Source: Stegostoma tigrinum (taxonomy: Eukaryota). From it: 64,000 bases of DNA. The notes beneath the pieces are model-generated. The model made no database searches, was not told where the DNA came from, and saw only the letters and a program-made list of their open reading frames with translations. A program made the translations under genes and the position numbers. Of this stretch, positions 1 to 64,000 are shown piece after piece. Where the stretch lies: positions 9,362,001 through 9,426,000 of the forward strand of contig NC_081397.1 in the NCBI RefSeq assembly GCF_030684315.1. Reading direction: 5' to 3'. Position 1 is the first letter of the stretch. Each line of letters starts with the position of its first letter.

Positions 1-1289
1 GAATTGACACGAATAAATCAATAACTAAACTCATATCCACAGACAGGTTTGTGTAAGGTAGATGCAGTCATGGAGCTGTGCAGGTTTTGGTTACTTTTGA
101 GACCTCACTCAAATGGTGTTGATGTCATTAAAAATTATTAGACAAGAAGCAGCTCAGTGCAAGACTGGAATCTGACCCATAGTTATGTTAGAATTCCTGG
201 TGATAAACAAAATATCCAAATGACTATTAGCAAAATGTTGCATTGATCAGTTAAATATTGTCAAACCCAACTGATGTTGGTTTACAGGAGCTATCTGTTC
301 CGTCTTCCTACAGACAAACACTGGAAGGACCAGGACAATGTAACATTGCTTCAGATCAAAGCCAAGTGTGACCAGCTCATTATAATAAACAGCAGGTATG
401 TTCCCACTGTCAGAGTAGAGAACATCCTTTCTACAGTCACAGAGCGGATCGAGTCAGTCACACATTGAGCTTAATTTCCAACAGATCTGTTCAAACCAAC
501 AGTAAGACAGCACATAAAAAATGCAATTTTATTTTTCTTTGCTCTCCATTCAAAATGCCCAGTTCCAATAAGTTTCACCATTCATAGCCCATTGATATTT
601 ACACCATTTTTAAGGTGGATAGACCTCCTTGTCCAAAGTATACACGCAGAAATTGAAGAAAATCTACATAAAATGACTCTAATAACATCTATCACCTTAT
701 GAATCACATCTCAACCCATAAAATTACTGATTGCTGACAATTAAACCACTTTTAGAAGTAGAAAGCAACAAACATGGATCGATATCTAACCTTTCAGATT
801 CATATTATGCAAACAGACCAAAAAAGATTGATGAGTCTCTCATATTGACTTTGCAGTAACTGACAGGTAAAGATTGATGAAAATATTCGCATAGCCAAAA
901 CTGGCATGCACACATTAATAACCACGCTCACACTCACACAGCAAACTGACAGCAACTGAACAATAACTACGCTGTCATATCCACATTATCATATTGATGA
1001 TAACACTCTCAATTTCACAAAGCATGAAGTGATAGGTACAAATTTGTAACTGCACTCACATATCCGCAGATTTGAAAAATACTGACAGGCACAGTTTGAT
1101 CGTTGTCCTCAAATATTTGCAAAGTAGATTCTCATGGGTACATAATGATACATCAGTTTACTTTCAAATTGACAGAGAAGAAACTTTGAGATACAAGTTG
1201 CTGTACATGCACATTTCCATATCGAAGCAACTGACAGGAAAAGTTTGAAAATAACCTTGAAGATAGCAAGAATTGCAGATGCTGGAGCC

Positions 1290-2947
1290 AGCTTTCCCAG
1301 TTTCACGTGAAAAGGAGAATATTGTAGAGGAGAAGACTGAATTACACGCTACTAGAATTGAAAGGATTGAGGTGAGTAAGGAGGAAGTGAGATCAGTTCT
1401 ACAAGGTGTGAAGGTAGATAAATCCCCTGGGCCGGATGGGATTTTTCCGAGGATTGCCTGGGAAGCTAGGGAGGAGGTGGCAGAGCCCTTGGCCTTGATC
1501 GTTGAGGCCTCATTGTCTACAGGTTTAGTACCAGAGGACTGGAGGGTTGCAAATGTTGTGGCCTTGTTCAAGGATGGCAGTAGGAATGACCCAGGCAATT
1601 ATAGACCTGTGAACGTTGTGTCTGTTGTAAGAAAAGTTTTGGAAAGGATTATAAGAGAGAGGTTTTATAATCATCTAGCAAGCAACAATTTGATTGGAGA
1701 TAGTCAACATGGATTTGTCAAGGGCAGATCATGTCTCACAGACCTCATCGAGTATTTTTGAGAAGGTGACCAAGCATGTGGATGAAGGTAGGGCAGTTGA
1801 TGTGGTGTACGTGGACTTCAGTAAAGCCTTTGGTAAGTCTCCACATGGTAGGCGATTGAAGAAAATACGGAGGCTTGGGGTTGAGGGAGATTTAGCAGTT
1901 TGGATTAGAAACTGGCTTTCTGTAAGAAGGCAACGAGTGGTGGTTGATGGAAAATATTCAGCCTGGAGTCCAGTTACTGGTGATGTGCCTCAAGGATCTG
2001 TTTTGAGACCACTGCTGTTTGTCATTTTTATAAATGAATTGGACGCAGGCCTAGGTGGATGGGTTAGTAAGCTTGCAGATGACACTAAGGTCGGTGGAGT
2101 GGTGGACAGTGTGGAAGAATGTTGCGGGGAGAATTGGATAAACTGCAGAATTGGGCTGAAAGGTGGCAAATGGAGTTCAATGTGGATAAATGTGAGGTGA
2201 TTGACTTTGGGAAGAATAATAGGAAGGCAGAATACTGGGTCAATGGAAAGATTCTTGGTCGTGTGGATGTGCAGAGGGATCTTGGTGTCCATGTACATAG
2301 ATCCCTGAAGGTTGCCACCCAGGTTGATAGTGCTGTTAAGAAGGCGTACAGTGTGTTAGGTTTTTATTGGTAGAGGGATTGAGTTCCGGAGTGGTGATGT
2401 CATGTTGCAACTGTACAAAACACTAGTGCAGCCTCATTTGGAATATTGCGTACAGTTCTGGTCGCCCCATTACAGGAAGGATGTGGAAGCATTGGAAAAG
2501 GTGCAGAGGAGATTTACCAGGATGTTGCCTGGTCTGGAGCGAAGGCCTTATGACGAAAGGACTTGGGTCTGTTCGCATTGGAGAGAAGGAGGCTAAGAGG
2601 CGATTTAATAGAGACATAGAAGGTGATCAGAGGATTAGACAGGGTGGACAGTGAGAGTCTTTTTCTGAGGATGATGACATCAGCTTGCAAAAGAAGGCAT
2701 AGCTACAAATTGAGGGGTGATAGATATAAGACAGATGTTAGAGGCAGGTTCTTTACTCAGTGTTTAAGGCACTGGAACGCCCTGCCTGCCAATGTGGTTA
2801 ACTCAGCCACATTAGGGGCATTTAAACTGGCCTTGGATAAAAATATGTATGATAATGTGATAGTGTAGGGGGATGGGCTGAGATTAGCTCACAGGTCAGC
2901 GCAACATTGAGGGCCGAAGGGCCTGCTCTGCGCTGTATTGTTCTATG
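1290..2947 (+). mobile_element. 5'-truncated CR1-type LINE (ORF2 reverse transcriptase plus 3' UTR), frameshifted
   Basis: Peptides KSPGPDGI, PGNYRPV, QHGFVKGRSCLT, VDFSKAF, VPQGSVL, LADDTK, HLEYCVQFWSP across ORFs 1273-2868. Ends in the CTGTATTGTTCTATG tail. Confidence 0.95.
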
Positions 2948-3159
2948 GCATAAACTGACAGGTACATTTTGATAACTACTCTGATATTCACAGAGCAGAA
3001 TCTGGCTGGTCCTTATAAGCGTATTCACATGGTCACCAAGTAGAAACTGAGATTGATAACAGTAACATTCAAAATTGCAGTAACTGACAGATAGAAGTTG
3101 ATAATTGCAGTCACATTTGCATTGCAGTTACTGTCAGGGTCAGATTAATAACTATGCTT

Positions 3160-4005
3160 TTGCTGACTTGCTTGCCAAGCTTGTAAGTTTGTTTACAGAC
3201 ATTTTGTCATCATCCTACGTGACATCATCAGTGCGCCTCCAGTGAAGCAGTGGTGTTCTGTCCTACTTGCTGTTTATGTGCCTCGGTTTGCTGGGGTGGG
3301 TGGCATCACTTCTGGATTTGTCTCTTCGTACATGGAGTCCAGCTTGACATGTTTATTAATGGAGTTCCAGTTTGAGTGCCAGCCTCTAGGAATTCTGGTG
3401 CATGTCTTTGGTTGGCTTCTCCTTGTATGCCTACGTTGTCCCAGTCAAATTGGTGTCCGTCTTTGTCCGTGTACATTTAGATGAGTGATAGTTGGTCATG
3501 TCTCTTGGTAGCTAGTTGGTGTTTATCCTGAAGGCTAATTTCCTACCGGTTTACCCTGTGTAATGGTAACGACGATCTCTTCATAATCTTGTAAATAACT
3601 TAACTCCTTTTTACATTTCATATCTTGTAAATAACGTTGGTTCTGTCGGTCATGGTTTGCGGATCCTTTGTTCTCATCAGTAGCTGTCCGTTTGTGGCCT
3701 ACCATGATTCCTACTGGGCGGTGTCATCTAGTGGTCATTTCTGGTATGCCGTTAATGTATGGCAGGGTGACTAGTGTCTCTGGACATGTTGTGTCTTTCT
3801 GTTGTCATCTGTTTTGTAGTTATTGGCAATGACGCTTTTCAGGTAACTGTCACTTCTAAAGACACTGTATCAATGTTCTTCCTTGGCTCTACACAGCTCT
3901 GGGTGTGACAGTGTATTGTGGCTGACTTGAACAGTGTTTTGATGCAGCTTTGTTTGTGGTTCTTGGGATGATTGCTGTTGTAGTTGAGTACCTGACCTGT
4001 ATGAA
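3160..4005 (-). mobile_element. Penelope-like element fragment (Poseidon-type GIY-YIG end plus terminal repeat with a decayed hammerhead)
   Basis: Minus-strand translation gives TGRKLA, GHQFDWDNV and NSINKHV-like GIY-YIG C-terminal motifs. CTGATGA-TGTCAC...TGAC-AAAA on the minus strand at 3198-3231. Confidence 0.75.
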
Positions 4006-5331
4006 TTACAAACCTTAATAACTACTCTTTCAGATGCTCAGAGCTGAAACTGACAAATACAGATTGATAAGGAAACATTACCGTAGCAAAGCAGTGTGTC
4101 ATGGACAGACTGATAATTTCAGAAACACATTCACTGAGTAGAAACTGACAGGAAGAGAATGATCTCCATACTCAGGTACCCACTTAGCAGAAACTGACAG
4201 GAACAGGTTGATGATAACACTCCCAGTTTCACACAGCATAAACTGACAGGTTTAGATTTATGATGACACTCAAGTATTCACAGAGCAGCTCATTGTTACA
4301 TGTTGAAAACTGCACTCACAAATTCACCTCACAGAAACTGACATGTACAGATTGATAATTAAACTGTCATATTGACATAGCAGAAACAGAGAATGAACTC
4401 ACACATTCACCCAGCAGGAAGTGAATAGTATGGATTGATAACGGCACTTTCACCTTCATATTACAGAAACTGAGAGGCGTCAATGAATAACAACACTCAC
4501 ACAGTCAAGTCTGACAAACTGACAGGTACAGGGTGATCACTATACGCTTTCATTCCAATTGCATTAACTGACAGGTGCAGGTCAATGGACTCAACAGACG
4601 TAACAGAGACAGATAATTGCATTCATTCACTTGACACAGACTGTGTGGACTGTGTTGATGACTGCGCTCTCAGATTCACAGAGCAGAAACTAACAGGTAC
4701 AAATTAAAACTGCACTCATACATTCACAAATCAGAAACTGAAAGGTCCAGGTCAATATCTACACTCACATATTCACAGAGCAAAAACTGTCATGAACAGA
4801 CTGATCATAACACTCTGTCTCCCACAGCATAACCTGACAGGTTCACTTTGATAACTACGCACATTCACTGAGCAGAAAACACCAGGGATAAATTGATATC
4901 TAAACTCACAGATGGACATTGCAGAAACTGACTGACCTAGAAGGATAAGTACACTCACCTTCTCACAGCAGAAAATGACAGGGACATGTTGATAACTACA
5001 GTCACACATGCATATTACAGAAACTTTCAGGTTACATTCAGAGGTTGACATGACAGAAACTTGACAGAGACAGACCGATAACTACACTCCCTTTATTCAC
5101 ATTGCATATACCTGCCAGAACAGTCTGACAACCAGACTTTCATACTTGCATATTGGAAAGTGACATTTACAGATTGATAATTCTGCTCAAATAGTCACCT
5201 GGCAGAAACTAACATCACATCAATAACTAAAATCATTGTAATAGCAGAAACTTTTGAGACTGAAAATGACACCCATAGCCACAGAGCTTAAAACAAAACC
5301 TGACAGATACAGATTGATAGTAAGCTCACAT

Positions 5332-5681
5332 TTCTTTATTCATTCACAGGGCAAGGGTGTTGCTGGCAAGGCAACATTTTTTGCCCATCCCTAATTGCCC
5401 AGAGGGCAGTTAAGAGTCAACTACACTGTTGTGGGTCTGGGGTCACATGTAGCGTGGACCAGGTAAGGATGGCAGTTTCCTGCCCAAAGAGACATGATTT
5501 TTATTTTCTTCTGACAATTGCCAATAGATTCATGGTCATCATTAGACTCTTAATTCCAGATATTTATTGAATTCAAATTCCACCATCTGCCATAGCGGGA
5601 TTTGAACCTGGTGCCCAGAACATTATCTGGATCTTTGGAGTAACAGTCCAGTGATAACACCACTCGGCCATTGCTTCCCCC
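5332..5681 (-). mobile_element. tRNA-headed SINE (Deu-domain/SacSINE1-like)
   Basis: Minus-strand head GGGAAGCAATGGCCGAGTGG...GGTTCAAATCCC (A/B boxes). Homologous copy at 19230-19545. Family name is from recall. Confidence 0.75.
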
Positions 5682-7404
5682 ATTCACACAGCAGAAACTG
5701 ACACGGAGACAATAATAATGACACTAACATTTACGTCACAGAAAATGACAGGCACTGACTAACAATTATGCTCTCATGTCCGCAGCGCAGATCTGACAGG
5801 GAGAGATTGGTAAACACACTCACATATTCACACAGCAGTGACTGAGAAAGATTCATACCTGTCCTCTCATTCACAATACAGAAACTGACAGGTATAAGTT
5901 GATAACAGCACTCATGGTTTCACAGCATATTGCCTGACACTCGCATAAACCTCATAGAAATTGTCAGATATAGGTTGATAATTAAACTCTCATTCGCGTA
6001 GCAGAGATTGACAGGTAAAGGCGGATGACAACAGCCATATCTTTCCATCGCAGGAACTGACAGGCATAGATAGATAAATACACTCAGATTTTAACAGCAG
6101 GAATGGGAAGGTGCAGGTTAATAACTACAGTCACATAGTTGAACTGCAGAAACTTATAGGGTCACATTGATGACAACAGTCAGACATTCACATGACAAAC
6201 TGACAGGTACAGATGGATATCGAAACACACACTCAGCAGAAACTTTGAGGTAGAGACTGGTAATGACAGCCATACATTCACAGAGCACGCACTCACAGGC
6301 ATGGATTGATTATCAAACTCATATTTTAACACAGCAAAAACTGACGGGCGGAGACTGGTAACTGCATTCACAAAGCCACACAGCTGAAACTAACAGATAC
6401 GTAAGGATAACTGCATTCATGCATTCACACAGTAAATAGTGACAGTGACTGATAGATAACTGCACTGCCATCCTTTGTGTATCACAAACTGCCAGGAACA
6501 GATGCACTCAAATATTGACACACCAGAAGGTGACAGGTACAGATTGACATGCAAACTCTCATATTCAGATACCAGAAAATGGCAGGTACAAATTGATACC
6601 CATACCCACACTCCCATATGCACAGAGAAACTGAGAGGGAAAGACTGATAAAAGCAATCAGACATTCACATAGCAGAGCCTGGCAGCAACAGAATGATAA
6701 ATAACTCTTGCATTCTTATAACAGAAACAGTCATGGATTGACTGAAAATGTATTCATCGAGCATAACCTGACAGGTACAGAGTGATAACTGCTGCCAAAC
6801 ATTCAGAGCGCAGACAAAAATGAACAGATTGATAACTAACCTCACATTTTCATATGACAGGAAACTGAAGGAAACAAATTAGTAAATACACTCCTATTCA
6901 CATAGCGAAGACTGATATGGACAGAATGATAACTACAATTACACATTCACGCTGCAGAATCTTTCAGGGATAGATTGATAATTGTACAAACAAACTCCCC
7001 AAGGAGAAGCTGACAGTCACAGATTTAAAACCAAACTCTCATATTCACCAAGTAACATGTGGTAGGTACACTGTGACAACTGAACTCAAATAGTCACAGA
7101 ACAATATTCCCCAGGTAGAGTGAGATAACTACACTCTTGCATCTGCCTTGCAGAAACTAAACTCTCATATTCATGGAGCACAAATTGGCAGGTACAGATC
7201 AATGCCTGCCCACTCATATTGATGCAACAGAATGGACATGTAGGGACTAGTCACAACACTCATACATTCTTTTGTAGAAACTGATCGGTATAGATTGAGA
7301 ATTACACCTGTACTTTCACATAGCACAAACTGAATGTTACGGACTAATAACATACACATTCGGACAGCAGAAGTTGACAGAAGTGACAAAAGCTGACCTG
7401 AGAT

Positions 7405-9320
7405 ATTGAGGGATACTGAGACTCTGCTCACGGAAAACAAGGAGGAATATATTGCGTTTAAGCGATCAGACTCTGATGAATCCCCAGATAGCTACAGAAG
7501 GAAATCAGAAGGTCAAAAAGAGGGTATGAGATGGATCTGGCAGATTAGGTAAAAGGTAATCCCAAGCGGTTCTACAGCTATATTAAGAGTAAAATGGTGG
7601 CTCAGGAGAGAACAGGCCCCCTTAAAGGTCAACATGGTGGTCTATGCGTGGTGCCAGAGGAGTTTGGGGTGGGGGGTGATTTTTAATGAATATTTCTCCT
7701 CTGTATTTACTAAGGAGAGAACCATGGATGCGAAGGAAATAAGGGGAACAAGTGGAGATATTTTTAGACTGCATATATATTACCAGAGAGGAGGTGTTTT
7801 CAGCCTGAGAGCATATTGAGATGGATGAATCCCAAGGCCTGATCAAGTCCAGCCTTGGATGATGTGGCAGGCTAGTCAAGAAATTGCACAGGCCCTTGCA
7901 GAGGTTTTTGCTTTCTTTTTAGCCACTGGTGAAGTTCTGGAAGACTGGAGGGTGGGTAATGTTGTTGCATTGTTTAAGAAAGGTAGCAAAGACAAGCCAG
8001 GGGACTACAGGCCAGTGAGCTGACATCACTGGGAGGCAAGTTAGCGGAGAGGATAGTGAGGGACAGGATCAACCAACATTTGGATATTCCATGTCTGATT
8101 AGGGATAGTCTGCAAGGATTTGAGAGTTGGAAGTCATGTCTGACAAATGTTTTGAGACTTTCAAAGAGGTAACCACACAGAGAGATAAGGGTAGGGCAGT
8201 GGATGTTGTCTGTGTGGACTTTAGTAAGGCCTTTGACTAAGTCCTGCACAGCAGGCCAGTAAGGAAGGTTCGGTTGCATGGCTACCAGGGTGAGTCGGCT
8301 AATTGGATTCAAAATGTATTTGATGGGAGGAAGCAGAGGGTGATGGTTGAAGACTGTTTCTTGGACTGGAGGCCTGTGACTTGTGGTGTGCCACAGGAGT
8401 CTGTGCTGAGACGTTAGTTATGTGTCATTTACATAAATGATCTGGATGTCAATGTACAAGGTATGATGAGTAAGTTTGCCAATGACACAATATTGAGAGG
8501 CATTGTTAATAGCGAGGAAGTTTGTCAAAAATAACAGAAGGATCTTGATCAGATGGGTAAGTGAGCTGAGGATTGGAAAATGCAATTCAACACAGAGAAG
8601 TGTGAGGTTTTGCACTTTGGAAGTCAAACCAAGGTAGGACTTGCACAGGAAGTGTTCAGGTCCTGAGGAGTGTTGTGGAACTGAGGCACCTTGGAATACA
8701 AGTACATGGCTCATTGAAAGTGATGCCACAAGTGGACAGGGTGGTGAAGAAAGCATTTGACATGCTGGCCTTCATTGGTTGGAACATTGAGTATAAGAGT
8801 TACGTTACAGTTGTAGAAGTTGCTGGTAAGGCCACATTTGGAGGATAATGTACAGTTTTGGTCATCCTGTTAAAGGAAAGTCATTTTTAAACTGGAAAGT
8901 GTGCAAAGAAGATTTACGAGGATGTTGCCAGGGCAAGGAGGCCTCAGTTATAGGGAGAGGTAAGCCAGAAGAGTACTTTATTCCTTGGAACAGAGGAGAA
9001 TGAGGTATGACCTTATTGATGTGTGTTACATCATCAGAGGACAGTTAGGATGAATGCATACAGTGTATTTTTTCTGCAAGAATAGGGAATTGAAAACTAG
9101 AGGGCAAAGGATTAAGAAGGACATGAGAGAGTGGTGCATATGTGGAATCAGTGAAAGTGGTTGAGGCAGGTACAATAGGAACATTGAAAAAAACATTTGA
9201 ATAGCAAGGGTTTAGAGGGACACAGACCAAATTCAGGCAATTGGAACTAGCTGAATCAGCACTGCGGTCAGCATGAACCAATTTGACCTGAAGGGCCTTT
9301 CTCCATGCTGTATGACCTCA
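7405..9320 (+). mobile_element. Degenerate CR1-type LINE ORF2
   Basis: IFNEYFSSVFTKE, GDYRPVS, VDFSKAF and FANDT-like motifs with many stops. The 3' tail resembles that of 1290-2947. Confidence 0.9.
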
Positions 9321-10177
9321 GACTACAATGGGACCTTGATCAAAAGGAGCAATGGGCTGTGGATTGTCAGATGGAGTTTAATCTTGACAAACATGAAGTG
9401 CTACATTTTGTTAGGGAAAATCAGGGCAGGACTGGCAGACTCCAAATAAGCTCCAGGGAAGCCAAACCAAAGGGTCTTCGAGTACAGGTTCATAGCTCCT
9501 TGCAATGGAATTACAGATCGACAGGTCAGCAAAGAAGGTGTTTGATACACTTGCCTTTATTGGTCAGTGCATTGAATGTGTGGTTTGGGAGGTCATGTTA
9601 TGAATGTACAGAACATTGGTTCAGCTTCTGAGAAAATGCATTCGGGTCTGGTGTCCCCTTAAAATGGGAAGGGGTTTTTAAACTTGAAAGAGTTCAGAAA
9701 ATGTTTAAAAGATTGTTGCTACGGTTGGAGACTTGGCCTTTGGGGAAAGACTGAAGAGACAGGGTTTGTAGGGGCTTGTTTTCCATGGAGTGTTGGAGGC
9801 CGAGTGGTGACCTTCCAGAAGATTATAAAATTATGAGCAGCATGGATAGGGTGAATAATCAAGTTCTTTTGCCCAGAGTAGAGGAATCCATAACTCGAGG
9901 GCATGGGTTTAAGTGGAGAGGTAAAATGTTGAAGAGCAACCTTAGGTGGGCAACATTAGCTCGCAGCGAGTGATGCATAACTGGATTGAACTGCCAAAGG
10001 ACGTGGTGGAGGATACGACAATTACAACATTTAAATGGCTTCTGGATGGGCACAAGATTTGGAAGGGTTCAGAGTGGTATCGGCTAAATGCTGGTAAATG
10101 GGACTAGATTAATTTACGATATCATTATTATGGTCGAGGTGGACCCAAGAGTGCTGTACATCTCTATGACTGTATGA
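9320..10177 (+). mobile_element. Second degenerate CR1 3' fragment
   Basis: QMEFNLDKHEVLHF and ESITRGHGFK. Ends in the GCTGTACATCTCTATGACTGTATGAC tail. Confidence 0.85.
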
Positions 10178-10570
10178 CAGGAACAGATTGTGAGAGAGTG
10201 ATATTCATTCACACTGCATAAACAGACAGGGACGGATAGATAACTGCACTCGCATTTTCACATAGGAAAGACTGACAGATATTGGACAAAACTATCCTTC
10301 AATAAACCTGAATCTCTCAATGACACAAGTGTCCTGCGGAACTCAGAGAGAGATGAAATAAAATAATATTACACAGAAAGATTACTTTGAGTAGAACAAA
10401 ACACACTGCCACAATTAAAATCACTCAGATACTGTGTTCAAGATATCATTAAATGACAATAACCAGTTGATTTGCGAGTGAGCTCGGAGTTTGTTCCGTG
10501 TACAGAATTTGGTTTGTGTCTCGCATTTCATTGAAGATCCTGATAGATCCGCATTGTCTCCATAAACTAA

Positions 10571-10684
10571 CCAATCACAGCGAGGCTGATGTCATGCTCC
10601 GACATTCTTTTTTAACTGTCCAATCATGAACAAGACTTTCCCCCATCCCTCATTAGCATTGCTGACGCGGTAAGGCTATAAAAA
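10571..10684 (+). promoter_or_regulatory. Histone H2B promoter
   Basis: CCAAT boxes at 10571 and 10620, octamer-like ATTAGCAT at 10652-10659 (in CTCATTAGCAT), TGACG half-CRE at 10663, TATAAAA at 10677. Confidence 0.8.
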
Positions 10685-10736
10685 GCGAGCTCCGAGCCCG
10701 TTTTCGCTTATTCTGTGTCTGAAAGTGACCGTTACG

Positions 10737-11117
10737 ATGGCAGATGAGAAGAAAGCGCAGGCAACTTCCAAGAAGGGCGCCAAGAAAATCATCAAGAAGG
10801 CGCCAGCGAAAGGCGGTAAGAAGAGGAGAAAGTCCAGGAAAGAAAGTTACGCCATCTATATCTACAAAGTGATGAAGCAGGTTCACCCCGACACCGGCAT
10901 CTCCTCCAAGGCCATGAGCATCATGAACTCGTTTGTCAGCGATATTTTCGAGCGTATCGCGGGGGAGGCTTCCCGCCTGGCCCATTACAACAAGCGCAGC
11001 ACCATCAGCTCCCGGGAGATCCAGACCGCGGTGCGGCTGCTGCTGCCCGGGGAGCTGGCCAAGCACGCCGTGTCGGAGGGTACAAAGGCGGTGACCAAGT
11101 ACACCAGCTCCAAGTGA
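10737..11117 (+). CDS. H2B: Histone H2B, intact, 126 aa
   Basis: Canonical [26 protein letters not shown]...AVTKYTSSK. The start is the ATG at 10737; the track ORF starts at an upstream GTG. Confidence 0.98.
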
Positions 11118-11158
11118 GACCCCACATTATGCAGAGAAAAACACATCCAAAACCCAAC

Positions 11159-11199
11159 GGCTCTTTTCAGAGCCACCCACAACTTCGCTGAAACAGCTG
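11159..11199 (+). terminator. Histone 3' stem-loop and downstream element (H2B)
   Basis: GGCTCTTTTCAGAGCC (11159-11174) followed by ACCCA, then TGAAACAGCTG. Confidence 0.95.
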
Positions 11200-11572
11200 A
11201 ACCAACTTTTTGCAAATGATTTTCGGTATGTATTAGTAATGTCAGTCGGCTTTTTAAAAATAATGTAATTGTTTTAGAACTTGATGTGTGGTCCCTCATC
11301 TGCCCTTTATTTTAGGTTGCAGCCATACCCTGTCTCGTTTCCCTGTATCTGCAAAGAGCATAATTATCTCCAATGAATCATGTATCAACAACTTCCATTT
11401 TTTTTTCCCAAGTTCCTCTTTCACACTTGATGACCCCGGGAAACAAAATTAACATCGAATCCCTTTTTACAATCTACTTGCTGTTGTTAATTTTACAATG
11501 AACCGAGATAAAGCCAGAGCAGCTGCCGAATTGCGATAGCAAGTGTGAAATATACAAGGCTATCCTCGGGTC

Positions 11573-11613
11573 TCCGCTCTCTTTCGAGGGTTTGGGTGGC
11601 TCTGAAAAGAGCC
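11573..11613 (-). terminator. Histone 3' stem-loop and downstream element (H4)
   Basis: Minus strand GGCTCTTTTCAGAGCC (11598-11613) followed by ACCCA, then purine-rich GAAAGAGAG. Confidence 0.95.
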
Positions 11614-11643
11614 TTTGGGTTCGCTGGAAAAGGGACGATTTGC

Positions 11644-11964
<321 letters not shown>

Positions 11965-12010
11965 TCACTCCAATCGCTGCCGAATAAGACCCGAGGTGCC
12001 TCACCTTCCT

Positions 12011-12040
12011 TTTTTATATAGCCCGCCCCGACCTGACTGA
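12011..12040 (-). promoter_or_regulatory. Histone H4 core promoter
   Basis: Minus strand TCAGTCAGGTCGGGGCGGGCTATATAAAAA contains a TATA box, a GC box and a motif resembling the H4 site II (GGTCCG) element. Confidence 0.75.
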
Positions 12041-12218
12041 GAAAGAGCTGACAGAGAGTGAGAGGCGGCCCGGGCAGGCAACTGAGTGACAGGCAGAGAA
12101 ATGTCCAGCTCCGCCTCCAGCTAACTCCCGCCCCCAACTGGATCTGGAACTAAACCTTTTCTCCACAAGGGCAGTGAACACAAGGCCCGGCAGAAAACCT
12201 GCAGAATCAAGTTTCACG

Positions 12219-12352
12219 ATGAAAGATAGTAAAAAGGCGGTGAGCAAGAACACCAGCTCCAAGTGAGACACCACATTCTGCTGAGATAACACATCCAAAA
12301 CCCAAAGGCTCTTCTAAGAGCCACCCACAACTTCATTGAAAGAAGCTGAGCC
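12219..12352 (+). pseudogene. H2B: H2B remnant: C-terminal codons, 3' UTR, stem-loop and downstream element only
   Basis: AAGGCGGTGAGCAAGAACACCAGCTCCAAGTGA and the following UTR align with 11085-11202. Stem-loop GGCTCTTCTAAGAGCC at 12307-12322. Confidence 0.9.
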
Positions 12353-12378
12353 ATTGTCTCTATTACTGGTTTGCTTGA

Positions 12379-12678
<300 letters not shown>

Positions 12679-12707
12679 AGAGACCGTTCTTTAACCTGAC
12701 AACCAAA

Positions 12708-12750
12708 GGCTCTTTTAAGAGCCACCCACAACATCAGTGAAAGAAACTGG
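12708..12750 (+). terminator. Histone 3' stem-loop of the H2A pseudogene
   Basis: GGCTCTTTTAAGAGCC (12708-12723) followed by ACCCA, then TGAAAGAAACTG. Confidence 0.9.
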
Positions 12751-14189
12751 ACCCTCACCACAGCCGAACATGCCTTTCCTGAAAAGACAGAACTCCAGCC
12801 TTATTTTTCACATATGTAAGATTCAGTTTAACGTAAATTAAACCAGAACTTTCACTGTCCCTGCACCCATTTCACATCCCACCCATTGGTTTGTTGTCCA
12901 TTTTATCAGAATCCCTGCATCCTTCTGAAGTTAGCTCCATTTCTTTTCCTTGTTTCCACCATAGCAGTTTTAGCAATCTCAAAACTCATGCTATGATCTG
13001 GGATCCTGTGCACAGTCAGATATTCAAAACAAAAACTGAATTTATCCCTGCACCATCAATACATTTGTCCCTCACATGGCCATTTCAGCTCTCCCATCAT
13101 AATTCTGACAACAACTGGAGTAGAGTTATATATAAATAGGGGAGATTATATCAGGGAAAGCTTTGTCTGAATAAATACTTGAAGCATATCCAGGTTAGGT
13201 CAGTTAAACCATTGTGATTCTGGGAAAGTGCATTGTGTTTTTTACAAATGTTGCATAAATTAACAAGTGATCACTGACCCGATGCACACCTTATTCTCAG
13301 ATGCATCCCATTTTCCCTGCATCTACAGAGAACGAGCAAATTACACACCAGAGTGTCATTTTTCAGCTACTTGTGTGTTCAAGTTCCTTTTTAATACTCC
13401 ATTAGTGCAGGAGATTCAAACCCTGGTGGAATACGAACCCTGAGTTTCACACCCAGCAAACAAGTGTCCCATCCCTTGCCAGCAAGTAAAAGAAAATTGT
13501 TTCCCTCCGAGTTCTGCAAATACATTTTATATGTTTCTGTTTTTTTTATTAATTTTGTAACTCTCTGCAGGGGTCCTGCCTGGTGGTAGAATGCTGGAAA
13601 TGAGGCTTTCTGCTGTCAGTGAGAGGCTTTCAAATTGAACCGAGATACACCAAAACAGCTGCTGGACTTTTCACCACCAGCAAAAACACGATGTGACCAG
13701 GGCAATAACAACATGAAAAACGTGACAGGAAGTAGGGATTAAATTAAAATGGAGTTGGAGGGCTGTTTGAGCTTTATTCATTTTGCAAGCTGCTCTCTGG
13801 GAGAGGGAGGGATTTCTTCTGTAAAAATCCACCTTAAGTCTGGTACGCAACCAAGAGTTTCACTCTGCTTCTGACAGTCTTTGCTCCTGTGAGTAAATAT
13901 GGGGTAAATTATTGAACAACTAGAGTATCAGGTGGAATTGAATTTCATTTATTATTTTATACTGGATGACACTTTATTTCCACATCTTCTGGTACATTGG
14001 GTGACAGTTTAATTGTGTGTCTGACTATCTCCACTTGAGATTACTCTTTTAATTTGGTTAATATGGTGGTCAATCATGTGACACTGCAGAGATTCTTCAG
14101 CAAAATCAAAAAAAAATTGTAATTACACAAGACGAAAACAGAGAGAAAAACAATGCTCCCAACCTATTTCTCAACAGCACTATTTGGTC

Positions 14190-14815
14190 CCTTGAGCCTG
14201 CTCTGCCATTGTCAGATCAGCCCTGATTCTGTACATTCTTCACGGCTGCTTTCCTGTAATTTTCTCATAATTCTTCATCAAGAATCTACATCAGCCTTCA
14301 TTTTAGACTAGGCCCGACTTTGCCTCCCTGTTCTGTGGCAACAAGTTCCACAGGCTCTCAACGCTCCACAGAAGAAATTCCTCCTCATCTGTCTTAAATT
14401 GGTGGTGGCCCTATGTTCTGAGACAATGCACTTTGGTCTGAGATTCTTCCAGCAAGTGAAAAATCCTCTCAACATTTACCCTTTCAAGCCTAATTTAATA
14501 CGTTTCGTCACTTCTCATTCTTCTGAACTCCAGTGAATAGACTCCCACGAAGTTTAGCCTTTGCTCACATGACAGTCCCTCCATACAAGGGAATATCCTG
14601 GAGAACATTCTCTGAACGACCTCCAATAAAATAATATCTTTCATTCCGTAAGGGGGCCAAAATTATTCGCTGCATTCGAGATGTGGTCTCACCAGCCCCT
14701 TGTACAGTTGCAGGAAGACATCCCAACTTTACTTCAAGAGAGTTGGAGATTTGAAGTGACATTGTTCCACAAGCCTTCCTGATTACCTGCTGCAACTGTG
14801 TGCCCACATTTCTAA
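14190..14815 (-). mobile_element. Old CR1-type LINE 3' fragment
   Basis: Reverse complement of CR1 ORF2 C-terminus (QQVIRKA; RRNFF-like) and 3' UTR. Confidence 0.7.
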
Positions 14816-15122
14816 ACACAGGTTTAAATCCAGAGAAATTACATCAAATATTAAATCTCTAAATTATATCTGAAATGGTTTGGCCCAAACACATCCTGTG
14901 AACTATGGAATTTTCTTTCATGAATTCTCCGAAATTTGAGAGTATAAACATTTTCCGCTTCTAATACCTTCACAGCTCAAACCAAACCCTCCTCAGAAGT
15001 TCTACTCAGGTAACTTTTTGTTCTTTTGTTCCTAGTGACTTATTCTGAGCTCTATATAGTAGACAGGCTAAACTTGATTCTGATCTTAGTCCTATCTCCA
15101 AACTAAACAAAATACCTTCTAA

Positions 15123-15307
15123 GACAACAAAATGTGAGGCTGGATGAACACAGCAGGCCAAGCAGCATCCCAGGAGCACAAAAGCTGACGTTTCGGGCCC
15201 GAAACGTCAGCTTTTGTGCTCCTGGGATGCTGTTTGGCCTGCTGTGTTCATCCAGCCTCACATTTTGTTGTCTTGCATTCTCCAGCATCTGCAGTTCCCA
15301 TTATCCC
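15123..15307 (+). mobile_element. Foldback (palindromic) mini-element derived from the Penelope terminal repeat, 15-bp TSD
   Basis: Palindrome 15121-15274 centred on GGG|CCC (77-bp arms, one mismatch), followed by a tail. CAAAATACCTTCTAA at 15108-15122 and 15308-15322. Confidence 0.9.
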
Positions 15308-15659
15308 CAAAATACCTTCTAACCTTGGGTTTATAAAGAAAAATCAATCCTTGATTACTCTGAACTGAAAACAAGATGATGTCCTTTGATGTTTGCTCAT
15401 CCATTGCAAATCAACAAGAGTCTAAACAATTTCCCATTCACTCCACATGGGGCTCCACAGCCACTTGCATTCTGAGCAGTGCTGGAGGAAGGTCACTGTT
15501 TCACAAAGATTCACACTTTTTCTTTCAAAGAAAACTTTCAGAAAATGAACCAAATTCAGTGTCACTATTATAAAAGCCAACTTCCAAACTGGAATTTATA
15601 TAAATTATACATCCTTCATCACAGCAGTTACTCAGGATCTCACTGACATTTCAGCAGTT

Positions 15660-15913
15660 TTCATAACTCAATGAACCCCTTCCCTGACACAGAGAAAGTG
15701 AACAGCCTCTCCCCAGTGTGAACTGTCCAAAAGGTGGCAGATTCAGTGAATCCCCTCACTCAGCTTCTCCACAGGCAGTCTGCTGATGTACAGTCGTTTA
15801 TGTGAATTGACTCAACACTGTCCTACAGTAGGAACAGGTAAACACTCTCTCATCAGTGTGAATTCACCAATGTGTCATCAAGCTACATGTGTCAGGGAAT
15901 CCCCCCCCCCACA
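15660..15913 (-). pseudogene. Decayed continuation of the zinc-finger array beyond the stop codon
   Basis: Minus strand S*CG...HW*IHTDERVFTCSYC and a further CACACTGGGGAGAGG linker, with stops and a frameshift at the C10 run 15901-15910. Confidence 0.75.
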
Positions 15914-16384
15914 CTAGGAGCTGGTGAATAGCCTCTCCCCAGTATGAATTCGTTGATGAGTCTGGAGGCTGGAAGCCAAAGTGAATCCCTTGCCGCACGT
16001 ACAGCAGATGAACGGCCTCTCCCCAGTGTGAACTCGCTGGTGTATCAGCAGGTTGGAGGAATTAGTGAATCCCTGCCCACACTCAGAGCAGGAGAATGGT
16101 CTCTCCCCAGTGTGAACTCGCTGGTGTCTCTGCAGGTGGGATTTCTGACTGAATCCCTTGCCACATTCAGAGCAGGAGAATGGTTTCTCCCCAGTGTGAC
16201 TGCGCCGATGAATTTCCAGTTCAGTCGAGGATCTGAATCCATTCCCACAGTCCCCACATTTCCACAGTTTCTCCTTGTGACTCCGTTTATGTTTCGAGAG
16301 GTCAGATGATCGGCTGAATGCTCGTGCACACACGTCACACATGTACAGTTTCTCACCGCTGTCAACAGTGTATTCTCCTTCCAT
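15914..16384 (-). CDS. C2H2 zinc-finger protein, 5 intact fingers, no KRAB/BTB/SCAN domain seen, 156 aa
   Basis: Five CxxC-x12-HxxxH fingers, mostly with TGE(K/R)PF linkers. ATG in AACATGG context at 16384. Splice acceptor TTCCACAG upstream, so the exon begins at 16483. Confidence 0.85.
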
Positions 16385-16776
16385 GTTCAAAACCCAACGA
16401 GATTCAGGTTACACCAAATTGGGACACTCTGAAATCCTGATCGGTTGCAGTTTCCCGACTGTAAATTCTCTCCTTCTAATATCCTGTGGAATTGATTTAG
16501 AACAGAATTAATGGAAGTGAGAGTCTCCCCATAAAAATACAAAGTCATGCATCTGTCCCAGTATCGCATTTGGCTCCATGTCAAATGTATGAACACAACG
16601 GCTAACATTTGAACTATCGGGCCCTCCCGCCTGTTCCATCATTCAATACGACGATGACCGATAAGATCATGTTTTGAATTTCTAGTTACACCCAATAACT
16701 TTTGATACCCTCGCTGAACAAGTATCTACAAGTATCTACCCACCTCTGCCTTAAAAATGTTCAATGATCCAGTCTC

Positions 16777-16912
16777 AGAGATACTGGGAACTGCAGATGC
16801 TGGACAATCCGAGATAACCAAGTGTGGAGCTGGATGAAGGGTCAAGGCCCGAAACATCAGCTTTTGTGCTCCTAAGATGCTGCTTGGCCTGCTGTGTTCA
16901 TCCAGCTCCACA
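16777..16912. mobile_element. Inverted Penelope-terminal mini-element, 15-bp TSD
   Basis: CAATGATCCAGTCTC at 16762-16776 and 16913-16927. Left half is the reverse-complement tail; right half is the hammerhead-to-CCAGCTCCACA segment. Confidence 0.88.
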
Positions 16913-17167
16913 CAATGATCCAGTCTCGACTGTCTTTTGAGGCAGAGGGTTCCAAAGTCACACTAATCTTGTATAAAGAACTCCTCTCATGATAAAGCCA
17001 TCTTCCCCCATTCTGGACTTAGCCTGAGGAGAAAATATGTCCACATTCACCTTGTCAAAACCCATTCAGGTTATTAAACATGAGGCAAGTCACACCTCAC
17101 TCTTCTGAACAAGTGAGCATTCCCCAGGCTGTCCAAAATATCCTCAGAAGACAACCCACTCTTCAGG

Positions 17168-17355
17168 GATAACAAGGTGTAGAGCTCAATGGACACAGCA
17201 TGCTAAGCAGCATCAGAGGAGCAGGAAGGCTGACATTTCAGTCCTCGACCCTTCATCAGCCTTCCAGCTCCTCTCATGCTGCTTGGCCTGCTGTGTTCAT
17301 CCAGCTCTGCACCTTGTTATCTCAGATTCTCCAGCATCTGCAGTTCCTACTATCT
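17168..17355. mobile_element. Inverted Penelope-terminal mini-element (older)
   Basis: Inverted arms of the same terminal repeat, with a minus-strand hammerhead-like core at 17231-17259. Imperfect flanking repeat CCACTC(A)TTCAGG. Confidence 0.8.
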
Positions 17356-19229
17356 CCACTCATTCAGGTATCAGTCTATTGAATCTCCACCGCATTTACA
17401 TCCTTCCTTCAATAATGAGACCAGAACGGCACACAGTCATGGAGGTGCGGTTTCACTTATTCCCTGTACAACTGAATTATCAAATCCTTACTTTGCTATT
17501 CGATTCCACTCATGATAAACAAGAACATTCCATGAGCCTTCATCTTCACTTGTTAATTATATCCCAATCTTTTGTGTATTTTACACCAGATCCCCCTGAT
17601 ATCTAAACCCCAAAAGATTCTGCACCTGTCTTCTTTTCTCATTTTTCCCCTCAAGCAAACAATTTCACATTTTGTTATATCATAGATCACCTGAAATATT
17701 CATTCAAAAAGGCTGCAAACTGATGTCGGGAAATTAAGTCTTCACAGCCACCTTTCCTGATAGCTTTGTAGCAACACAAAGTGTACCTACCATGACTTCA
17801 TTTCCCTCGTCCAAGTCATTGATATAAACTGCAAAAGGTTTAGGTTCAGCAGAGCCCTGTGGCTCCCCACTCATCACATTCTGACAATCTGAAACACACC
17901 CATTTACGGATATTCTCGGTTTTCTATCATCCAGCCAATCCAGTATCCAGGCCGGTATGCACCACTAAACCAGTAGCTCCCACTCAAAACAGTCACCTTT
18001 TCCATGGTACCTTGTGAAATGCCTTCAGGAAAGCCAAGAACAAGAGATCATCAGGCTCCCTTTATCCACAGCACAAGTCACTCCTCAAAGAATTCCACTA
18101 AATTGGAGAAACACAAAGAAGTAATTGTTCCCTTAGATGAAGGGTGAATAACACTGGGCATCATTTTGCAGTGAAAGGCAAGAATTTTACAGGGGAATGG
18201 AGGAAAACATTTTTCACCTAAAGGGTGGTGCAAGTCTGGAATGCACTACCTGGGACGGCCGTTGATGCGGCAAGCCTCACAACTCAACCTCCACTGCTCC
18301 AGGGAAGAAAAGCCCCATCCTTTCCAGCCCCATCCCACAGCCCAAACACTCCAATACCGGCAATATCCCTGTGAATCATCTCTGAACGCTTTCAGGATTC
18401 ACAACTTCTTTCCCATAGCAGGGAGACCTGAACAGAATACAGTATTCTAACTATGTCCTGTACAGTCGCAATATGACATCCCAACTCCAATAACTCAATG
18501 CAGTGACAAATGAAGGCGAGCGTACCAAATGCCTTCTTCACCACCCTGTCTACCTGCAACTCCGCCTTCAAGGGACTTTGCACCTGCAACCCTAATCCCC
18601 TTGTCCAGCTACACTCCCATGGGCCCTACCATTAACTGTCTAAATCCTGCCCTGATTTTCCTTATTGAAATGCAACACCGCTCATTTGTCTGAACTCCAT
18701 CTGCCACTCCTCAGCCCACTGATCAAGATCCCAAACTACTCAGAGAAGATCACCTTCCTCACTGTCCATACACCACCAATGTTGGTGTCATCTACAAACC
18801 TATGAGCTATACCATCACATGCAAATCATTTGGATAATTACTAAACGCAGTGGACCCAGGACTGATTCTTATGGCACACCACCTGGTCACAGGCTTCCAG
18901 TTCAAAAGACAACCCTCCACCACCACACTGTTTCATACCCTGAATCCATATTTGATTCCAACTGGCTAGTGCTTCCTGTATTCCATGTGATCTAACCTTG
19001 CTAACCAATCTACCATGCGGAACCTTGTCAAGTGTTTTGCTGAAGTCCATATACACAATGTCTACTGCCCGACCTTCAATCTTCTTTGCCACATTTTCAA
19101 AAAAAATAACACAACTGACAGACTGGGACACGATTTCCAATGCACAAAGCCATGCTGGCTCTCCCTAATCAGTCTTTATCTTTCTAAGCACATTTAAATC
19201 CTTTTGTTCACTTATTTCTTCAGTTTTTT

Positions 19230-19545
19230 TTTCAAATTCATGCAGAGGTGGTGGGCGGCACTGGCTAGGCCAGCATTCACTGTCATCCATAAACTGCCCA
19301 GAAGGCAGTTAACAGTCAACATTGCTGTGGGTCTGGACACGTAAACCAGACCAGTTCAGGATGGCAGCTTTCTTCTCCAGTGGACCTTAGCGAACCAGAT
19401 GGTTTTGTTCCGAAAAATCAGCAATGGATTCTTGACCATTGTTCAACTTAAAGCCAGAGTTTTATTCAATTCAATTTCTACCACCGGCCATGGCAGGATC
19501 TGAACCCAGGTCCCCAGATTAATAGTCTGGTGATAATACCGCCAA
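19230..19545 (-). mobile_element. tRNA-headed SINE, same family as 5332-5681
   Basis: Shared blocks GCCCAGAAGGCAGTTAA, GGATGGCAG and GGATCTGAACCCAGG. Confidence 0.75.
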
Positions 19546-21299
19546 ATAATTGATTCTCATTCCCTCCATGACAGATCACCCTAACTGGCCTGTATTTTCC
19601 TGTTGTCTGCCTTCCTCAGCTCTTCAATACAGAGGTTGTGTCTGTTGTTTTGCAGTGAGACAGAAACTTTCCAGAATCTGATGCATTTTGGAAAGTTAAC
19701 ACCCATGTTTCTGAAACAACTGCAGAATATTTGTTCGCCAAGCCATTTCTTTTGTTATACACTGTCTGGAGTGTTAAGCGACCCAATCTTCTGTAGTGTC
19801 CAGCTCCCTTTGACAAATTCACGCTGGAAGTTGTAGGGCCCAGCTGGCTTTGAAAGGACTCGGGGTAAACTCAGCCACTTCTCATTCATCACCACTCCAG
19901 CTCAATGTGATACAAAGACTTACAAAAGCTAACTGGAAAAAGCCCCTGAAGACGAAAGAAAAGGGCAAATAATAGGAATCACTGATTTGCTTTTGGAGAA
20001 AGGCCAGCACAGGCATAATGGACAGAGTAGCCTCCTTCTCCACTGTAATCAGTGATTCTGTGTGACTCAAATAATAGGAACCCATAGGCCACAATATGAC
20101 CACCACCCACCCTGTTAGAAATGGCCTTTTAATTCATCAGTGTGTGTTTCTTGACTTGGTTCTGGGAGGAAGGCCGAGATGGAGTTGAGAAATGTATCAG
20201 CCATGACTGACTGCAGACTCTGGTTCTGCTCCTCTGTCTTATGGACTTATCATCAAAAGAGCAGCAAAATACCGTAGCTGCTGCTGCAAGTCTGAAATAA
20301 ACAGAAAATGCTGAAAAATCACAACAGGTCAGGCAGTATCTGAGGACAGAGAATCGGTAAATGTTAAGGGTGTGCAAGTTACAAAAAAGATAGAGTGCTT
20401 TTCTGAGATTAGAGAATTATACAGAAAATGGGTCTCTAAACAGCTGCAGATTTCAGGCAGTACCAAAAATGGAAGCATGTACTGATTGGTTGCATAATTG
20501 AAATCCGTAGGCTTGTTGTGATGTTTTGGCAATGAGCTGGAAACAGCCAATTCATAACCCGAGCAGCCAATGCAATTGTAAAAAAATGGACGGGTCATCA
20601 AGGGTATATATGAAGAGGACAATTGGAAAATCGGCAGAGAGCCAACTGCCATCTGACAAATAAGCACCCAGCTGACACAAGAAATCACGAAGCTGTCAGT
20701 GAAAGCGCCATCAGATCCACAAAAGGTATCACCACGGCACTTCCAGCAAAGAGTCTTCACTGAGAAAACATCCTTGACAGCAGAATGAGCGGTATAAAAG
20801 TGTATATGGCATGAGATGAACAGAAGGAAGAGCGTTCCAGAGACAGATTCTATGCGAACTTGGAGAGATTATGTTTTAATTTATTATTCTTATTCATTGG
20901 GCTTATACTGCATGGGACTTGTGTTTCTTTGGACAGCATGCCAAGAGAATTCAGTTCAGTTAGGGAATAGATCGTGCCTGGTGTATGGGGTGGGGTGGGG
21001 GCAAAAGTTGTTCTGTTTGTCAGTAATTCTGACAATTTGGTTATTGTTAGGGCTAAATAAATAAATTGTTACTTTTACTTGTGACTTCTCCAGTGGAGAT
21101 CAGGGATTTCTTTTCTTTGAACCAGAGACTGCTGGACATGCATATGGTCACAGAAAATTGGGGGTGCATACATGAGGATCAATGGTCGGCACAACATCAT
21201 GGGCTGAAGGGCCTGTTCTGTGCTGTACTGTTCTATGTTCAATGTTCTATTCTTTTAACAGATTACAAAGCAAGCTTCTCTGGGTGTTAAGGACACCAT

Positions 21300-23125
21300 T
21301 AGAAATGAACCTCTACTCCCACAACATCAGATTGGGGCTTGAGTTTTGGGTTAATTAACTGAACGTTCGACCCTCCACTGCTTCATAACACCCTACTCCT
21401 GAAATCTATGCAATGATCCATAAAGGGAAGCATCCCTTATATGCTCTTAACTGCATGAATTGATTTGTCCTGCTATATTTTTCAGGAGTATGTGGATGAG
21501 CACACAAGATCCTTTTGCTCATTTGAGCTTCCTAACGTTTTGCCATTCATTGAGTACACCCTTGTCTTGTTCCTTCTGCCAAAGTGCATCACCTCCCATT
21601 TATCAGGGTTAAACTGCAACTGCCACTAATCTGCCTTCTGACCAATCTGTTCATATGTTCCAGTCACGCAACACCTGTCTCCTCACTGTCAAACACCCGA
21701 CTAATTTTAGTGTCATTCACAAACTTAGTCATCATCTCTCTCAAGTCTTATCTACTTCACGTACAAATATCACGAAAACACATTGATCCCTGTGGTATGT
21801 CACAGCACACTGCATTCCAGTCACACAAACTGCCTTCTACCATCGCCCTCTGTTTCCCAGTACTGAGCCAATTTTGGGTCCAGCTTGGCAAGTTACCAGG
21901 CATCCCATCAAGGATTGATTTCAAAGCGACCGTATGCATCATCCCAGATATAACTGGCACTCACCAAAAACCTCAAAATTGTAAAAGAATGGTCAAAGTT
22001 ACTCACTCAATAATTTCACCGTCTGCAATTTGGAAATCTCCCGCTGGAGCCGGCACCTGTAAAGATATCAGAAACACCAGAATCAGAAAAATCCCACATT
22101 TGAGGAAATTCCCCACAGAGTGGGCGATGGCTTTATCAGAACGGTTTGAGGGATCGGGGATTTTAGTTGCAAGATTGCATTCAAAAAACTCATTGCCCCA
22201 AAGTGAATAAAAGGACACAGCGGGGTGATAACAGTATAAAAGTTACAACAGTCGTCGAGGTCCACACACAAAGAAAAAGGCCCTTCAGCCCATTCAGGCT
22301 GTGCCAGTCAGAAACAATGACCTCACCGCTCACCACTTGTCCAGTACAAGACAATCTTGAATCTAACAGAGTTATGATCAATGTCTACAACTGATTCCCT
22401 CACTGATATTTCAACTACTTGCTCAGCTTCAATTACCTAAAACTAAGTCCAGTACCATTCCCTCTCATGTGGGATCTTCTCAATACTGGCTTCAAAAGCT
22501 GCCATGGATGCATGTTAAGAATTCCACTTCCTCTAAACATTTCACACTATGACTACCCCAGTTGATGTTTGGAATAGTTCTTGCACCAGTTACTTCATGC
22601 GTCATCAATACAGTCAGAGAAACTAACATCAGGGGAAGGCCATTCAGCCCTTTCCTACAGCTTCAACATTTGAATGATCATGGCCAAACATGCAACTTAG
22701 TACCCTGTTCCTTCTTTCTCTTTGAACACTTCAGTCCTATGTTTTGGCCTCAACTGTTTGCTGTGGGAGAGAATTCCACAAGCTCACCACTCCCTGGGTG
22801 AAGACATTTATGTTCATCTTAGTCTTTGGTCCTACACTGCATCCTTCAACCTCGAACCTTGGTTCTGGACCCCCCCCAGTCATTGGGAACATCTTTTCTG
22901 CATATATCTTATAGGACTCTAAATTTTATACATTTCTATCGGATGCTCCCTCAGTCTCACAATGACCCTGTGTAATTCCAGCACAACAGTCTTGCTTCTG
23001 TATTCAAATAATCTCACTGTGAGGGCTAACATACAATCTGCAATCTTCACCGCCTGCTGTGCATACATGCTTACCTTCACAAGCTGGTGTCCCTTCTCAA
23101 ATCCATAACCATTCAGATAATAAAC
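21300..23125 (-). mobile_element. Scattered degenerate CR1 fragments (21300-21910, 22370-22600, 22620-23125)
   Basis: Minus strand WTQNWLSTGKQRAMV...DIPQGS and AQQAVKIADCMLA. Confidence 0.7.
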
Positions 23126-23231
23126 TGGTATAACAAGGTGTAGAGCTGGATGAACACAGCAGGCCAAGCAGCATCAGAGTTATCCTCATTGTAAGCAATT
23201 GGTGGTAAACTCCTTCCAGTCAGGAACAATG

Positions 23232-23580
23232 TTGCCCCCTAAAAACATGGCGGCACCGCGAGCGCATTCCCCCAACAAACATTGCCGCCGCACCTGCGCC
23301 CCACCGCCCGTCATTATCAAACGAAATGGCGGCCATCAATTCAACTTTAAACTCCGGCATTGGCGACAAACGGAAGCATCAGAAGGTCGTGCTGGGGTTT
23401 ACAGCTTCCCGAACATCTTTACGAAGCTTTTCCGTCCATATGCTGAATGCAGCGGCCCCGTCGTTCTGTCCGTTTGTTAGCGGTCCAAGAGCCGCCTGAA
23501 CCAACGCTCCTCCATCGCTATCACCCTGCACAAAGTCGTCACACATGGCACTGCGCCGGCGCACATTTTCCTGTCCTGTG
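23232..23580 (+). promoter_or_regulatory. CpG-rich YY1/ETS promoter-like module, copy A
   Basis: AACATGGCGGC at 23244 and GAAATGGCGGC at 23323 (YY1-type), CGGAAG at 23371, high CpG in a CpG-poor background. Inverted homolog of copy B. Confidence 0.6.
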
Positions 23581-25079
23581 ACTAGGGAACATTTAATGCT
23601 CTTTGGCATTCTGGGTAGCTGTGCCGCCATTGACTATTGTACGCACAGGATGTTACTTGGCTGGTTCTGTTAACTCAGTTAACTGTATGATTTCCAGTTC
23701 TAATGTTTCTTTGAGGGAAATGGCATATGTGCCATTCTGATTTGTTTTCTCATATAACAAACGCATAAACATTCAGTGCATTCCAAGTGAGGCCTGAATA
23801 GTTCCTTGTATAATTGCACAGAATTCGTTGCAAGCCTCAAACTCTCACTTGTTTGATTTTCTGTGAACAGATAGGAACTGCAGTAATGGAGAGAAGCAGA
23901 AGAGTTGGGAGTCGGAAGAAATCTGGGAATTGTGGAAGGAAACAGTAGATATGGATTTCACCCCAAAGAGGAATGGACGTGCGTGTGGCCAGCATTTACA
24001 ACTTTGGGACAGCAGGAGGGGCAAAATAAGAGAGAAAAAAATTGTGTTCTGAATTTCTACCCTGTACTGAGAGTGATGTCATTTGCAAACTCCTTTTATT
24101 TGAAAGTGAAAGTTTATAGACGTTTATCTCAAATCATTACATTAAGATATGACAAAGTCACTTAAATTCATCATGACCGACATAGCTTTGAGATAAATGG
24201 AGAACAGTTTAACCAGTTAAACAGCGAGGACAAAAAAAGTCCCACATTCATCAGCTTTTTGTTTCAGAGTTCCAGCATCTGCAGTTCTTTATTTTATTTA
24301 AGTGTTTTGTTTTCCCTCGGCTCCATTCTATATTGCATAACAACAAGACTGACTCAATAAAAAGGCAAAGTCGCCATAGTCCAACTGGAGTTTCAGGCTG
24401 CTCACTTAAATAAGGGGGTCGCCGCGAATCTGGCAATGGGGACGTTGCAAAGCAATGGTAAACTCAGATTTTTCAAGAATTAAGCCGACGATGCTGAGAT
24501 CAGTCATCCAGCAAGCTGAGCTAATCGATCCTCCCGTCGAGACGACAGTCGGGCCAACAGTCAATTGTGCCTCAAGTACCCGGGATATTTGGCGGTGGGG
24601 ACCATCTCTTCAGAGATAAAAGATCAAAGGGTCAAACCACTGATGAGGCCGTGTTAAACAAGATGCTGTAAAATCTTTCATCAGTAAGAAGGTTTTAAAT
24701 TGATTGATATGTACGTGTAAATCCCCGAATTCCTGTCGTTGTTGCCCTGAGAGAACTAAAGGTTTTTTTGGGGGTAACATTTTTGGTCGGACAGTGCACA
24801 TCAGTAGTGAGACCTTGTTCAGAATCTGTTTCTGTTTTACTTTGGAGTCAAACTGGTTTTTATTTCTCAAGCAGGAATTTACAAAACACCATTTTGACTG
24901 ACTATCAATAGATTATTTGCTTTTTGAACAAAACTGAATGTCCCTGCAAATACAAATTCACCCCATAGATTCACGTGAGTGTGACAGAGAGAGAGAATGT
25001 TGGTCTATCACCTGATGTTGTGCGCTTTCAGACATTGTCCACCCCGGTCCAACACCACCACCTCCTCACCATCTGCTTG

Positions 25080-26240
25080 TGGAAAAGGAGAACAGTGCAT
25101 GGGCGCAGGACGACGTGTGAATAGAGCATGCACGAGATCCGCCATAGTGATGGACAAGCGGTTTCAGTCGCTTCTGTAGGACGATTAACAATTCGGGACG
25201 GCGTGGGGAGCACTGGACACGACGGAAAAGCTTCCTAACCATATTCGGTAAGCCGTAAATCCGAATACGACCCCACCACACCCTGCACCTTCCCTTACAA
25301 CTGCAGGAAGTACCACATCTGCCCTCACACCACCTCCCTCACCCCCATCCCAGGCCCCAAGATGACTTTCCACATCAAGCAGATGTTCACCTGCCAATGT
25401 GGTATACCGCATCCGCTGTGGCTTCCTCTACATTGGAGAAACCAAGCAGAGGCTTGGGGGTTGCTTTGCAGAACACCTACGCTCGGTCCACAGTAAACAA
25501 ATGTACACCCCAGTCACAAACCATTTGAACTCCCCCTCCCATTCCTGAGACGACATGTCCATCCTGGGCCTCCTGCAGTGCCATAACGATGCCACCCGAA
25601 GGTTGCAGGAACAGCATTTCATATTCCACTTGGGAACCCTGCAGCCTAATGGTATCAATGTGAATTTCAGAAGCTTAAAAGCTCCTCTCCCACCACTCCA
25701 TCCCAAAACCAGCCTAGCTCGTCCCCGCCTGCCTAACCTGTTCTTCCTCTCACTTATCCCCTCCTCCCATCTCAAGCCGCACCTCCATTTTCCACCTACC
25801 AACCTCATCCCGCCCCCTTGATCTGCCCGTCCTCCCTGGACTTACCTAGCCCCTCCCATACTCTCCTCTCCACCTATCTTCTCCTCTATCCATCTTCAGT
25901 CCGCCTCCCCCTCTCTCCTTATTTATTTCAGAATCCTCTCCTCATCCCTCTTTTCTGATGAAGGGTCTCGGCCCAAAACGTCAGCTTTTGTGCTCCTAAG
26001 ATACTGCTTGGCCTGCTGTGTTCATCCAGCCCCGCATTTTGTTATCTTGGAATCTCCAGCGTTTGCGCTTCTCATTACCTCTGACCACGACCTTCCAATG
26101 CTACCGGGTTTTTTTTTAACCTCTCCCGGAATTTATAGCTCGGTTCATTGCCGCCATCTTGATTTGAAATGAGGGGCGCAGAGGCGGCGGCCCGGTTTGC
26201 TCGGCAGTGCACGGGTCGCCGCCATCTTTTTAGGGGGCAA
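25080..26240 (-). promoter_or_regulatory. CpG-rich YY1 promoter-like module, copy B, split by a Penelope insertion
   Basis: Minus-strand AAGATGGCGGC at 26218-26228 and 26150-26160. Homology to copy A resumes at 25272 and runs down to ~25080. Confidence 0.6.
25273..26086 (+). mobile_element. Neptune-type Penelope-like element, 5'-truncated
   Basis: Cys-rich linker, YIGETKQRLG GIY-YIG motif, RRLQEQHFIFHLGTLQPNGINV, C-rich UTR and terminal repeat. ACGACC duplicated at 25267-25272 and 26087-26092. Confidence 0.92.
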
Positions 26241-26359
26241 TCTTGCTCATGTCTGAGGAGTTTGTGACCAATTGATCTGTATCGGCTTATGCGTGATTTT
26301 TGATTTGGACAAACTTGTGAGAGGGCACGTACATGGCAGGTGAAATGTAATGTGAATAA

Positions 26360-29300
26360 ATTATTTTTATTTTCCCCACACACTTGCAACTCGTCCGCGA
26401 CGACCAACTTTTCCAAACTGAACTTAATCCCGTTTGCCTGCATTTGGTGCATATTCGTCTCAACCTTTCCGATTGGTGAACCTGTCCAAATGCATTTTAA
26501 ATGTGTAATTGCACACGCCTCTACCAATTCCTGCAGCATCTCATTCCATATATGTACAACGCACTGAGTGAAAAAGTTGCCTGTTTGGTCCGTTTTAAAT
26601 CTTTTCCTCTCACCTTAAATTTTTGCCTTCGAGTTCTGAATTCCCCCACCTGGGAGAAGAGACTTTCGTTATTCACTTTCTTTCGGCCCTCATGAGGAAA
26701 TGTCCCTGGCTATCCAGTCTCTCCTTAAATCTCAATCTTCCAGTTTCAATAATATCTTTGTAAGTCTACTTTACAGACAATCTGGTTGAATAGCATCTTT
26801 TCTATATTAGAGTGACTGAAATTGTATACTGTATCTCAAATGTGGCATTACCAGAGATTACACAGCTGTAAAATGACATCCCACCCCAATTTTCAATATT
26901 CTGACCAATGAAGGCAAGTGGGCCAAAGGCTGTCTTTACCATCCTGTCTACCTGTGTTGCCGCTTTCCAGGTAATATGTACCTGCATCCCTAAGTTTCTT
27001 TGTTTGACACCACTCCCAGGGCTCTACCATTAACTGTGCAAATCCTGCACTGGTTTGTTTTACCAAAAGGCAGCACCTTGTATACATCAGAATTAAACTC
27101 TATTTGTGATTCCTCGGCCTATTGGCCTAGTTGAAAAAGATCCTGTTGTTAAAAAAACACAGTTTCTGGAAAAGCACAGCGGGTCTGGCAGCATCTGTGA
27201 AGGTCCAGTGACCTTTCCTCCTGTTGTAGTCTTAGGTAACACTACAAGGTCCTGTTGTTGTCTTAGATAACCTTCAGTATCCACTCTACCACCAATGTTG
27301 GTGTCATCCGCAAACTTACTAATCATGCCTCTTACATTCTCATTTGAATCATTTTTTTATAAGCGAAACACAACACTGGACCCAGCACTGACCCTTGCAG
27401 TACACGACTGGTTGCAGGCCTTCGATCTGAAAAATGGCCATCCACCACTACCCTCTGTTTCCTACTGTCAGCCTAATTTTGTACCCAGCTGATGAGCTTC
27501 CCTGGATTCAACACCTTCCAGCCTTCATAACCCGTCTACCATGCAGAACCTTGTTGAACATCTTGATAAAGGCCACATAGGCAACATCGACCACTTTGTC
27601 TTCATCTACTTACTTGGTCACATGTTCAAAAAACACAGCCAAATCTGTGAGGACTGATTTCTCACACACCTAACCATGCTGATGATCCATAATCAGTCCT
27701 TGCCTTTGCAAGCGCACGTAGATCCTCTCTCTCAGAATCCCCTCAAACAACTTATCATGGCTCACATTAGGCTCATTGCTTTGTAGTTTCAATATAAGTT
27801 TTTTGGTTTTTCATTGCAAACGTTTGAAATAATGCCACAACATTTGCCACTCCCCAGTCGTCTGGCATCTCACCTATGGCTGTAAAAGATGCAAATACCT
27901 CCACTTCAGGCTCACATTTCTTCCCTAGCTTCCCATATGTCCACAGAAGTATTTGATCAGGTCCTGGAGATTTATCTAACTTTGTGCATTTTAAGACCTT
28001 TCAAATGCCTTACTGAATTCCATATAAATGTGTTAAAGAAACTCCACCAAGTTCATGAGACATGATTTCTCATGCACAAAGCCATGTTGACTATATCTAA
28101 TCATTCCTTGCCTTTCCAAATATATGTAAATCCTGTCCCTCAGAATCCAAAAACTTACCCATCATTGACAACAGGCACACTGGTCAATAGTTCCCTCGCT
28201 GTTCCGTAACATGTTTCTTCAATAATGGTGCCACATTAGCCAACCTTCAGTTTTCTGCTACTTCACCCAGGGCTATTGATGATACAAAATCTCAGCAAAG
28301 GGGCCCAGCAATCACTCCCCTGTCTTCCCACAAAGTTCTGGGGTACACCTGATCAGGTCCTGGGGATTGATCAAACTTGATGCACTTTAAGATGTCCGGC
28401 ACCACCCCCTCTGTAATAGGAACACATTTTAAGCTATCACTATTTGTTTCTCCAAGTTCCCTCCCTTCCGTCCCCTTCTCCACAGTAAATACTAGCACAA
28501 AATGCTCATTTATTATCTTGCCCATCTCCTGCGGCTCCATACATAGGTGGCCTTCCTGACATTTAAGGGGCCCTATTATCTCCATCGTTACTTTTTCTTT
28601 AATCTTTGATCTATTTGAGGAATCTCTTTGGATTCTCCATACCCTACTTGCCAAATCTATCTCATGTCCCCTTTTTGTCTTCCTCATTTTTCTCTTGAGT
28701 ATACTTTGACTGTCCTTATACTCTACTTGAGATTCACTTGAACGCTGCTGCCTGTACTTGACTTATGATTCCATCTTTTTTTCTTGACCAGAGCCTCAAT
28801 TCCTCTCGTCATCCAGAATTCCCTATACAATACCAGCCTTGCCCTTCACAGTAACTGGAACTTACTGTCTCTGGATTCTCATTAGCTCATTTTTTGAAGA
28901 CCACCAATTTTCTAGCCGTACCTTTACCTGTGAATATCCAGTTTCAATCAACTTTTGAAAGTTCTTCCCCAACACAGTCAAACTTGGCCTTCCTCTAATT
29001 TGAAACTTCAAGTTTTAGATCGGGTCTAACACTTCCCATAACTATTTTGAAATGCATAGAGTTATGATCACTGGTCCCAACGTACCACACCACTGACACC
29101 TCAGTCTTGCCTCATTTCCCAAAAGAAGCTCAAGTTTTGGTCCTTCTCTAATAGGTAAGAAAAATATTTTTGTCCACCCGTGACAATTTTTTCTCCCTCC
29201 AAGTCCTTAACTCTATATTTGGAGAGTTAAAATCCCGTACATTACAAGCCAAGTTTCCTTACAGATAACGGAGATCTCCTGACGAATGTACTTCTCAATT

Positions 29301-31450
29301 TCCCACTGACTATTGGGGGGTTGGGGGTGGTGCAGCTATACACCAGTGTCAGTAAGGTGATCACCACTTTCTCATTTCTCAATTTGACCCAAGTAACATC
29401 ACTGGACCTACTCCCCAGAATATCCTACCTAAGCACAGCCATAATGTTATCCCTAACAAGGATTACCACTCCTCCTCCTTTCTTGTCCCCCTTTCTATCC
29501 TTTCCTCACTGGCACCTCCATAGCATATCCTTCCATGAGCACCTGAGCCCTGCAATATTAAGTTGCCAGTCCTGTTCATCTTTGAGTCATGTTTTTGTAA
29601 TAGCTATGATATCCCAGTCCCATGTTCCCAATCATGGCCTGAGTTCATCTTCCTTACCTGACCGGCCTCTTGCTTTGAAATAAATGCAGTGCAATTTATC
29701 AGTCCTGCTCCAGACTGCTTTGACTGTTTGATTTGCTCCTTTTCTCAACTGCTCCAGCCTCGGACTGACATCTTTCCTCACTATTTCTCCGACACAATCG
29801 ACATCCCCTCAAAAGAAACTCCCGAGAGGGCAAATCTGTGTTCCGTGTCAGATTAGATTAGATTCCCTACAGTGTGGAAACAGGCCCTACAGCCCAACAA
29901 GTACACACTGCCCCTTGAGAATCCCACTCAGCCCCATCCCTATAACACTACAGGAAATTTAGCATGGCTGATCCACCTAGCCTGCACATCTTCGGACTGT
30001 GGAATGAAACCAGAGCACCTAGAGGAAACCCGCGCCGACACAGCAAGAATGTGCAAACTCTGCACAGACAGTTATCCAAGGCCAGATTCAAACCCGGGTC
30101 CCTGGCGCTGTGAGGCTGCAGTGCTAACCACTGAGCCATTGTGCCGCTCAGGTGCAACATGTCCTTCTTAGACAGATCAATTGTACCCCAGAAGACATTC
30201 CGATGAGCCAAAAATGTGTTTCCTTCTCCCACACTCCAGCTCCTCAGTCACAATCATCTGCTCTATTTTTCTATTCTGACTGCCACTAACACATGGCACA
30301 GGAGTAAGCCACATATTATTGCCCTTGAGGGCCTATGCTCAGCCTGCTTCATAATTTCCTGCATTCTCGCTTTAGAAACTCATCCTTTTCTCTTCCTCTG
30401 TCGTTGGTACTAACCTGTACACTTGACCTTTGCTGTCTATATTTGTCATATGTTTCCTTCTTATTCTTGACTAAAACTTCAATTTCTGTCATCACCCAGC
30501 ATTCCCTACACCTACCAGCCTTACCCTTCACGTTAACGTTCTGGAGATTCCAATGATCCAAAAATGTGATTCCTTCTCCCCTGCACCAGCTCCTTAGCCA
30601 CGCATTCATCTGCTCTATCCTCCTATTCCTACCCTCACCAGCTCATGGCACTGGGAGTAATTCAGATATTATTCCCCTCAAGGACCTCCTTTTATATTCC
30701 TGCCTAACTTCAAATATTCTCTCCTCAGAATCTCATCCTTTTCTCTTCCTTTATCATTCAATCCAATGCATACAACAACCTCCTGCTGACCCCTCTCCCC
30801 ATTGAGAATATTCTGCACCCTCTCCCCATACCCTTGATTCTGGCACCAGGGAAGCAGCACACCATTCTGATTTCACACTGTCAGCAACAGAAACATCTGT
30901 CTGTGCCTCTGACTAGAGAATCCCCGATCACAATCAATAGCTTGGGATCTGATGTACCCCTCGTTACATTATAGCCAGTCTCAGTACCAGAAACCTGGCT
31001 ATTTGTGTTCCGTTCCCCTGCGAGTCGATCAACCTCTACATTTTCCAAAACAGCATACTTGTTTGAGATGGGGATGGTCACAGGAGACTCCTGTTTGCCC
31101 TGCTTTGCTCACCTACCTTTCCAGGAAGTCACCCATCCACCTGACAATACCTTCTGTTTTTCTCTCACTCTGCAACTGCCAACCATCACACACCCGCTTA
31201 GCTCCTGCAAACCCCTCATTGCCTCTAACTGCCGCTCCAAAAGATCCATGCAATCTGACGGGATTCAAAACAAAACACACTTCCTGCAGACATAACCATC
31301 AGTAACGTGGAAACTCTCCCACATCTGACAGGAAGAGCACATTACTCTGCTAAAGGCCATCTGTGCACCTTAACAATCTACAGACCCAGAAAATAGTACA
31401 GTCTTATGGCTTTAAAAAGCACTGGTTCAGGCAAACTTATTACCTATGTT
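26360..31450 (-). mobile_element. Nested minus-strand CR1 copies covering RT, endonuclease and ORF1 (SGNH/GDSL esterase) regions
   Basis: ISKFADDT (27093-27326), QSPGPDQVYPRTL (28292-28687), VVVCIGLND and IVIGDSLVRG (30678-31081). Some segments occur twice, so at least two elements are present. Confidence 0.88.
29850..30147 (-). mobile_element. tRNA-derived V-SINE (HE1-like)
   Basis: Minus-strand TGGCTCAGTGG A box, GGTTTGAATC B box, TGTGCAGAGTTTGCAC central domain, CR1-like tail with AATCT repeats. Confidence 0.88.
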
Positions 31451-31939
31451 TTATACTTTTAAAGCTTAATCAAGAGACAGATCTTTTAAAGATTTCTGGC
31501 ACAGACCATAATCCCGGGACTTTTCAGCATTTAGGCCCATAGAATTTGGGTACAGATACTAATTGCATGGCAAAGCCTAAAACCCTTCAACAAAAGTTAA
31601 GCTTGATTTTATAATTCATATTTCAAACAGACACCACCAAGGACAACCTACCCTGTTGCAAACTGTTCAAAAAAATGACTAATAACTGACGTCATACTTG
31701 CTCAGTCAGCTTCCTGGAGGTCATAAATGTTGTCTTTGTAAGTTTCTATTCAGACATACCTGGAATCAGCTGATCATAACTGTTCCAAATCTCAGGCAGT
31801 TAAACCAGTCACATTCGCCTGCATTGCATTGACTTCGGTGAACTCAAACAGTGATATTGCCAATCCAATTTGTGTCAGGACAACTGATGTTCCTATTGCA
31901 AAGATGTGAAGGGAAGGTGCAGAAGTTTACTTCCTATTA

Positions 31940-34010
31940 GAACTATAGAAATGATACAGCACAGAAGGGTGGCATTCAGCTCATCTTGACTATGATGACT
32001 CGAAGACATCCAGATGCTCTTTAATCCAATCTTCCTGCACATGGCCCATAACCGTACAGCTTTATAGCACTTAAGGTGCGGGTTAAGGTATTTTTAAAAG
32101 AGTTAAGGGTCTCCCTCCACCACCAACTTGGGCAGCAAATTCCAGGCACCCACTGTAGTGACTATAATGAAGCCAACCAGCTAGACCTCATAGAATATGC
32201 GTTCTTTAATTGGTGCTGTGAACCTGGCTCAATAAGGGAGCCCTGGATGACACACAGCAGTATGATTTCAGTAGCACAATTCTCTTGATCTTAAGTATCA
32301 CTTTAGGACAGACAACATGCAGCAACTTTCCGCTCAGAGGCAGGTTGGTGAGATGACTTATTCTTGTCTCACAGCAATCTCATTTCACACGCACTGCATG
32401 ACACAGAAATTGACTGATTGCTGTACATTTTGACAACCCATTATTTAGATGTTATATAATAGAGGATGTTATTAATATGTCCAGCTAAAATCTGAATTGA
32501 AATGCATAGTCACCATTGTATCATAAAGTCAACCTGTTGAACAAGTGGCCAGCTCCAGGGATGCTGCCTCCAGGGTGAGCTCAGGAACATTAGCCCTTTC
32601 TCGATTCCACCACAATCTGGGTGAAAAAGCTTTTCCTGCCTTTCACCTTAAATTTATGCCCCTTCTTACTGACCCATCGACTAAGTTGAACAGCTGCTTC
32701 CTATCCACCCTGTCCATGCCCCTCATAAGCTCTATCAGGTTCCCCCTCTATCTTCTCCCCTCCAAGGAAAACAACCCAAGCTTATCCAGCCTCCCACCAT
32801 TGCTGAAATTCTCCGTCCCAGACAACATCCTGGTGACTTTCCTCTCCACCCTGTCCAATGTAATCACATCTTTCCTATAGTCTGGAGAACAGAACTGCAC
32901 ATAGCACTCTGCCTGTGGCCGAGCCAATGTTCTGTACAGCTCCAACATAACCTTCCTGCTCTTAAAATCGATGCCTCAACTGATAAAATCGTGTCCCAAA
33001 TGCCTTACGAACCATCCTATTACCATGTTGTGCTGCCATCAGGGATTCATGGATAAGCACTCCTGATCTCTCTGATCCTTTGAGCTTCCCAGTGTCCTAT
33101 CATTCATTGAACTCTCTTTGTCTTAGTGCATCACCTCCCATTTACCAGGGTTAAGTTCCACCTGCCACTGATCTGTCCATCTGACCAATCCATTTATATC
33201 CTTCTCTAACCTAACAACTTCTTCCTCACTGTCAACCGCCCACACAATCATTGTGTCATTCACAAACTTACTTATCATTCCACACCTTCTCCCCACTCTG
33301 ATGTGTATTGTTTATATACCTCCCAAACAATAAGGACCCTGTGACCTCCCACTGCACACTAGACTCCGGGCACTCAAACAGTGCCTCTACCACTCTGTGT
33401 CTCTGGGCACTAAACCAACGTTGGACTCAACTTGCCAAGATGATTTTACCTTCTTTAGCAGTCTCCCATGTGGGACCTTGTGAAAGGCCTTGCTGAAATT
33501 CCTATAAACCACATCTTCTGCATTACCGTCACCCACACAGCTGGTCACCTCTGCAAAAAAATTCAGTCTGACATATTTGATAAGATTTCCCTCTGACAAA
33601 GCTATGCTGACTATCCCTTATCAAATCTGGCTTCCCAAGTGGAGATTAAGTCTCTCCTTCTGAATTTTATCCTGAGGTTTCCCTACCATGATGTGAGACT
33701 CTCTAGAGTTTAATTTCTTTGTTTATCTCACAACCGGCTTGAAAAGTAGAATGGCATTAGCTGTCCTCCAGCTCCCTGGCACCTCCACTGTGGCCAGAGA
33801 GCAATGAGCATTTTGGGTCGGAGCAGCTGTAATTTCCTGCTCTGTCTCTCACAGCAGCTTGGGATACAACTCAGCCAGACCTGGGGCTTTGTGCACTTTC
33901 AACCTGCCAAAACCTCTGATACCTCCTCACTCCCGATGTCAATCTGCTCAAGAACCTCACAGTCTCTCTTCAAGAATTCTGCACCTACATCCTTCTCCTG
34001 AGTAAAAACA
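31940..34010 (-). mobile_element. Degenerate CR1 ORF2, interrupted at ~32154-32600
   Basis: LELYRTLARPQAECYVQF and NFSKAFHKVPHGRL on the minus strand. Confidence 0.85.
32154..32250 (+). mobile_element. Partial LTR related to the LTR at 53081-53307
   Basis: Starts TGTAGTG. AGACCT...GAAT...ATTGG...CAAT-AGGGAG-CCTGG-TGACA blocks are shared with 53104-53171. Confidence 0.55.
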
Positions 34011-35140
34011 GATGGGAAGTAAAGTCAGGAGGTATGGGATACAGGGTAATCTGGCTGTCTGGATTCAGAATTGGTTGGCTGACCTGAGGCAGAGAGGGGT
34101 TGTAGATGGTAAGTATTCTGCCTGGAGGCCCAGTGCTGAGTGGTGTCCTGCAGGGCTCTGTTCTTGGGCCTCTGCTCTTTGTAGTTTTTATAAATGACTT
34201 GGATGAGGAGGTTGAGGAGTGGGTTAGTATGTTTGCTGATGACACAAAGGTTGGAGGTGCCATTGATAGTATCGAGGGCTATTGCAGGCTTCAGTGAGAC
34301 ATTCACAGTCTGCAGAGCTGGGCTGAGAAATGGCAGATAGAGTTCAACCTGGATAAATGGGAAGTGATGCATTTTGGAAGGCCGAATTTAAATGCTGAAT
34401 ATAGGATTAAAGGCAAGATTCTTGGCAGTGTGGAGAAACAGCGGGATCTTGGTGTTCAAGTGCATAGCTCCCTCAAAGTTGCCACCCAAGTGGATAAGGT
34501 TGTTAAGAAAGCATATGGTGTTTTGGCTTTCATTAACAGCGGGATCGAGTTTACGAGCCATGAGGTTTTGCTGCTGTGTACAAGATCCTGGTGAGACCAC
34601 ACGTGGAATATTGTGTCCAGTTCTGGTCGCCCTATAATAGGAAAGATGTGGAGGCTTTGGAGAGGGTGCAAAGGAGGTTTACCAGGATGTTGCCTGGACT
34701 GGAGGGCTTGTCTTACGAGGAGAGGTTGACTGAGCTCAGACTTTTCTCTCTGGAGAGAAGGAGGAAGAGAGGTGGCCTGATCGAGGTGTACAAGGTAATG
34801 AGAGACATGGATAGAGTCGATGGCCAGAGACCTTTCCCCAGGGCAGGATTGACTGCCACGAGGGGTCATAGTTTTAAGGTGTTAGGAGGAAGGTATAGAG
34901 ATGTCAGAGGGAGGTTCTTCACCCAGAGAGTTGTGAGCGCATGGAATGCTTTGCCAGTGGTAGTCGTGGAAGCGGAGTCATTAGTGACATTTAAGTGACT
35001 GCTGGACATGCACATGGACGGCAGTGAATTGAGGGGAATATAGGTTAGGTTATTTTATTTTTGGATTAGGATTATTCCACGGCACAACATCGTGGCCTGA
35101 AGGGCCTGTACTGTGCTGTACTTTTCTGTGTTCTATGTTA
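34010..35140 (+). mobile_element. Relatively young 5'-truncated CR1 LINE
   Basis: QGSVLGPLLFVVFINDLD...FADDTK, HVEYCVQFWSP...GRFFTQRVVSAWNALP. Tail TTCTGTGTTCTATG. Confidence 0.95.
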
Positions 35141-35149
35141 TATGTACAG

Positions 35150-35950
35150 CGACCTCCTGCTGATCGCTCTCCTCTTTGGGAATATTCTGCACCCTCTCCA
35201 AGATATCCTTGATCTTCACAACAGGGAGGCCACACACCATTCTGATGTCTCACTGTTGGCCGCAGAAGTGATTATCTGTGCCTCTGACCAGAAAGTCCCC
35301 TGTCACAATTGATCACTTGAAATGTGATTTATCACCCCCATTTCATCAGAGCCAGCCTCAGCCTCAGAAATATGGCTGTTAATGCTGTATTCCCCTGAGA
35401 GTCCATCACCCACTATATTTTCCGAAACAGCAAACTTATTTGATATTGAGATAGCCGCAGGAGACTCCTGAATTACCGGCCTTCCCTCCTACCTTTCCTA
35501 GAGGTAACCCATCTACCTAATGGTACCTGGAATTTTTCTACCTTCTTGATACTTCCATTCATCACACCCCTGGCTCCAGCAAATTCCTCATTACTTCTAA
35601 CTGCTACTCTATGTGATCCAATAGGATTTGCACTTCCTGCAGACATTATCACCAGTACCACTGATTTTTTCCTGAATGTCCCACATCAGGCAGGAAGAGC
35701 ACATCACTCTACTAAAGGCCATCTCTGTGTCTTCATCAACAACCCAGAAAATAGCGCAGTCTTACTGCTCTAGGATAACTTAATACCTGTTGTTTATTTT
35801 TTTTAAATCAAGAGAGTGATCTCAGTAAAACATGAAAAATCTCACCCTACTCATTACAATAGATTTTTTAAAAAACAGATTCAACAAACATTTAGCTGAT
35901 CAATGCTGTGAAATGCTGACACTCCCAGCTGTGAGTATTTCCAATATTGA
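35150..35950 (-). mobile_element. CR1 ORF1/5' fragment
   Basis: Homologous to 30780-31420, e.g. AATATTCTGCACCCTCTCC and GGAAGAGCACAT-ACTCT-CTAAAGGCCATCT. Confidence 0.75.
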
Positions 35951-36469
35951 AGTCTCTCTAAGGTCAGCTGTAAAATTTCTTTGTTTGTTTGCCTTTCATT
36001 TTTTTGTTGTTAAACATGAGCTATTTTCTGACCTCCCTCATGTTCCCTCCCGAAATTATGACCCCTGCCTGAAACAATGCCGTGACGCCTGCAATATGTC
36101 AGCAAAATTTCAAATGAGAGAGAGAGAGAAATGTGACAGAAAATTATCATAAAGGAGCTGACTATATCACCCGCTCCCCTCACCGTCCCCACCCCCCGCT
36201 TACCCTTTAACAGAAAGACCTCTCCTAAAGTTTATGTCTTATCTTCCCAGGAATATATAAAATACAAGTGGTTAAATATCGAGTGCAACCCTGGTAAGGG
36301 CTAGTGGCAGAGGTTTGCTAGTGAACTACAAGCCTGTCTCCACCAGCTGGGGATCAAGCACCACAGTACCGGAAAAGTCGCAGCCAAAAACTCACCCAAC
36401 AGCAGCCCTTGCTTTGCAGGTAAAAGAATCTCTCACTCTAAATGCTACCAGCCAACCACCATCAAAACA

Positions 36470-37100
36470 AAACAGGATAAAGTATCAAAGTGAGGAGGTT
36501 CTGCTGAACCTATACAAGAGGATAGTCAGATCGCAGCTGGACAACAGTGAATAGTTTTCTAGTTTTCAGCTCTTTATCTAAGAAAAGATATATTGGCATT
36601 GGAGGCAGTCAGAGAAGGCTTCCAAGGCTGATCTCAGGTATGGAGGGATTGTCTGATGAGGAGAAGTCGTGGAGCTTGGGCCTGCATTCATTTAGTTTCA
36701 AAGAAGGAGAGGTAACCTCATTGAAACATAGAAGTTTCTTGGAGGAACTTGACAAGCTGGATGTGGAGAAGCTGTTTCCCATTGTGGGAAGACTTTAGCA
36801 CCAGAGGGTATCATCTCAGAATAACGGATTGTCCACTTAAGATACAGATCAGGAGGAATCTCCTCTCTATGAAGGGAGTGTATCTGTGGAATTCTTTACT
36901 TCGAGGGCTTTTGAGGCTGGGTTATTACGTATATTCAAAGATGCGATAGATGTCAAATTAGTAATGGAAACCAAGTGATATGGGAAAAAGGGCAGGATAC
37001 TGGAGTTGAAGATAATCAGATCAGGCATAATCTCACTGAATAGCAGAGCAGACTCGATGGGTTGAGTGGCCTACTTCTCCTTCTACATCTTATGGTCTTT
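36470..37100 (+). mobile_element. CR1 3' fragment
   Basis: EVLLNLYK, QRRLPRLISGMEGLS, TRGYHLRI...LWNSL. Confidence 0.8.
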
Positions 37101-37974
37101 AAAATGATTTACACAAAATTGTAAAATCCAAGCATCCTGACATCAATTGTTCAATAGTCATTGTTCTGGAAACTATTCTTCACAAACCTCTGACAGAGAT
37201 TGACCTGTGTGCCTTTCAACGTCTGCTTATTTTTGGCCTCACTGTTTTTGAAACTGTGTGTATGTGTGCCTTATTATTCATTTTTCTTGCCTGCCTGGCC
37301 TCTCACATTTGCCATGCACACTCACTCACTGAGCTCTGGCGAGACTGGGGAGTGACACTGGATCAATACTGTGACCTGGGTGTTGGGGGGGGTGATGGGA
37401 TGACCATTCTCAGGGCACTAGTTAGTTGCTGAGGTGAAATTCCAAACACCTAATTTGGCAAAGTGCATGTCAAGTTTAGAGGTATATTAAAGCTTTGAAA
37501 CCATAAGCAGTAAACAGAAACTCACTCACAACTCATTAAGAATCTAACCCCACTGGCTTTAGCCTTTCACCACATCACATCTGTGGGCCTGAACAATGAA
37601 ACGCACCATCCACTGTTCAGGGAGGTTTCACACGAAATCAACCGCACACACAGACACAAACAATGACGAACCTTGTGTGATTCATGCACTCGAGCACGCA
37701 GATCCCTCAGCATCTCCGAGCTTTGCAGCTCATCTATTATAGAGCTCTACATAGTGCCCTGAATAGCAAGACAGTGCAGGGCAGGCTGCCAACTCCCAGA
37801 AAACTGAGTAAACTAGGCAGAGTCATGGTGAGCCCAGGTTAAACTAAGCAGAACAAGTCACACTGGAATTAAATGGAGACATTCTGGTTGGATCGCAGGT
37901 AGAGTAATAGATATCCAGAGTGAGTTATAGCTTGGAACTAATTGAGAGGTTTGAAAGGTTTCATGAAGAAAAAA

Positions 37975-39410
37975 ACACTCATGGGATGTGGGCTAGGCCA
38001 GGACTTGTTGTCCTTTTCTCATTGTTCCTTGGGAAAGTGGTGGTGAGCTGCCTTCTTGAACTGCTGCAATCTGTGTGCTCTATGAAGACTCAAAATGCTT
38101 TTAAGGAAGAGAACTCCAGGACTTTTAACCAGTGACACTGAAGTAACGGCGATATATTTCCAAGTAAGACGATGAGTGACTTGGAGGGGAAACTTACAGA
38201 TGTGATGTTACCATGTGCCTGCTATCCTTGAGCTTTCAAATGCAAGTGGTTGTGGGATTATAAAGTGCTGTATAAAGGAGCCTTTGAATTTCCTCAGTGC
38301 ATCTCACAGATAGTCCACCGTGCTTCTATTGAGGATAGGTGGTAGAGGGAGTGGATGTTTGTGAATGCGGTGCCGGTCAAGCAAACTGCTTTGTCCTTGA
38401 GGGTATCAAGCTTCTTGAACGTTCTTGGAGCTGCGCACATCCAGGCATGTGAGGAATATTCCTTCACACACCTGACTTGATAAACACTGGAAAGACTTTG
38501 GAGAATCAGGATGTGAACGACACACTGCGAACATTCATAGCCTGCTCTCACAGCCACAGTTTCTGGTCAATAATCTCCACAGTATTTTGATTGTGTGGGT
38601 TCAGTGGTAGTAATGCCATTAAATGTTAGATGGTCCCTTATTTGAGACCACTATGTCTGGCGTTTGTGTGGGACAAATGTTACTTGCCACTTTTCCGCCC
38701 GAGCCTGAAAATTGCCCAGGCCTTGTTGCGTTTGGACACGGACTGCTTCATTGTCTGGGGAGTTATGAATGATGCTGAACATTGTGCAAACATGACCAAA
38801 CGCCTCCACTTCTGACATTAAAGTAGAGGGGAGGTCATTGATGAAACAGCTGAAGATGGTTGGGCCGAGGACATTGCCCTGAGGAACTCGCTTCCCAGGT
38901 TGACCCCTCTTTAGGTATGCCTGGTGCTGCTCCTGACATGCCCTCCTGCATTCTCCATTGAACTAGGATTAATGCCCTGGCCTGATGGTAACGGTTAAGT
39001 GGTGAATATGCTGGGCTATAAAGTTGCAGATTGTGCTGGAGTACAATTCTGCTGGACATGGCCTCCAGCACCCCAGGGAAGTCCAGCCTTGAGTTGCTAG
39101 ATCTGTTTGAAGTCTGTCCCATTTTGCACAACGACAGTGCCATGCAACAAAATGGAGGTTATTCTCAATGTGGAGGTGGGGTTTTATCTCCACAAGGACT
39201 GTGCAGTGGTCACTTTTACTGATACATTTGTTTGTGACAGTATCTACAGCCTGCAGATCAGTGAGGATGAAGTCAAGTAAGTTTTTTTTTCCTCTTGCTG
39301 GTTCTTCCCTTATTACTTGGGCAGACACATTGTAGCAGCTGTGCCCTTTCGGAGCCGACCAGCTTGATCAGTAATGCGGCTGCCAAGCCACTCTTGGTGA
39401 TTAAAATGAA
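37975..39410 (-). mobile_element. Degenerate APE-type LINE (CR1/L2 group) whose 3' end resembles the SINE tails
   Basis: EPARGKKNLLDFILTD...SKSDHCTV (APE C-terminus) and EYSSHAWMCAAPRTFKKLDTLKDKAV. Confidence 0.75.
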
Positions 39411-39639
39411 CCTCCTTACCCAGAGGAGTGAGATTTCCTCCTACAGGATGCTCATCTGATGGTGTTTTTCACACCTTAGATAAAAAACTGGGAGAAGAGT
39501 GGTATTGAAGAATCCAACAAGCATTTATTCCAACTCCTTCTCCAACACAATCACTACATCCCACAGGCACATGGGCGAGTGGGAATATTAAGCTACTAGT
39601 TTAACATGCCCAGCTATCTCTTAAACTCTCTGCATTGAG

Positions 39640-40140
39640 TATTCTCAGGACAGGTATGGCACGGGATCAGATACAGAATGGAGACTTCTCTACTCTTTTA
39701 ATATAAAAGCAAATGGAAAATAGACCTCTTTCTACATGGCCCGTCAAACACTCACAGGACAAATCTAGCATGGGGTTAGACAAAGTTTTCTCTGCTTCTA
39801 TGAACTGAAAGTCAAGCTACCCCTACTCTTTTAAACTGAAAGTAAGGCTCCCTGGACAGTATCCCCACCAACAACCCCTCGCCCCCGGACAGGGAGAGAA
39901 TAAAATTAGATATACCGTAAAGCTTTCTCCATTCTTTTAAACTGAAAATAAAGCTGCCTTTGCTCTTTCCAGCTGAAATCTGTCTCCACACTGTCCCCAT
40001 GAAACACCCCAAGATCAGGGACAGTGCAGTGTTAGATCCAAAGTAAAGTTCTTCTCTTAAAGTGAAAGCAAAGAACCCCCTACTGTTTCAATCTGAAAGC
40101 TGTCCCAATCAACCACACCCTGGTCAGGTACGCGACAGGT
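39640..40140. repeat. Highly degenerate short-unit repeat (CAGGACAGG...GGGTTAGATACAG...TAAAG-like)
   Basis: About five diverged occurrences of the GGACAG/TTAGA/AAAG core near 39646, 39755, 39885, 40015 and 40120. Confidence 0.45.
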
Positions 40141-40719
40141 CAAGCCAGAGCCTTACAGCTGATGTTAAATCACTGGTTAGTGAAGTTCTCAAGTTGATGT
40201 AACTGGTGCAGGGAGGTCAGAATCTCATTTTGTTGGTGATTGTGAGACAGGGAGCAGGAATATGTTCCTGGGGCTGTTCTCCTCTGCCTACTGCTCAGAG
40301 CTGGAATGTGAGTATTGTATGGGAAATCAAATGTGACACAAAGGGTAGAAAGAGAAACGTCAAGTCACGATGGAGAGGCTAAAAAGTGGTCGAGACTGAA
40401 CTGGAGTGAGTGAGGGAGGGTGACAGTGAAGGGAGGTCGAGAGAAAGAAAGAGATTGATCTGAGGTAGGGCATTGAGTACTGAGGGAGTGCCGCACTGTC
40501 AGTGTTTCAGTACTGAGGGGTGGATACTTTGAGATGAGCAGAGTCCCTTCACCACTGATGCACCAAGTCAGGGCTATGTGCCATTGAAATTCATCAAGGC
40601 TCCGATTCACAGCACCTTCCAAAGCCACAGCCACTTCCATGTAGAAGACCGGGGCAGCAGATAAATAGGAACACTCCTACATTGTAATTTCCCATCAGTA
40701 TTAGGCTGGAGCCCTGTTG

Positions 40720-42100
40720 CACCTGGACCATGTCTAACATCTCCCTCACCTTCCTGGACACCTCTGCCTCTATCTCAGACAACCACCTAGAAACCGATAC
40801 CAATTTCAAGCCCACTGACTCCCACAGCTACCTAGAATACACCTCCTCCCACCCACCTTCCTACAAAAATACCATCCCCTATCCGCAATTCCTACACCTC
40901 TGCTGTATCTGCTCCCAGGATGAGGCATTCCACTCCCGTACATCTCAGATGTCCTCGTTTTTCAAGGACCACAACTTCCCCACCGCAACCCCCACCCCCT
41001 GCAGTGGTCGAGAATGCCCTCAACCGTGTCTCCGCATTTCCCGCAACTCACCCCGTCCCCGCAATAACCACCAAAAGAGAGTGCCCCTCATCCTCACGTA
41101 CCAACCCACCAACCTCCGGATCCAACGCATCACCCTCTGACACTTACGCCATCTGCAATCCCAACCCACCATCAAAGCCATTTTTCCATCCCCACCCTTG
41201 TCTGCTTTCCGGAGGCACCACTCCCTCCGTGACTCCCTTGTCCGCTCCACACTATCTCTAACCCCACCACACCCAGCACTTTTCCCTGCAACTGCAGGAA
41301 ATGCTACACTTGCCCCCACACCTCCTCCCACACCCCCATCCCAGGCCCCAAGATGACTTTCCATATCAAGCAGATGTTCACCTGCACATCTGCCAATGTG
41401 GTATACTGCTTCCGCTGTACCCACTGTGGCTTCCTGTACGTTGAAGTAACCGACCGCTTTGCAGAACACCTACACTCAGTTCACAATAAACAACTGCACC
41501 TCCCAGTCGTGAACCATTTCAACTCCCCTCCCATTCCACAGATGTCATGTCCATCTTCGGCCTCCTTCAGGGCCACAACGACGCTGCCCGATGGTTGCAG
41601 GAACAGCAACTCGTATTCCACTTGGGAACCCTGCAGCCCAATGTTATCAACATGGATTTCACAAGCTTCAAAGCCTCCCATCCCCCTATTGCATCACAAA
41701 ACCAGCCCAGCTCGTCCCCACTTCCCTAACCTGTTCTTACTTTCACCTGTCCCCTCCTCCCACCTCAAGCCGCACCCCCATTTCCTTCCTACTAACCTCA
41801 GCCCGACCCCTTGACCCGTCCCCTCCCTACCTCCTCACCTACTCTCACCTCTACTGGCTCCATCCCCGCCCCTTTAACTTGTCTGTCTCCTCTCCACCCA
41901 TCTTCTCCTCGATCCATCTTCAATCCACCTCCCACCTCTCCCTATTTATTTCACAACCCTCTTCCCCTCCCTTATTTCTGATGAAGTGTCTAGGCCAGAA
42001 ACATCAGATTTGGTGCTCCAAAGATGCTGCTTGGCCTGCTGTATTCATCCAGCTCTACACTTTGTTATTTCAGATTCTCCAGCATCTGGAGTTGCTGTAA
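40720..42100 (+). mobile_element. Neptune-type Penelope-like element (RT thumb, GIY-YIG, terminal repeat)
   Basis: SLTFLD...FKPTDSHSYLEYTSSHP, FTCTSANVVYCFRC, EQQLVFHLGTLQP. Decayed hammerhead at 41978. Confidence 0.92.
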
Positions 42101-42199
42101 TCTGGCAAGTCCACATTCGACATGTGGGAATTGTTGAAATGCCATCTGAACAGAGTTCAGAATTAGCATGTTCCAGTGAGGAGGAAGGACAAGGAAAGA

Positions 42200-44110
42200 T
42201 GAGGATGGCAAGCTGTGGGATCCTTGCATGGCAGGAGAGGTTTGTGAGTCGAAAAGGAAAAGGAAGTATATGTAAGATTTAGTAAGTTGGAATCACACAG
42301 GGCCTGTGAGGAATATGAGGTTAGCAGGAAAGAACTGAAGCAGTAAATTTGGAGAGCAATGCGGGGCCATGAAATGCCCTTTGCAAATAGAGTTAAGGAG
42401 AATCCAAAGGCATTTTATACATACATTAAAATAGGATCACTCAAGGGAAAAGGAGGGAACTTGTGTTTGGAGGCAGCAGATATGGGCAGGATCCTAAATG
42501 AGTACTTTGTGTCAGTATTCCCCACAGAGAAGGACTTGGATAATAGTGTGGTTCGTGTAGGGCATGCTAATATGCTGGGGCATTTTGAGGTCAAGAATGA
42601 AGTGGTTCTAGATCTCTTGAAGAGTATAAAGGTGGAGAAGTCTCCAAAGCCCATTGCGATCTACCACAGGTTATTGAGAGAAGCACAAGAGGAGATTGAT
42701 GGGGCCTTGACCAAGATTATTTTATCCTCTGTAGCCAATGGAGAGGTCCCTGCCGACTGGCGAGTAGATAATGTCGTCCATCTGTTCAAGAAGGGGAACA
42801 GGGATAATCCAGGAAATTTTAGACTGATGAATCTCACAACAATAGTTGGGAAACTATTGGAGAGAATTCTTAGGGATAGGATTTATGCCCTTTTGGAAAA
42901 GCATAACCTAATTAGGGACAGTCAGAATGGTATTGTGTGGGGCAGGTCATGTCTTCCTAACTTAATTGACAAGGCGATGAGGGTGCGTTTGAAGACAGAG
43001 CAGTGAATTTCAGTTTGGCTTTCGATAAGCCCCTCATGTTTGGCCCATCGAGAAGAATAAGATGCATGGGATCAACGGTGACTTCCATTTGGATCCAGAA
43101 TTGGCTTGCCCATCGCCGACAGAGGATTGTGGTGGATCAGTGTTTCTCAGGGATTCATGTTGGGATCTCTGCTGTTTCTAATTTTTAAAAATGACTTTGA
43201 TGAAAACTAGATATGTGGGTTAGTGCTTTTACAGGCAGCAGAAAGGTCAGAGGAGTTGTGGACAGTGTGGGGTAAACTGGGAGATGAACCAGTTGCAGAT
43301 TTGTTGCATTTTGGGAGATCATTTCTTCAAGGAAAATGTACAGTTAATGGCAAGTCCCTTAATTGCATTGATTTCCAGAGGTAGCTTGGGGTCCCAGCCC
43401 ATAGCTTCCTGAAAGTGGGCCCATGTGTGGATAGGGTGTGCTCGACTTTATTGGTCAGGCATCGAGTGCAAGTGTCAGGAAGTGATGTTGTAGCATCCTT
43501 ATAAGGCTTCGGTTAGGCCGCACTTCAGAGTATTTTCTTCAGTTCTGGCCATTACACGGCAGGAAGGATGCAGAAATTTTGCAGAGGGTGCAGAAGGTGC
43601 TGTCTGGATTAGAGGGTAGAAGAAGAGGCTGGACAGAATAGGTTCAGAGATAGTAGGAACTGCAGATGCTGGAGAATCTGAGATAACAGGTGTAGAGCTG
43701 GATGAACACAGCAGGCCAAGCAGCATCGGAGGAGCAGGAAGCCTGATGTTTCGGGCCTAGACCCTTACTCTGAAGAAGACAGCCTTCCTGCTCCTCGGAT
43801 GTTGCTTGGCCTGCTGTGTTCATCCAGCTCTACACCTTGTTATCTCAATGGGCCGAATAGGGTTGTTTCCTCTGGAGCGGCAGAGGCTGATGGCAGACCT
43901 CACAGAGCTTTATAAAATGATGAGAGGCATAGATACAGTAGGTTGACAGTCAGAAGGGTATTTAAGGGGCTTTTAGATAAACACACAAATATGCAAGGGA
44001 TATAGACTATGTACAGGCAGAAGGGATTAGTTCAATTTGGCATCAAGTTTGGCACAGCATTGTGGGCCAAAGAGCCTGTTCCTTTGCTGTGCTGTTCTCT
44101 GTTGTATCGA
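42200..44110 (+). mobile_element. Degenerate CR1 ORF2
   Basis: NRVKENPKAFY, ILNEYFVSVF, DNPGNFR, GRSCLPNL, and a CR1 tail. Confidence 0.9.
43645..43846. mobile_element. Inverted Penelope-terminal mini-element nested in CR1
   Basis: Reverse tail up to TTTCGGGCCTAGACCCTT, then the forward arm to TTGTTATCTC. Degenerate flanking GAATAGG(G)TT. Confidence 0.82.
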
Positions 44111-45784
44111 AGCAAGTATGTCCAGTAAGAATATCGGGCAGGTTTGTGCTTCTGTAAGTGGCAGCTTCAATGTATTTTTATTCAACTCTTGGTGCAGAAA
44201 AAAGCAGCATTAGCAGCTTATTTAATTCTTGGAATGTAACCTGAAGAAATGAGCCATGTGAAGATAAATTGATAAATGAATGGATGGACGAATAGAGCGA
44301 TGACAAATAGTGTGAATCATTGAAAGGTGTCAGATGCAGGACGTTAGTTTTGAAGATCTCAGAAAATCACTGATTCACCACAACGGCAAACGGTGCTCTG
44401 CGCAATGATTGAGTACAGCTCCTCTGTTTGACCTCAACCAAAGGCAGGAAGTAAAACCAAACTCTTATCAGATTGACCTGTGCTGTTAGTTCTGTTATTC
44501 CTTTCCGTACTTCCCCAGGTTTCTGTTCTTGTGTGTAAATGTGCTTCTGGGACACCTCGACTGCTTTGAGTAGGGAAGGGAAATATTCTGGCGGAGGGGG
44601 AATGGTGTATCCAAAATGGGCCACATAACCTTGCGGGTTAGTCAGGCTGCTGTGTACAATAAGGTGAATTGTGATGTGTTTGGGGATTGGAATAGTATGT
44701 TCCTGGGCCACTTGAACTTCCACCTGTGGTTTAAAACAAAAGCTGCTGTCGCTAACCGGATATTATGTTGTGGAACTCTTGCCCACTTACCTCCTCCCCA
44801 CTCACTATCCAAGGGCTCAGTCACATCTGCCGGGTGAAGCAGTGATCTCGCTGCACTACACCTCAACTGTCTTCAGTGCTCACAGCCGGGTCTCCTTCAC
44901 ACCGGGGAGATGAAACAGACTGGGTGTCTGCGTTGAGGAATGCTGATATTTTGTCTGTAAAAATGATCCTGAGCTTCCAGTCTTGTGTCCCTTTAACATC
45001 GCACTACGTTCCACTCCAACCCACATTTTCACCTTGGGGTCTTGCTGCGGTGCTCCAGCAAAGCTCAGAGCAAGCTGGAGAATGGCATCTCATCTCCCTC
45101 TTGGGGACCCAGCAGCCTTCAGGACTCAACATCGATGGGTTATACACATTATCCCCACTATGACCGCACTGAGTTTGGATAGAATGCTTCTGTAGAGAGC
45201 CAACCAGGGCACTTATTCAATACAGCCTTACAATTTTCATTGGCAAAAACACATTTCACGAAATTGTTTCTCATGTACAATGCATACCATACAAATTTAA
45301 ATTGGATCCTCAAGATTAGTCTTGAAACCCCATGTTCTTTCATTCCCATGAACTGGGCTTTGACGATAAATACAGAAACAACAAGTGAAATGAGCGCATA
45401 ATTTGGAAAAGTGCAGCAAACCAAAGAGGGACAGAATTCTGAATGCAGGAATACATTTCAGTGATAATCATTTTCCTATAGACATGTGAGACAATGATGG
45501 CACCACTGGCTTTAATAACACATGAACAAATTTTGGAAAGAGGCCATCATTTGTTGTTGAACACCAAAATAAGGAGCCACTACTCATGGTGTACTTGGGC
45601 TAGCCACACCCCGTGGTGGCCAGTTCAGCAGGCCCATACTGCATTATAAAGCGCTCAGGCAATGAGTTCTCAATGGACAAGCCATTGCCTGTTGCTAAAC
45701 AACCCACTCGCAGTGATCTCCATGAGATTAGTAACTTTGCATGAGCCTTAGAAGGGTTATCACAATGACCTAATGTCCTTATTG

Positions 45785-46000
45785 CTGGGTTATTAACCCA
45801 CAAACTATCTCTTATTCTAGGGACCTCAGTTCAAATCCTGCCCATGGCCAATGGTGGAATTTGAAGTCAATAGAAAAAATCAAGAATTAAATGTCTCATG
45901 ATGCTGTTATTGATTACTGGAGAAGAGAAGAAACAAATCAGCTGTTTCAGTGTCACCTTATCAGCTACGATACCTGTCCCTACCTTGTCAGGCCTATATA
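45785..46000 (+). mobile_element. SINE head fragment (family of 5332-5681)
   Basis: GTTCAAATCC...ATGGTGGAATTTGAA matches the reverse complement of 5570-5610. Confidence 0.6.
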
Positions 46001-46934
46001 TTCCTCAGGGCATGCAATTCTCATGGAATTTCTAGTCAAACTGTTCAGAGGTTACACACCTCTGGAGCAGTGGGGCTTGAACCCAGGCCTTCTGGTTCTG
46101 AGGTAGAAAACTTATCACTGTGTCACAAGGAGCCCCTTTATGTTTGACTCTGAACTGCGCATTTAGGGATGGGCAGGAAATTGTGGCCTCGCCAGTGATG
46201 CCCATAATCCTGTCTCAGCCTTCAATATACACAAGGACTCTGCCCCCACAGCTCTCTGTCGCAAGCAGTTCCAAAGACGCTCAACCCTCTGAGAGAAGGA
46301 ATTCTTCCTCCTCTCAGTCTGTAATTAGCATCCCTTTATCCTGAGATTGTGCTCTTGCCAGAGCAACACCCTGACCGGTTAGTGTTGTGTGAAACTGCAA
46401 CAATATCTGCTGTTTGAAGTTAATCAGCATTAATGGCTGCATTCTCAATTGCAACACCTCTGCAAGCCATAATCCATTTGCTAAACAATCATGATTCTCA
46501 TCCCATCCAGGATCAATATTGTTCATCTTCAGAATTGCCCTCAAGAATTCATGAGAAATGTCTTTGAGGGTGCATGAAATTTATCCTGAAACACTGAGAG
46601 ACATTTTTGCAAATGGAAATTGGTGTTATTAACACCCGGATTACTTTGACAAAGAAAAATTATAGGATCACAGAAGGTAGGAGTAGGAGTAGACCACTAA
46701 ACCCCTAAAGTCTGCCCTGCCCATTCAATAGGTTTTGGAGCTGATCCTTTATCAGGTAAATGCTCCTTTGCCACTTCACTTGACAAAACAGCAGCACGCT
46801 GAAAGCTTATGATTACAAATAAACCTGTTTGGCTATAAACTGGTGTTGTGTGACTTCTGACTGTACAATTGCAGCAAGATATCCTGGCTCCTGTTCTCTA
46901 ATGCTCTCACTATGATGGCCAATATACCGTTTGC

Positions 46935-47325
46935 TTTCTGAAGAAGGGTCTAGGCCCGAAACATCAGCCTTCCTGCTCCTAAGATGTTGCTTGGCCTGCT
47001 GTGTTCATCCAGCTCTACACCTTGGTATCTCAGAATCTTCAGCATCTGCAGTTCCTCCTATCTCTAGAACAATTTTACTCCACTGCGAAGCCTCTTCTAA
47101 GGATGCCTATCTTGAAGAAGTCACCCTCCTCCCTCCAGAAAAACCTCAGTGGATCTCTCTCCCACGGCAACTCTCTCGTAATCTCTTTGGCCTTGAAACT
47201 GCTTGACCACATCCTGAAGCAAACCAGGCACTACATTTTCTGAAGAAGGGCCTAGGGCCGAAATTTCAGCCTTCCTGTTCCTCTGATGTTGCTTGGCCTG
47301 CTGTGTTCATCCAGCTCTACACTGT
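46935..47325 (+). mobile_element. Tandem Penelope terminal repeats with two hammerhead cores flanking a putative ORF N-terminus
   Basis: Cores at 46938-46965 and 47240-47267. Between them lie the tail and ATG CCT ATC TTG AAG (MPILKKSPSSLQKNLSGSLSH...). Confidence 0.8.
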
Positions 47326-48714
47326 GGTATCTACAGTTTCAGTAACTTGTGTACAAGAGACACGCAAGTCTGGTTTGACATTCCCCTCTATCAGTTCACA
47401 GCCATGCAGATAATAATCCCCTTTCCGATTTTTCTTGTTAAATGTCTTTCTGCTTTTGCTGTCAAAAGCTACCCAGACCTTAAATATCATCTGCCAGTAA
47501 GTACTTGACATAGATTATTGATTGAATAAGGGAGAAAAAATGAAACTTGATACAAGATGCAGGACTGAGCAAATCACTCCCCATTTGAGTGCATTGACAT
47601 TCGCAAAACTGGCTGGGACCCAAAAGAACCTTTCCGTGCTGCATGGTACGATAGTGCTGTGTTTGTATGTGTGTGTATATCTGCTTTTGTGTATTTGTAT
47701 GTGTGTCTGTATCTGCGCCTATGCTCAGCTAATGTCTTTACCTCTCTGTTGTAAACACACGCTCAAAGCTTGGAGCCTGTGTTGGTGCATTTTAATCTTT
47801 TCTTTTCTCCCACGGCTGAAGGCAAGAGACAATCCCAACCAGGCCATCTCTTAATCATGGCTATTCCATGCATCAAGATTTTCCTAAATTTATACAATGA
47901 AGACGTGCAGCATAGAACTTACAGCTTTTCTCTTTATTTCTCTATTTTGGTACCTATTTTAGTACCTAAGATTCATATTTAGGCACTTTGTCCCTAAGAT
48001 GGGGCTGTGTGTGGTGACATTGTACACATTCCACAGTACTTCTGTACTTTATAAACCTAATTCTAATTGTGCCTCCAGTGAGAATTACCACTGTCAGGAG
48101 TGACACGTGTGGAATGTAGCATGGTGCCCTCACACTTGTGGGGAAAAATAAAATTCCAGACATGGTTCTGACTATCGCACACTGAGGACTGAGATGCTAA
48201 TTCGAAGAAACATTGATACCCGCCCACCTGAAATGCCAATATGGTTTTATTTCAGTGCACGTGTTCTCTTAGTTCCATTGAACCAGGCAATTGCGAAACT
48301 GCTTTCACGTGTCTTGATGGCAAAAGAAATCCATTTGCTGCAGTGTAAGTTCTTCAAATGATCATTTAAAAAATCAGAAAAGGGAAGTGTCAAAATAAAG
48401 AAGATTCTTGCAGAGTTTGTCAGTGTGGTTCCCACACTCTGTGCAGAGCGAGGCACTTGAAGAGGCTGTTAGTTTCAGGACTGTTTCTTGACAAGGAGTG
48501 TTATGTGTAAACATTAGCTGGATTCTCCCGTTCCATCAAAGCAGTAAGTAACTCTTCAAATGGTTTATTATTTATCTGAATTCTGACATAAATTCACTGA
48601 TAGTAATGTCAGATGGTGTAACATTTCAGTACATTACTTGTTTTGTATTTCAATAGAGTTGCTGTATTCTGTTGTTATTCAATTAGTGCATTTTGATTCA
48701 GAAGGGTTAAGCTC

Positions 48715-48990
48715 CAATGCCACTAATAGTCTCCACTAACAGCTCATCCCCCTCCTCGCCAGATCATTATCCACACCTTTGTTTGTCCAACTATTCTCCT
48801 CTCTCCTGTGTTCTCTCCCCAACTATCATTTTCTCCTTACTCCCATCCTTCCTTCTGTGCAAAAAAATGAGATTTTCTGAGCTATCATCAGTTTTCTGGA
48901 TTGGTCACAGAATCTGAAACATTAACTCTGGTTTCACTTCACAGATGCTGCCAGACCTGCTGAGATTTTCCGTAATCTTCTGTTTATTAC
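48715..48990 (+). mobile_element. 3' end of another Penelope-like family; fragments also at ~20270-20370, 27160-27220, 51750-51790, 60540-60635
   Basis: C/T-rich UTR then GAAACATTAACTCTG...CACAGATGCTGCCAGACCTGCTGAG, whose reverse complement recurs at the listed sites. Confidence 0.6.
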
Positions 48991-49914
48991 TTTAGTTCTC
49001 CTCAGCCACTGATAACATCAAAGGTTTCTGTCTGTGTCTGTACTCAATATCTACTCCATATATGGTCGTTGTAACGACCTAACAGCATGATCTGTTTGTA
49101 TACCTTGACTGTAACTTTAAAAATGCCCTAACTTAATGTGAATTCAGCGCAGTTGTTGCATGTAGATTTGTGATGAAGATTCAGTCTATCCCTCTTCAAA
49201 CATTGTAAATGACAATGGGCTTTCAAAGATGAACTTCACTGTGACCAGGATAGTTTACATTGAGAATAGAGGAAAAAAAGACACATTTTTATTTTGTTGG
49301 TGATGTTTGACCCTTTGATTGCATATCTCTGGAAATTAAACTCAATGCAAGTCTCAGCTCTGTGACTGTGGGGGAAAAAATGCTCTCTGCTCTGATACTG
49401 GGAACAAACCTGCTGTTTGGTCAGAGGAACTGGTCACACCTGGTGTTATACCGAGGAAATATTACATTTTCTGGCTAATCAAATATGTGCCTGGAGAAAG
49501 ACAGAAGAGGTATCTCCCATAAACCAACATTGACCAGTTTTGAAAATATCAAACTGATCGATGCAATATTGAGTTAATATGAAAGATGATTCCTTGTTTT
49601 AAAGCCAACAGTTTGAACAGAGCAGGGTCTGGTTCCATAATTACGCTGAGCTCCTCCTAGTCCCATTCGTTTTATGAAATTCAAAAAAAAATCACTGAGG
49701 TACAAGTCCTAATCAAAACATTTACAGCCTCATGTTTGGAATGCTGACATAGTTCAATATCCATCTGCCATTTTACTACTGTTGAAGGGAAGGACAACGC
49801 GCACTTTTTAAAATGTTTTACTTGAGACTTTAAACCCAGTAACTGCGATATATCCCTTACAAGATAATCGTATTTGCATATAATGACATCCTCACATATC
49901 AGCCCACCAACTTT

Positions 49915-50210
49915 GGGGTGGCACGGTGGCTCAGTGGTTAGCACTGCAGCCTCACAGTGCCAGGGACCCAGGTTCAATTCCAGCCTCGGGCGACTGCCTG
50001 TGTGGAGTTTGCATGTTTTCCCCGTGTCTGCATGGGTTTCCTTTGGGTGATCCGGTTTCTACATGGATTGGCCATGCTAAATTGCCTGTAGTGTTCAGGG
50101 ATGTCTAGATTACATGGGTTATTGGGAGATGGGTCTGTGTGGGATGGGTCTGGGTCATTGTGGACTTATTGGGCTGAAGGGCCTGTTTCCACACTTTAGG
50201 GTTTCTATGA
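49915..50210 (+). mobile_element. tRNA-derived V-SINE (HE1-like)
   Basis: A box TGGCTCAGTGG 49927-49937, B box GGTTCAATTCC 49971-49981, TGTGTGGAGTTTGCATG central domain, CR1-like tail. Confidence 0.9.
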
Positions 50211-51756
50211 TTTTGAAAAAAAAGGTTCTCTGTTTGATGTTATCAGATCATTTGTCTCTTGCTCGAGGTGTGGAGAGATCAGTTAGCCAAGTTACATATT
50301 AGTATTCATATGTTTCATAATTAGAACTCCTGTTTCAAGCTAGCCTTCAGGATTCCACCAGCAATTTTTGGTTTTCTTTCTGATTTACAGCATCCTCAGT
50401 TCTTATGGTTTTTATTTTGTATCCAACATGGTCAGAGTTTACAAGAAATGAAAAAGTTGCTAATGCTGCTTGTCAGGGCCAGTGTGGAAGCTGTCATTTA
50501 TATGCACATATTTGTCAGATATCTTCACTGGGCATACTTTATCGATGAGGCTTGACTGAGCTGTTGCTGATCTTCAGTCCCTTCCTGAGACAAACCACAG
50601 CTGGGGTCTAATCTCTCACACTGTAATTTCATTGCCATTGCATATATTCAGAGAACAGGTCTTTGTGCTGACCAGTCAATAAATTGCACATTTCTAAGCA
50701 GAATTGCATAATTAGGGAAGGGAAGTACTTGAGAATATTTCTGGGAGGGTAAAGAAACAGGAAATGTTAATTTTGCAACAGAGAAACTTGAGAACTGGAA
50801 TGTGCCTTTCAGCCCCTGATACTGCCATCCTATTGAATATGATCATGCCTGATCAAGCATTTCATTGCATTTTACATGCTCCATCCTCATAACCCAGTTT
50901 ACGATAGGCAGTCAACAGAGATAGAGCAACTGTAGCTCCCTGTGGGGACAGAATTCTGAAGGATTACAATTCACTGAGCAAAATAAAACAAACCCTTATC
51001 TTGGACCACAGTTGAATTATTTTAAAATCTTACCTGGTTCCAGTCTACCCTCAACCGGCAAACATTAAAACTCTATCTACCATGTCCTCCACTTTAAGGA
51101 TTGTGTGGCAGTATTTTTAATAATAACATTGCTCACCCATTGAATCCCTGACTAATGCCAGCCCAGTTTGTCCACTCTCTCTTCATGGGATGTTGCCACC
51201 GTCCCAGGAGCAAGCCTGGTGAATCTTTGTGGCCCTCTCTGTCTGGAAATTACATCTTTCCTGAGATAAGGAGACAAACTGCACACAGTACTGCAGCTGC
51301 AACATAACCAAAGTCCAATACACTTGAAATAAGACAACGTCTAACATTCCATTAACTTTCCTATAAACATATTCAGCCATTAAGCAGGACATCAGAGACC
51401 AATGCAAGAAAGGTGCAATGGAACCATGAGTTCTATTTATATATCAGTTGGAAAAAGCAATGTGGTGCAGTATTTCCATGAGTATGTGCATTTTTGTTTT
51501 GTATTCATTTGTGAAATGTGGATTTTGTTGGCTCATGAGCATTTATTGCCCATCCTTAGCTGCCCTTGAGAAAGCGGTAGTGAACTGCGTTCATCAATCG
51601 TGTGTGTCTGTGTCTGAGAAAGAGACAGAGAGAAACAGTGAGATGGTTCTTCAAGGGATTGGTCTGAGAAAGCATCTCACTCTTCTTTTTCTCTCTCACA
51701 CACACACATTGACCTACACATTTCAAAAACACAGTTCACTACGACCTTCTCAAGTT

Positions 51757-51786
51757 AACATTTCGGGTCCGGTGACCCTTCCTCAG
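51757..51786 (-). ncRNA. Minimal hammerhead-ribozyme core (element remnant)
   Basis: Minus strand CTGAGGA-A-GGGTC-ACCG-GACCC-GAAA-TGTT, with a perfect 5-bp stem II. Stem I is incomplete in this copy. Confidence 0.55.
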
Positions 51787-51799
51787 AGCCTTTTTGGGC

Positions 51800-53307
51800 C
51801 CAGAGAGACCAGATCACAATAGAGGATGCCAATGTTATTATGGGGAGCAAGCGTGATTGTCCTGAGTACAGATTACTGCCAGGTATGGCTGAATTCCACT
51901 AGGGTCATCCAGGGGTTTTGAAAATGAAGATGTTGGTGAGAAGTTATGTCTGGCGACCAGATTAGATGTGAACATGGCTGCATTAGTTGGGTGGGTGCCC
52001 AGAGTGCCAACAAGGACAAAGCATACTGCAGGAGCTCCCTCACATACGTGACAATGTTCAGGTAAACCCCACACTCAGTTACACATTGAGCCCATGAAAG
52101 GACTGAGATTGTCAATGTTCTTAGTCATTGTACATGCCCATGCAAACTATTTCGACATACATAGAGTTCATTGGGCAAACACGAGGTAATGATAGAAAAA
52201 CTGTGCATCTTTTGCAATGTACAGACTCCCAGAAGTGTTGATCATGATAATGGGCCATTGTTTACCAACTGGGAAATTGAGTATTTCCTAAAATTGCGTG
52301 GTATTCATCAATGACAGTCCTACACCATTCATTATCCAATGATCCAACAGAAAGAACAGTCTCAACTTTGAAGGCATGTTTAACGAAACAGACTGCAGGC
52401 TCACGAGACACCAGGCAGCCTGGGTTCCTATTTGAATATAGAGCCACACATCATGCACCTACAGGGATAGCTCCAGTAGAGTTGCCAATTGGGAGAACAC
52501 TCCACACCAGATTCAACCTGATCTTCCCGGACCTGGTGGAGAGGCTGAAATGTCATCAGGAAAGCCAATACTAGACACAAGATCCCTCTAAGCAAGAGAG
52601 ACAGTTTACCTCAGGTGATGAAGTTTTGTGTAGGAACCACAGGAATTGGCCTGCATGGTAAGATGCATGGTTAATGTGACAGTAGGTCCTGTAAAGTATA
52701 AAGCTCAGGTAGGTATGACATCCCTGAACAAACACATAGACCTCAGGAAAGCTGCAAACTTGCAGACAGTGCAGGAGCAAAATGTGCCTGGCTCCTCAAT
52801 TGCTTTCCCAACTGTCCCAGAACCTCTCTGTCAGAGGTTAAAGACACCTTAGAATCTGAGATGAACACAACAGATGTTGCTGCCTCAACATCTTTGTTGC
52901 CTGAAGAGGAAAATGAATTTCTTCTGACGTGCTTTGCATTCAATAGGTGAGCTGTTGTGTATTACACACCGCCTGTATCAGAGGCAGAGTTGGAGGATCC
53001 TGACCCGGTGCTAAAACACCCCAAGAGGAGCTACAATTTTTAAAAAAACGGCCTATATCCTTGCACATGACAGGGAGGGATTCAATTATGCTGTCAGGCA
53101 AGTAGACCTGAGAGAATGAGTTCCCTGATTGGACCAGAATAACAGCCCCAATCAGGGAGTCCTGGCTGACAAATATTTAACAGGAGTATCAGATATCCTC
53201 TTCAATCTAAGAGCTGGCTCTGAGTCAGCTGGATCAGTGTCCAGGGCTTTCGATGCATGAATAAAGGGTGACTTGGTGATGGGATACCAGCCTCTGGGTA
53301 ATTTACC
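51800..53307 (+). mobile_element. Degenerate Gypsy-type LTR retrotransposon: integrase, polypurine tract and 3' LTR
   Basis: GHPGVLKMKMLVRSYVW/CPECQ zinc-binding motif, DNGPLF, SNDPTERTVSTLK, YRATHHAPTGIAPVEL. PPT CAGGGAGGGA at 53071-53080, LTR ~53081-53307 with AATAAA at 53260. Confidence 0.85.
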
Positions 53308-53309
53308 CT

Positions 53310-55480
53310 TGCTGTTAACTCCTCAAGAAAGAATAGATGCTTCCTATCCACACTGTCCATGCCCCTCATAACCTTACTCACCTCTATCAAATCTCACCTC
53401 AGCCTTGTCTGCTCCTAAGAAAGCAACTCGAGCTTATCAAGCTTCTCTTCATCGCTGAAATGCTCTGTCACAGGCAACGTCCTGCGGAGTCACCCTGCAT
53501 TCTCTCCAGTGCAGTCACATCCTTCCTAAAGCGTGGAGGCTGCACAGAGCTCCAGCTGTGGCTTCACCAAAGTCCTGTCCCGCTCCAGTATCACCTCCCC
53601 GTCCCTATAATCTATATCTTGACTATAAAGGCAAGTGTCCCAAACGCCTCCCTCACCACCCTATTAACCTGTCCTGCCACCATCTATGGACAAGTTCCCC
53701 AAGATCTCTGTGTTCTTCTGAGCCTCCTAGTGTCCTGCTACTAAATCACTGATCACTCCATTTGGGATTGCCAAGGTTGTAAAACAGCATTTTGCCCATA
53801 TAATTAGTTCAACCTTTCTAATATGAATGAAGAGAATAAAAAGTTTCAATCTCCCTGTTTGAGGAATGGATGCCATTGGAGGCAGTTCAGAGGAGACTTG
53901 CTTGATTGTTTACAGAGATGACGGGTTTGTCTTACAAAGAGAGTTTCAGCCTATACTCCCTGGCGTTTCGAAAAACGAGAGGAAATCTAACTGAGGGATA
54001 TAAAACGCTAAAAACAAATATCACAAAGGAGATGGAGAGAGGATGTTTCCTTGTGTGGGACAACCGAGAATGAGAGGCCATTGTTTTAGGAGAAAAGGTT
54101 GGGCAGATTGAAAATTGAGATGAGGAGGAGTGGCTTGGATCCCATTTGCACTTAGAACTGGAGCTGGACAGACTGGTGCGGGAGGTTTGGTGTGTGTGTG
54201 TTGGGGGGGGGGCGGGATGTGGTTGTGAAGTTGAACCTACTTATAAAACAAACAAGAATGTGGTGGGAGGGAGTGTCTCGGTTTAACGTGAGCTACAAAT
54301 GGAGCAAGTTCGGGTGAAATGAGGAAGAACTGTTTCCATCGAGAAATGAGTTGGGGTCTGGGGTGCACTGCCTGGGAATGTGAGGTGAAGGCTGTTTCAA
54401 TTTGAGAAAGGTGTTGGGCCAGGAATTGGACAGGAGTGGGCCATCCAGGGATCTGACATTGGGCGTAAGATAATTGAGCCCTGGGGGTTACAGTGGCTGC
54501 AATGAACTGAATGACCTTCTCCTGTCCCTATCACACAGCTGGGCCTCCATTACTCGGCCTCCTGAGCTGACTCAGAGAGTTGACGAACCTCTGCTGGAGG
54601 GGAATGGAATCTGAGCACTTTCGAACCTCCTATTGATTTGTGCGAGAGGTTGATATTGGTTTCGTCCCATCTTGACAGCGGAGAAAGAGAGAGAGAGTCA
54701 GGGTGTGGGGGAGCGGGGTGAGGGGGGGCTATAGACCCCATAGAGTGGAGAGATTGGAAAGGTTTCGAAGGATATGGGCCAAACACAGGCAAATGAGACG
54801 AGCTGGGTTTGGAAAACCTGCTCATGGACAAGTTGCACCAAAGAATCTGTTTCTGTGCATTCTGACTCTGTGATTGATTGGTGCACTGGAAAGCTCGAAT
54901 CAAAACTCACTTTACTCTGACTGCACTATTAAAATACAACGAAAATAAGAATTAGCATAACTTTAGTAGTTAGTATTTCAGTTGAGTAATCAACAACTGT
55001 TCTGATACCGGCAGCATTCCATACACACATGCTTTGGCGAAAATGCACTTCAGTAACACAGTTATGATTTCTTCATGTGTTGGTTCTCTTGAGTCTAGAA
55101 GAAAGAATCGATCTTCCTGTTTTGATTTTTAAGAGTGAGTCTCGCTGTCTGATGAGGGAGAGGTTGATTAGGTTGGGTCAGTCCTCGTTGGAGTTTGGAA
55201 GAATGAGAGGCATTCTTATTGCAAATTCTTAGAGTTATTTTACAGGGAGATAAGGAGAGAGGTTGTTTCCCCTTCTCTGGGACAAGAGAGGCACCTTCTC
55301 AGAATAAGGGAGGTCACCCATTGAAGATGGAGATGAAGAAGAGTTTCTTCTCTCTGGAGGGAATCGATCTGTGGAATCCTTTACTGCAGAGGGCTGGGTC
55401 ATTGAGTGTATTGTGGGGTTAGATTTTTAATTAGGAAGGAGAATGATGGTGTTGGGGCTAATGGGGTGGGGGGTGTAGAA
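53310..55480. mobile_element. Patchwork of old CR1 3' fragments in both orientations
   Basis: IEVSKVMRGMDSVD (minus) and EMKKSFFSLEGIDLWNPL (plus), among others. Confidence 0.7.
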
Positions 55481-55628
55481 ATGTATCGGCGACTGACATC
55501 TGTGTCCGACCTTGACCTCTCTCAGACTCCCTGGCTGCGCTCCCCTGCCACCAGCAGGATCAGACAAGGAGGAAACAGCAGACTGAGTCACTGACTGAAT
55601 ACACACCCCAAACAGACAGGGCGCTGCG

Positions 55629-55659
55629 ATGGAGATCCTCACCACTCTCCTGCTGCTCG
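55629..55659 (+). CDS. Fc-receptor-like Ig gene, signal-peptide exon 1 (MEILTTLLLL)
   Basis: GCGATGG Kozak context, hydrophobic run, phase-1 donor G|GTACGT. Upstream GAGGAA (55569) and TGAGTCA (55584). Linkage to the downstream exons is inferred from phase and orientation. Confidence 0.7.
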
Positions 55660-56699
55660 GTACGTACCTCCAACGTTAATCCATTTCCGAGTGGCCGCAA
55701 GAGATAAATCTGTTACTCGCCTCCTGCCCTCAGCTTGGTGCACAATCAGAATGTGAACAGACACACTCCCATCCAGGCTGTGTACAGACAGCATTCCAGA
55801 TGTGTGTTGGCATTTCCCACATTGTCCAACAAATGCACACGGTCTCTCCCTCACATACTCTTCCTCTCATATTCTCTTTTGTACGCATACTTTTTTTTCT
55901 CACCCAGTCTCTCTCACTCTGTCTCATAAAGTCTCTCTCTCTCTCTCACAATCACTCTCACAATCTCTCACACACTTTTTCTCATGCACACACTCTCTTT
56001 CATGCACAGAGATAATAAGGTGGAGAGCTGTATTAACACAACAGGCCAAGCAGGAAAGCTGACGTTTCAGGTCTGGACCCTTCTAAAGAAATGCACACGT
56101 TTGAGACAGTGTGACAGAGAGACTATGGGAGAATGTGTGTGTGAAAGAGGGTGTGCTAAAGAGAATGATGTCTGTGGAAAGACCCTTTGCTTTTCTTTGC
56201 CAGGTTTCTCATTGATTGCAAACAATTCTGACCTCTTGCAGACAATGAATACTAAATATCCTTTGAAAATTGAGTATCTTTTATTGTTGCATGCATTCAA
56301 TATCAAATGCAGTGAAAAGTGTGTGCTGTCGCTCATACATAAGTGTCATTCACAGAATAAAATAAAGATAACTTAAAGAGGTTCCAAATTTTCCTTCTCC
56401 ACTGCTACAGCATACCGCTGCCAGAGTCCCACTTCGGGCGTTCCAGCCCAGGCTATGCACTCGGGGGTTCATGCCCAGTGAGGAGAAAGGTATAAAGAGA
56501 TGCTGGGGAATCTCGCAGGGACCAGTCACTATGTTTTGTTCAGTCACTTGAACCTGATGTGTAACTGAAAAGGAAATGAATTTTAAACAAGATCTCCCAC
56601 CTAATATGCATTGTCTGACTTCAAATGTCACCTCTTCTTTCCATTGATAAAGCCTTTAGTTTCCTCAGGGCAGTTGACTTGAAATAAATTTGGGGATTG

Positions 56700-56955
56700 A
56701 CATTAACATATTAACCAATTAAAACTTTTTAACTGGTTAAAGATTTAATAACATCTTGGGTTTGTTTAATGCATCTTCATCAGTAGTGTGACCCTTTGAT
56801 CTTTTATCTATAAATTCTGTATCTGATACCACCGCTCGCACTAACACCTGAAGAAGAAGTGAGATTCCAAAAGCTTGTGTTTTCAAATAAACCTGTTGGA
56901 CTAGAGTGATTTCTGACCTTATCAACCCCAGTCCAACACTGGCACCTCCACATCA
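56700..56955 (+). mobile_element. 3' end of a further Penelope-like family; a shorter copy lies at ~46775-46862
   Basis: CTGAAGA...CCAAAAGCTT decayed hammerhead, then AATAAACCTGTTGGACT...CCCCAGTCCAACAC. Confidence 0.55.
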
Positions 56956-57282
56956 GGACTTAGGCAAGGCAAATGATTCTGAATAAATCCACTGGCATTT
57001 TCTGAGTGTCAAAGTATAGTTAAGCGAGAACTAGTAAGTGTAGTATTTTTGGTTTTTCAGAAGACTTTTGATTGAAGGTTCTTGTGCAAAGTGAAAGCAC
57101 AAGGAATTGAGGGCAGTATGTTGTTGTGGGCTGAGAATTAGTTGACAGACAGGAAACAGGGTGGGAACCCTTTGTCGGAGAGGCAAATAGTGATGCGTGG
57201 AACACAGCAGGGAGCAGCACTTGGGCCCAGCCACTCTCAATATATATTAATGACCTGTATGAGGGAGCCACATTCAATGGTT

Positions 57283-58790
57283 ATATGATCATGGGAACTG
57301 CGGATGCTGGAGAATCCAAGATAACAAAGTGGGGATGTACACCTCTTCCTCCATTACATTGATGACTGTATCATCGCTGCCTCTTGCTCCCCAGAGGAGC
57401 TCAAACAGTTCATCCACTTCCCCAACACCTTCCACCCCAACCTCAAGCTCACCTGGGACATCTCCAACACATCCCTCACCTTCCTGGACCTCTCAGTTTC
57501 CATCTCAGGTAACCAGCTAGAAACTGATGTCCACTTCAAGCCCACTGACTCCCACAGCTACCTAGAATGCACCTCCTCCGACCTACCACCCTGCAAAAAT
57601 TCCATCCCCATTCCCATTTCCTCCGCCTCCGCCGCATCTGCTCCCAGGATGAGGCATTCCACTCCCGCACATCCCAGATGTCCACATTCTTCAAGGACCG
57701 CAACATTCCCCCCGCAGTGGTCGAGAACACCCTAGACTGCATCTCCAGCATTTCCCGCGACACATCCCTCACACCCTGCCCCCGCCACAACCGCCCCCAG
57801 AGGAACCCCTCATTCTCACATACCACCCCACCGACCTCCGGATACAACGTATCATCCTCCGACACTTCCGCCATCTACAATCCAACCCCACCACGCAAGC
57901 AATTTTTCCATCCCCACCCTTGTCTGGCTGCTGGAGAGACCACCCTCTCCGCGACTCCCTTGTCTGCTCCACACTCCCCTCCAACCCCACCACACCTGGC
58001 ACCTTCCCCTGCAACCACAGGAAGTGCTACACTAGCCCCCACACCTCCTCTCTCACCCCTATCCTAGGCCCCAAGATGGCCTTCCATATCAAGCAGATGT
58101 TCACCTGCACATCTGCCAATGTGGTGTATTGTATCCATTGCACCCGGTGTGGCTTCCTCTACATTGGGGAAACCAAGTGGAGGCTTGGGGATCGCTTTGC
58201 AGAACACCTCCGCTCGGTTTGCAACAAACAACTGCACCTCCCAGTCGCGAACCATTTCAACTCCCCCTCACATTCCTCAGACGACATGTCTATCATGGGC
58301 CTCCTGCAGTGCCACAATAATGCCACCAGAAGGTTACAAGAACAGCAACTCATATTCCGCTTGGGAACCCTGCAGCCTAATGGTATCAATGTGGACTTCA
58401 CCAGCTTCAAAATCTCCCCCTCCCCCACTGCATCCCAAAACCAGTCCAACCTGTCTCTGCTTCCCTAACCTGTTCTTCCTCTCACCCATCCCATCCTCCC
58501 ACCTCAAGCCGCACCTCCATTTCCTACCTACCACCTCATCTTGCCTCTTTGACCTGTCCATCTTCCCTGGACTGAGCTATCCCCTCCCTACCTCCTCACC
58601 TATACACTCCTCTCTACCTATCTTGTCTTCTCTCCATCTTCGGTCCACCTCCCCCTCTCTCCCTATTTATTCCAGTTCCCTCGCCCCCATCCCCCTCTCT
58701 GATGAAGGGTCTAGGCCCGAAACGTCAGCTTTTGTGCTCCTGAGATGCTGCTGGGCCTGCTGTGTTCATCCAGCTCCACACTTTGTAATC
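57283..58790 (+). mobile_element. Neptune-type Penelope-like element with inverted tail at its 5' end, 10-bp TSD
   Basis: YIDD catalytic RT motif (TACATTGATGAC), VVYCIHCTRCGFLYIGETK GIY-YIG. TTCAATGGTT at 57273-57282 and 58791-58800. 57286-57334 is the reverse complement of the tail. Confidence 0.95.
58699..58726 (+). ncRNA. Minimal hammerhead ribozyme core in the Penelope terminal repeat
   Basis: CTGATGA-A-GGGT(CTAG)GCCC-GAAA-CGTC has the conserved boxes, stem II, palindromic ACGT and a GUC triplet. Stem I is only ~2 bp, so activity is uncertain. Confidence 0.65.
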
Positions 58791-59329
58791 TTCAATGGTT
58801 CCAAGTTTGGTCATGACACAAAATTGGGCAGGATTGTGGGGAGGGCACAAAGGAGGTGAGTTCGACACATTGAGTGGGGCAAACACACGGCAGATGTGAA
58901 AGTTATACACCTCTGCTTTGGAGAAACAGAAAGCGAATATAATTGAAATGGTCATGTATTGGGAAGTGTGGACATACAAAGAGATCCAAGTGTCAATAAA
59001 AGTAGACATTCAGGTGTGACCAGTTATTAGGAAGGTAAATAGGACATGGGCGTTCATTGCAAGAGGATTGAAGTTTGGAAGTCAGGATGTCTTGCTGCAG
59101 ATATACAGGGTCTCCCTGAGACAACAGGCTCGAGGGGCCAAATGGCTGTTTTGAACTCAATCTCATTAAAAAATGACACAATGATTACTAAAGAATTCAT
59201 TCACAGGTTGCAGGCATCACTGGTTGGGCTCATGATTAATTGACTTCACTTTTTGTTCTATATTTTTATAGAATTCAACATTGACTCTCAGCCCATGACA
59301 GGAATTAAATCCAGGACCCTAGAAAAACT

Positions 59330-59887
59330 CTCTCCCTGTCTCTCTCTGAATCTGCCCATGTTCCTCGCTCTCTCTTTCTCTCTCTCTGACCCATCTCCCT
59401 TCTCCTTCTCCCTATCTCTGTCTTCCCTCCCATTTTCTCTCTGTCTCCCAACTCTCTCTCTCCCTCTCTCTTTCTTGCTCCCATGCTCACTCACTCCTTT
59501 TCTTTCTTCCTTCTGTCTGTCCCACGCTATGCCTCACACTTTTTCTCACTGTGTCTCTTTCTGACTCTAAACATCCTATTGCTGTCTCTGTTTCTCCCAT
59601 CCTTTTCTTTCTCTCCTTCCCTCTCTTTCCCTCACAGGGTCACTCTTTGTCCTCTCCCCTCTCTCACTCACTCACACATGCACATACACACACAGACTTC
59701 TCTGTCTCTCTCACACACACAAAGACACCCCTGTCTCACAGACATACACAGTCACAGACTCGTCTCTATCACTGTCTCTGACACACACACATGCACACTT
59801 TCTCACACATACTCTATCTGACATGCACACACACAAGCACAAATTCTGTTACACACAAACACACACTCTCTCTCTCACACACGCACG

Positions 59888-59937
<50 letters not shown>

Positions 59938-60000
59938 TTTTTTCTTGTGCACATACACATGCACGTGTACTTTTGCTCACACACCGTCACATGCACAGGA
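59330..60000. repeat. CT/CA-rich low-complexity and microsatellite tract
   Basis: Imperfect (CT)n and (CA)n runs, near-perfect at ~59887-59937. A similar tract lies at 55850-56000. Confidence 0.9.
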
Positions 60001-60408
60001 CCTCAACAAGTGAGCCTCATTACGCATCACCACTGAACAAATTAAGCTAAGCCATTTGATCAGCAGTCGGCCCTTCACCCTATTGAGTCTGTTCCACCAT
60101 TCCAGGAGATCGTGACTAATCTGATCATCCCCAACTCCACTTTTCCATCGATTTCCCCTTCCTGATAAAAAAAATCTCACGAGCTCAGTCCTGAATCTAC
60201 TTTCTAAACCCATTTCTTTTGGGCAATGGGAAAGACATCTGCGGACATTGTTAATAAACATTTCAGGGGATAGGACACATCACTTCGATGTATTTTAAAG
60301 CATGACTTACCTGGAGCAAGTTTCAAAGATGTAGCCACTGAATAATTTTCTATATGTTGACATAAAGCCCACAAAACTTATCAATTGTACCTGGTTGTGT
60401 GTTTTCAG

Positions 60409-60438
60409 GGCAAGCGATGATTGTACCAATACAAGAAG
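60409..60438 (+). CDS. Fc-receptor-like Ig gene, 30-nt second leader mini-exon (GQAMIVPIQE)
   Basis: Acceptor TGTGTTTTCAG, donor AG|GTATGT, phase 1-1, open in frame with both neighbours, in non-repetitive sequence. Confidence 0.6.
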
Positions 60439-60649
60439 GTATGTTGATCTCCAGTGCAGCTTCGTTTTATGACATATTGATGAACTCCACAGTGTCAGTA
60501 CTGCAGCCAATGGAAAGTATTGTGGGTGCAAAAGATCTGAAACAAACACTGAGAGAGCTGGAGAAACTCAACAGGTCCGGCAGCATCTGTGGAGAGAGAG
60601 GGAGTGAGAAAATCAGAGTTAACATTTCGAGTCCTTCACACTCATGACT

Positions 60650-61860
60650 TTGCGTCATAGAGATTTACAACAATGGAAACAGACCCTTTGGACCAAATCA
60701 TCCATGCCAACCAGATAGCCTAAATTAATCTAGTCCTATTTGGCACATATCCCGCTAATTCTCTTCCTACTCATGTACTCATCCAAATGCACTTTAAATG
60801 TAATTATACCAGCCTCCAGCGCCTCCTCTTGCAGCTGCTTCCAAGCATGCACCACCCTCTGCATTAAAAAGTTGCCTTTTAGGTCCCTTTTAAATCTTTC
60901 CCCTCTCATGTTAAACCTGTGCCCTCTGGCTCTGGACTGCCGTACCCTGGGGCAAAGACCTTGGCTATTCACTCTATTCGTGCCCCTCAGAAAGGTCACC
61001 CCTCAGCCTCCAATGCTCCAGGAAAAATAACTCCAGCCTATTCAACTTGCCCCTACAGCTCAAACCCTCCAACACTGGCAACATCCTTGTTAATCTTTTC
61101 TGAACCCTTTCAAGTTTGTCGACATCTTTCCTGTAGCAGTATTCTAAACGTAGCCTAACCAATCTCCTCTACAGCCACAGCATGACCTCCCAACTCCTAT
61201 ACTCAATGAACTGACCAATGAAGGCAAACATAACAAACATCTTCTTCATTTCTTTCAACTCCCTCAATGTACTATGAACCTTCACCCCAAGGTCTCTTTG
61301 TTTGGCAGCACTCCCAGGATCCTACCATCAAGTGTGTAAGTCTTGCCCTAATTTGCCTCACTAAAATGCAACACCTCACCTTTATTTAAATTAAACTCCA
61401 TCTGCACTCCTCAGCCCATCCGTGGTCTCACTGTACTCTGAGATAAACATTTTCACTGTATATTTTACCACCAAATTTGGTGTCAACTGCAAACTTAGGA
61501 ACCATGCTTCTTACATTCACATCCAAATCATTTGTGTAATTGATGAAAAATAGCGGATTTGGCGGCGACCCATGCGGCACACTGCTGATCACAGGCCTTC
61601 TGACTGAAACGCAACCCTGCGCCACCATCCTGTGTATCCTACCTACAAGCCAGTTTTGTATCCAATTGTCTAGCTCTCCCTGTATTCCATGTGATGTTAC
61701 CTTGCTAACCAGCCTACCATGTGGAATGTTGGCAAGCACCTTGCTGAAGTCCATTTAGACAATGTCCACCACTCTGCCTTCATCAATCTTCTTTGTCATT
61801 CTTCAAAATATTCACTCAAGTTAGTGAGACAAAATTTTCCATGCAGAACACCATGTTGGC
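60650..61860 (-). mobile_element. Degenerate CR1 ORF2 3' part
   Basis: MDFSKVLANIPHGRL, FAVDTK, LERVQKRLTRMLP, RGHRFNMRGERF. Confidence 0.9.
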
Positions 61861-61869
61861 AGTCCCTTG

Positions 61870-62400
61870 TACCTCGGGGATAGTGGACAGGCTTCGGGCA
61901 GTCGGGAGGTGTGTCACTCAGTGCAGGATTCCCAGCCTCTGACCCATTCTTGTAGCTTATATGGCAAGTCCAGTTCAGTTTCTGGTCAATGGTAATCCCC
62001 AGGATTCTGATAGTTGGGGGAATTCAGTGATGATAATACCATGGAAAGTCAAGGAACAGTAGTTAGATTCTCTCTCAGTGGTAACCACCTGGATGTTGAT
62101 CGTGGAGGGGTCAGTGGTGGTTCAATGAACATTAAGAGAGTGATGGTAGTCAACCCCAGGATGTCGACAGTGGGGGATTCAGTGTTACACCATTGAATGT
62201 TAAGGGGCTAATAGTTAGATTCTCTCTTAGTGATAATCCCCAGGGTGTTGATAATGGGGGAATTCAGTGACGGTAATAGCATTGAATGTCAAGGAATGAT
62301 AGTGAGATTTTCTATTATTTGAGACGGCCATTGCCTGGCATTTGTGTGGTGCAAATTTTACTTGCCATTTGTCAGCCCTTGCCTGGATATTGGACTGCTT
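61870..62400 (-). mobile_element. LINE fragment (family of 37975-39410) with an internal triplication
   Basis: ADKWQVKFAPHKCQAMAVSN on the minus strand. CCCAGG...GGG(A)ATTCAGTG...AGATTCTCTC occurs three times. Confidence 0.7.
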
Positions 62401-62499
62401 AAGTTGCCAGAGCACCAAGCTGACCATCCTACTGCAGCAAGACGGTTTCAGTTCTTCCCCATGTGAATGTGTTTCTCTATGGATTAGGTTCCTCAACAG

Positions 62500-62757
62500 A
62501 GACTGGAACACCCGTACTAACGATGGAGCCAATGTGGAGGAGATTCTTAACGGGTGACTGGATCATTCTTAGATGTGATGCTGGTCGAGAGCTTCATTCT
62601 GTGAGATATAAGTGGTTCGTAAACAACAATATCAAAGAGTTCAGCGAGAAGATTTACACCATTGAGGCTGCTGGAATAGAGCATAATGGGGAATACAGAT
62701 GCCAAACTTTGACACAAACAACATCCGACAGTAACAGCATTCTCGTGAGAGTATCCG
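62500..62757 (+). CDS. Fc-receptor-like C2-type Ig domain exon (alternative in-phase acceptor at 62488)
   Basis: TPVLTMEPMWRRFLTGDWIILRC...YKWFVN...HNGEYRC...SNSILVRVS, with 41 residues between the cysteines. Phase-1 donor G|GTGAGT. Matches the FcR/FCRL domain pattern P-x-L-x-x-x-P-x-W...G(D/E)...L-x-C. Confidence 0.88.
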
Positions 62758-62880
62758 GTGAGTCACGCCAGTTTTGAATTAGTCAATCTCTTTGTCTCAA
62801 GTCGCATCCCTTCAGGCATTTGAGGGGAGTTGTATTAATTCCCAGGAATGGATGGGGGTGGGAAAAGCAAAAAAAGCAGT

Positions 62881-62975
62881 CTCTGATGAAGGGGCTAGGC
62901 CCGAAACATCAGCTTTTGTGCTCCTGAGATGCTGCTTGGCCTGCTGTGTTCATCCAGCTTCACACTTTATTATCT
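62881..62975 (+). mobile_element. Solo Penelope terminal-repeat fragment starting at the hammerhead core
   Basis: CTGATGAAGGGGCTAGGCCCGAAACATC (62883-62910) followed by the repeat up to TTTATTATCT. Confidence 0.85.
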
Positions 62976-64000
62976 ATGGTATTGGGATTCTGTTGGGATA
63001 GCACCACTGCTGTTGTGATGTGCAAAGTTTGACTGGAATTTGCTGTTATGATTGTCGGTCCACCCCGCCAGCTTTTCACCAAATTCCGCCCCCTCCACCC
63101 GAGCTTTGCTGTCAAGTACTGAGCCATATGCCCATGGACTGGGCAGCTTGGTCACTTGAGAATTGTTGGTAATGGGATCCGGAAGGGCAAAGATCTGACA
63201 AAGATTCCAGGCGGGACTCTTCTGAAGGTGGGGTTGATGGGTTTGATGGACACCGTCTCCTAGATCCAATATCGAGCCCAGATCTGACTGAGACTGAACG
63301 ACTGTTCCCTCGCAACTCTCACAGTGAAGAGGAGATTTGAACCCACCCTTGGGTCTGTCACTCTGGTTCGCTCAGTTGCTAGTTGGTGATATGACCAGAA
63401 CACCAACAGAACCCCTTGTATCATGTACAGTTCTTCACACACAGGGGACTGAGTTGGACAATCTCATTGATTGACAGAGCTCCACTCCTTGATCCTATTT
63501 TCTATGTTTCAATTCTCCTCATCCAACTCTTCAGCTTTCTACTGAACTGGCTATTTCCTTCTGTTTTTGTCCTTTCAATGTTACGATTCATTCATGTGTT
63601 TGTATGTATGACCGTCTTGTGATTTTGAGGGCATGAGTGTTTTTTTTTAATATTTCACTCAGACTGAGGGGTCTGTTCCTGCGCTGTATGACTCTGTGAC
63701 CATAAGTCTAATTCATTCTTGTAATCCTTTGTTAAACACCTCCCACTGCGCAGTTTCTCTTCCACAGTGAATGCAGGACATCATCAGATGATCGGTTCTC
63801 CTTTTCAAACATTAACGTGATGCATCAAAGACAGAATTGTGGACATCAGCCATATCTTATTACACATGTAGCCGGTGCTAACTGGTATCTCGGTAGAGCA
63901 GTGACTTGTGACACTGACGTTCTCAAATTCTGGACACATGGGATCAGAATGAGGTCATTCAGCTCATTGTGTCTGCCCCACCATACAATGAGATCGCAGC

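Follow-up and report, generated by a model that had tools for sequence, protein, structure and literature searches.

The stretch analyzed here, which we call the window, comprises 64 000 nt of Stegostoma tigrinum DNA (RefSeq assembly GCF_030684315.1, contig NC_081397.1, positions 9 362 001 to 9 426 000 of the forward strand). It holds a histone gene cluster at 10725–12750, with H2B and H4 frames, further fragments and four histone 3′ stem-loops, and a C2H2 zinc-finger frame at 15914–16390 on the minus strand, with degenerate fingers continuing to ~15640. The zinc-finger frame ends ~600 bases before a palindromic insertion at 15108–15322, and the palindrome could lie within its 3′ UTR. The components of this insertion, and of related copies elsewhere in the window, are collected in Table 1. 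Two weak inverted repeats at 49694–49840 and 51565–51754 are unrelated to the terminus, in its subfamilies A and B, from which these copies are built.

Table 1. The palindromic insertion and related copies in the window. Element positions are numbered such that +1 is the C of CTGATGA.
Feature	Position	Strand	Remark
TSD, left copy, 15 nt	15108..15122	+	exact direct repeat; last 2 nt also belong to the arm
Tail-less arm, element +18 to +92, ending at start site 1	15123..15197	-	inverted-repeat match
GGCC joint, element +16 to +19, 3′ strand of predicted hammerhead stem II, common to both arms	15196..15199	.	
Tailed arm, paired part, element +18 to +94	15198..15274	+	
Half hammerhead core (3′): GAAA, palindromic ACGT, GTC triplet	15201..15208	+	mirrored at 15187-15194, minus strand
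33-nt tail, start site 1 to start site 2 (+95 to +127)	15275..15307	+	
TSD, right copy	15308..15322	+	exact 15-nt direct repeat
Sister head-to-head insertion, 15-nt TSD	16762..16927	.	tailed arm confined to +67 to +125, tail-less arm spanning +3 to +82; 6-nt common joint
Sister insertion, subfamily B	17168..17356	.	tail-less arm reaches +1, tailed arm begins at +30
Sister insertion, subfamily B	43646..43847	.	arms begin at -1 (tailed) and +30 (tail-less); joint with an additional re-copied piece
Single-arm copy extending ~1.4 kb upstream into the parent (3′ part of the element)	57300..58792	+	whole hammerhead core at 58699

Each arm of the palindrome is 77 nt in length (15121–15197 and 15198–15274). 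The arms are 99% complementary, with 15162/15233 as the sole mismatch, and no spacer separates them. An inverted-repeat search thus returned the arms as they had been described in the original prediction, and the ~33-nt tail on one arm and the perfect 15-bp TSD that it had reported are also present, the latter as exact repeats. When the palindrome is folded as DNA the z score is –24.9, a value equalled by none of 200 shuffles. The left arm overlaps the end of the TSD by 2 nt, leaving 75 nt from the TSD to the axis. That axis lies at a natural GGCC word within the 3′ strand of the predicted stem II. It had been placed at GGG|CCC, exactly at stem II; the assignment to stem II stands, but the axis falls within the 3′ strand of that stem and at GGCC, and the left GGG is the mirror of CCC, by sequence indistinguishable from the 5′ strand of stem II. 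The CTGATGA box has indeed been lost, the copy beginning at +16. Neither the CUGANGA box nor stem I of an active hammerhead is present, and since the 5′ half of the core is missing the ribozyme of this copy is predicted to be inactive; by the core numbering of PMC4209133 the predicted cut falls after 15208. With no ORF and without half the ribozyme, the copy was probably dead on arrival. As an object it is an ordinary dead stub of a known class.

The left flank of the insertion has 17 full-length paralogs on the same contig. The insert is present in 10 of these, whereas the other 7 lack it and have one copy of the 15-mer. In addition, a contig from another organism fuses 15107 to 15308, corresponding to the empty site. 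The empty paralogs and the cross-species empty site together show that this is a true insertion with a true TSD. The same insert is found at 11 places on the contig, with flanks that are 97–100% alike, and the insertion evidently happened once and was later duplicated along with its neighbourhood. The block concerned, at 5.4–15.3 Mb of the contig, has been duplicated at least 17 times, and its filled and empty copies date the insertion within that expansion. The 11 duplicated copies share one centre, yet carry their own point changes. It had been proposed that reads should support the palindrome. They do so in part: the right junction is present with 0 differences in the contigs of two studies, and raw bisulfite reads of a third study contain head-to-head joints of the family around the axis, but among the contigs and bisulfite reads searched no record bridging the axis of this particular copy was identified. 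This last point is what an artefact of assembly would lead us to expect. We give that explanation next to no probability, given the TSD with its empty paralogous and cross-species sites, the private point changes of the 11 duplicates and the family joints in the raw reads of another study.

On comparison with longer copies, the palindrome is identified as a short insertion of the pLTR end of a GIY-YIG (EN+) Penelope-like (PLE) retrotransposon. Extended upstream, long copies run into an ORF with RT and GIY-YIG matches; extended downstream, they reach the start of an ORF, and in L170, L171, L174 and L177 the terminus passes into the N-terminal part of the ORF, as it does in a pLTR. One partial copy has a 456-aa open frame upstream of the same terminus that contains YIDD and a GIY-YIG match (E = 2e-4, just below the Pfam cut-off), and an RVT_1 match (E = 0.007) is found in a different copy of the element. 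There are 83 relatives, and those that are 46–54% identical have both RT and GIY-YIG. The family also displays a tail of 30–40 nt at one end, an inverted 5′-truncated copy and a TSD, in the manner of EN+ PLEs. The Penelope origin, hammerhead terminus and retrotransposition of the original prediction are thus borne out by a parent carrying RT and GIY-YIG matches. Translations of the parent contain a CX4CxxC linker. A CX2-5CxxC linker between RT and EN marks Neptune/Nematis (PMC8557442), and by its linker the element would be placed provisionally with these. A search for poly(A) signals on L002 gave nothing above chance.

The motif of a minimal type I hammerhead can be recognized in the pLTR, with core letters that are invariant in 14 copies of three subfamilies. 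Stem cells are paired in 79.6%, including a change from C-G to U-A in stem I, a level that is not above shuffles (55/500). Rfam returned no hammerhead match at E up to 1, and folding of the intact monomer as RNA gave a non-hammerhead hairpin (z from –1.2 to +0.7), with no structural support. Rfam matches suggesting a microRNA lay below the gathering score and were rejected as a by-product of the hairpin. Subfamily B has U-G in stem I where A has C-G. The third subfamily is older; its stem II loop is longer, its triplet is GTT and its stem I is compensated. It is found in the window at 51786 (minus strand) and in L092, L158, L162, L072 and others.

The element is abundant. In the 3.2-Gb genome there are 88 164 exact matches to one 32-mer taken from the intact hammerhead. 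A random sample of 65 arbitrary 10-kb stretches (650 kb, with four targeted stretches left out) contained 100 elements, of which 40 are head-to-head, scaling to ~490 000 copies in the genome and ~197 000 head-to-head (interval 140 000–268 000). The figure of 40% is a floor, because some single-arm calls show a short inverted arm by eye. The ‘very productive process’ that had been suspected is therefore real, at ~200 000 head-to-head stubs by extrapolation, and the related copies noted at 16777, 17168 and 43645 are indeed differently joined, each with its own joint. Short re-copied pieces of the first bases of the RNA are present at the joints of L080, L082, L149, L134 and L151 and at 43760–43780 of the window, and resemble repeated template jumps at the 5′ end.

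Collection of these pairs reveals a simple rule. The 3′ ends of the arms fall into two groups, at ~+90–96 and +125–129, the shorter end lying at ~+85–100 in the random pairs. A long arm (end at +110 or later) is combined with a short one in 37 of the 40 random pairs, the remaining 3 having two short arms; two-tailed pairs number 0/40, where 8.6 are expected (p 8e-9). All 107 pairs (counted after removal of 8 duplicate loci, and without the 11 duplicates of the present insertion or 4 loci fetched a second time) comprise 102 with one tail, none with two and 5 that are tail-less, and 67 further pairs comprise 64, 1 and 2, respectively. L214 is the only pair with both arms tailed, and it has an internal rearrangement. 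The TSD is 13–15 nt in 43 of the 55 subfamily-A pairs that have an exact TSD of at least 11 nt. The TSD and arm overlap by means of 1.9 and 2.8 nt, where the chance level by hand estimate is ~0.7 nt; this partly conflicts with the ‘not homologous’ start of PMC11167929.

At their inner ends the arms are far more variable. The tail-less arm reaches >5 nt further upstream in 14 of the 37 random tailed pairs, the tailed arm does so in 16, and in 7 they lie within 5 nt of one another. The tail-less arm reaches further in the window copies at 16777 and 17168. Extremes of inequality are provided by L156, the window copy at 16777 and L089, where the tailed arm is the tail alone; by its sequence L089 has the classic shape of twin priming. 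Yet the arms of a pair have much in common. Rare variants common to both arms number 15, compared with 0.76 in shuffled pairs (maximum 4 in 1000), while 86 are found in one arm only. Read-through into upstream sequence occurs in both arms of 6 pairs, one arm of 1 and neither of 30, i.e. agreement in 36/37 (p 3e-6). The inner ends of paired arms are correlated (rho 0.43, p 0.007). Even with the tail-less arm the longer of the two, diagnostic sites agree in 56/63 cases, for an expectation of 41.7; the sites of subfamily A are concordant at 0.92–0.97 compared with 0.61–0.77 expected, and those of the older subfamily B are at chance. Both arms of the palindrome at 15108–15322 hold a rare G at +45. 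Variants common to the arms may also stem from later gene conversion, and the concordance within subfamilies from the age of insertion.

We consider that the palindrome is a single EN+ PLE insertion made by twin priming at two fixed sites on one RNA and joined via GGCC, and we put the probability of this at about 0.72. The observations that lead to it are the TSD and empty sites, the RT/GIY-YIG parent, the two fixed arm ends, the one tail per pair, the independent inner ends and the common variants. For the steps from double cut to ligation we infer that the protein would cut both target strands ~14 nt apart, whereupon one 3′ end would prime at ~+127 and the other at ~+93, aided by 2–3 nt of pairing. 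Both cDNAs would be extended toward the 5′ end of the RNA, the second displacing the first. In this copy both would halt at ~+16 and their GGCC ends anneal, so that fill-in and ligation would generate the spacerless palindrome. The arms of this particular copy are nested and equal at the inner end, so that it does not itself discriminate between mechanisms, and the case rests on the sisters. In these the arms vary at the inner end and share variants, a combination that speaks for twin priming from two fixed starts rather than for fold-back.

Fold-back at the ribozyme hairpin was the cause favoured in the original prediction, and here it did not hold up, since 14/37 pairs have unique sequence in both arms. 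In this scheme one cDNA, or an antisense RNA (PMC3846280), would copy itself at the hairpin, and resolution by the endonuclease would set the tail (PMC8557442). It would account for the identity of the arms at once, and 16/37 pairs are nested as it expects. But snap-back of a tailed cDNA makes the other arm a subset of the first, so that the tail-less arms reaching >5 nt further in 14/37 are no copy of it. A GGCC joint would require a loop of 0–2 nt, as judged from the sequence, whereas two cDNA ends could pair over all four bases and be extended to exactly the sequence observed. Retention of the whole stem II hairpin, in 18 of 50 among the matches listed of 753 joints inside stem II, is something that snap-back could give; however, with respect to the tail the retained hairpin is found in either orientation (L014 and L106 versus L096 and L103), and spacerless palindromes are also formed at a second GGCC outside the ribozyme. 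Taken together we regard fold-back as unlikely.

Alternatively, each target strand might prime on an RNA molecule of its own, with a different RNA for each protomer. The anole PLE protein is a predicted dimer, minimal hammerheads are predicted to pair as dimers, and the 86 rare variants restricted to one arm might point the same way, although such variants are expected from mutation after insertion. The 15 common rare variants, the matched read-through and the near-absolute one-tail rule are simpler with one RNA, and priming on two seems to us distinctly improbable.

How special is the GGCC joint? The joints of the random sample are scattered from –785 to +95, and that of the copy at 15108–15322 belongs to a minor class, found in 0/40 random pairs. 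Inside stem II the largest class is that keeping the whole hairpin (13 exact and 5 variants of 50 among the matches listed of 753 joints); of the same 50, 3 have the GGCC joint (by eye) and 4 are centred on CTAG. Spacerless palindromes centred on an outer GGCC, 28 nt outside the ribozyme, account for 7 exact and 6 one-change cases of 50 among the matches listed of 152. GGCC is one of several self-complementary words serving as spacerless joints. The exact 30-nt GGCC joint is found at 64 places, and the independent best matches contain it in 16/19, and it or a near joint in 17/19, a set that is biased by the query. Such recurrence might suggest a replicating non-autonomous family, MITE- or SINE-like, with a fixed palindromic master. 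But segmental duplication of this site accounts for ~10 of the 64, and each of the independent copies has its own TSD and variable outer ends, with several subfamily haplotypes represented and the arms matching within a copy; no arm asymmetry is common to different GGCC loci, as inheritance from a master would require. Since the same joint is found on different haplotypes with different ends and TSDs, its recurrence is not replication. TSDs of 13–17 nt and unequal ends are also unlike a cut-and-paste element, and a replicating family is a very improbable explanation. The original prediction had taken identical junctions at many loci to signify such a family; tabulation of inversion points and TSDs gave a third outcome, in which the identical joints exist but the replicating family does not, and its idea of a structure built anew at each insertion is sustained.

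The inner ends have a further use. If twin priming is the normal insertion route of this PLE it would explain why an inverted pLTR and a one-sided tail are seen throughout the group. The inner ends would also map the 5′ ends of the RNA, –4 being a capped start and +29 the site left by hammerhead cleavage, so that the minimal PLE hammerhead would cleave in the germ line. We give this wider proposal an even chance. Inner starts cluster at –5 to +2, and subfamily A starts at –4 are preceded by G in 12/13, as a cap might leave, although the cases are partly non-independent. This G is expected of capped sense RNA and so counts against fold-back too, with the proviso that several of the G's adjoin the other arm and are not independent. 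The cut predicted after +28 by the numbering of PMC4209133 leaves a start of AGCU. Palindromes centred on AGCT make up 40 of 50 among the matches listed of 986 joints in this zone, compared with 2/50 for the adjacent ACGT. The AGCT class, at ~790, is the commonest spacerless joint, begins at the predicted cut and is far commoner than the GGCC class; the copy at 15108–15322 is not of this cut-site class. Twenty AGCT palindromes that were fetched (L205–L224) have several haplotypes, variable ends and mostly clear TSDs. With palindromes excluded, 100 matches listed have starts at +29 in 22, +28 in 8, +30 in 5 and +31 in 4 (by eye; p 3e-4 versus uniform), and 5 of the 22 use one recurring common joint. 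An upstream family common to the +29 starts was considered as their cause; the first 30 of these 100 include 7 starting at +29, which between them have four different contexts, and four of the 7 do so via one recurring 3-nt joint. Stalling at the base of the RNA hairpin (+31) was considered as the origin of the AGCT class and set aside, the starts at +29 and +31 numbering 22 versus 4. In subfamily B the +29 peak is weak or negative, with 7 clean starts (at most 13 with variants) among 100 listed and +27 as common, and AGCT and ACGT number 19 versus ~14 of 50 among the matches listed (A versus B, p 1e-4). After the fact, the U-G in stem I of B is a possible reason for the weak signal. Low hammerhead activity has been reported (PMC4209133); the ~790 palindromes and the peak of other copies at the predicted cut suggest that cleaved RNA is sometimes the template.

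These data also bear on a later origin of the spacerless centre of this copy, in which the insert was at first a longer head-to-head one and then lost the stretch from one GGCC word to the other. Longer inserts of this kind are abundant, and since any self-complementary word recurs in direct orientation on the far side of a palindrome, slippage would yield exactly this joint. Yet all 11 duplicated copies have the same centre, and later deletion predicts neither that in subfamily A the weakest word, AGCT, should outnumber the neighbouring ACGT by 20 to 1 nor that non-palindromic copies should peak at the same base. We assign it a small probability.

Twin priming at two fixed sites can be set beside several known systems. 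The shape itself is not new. EN+ PLE insertions of Pen2a_Av in Adineta vaga have an inverted pLTR, one-sided tail and TSD (PMC3846280), and a general scheme of such insertions has been presented (PMC8557442); to speak of an under-described system, as the original prediction did, was therefore too strong. Like those described in these papers, the present insertions have head-to-head pLTRs, a tail of 30–40 nt on one arm, a TSD round the unit and palindromes at the joint. They differ in being mostly ORF-less units of 130–250 nt present in ~200 000 copies, and in TSDs of 13–15 nt rather than 8–10. In these papers the shape is attributed to self-priming on an antisense template, or left open. PMC8557442 names the formation of tandem and inverted structures as unsolved, and the one-tail rule and common variants now provide a concrete and testable model.

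The closest biochemical comparison is with PAc, a Poseidon element of Anolis, for which extension of both strands, two internal start sites bounding the tail and a predicted dimer are described in vitro (PMC11167929). The two arm-end groups match, by analogy, the two internal RT start sites and both-strand extension of this anole element, and in both elements the start sites bound the tail and lie close behind the hammerhead. The comparison is with an element of the Poseidon clade, whereas the present element has a Neptune/Nematis-type linker, its CX4CxxC being absent in Poseidon; moreover, the ORF of PAc is described as starting in stem II, while here it starts behind the tail. Inverted insertions are unaddressed in the text of PMC11167929, where ‘inverted’ is used only of a blocking dT, and no RNA ends were found in that study at the ribozyme cut. 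Twin priming is known from LINE-1 (PMC2837659), where, as here, both strands prime one RNA, inverted pieces lie in one TSD and short common letters are found at the joint. In LINE-1, as described there, only a variant form of insertion involves it; the internal site is free, and the pieces are different parts of the RNA. In the present PLE both sites are fixed, the pieces usually overlap so that a palindrome results, and at least 40% of insertions are involved. Twin priming as the cause of inverted PLE insertions was not reported in the open-access literature searched.

MITEs are short and non-coding, with inverted repeats and a TSD. The palindrome has all these features in common with them, but has unequal ends, a long and variable TSD, a variable centre and a retroelement parent; the equal terminal inverted repeats, fixed short TSD and single master of a MITE are lacking. 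In annotation, stubs of this kind will be mistaken for MITEs or microRNA hairpins, and ~200 000 of them could supply hairpin RNA and cruciform DNA on a large scale.

A further likeness is to the metazoan non-LTR retrozymes (PMC7229834; bioRxiv 10.64898/2026.07.22.740005), which are also non-coding, PLE-derived and furnished with a type I hammerhead. The copy at 15108–15322 differs from them in being head-to-head rather than tandem and in having no whole ribozyme. Tandem arrays of the unit do exist in the genome. Retrozyme-like, head-to-tail arrays of the terminus, with periods of 362, 329, 293, 336 and 166 bp, are found on contig C1, for example at 49657916–49658671, 104860947–104862294, 110519778–110520688, 135852212–135853251 and 140329147–140330008. 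In the array L242 the unit restarts at the predicted hammerhead cut site.
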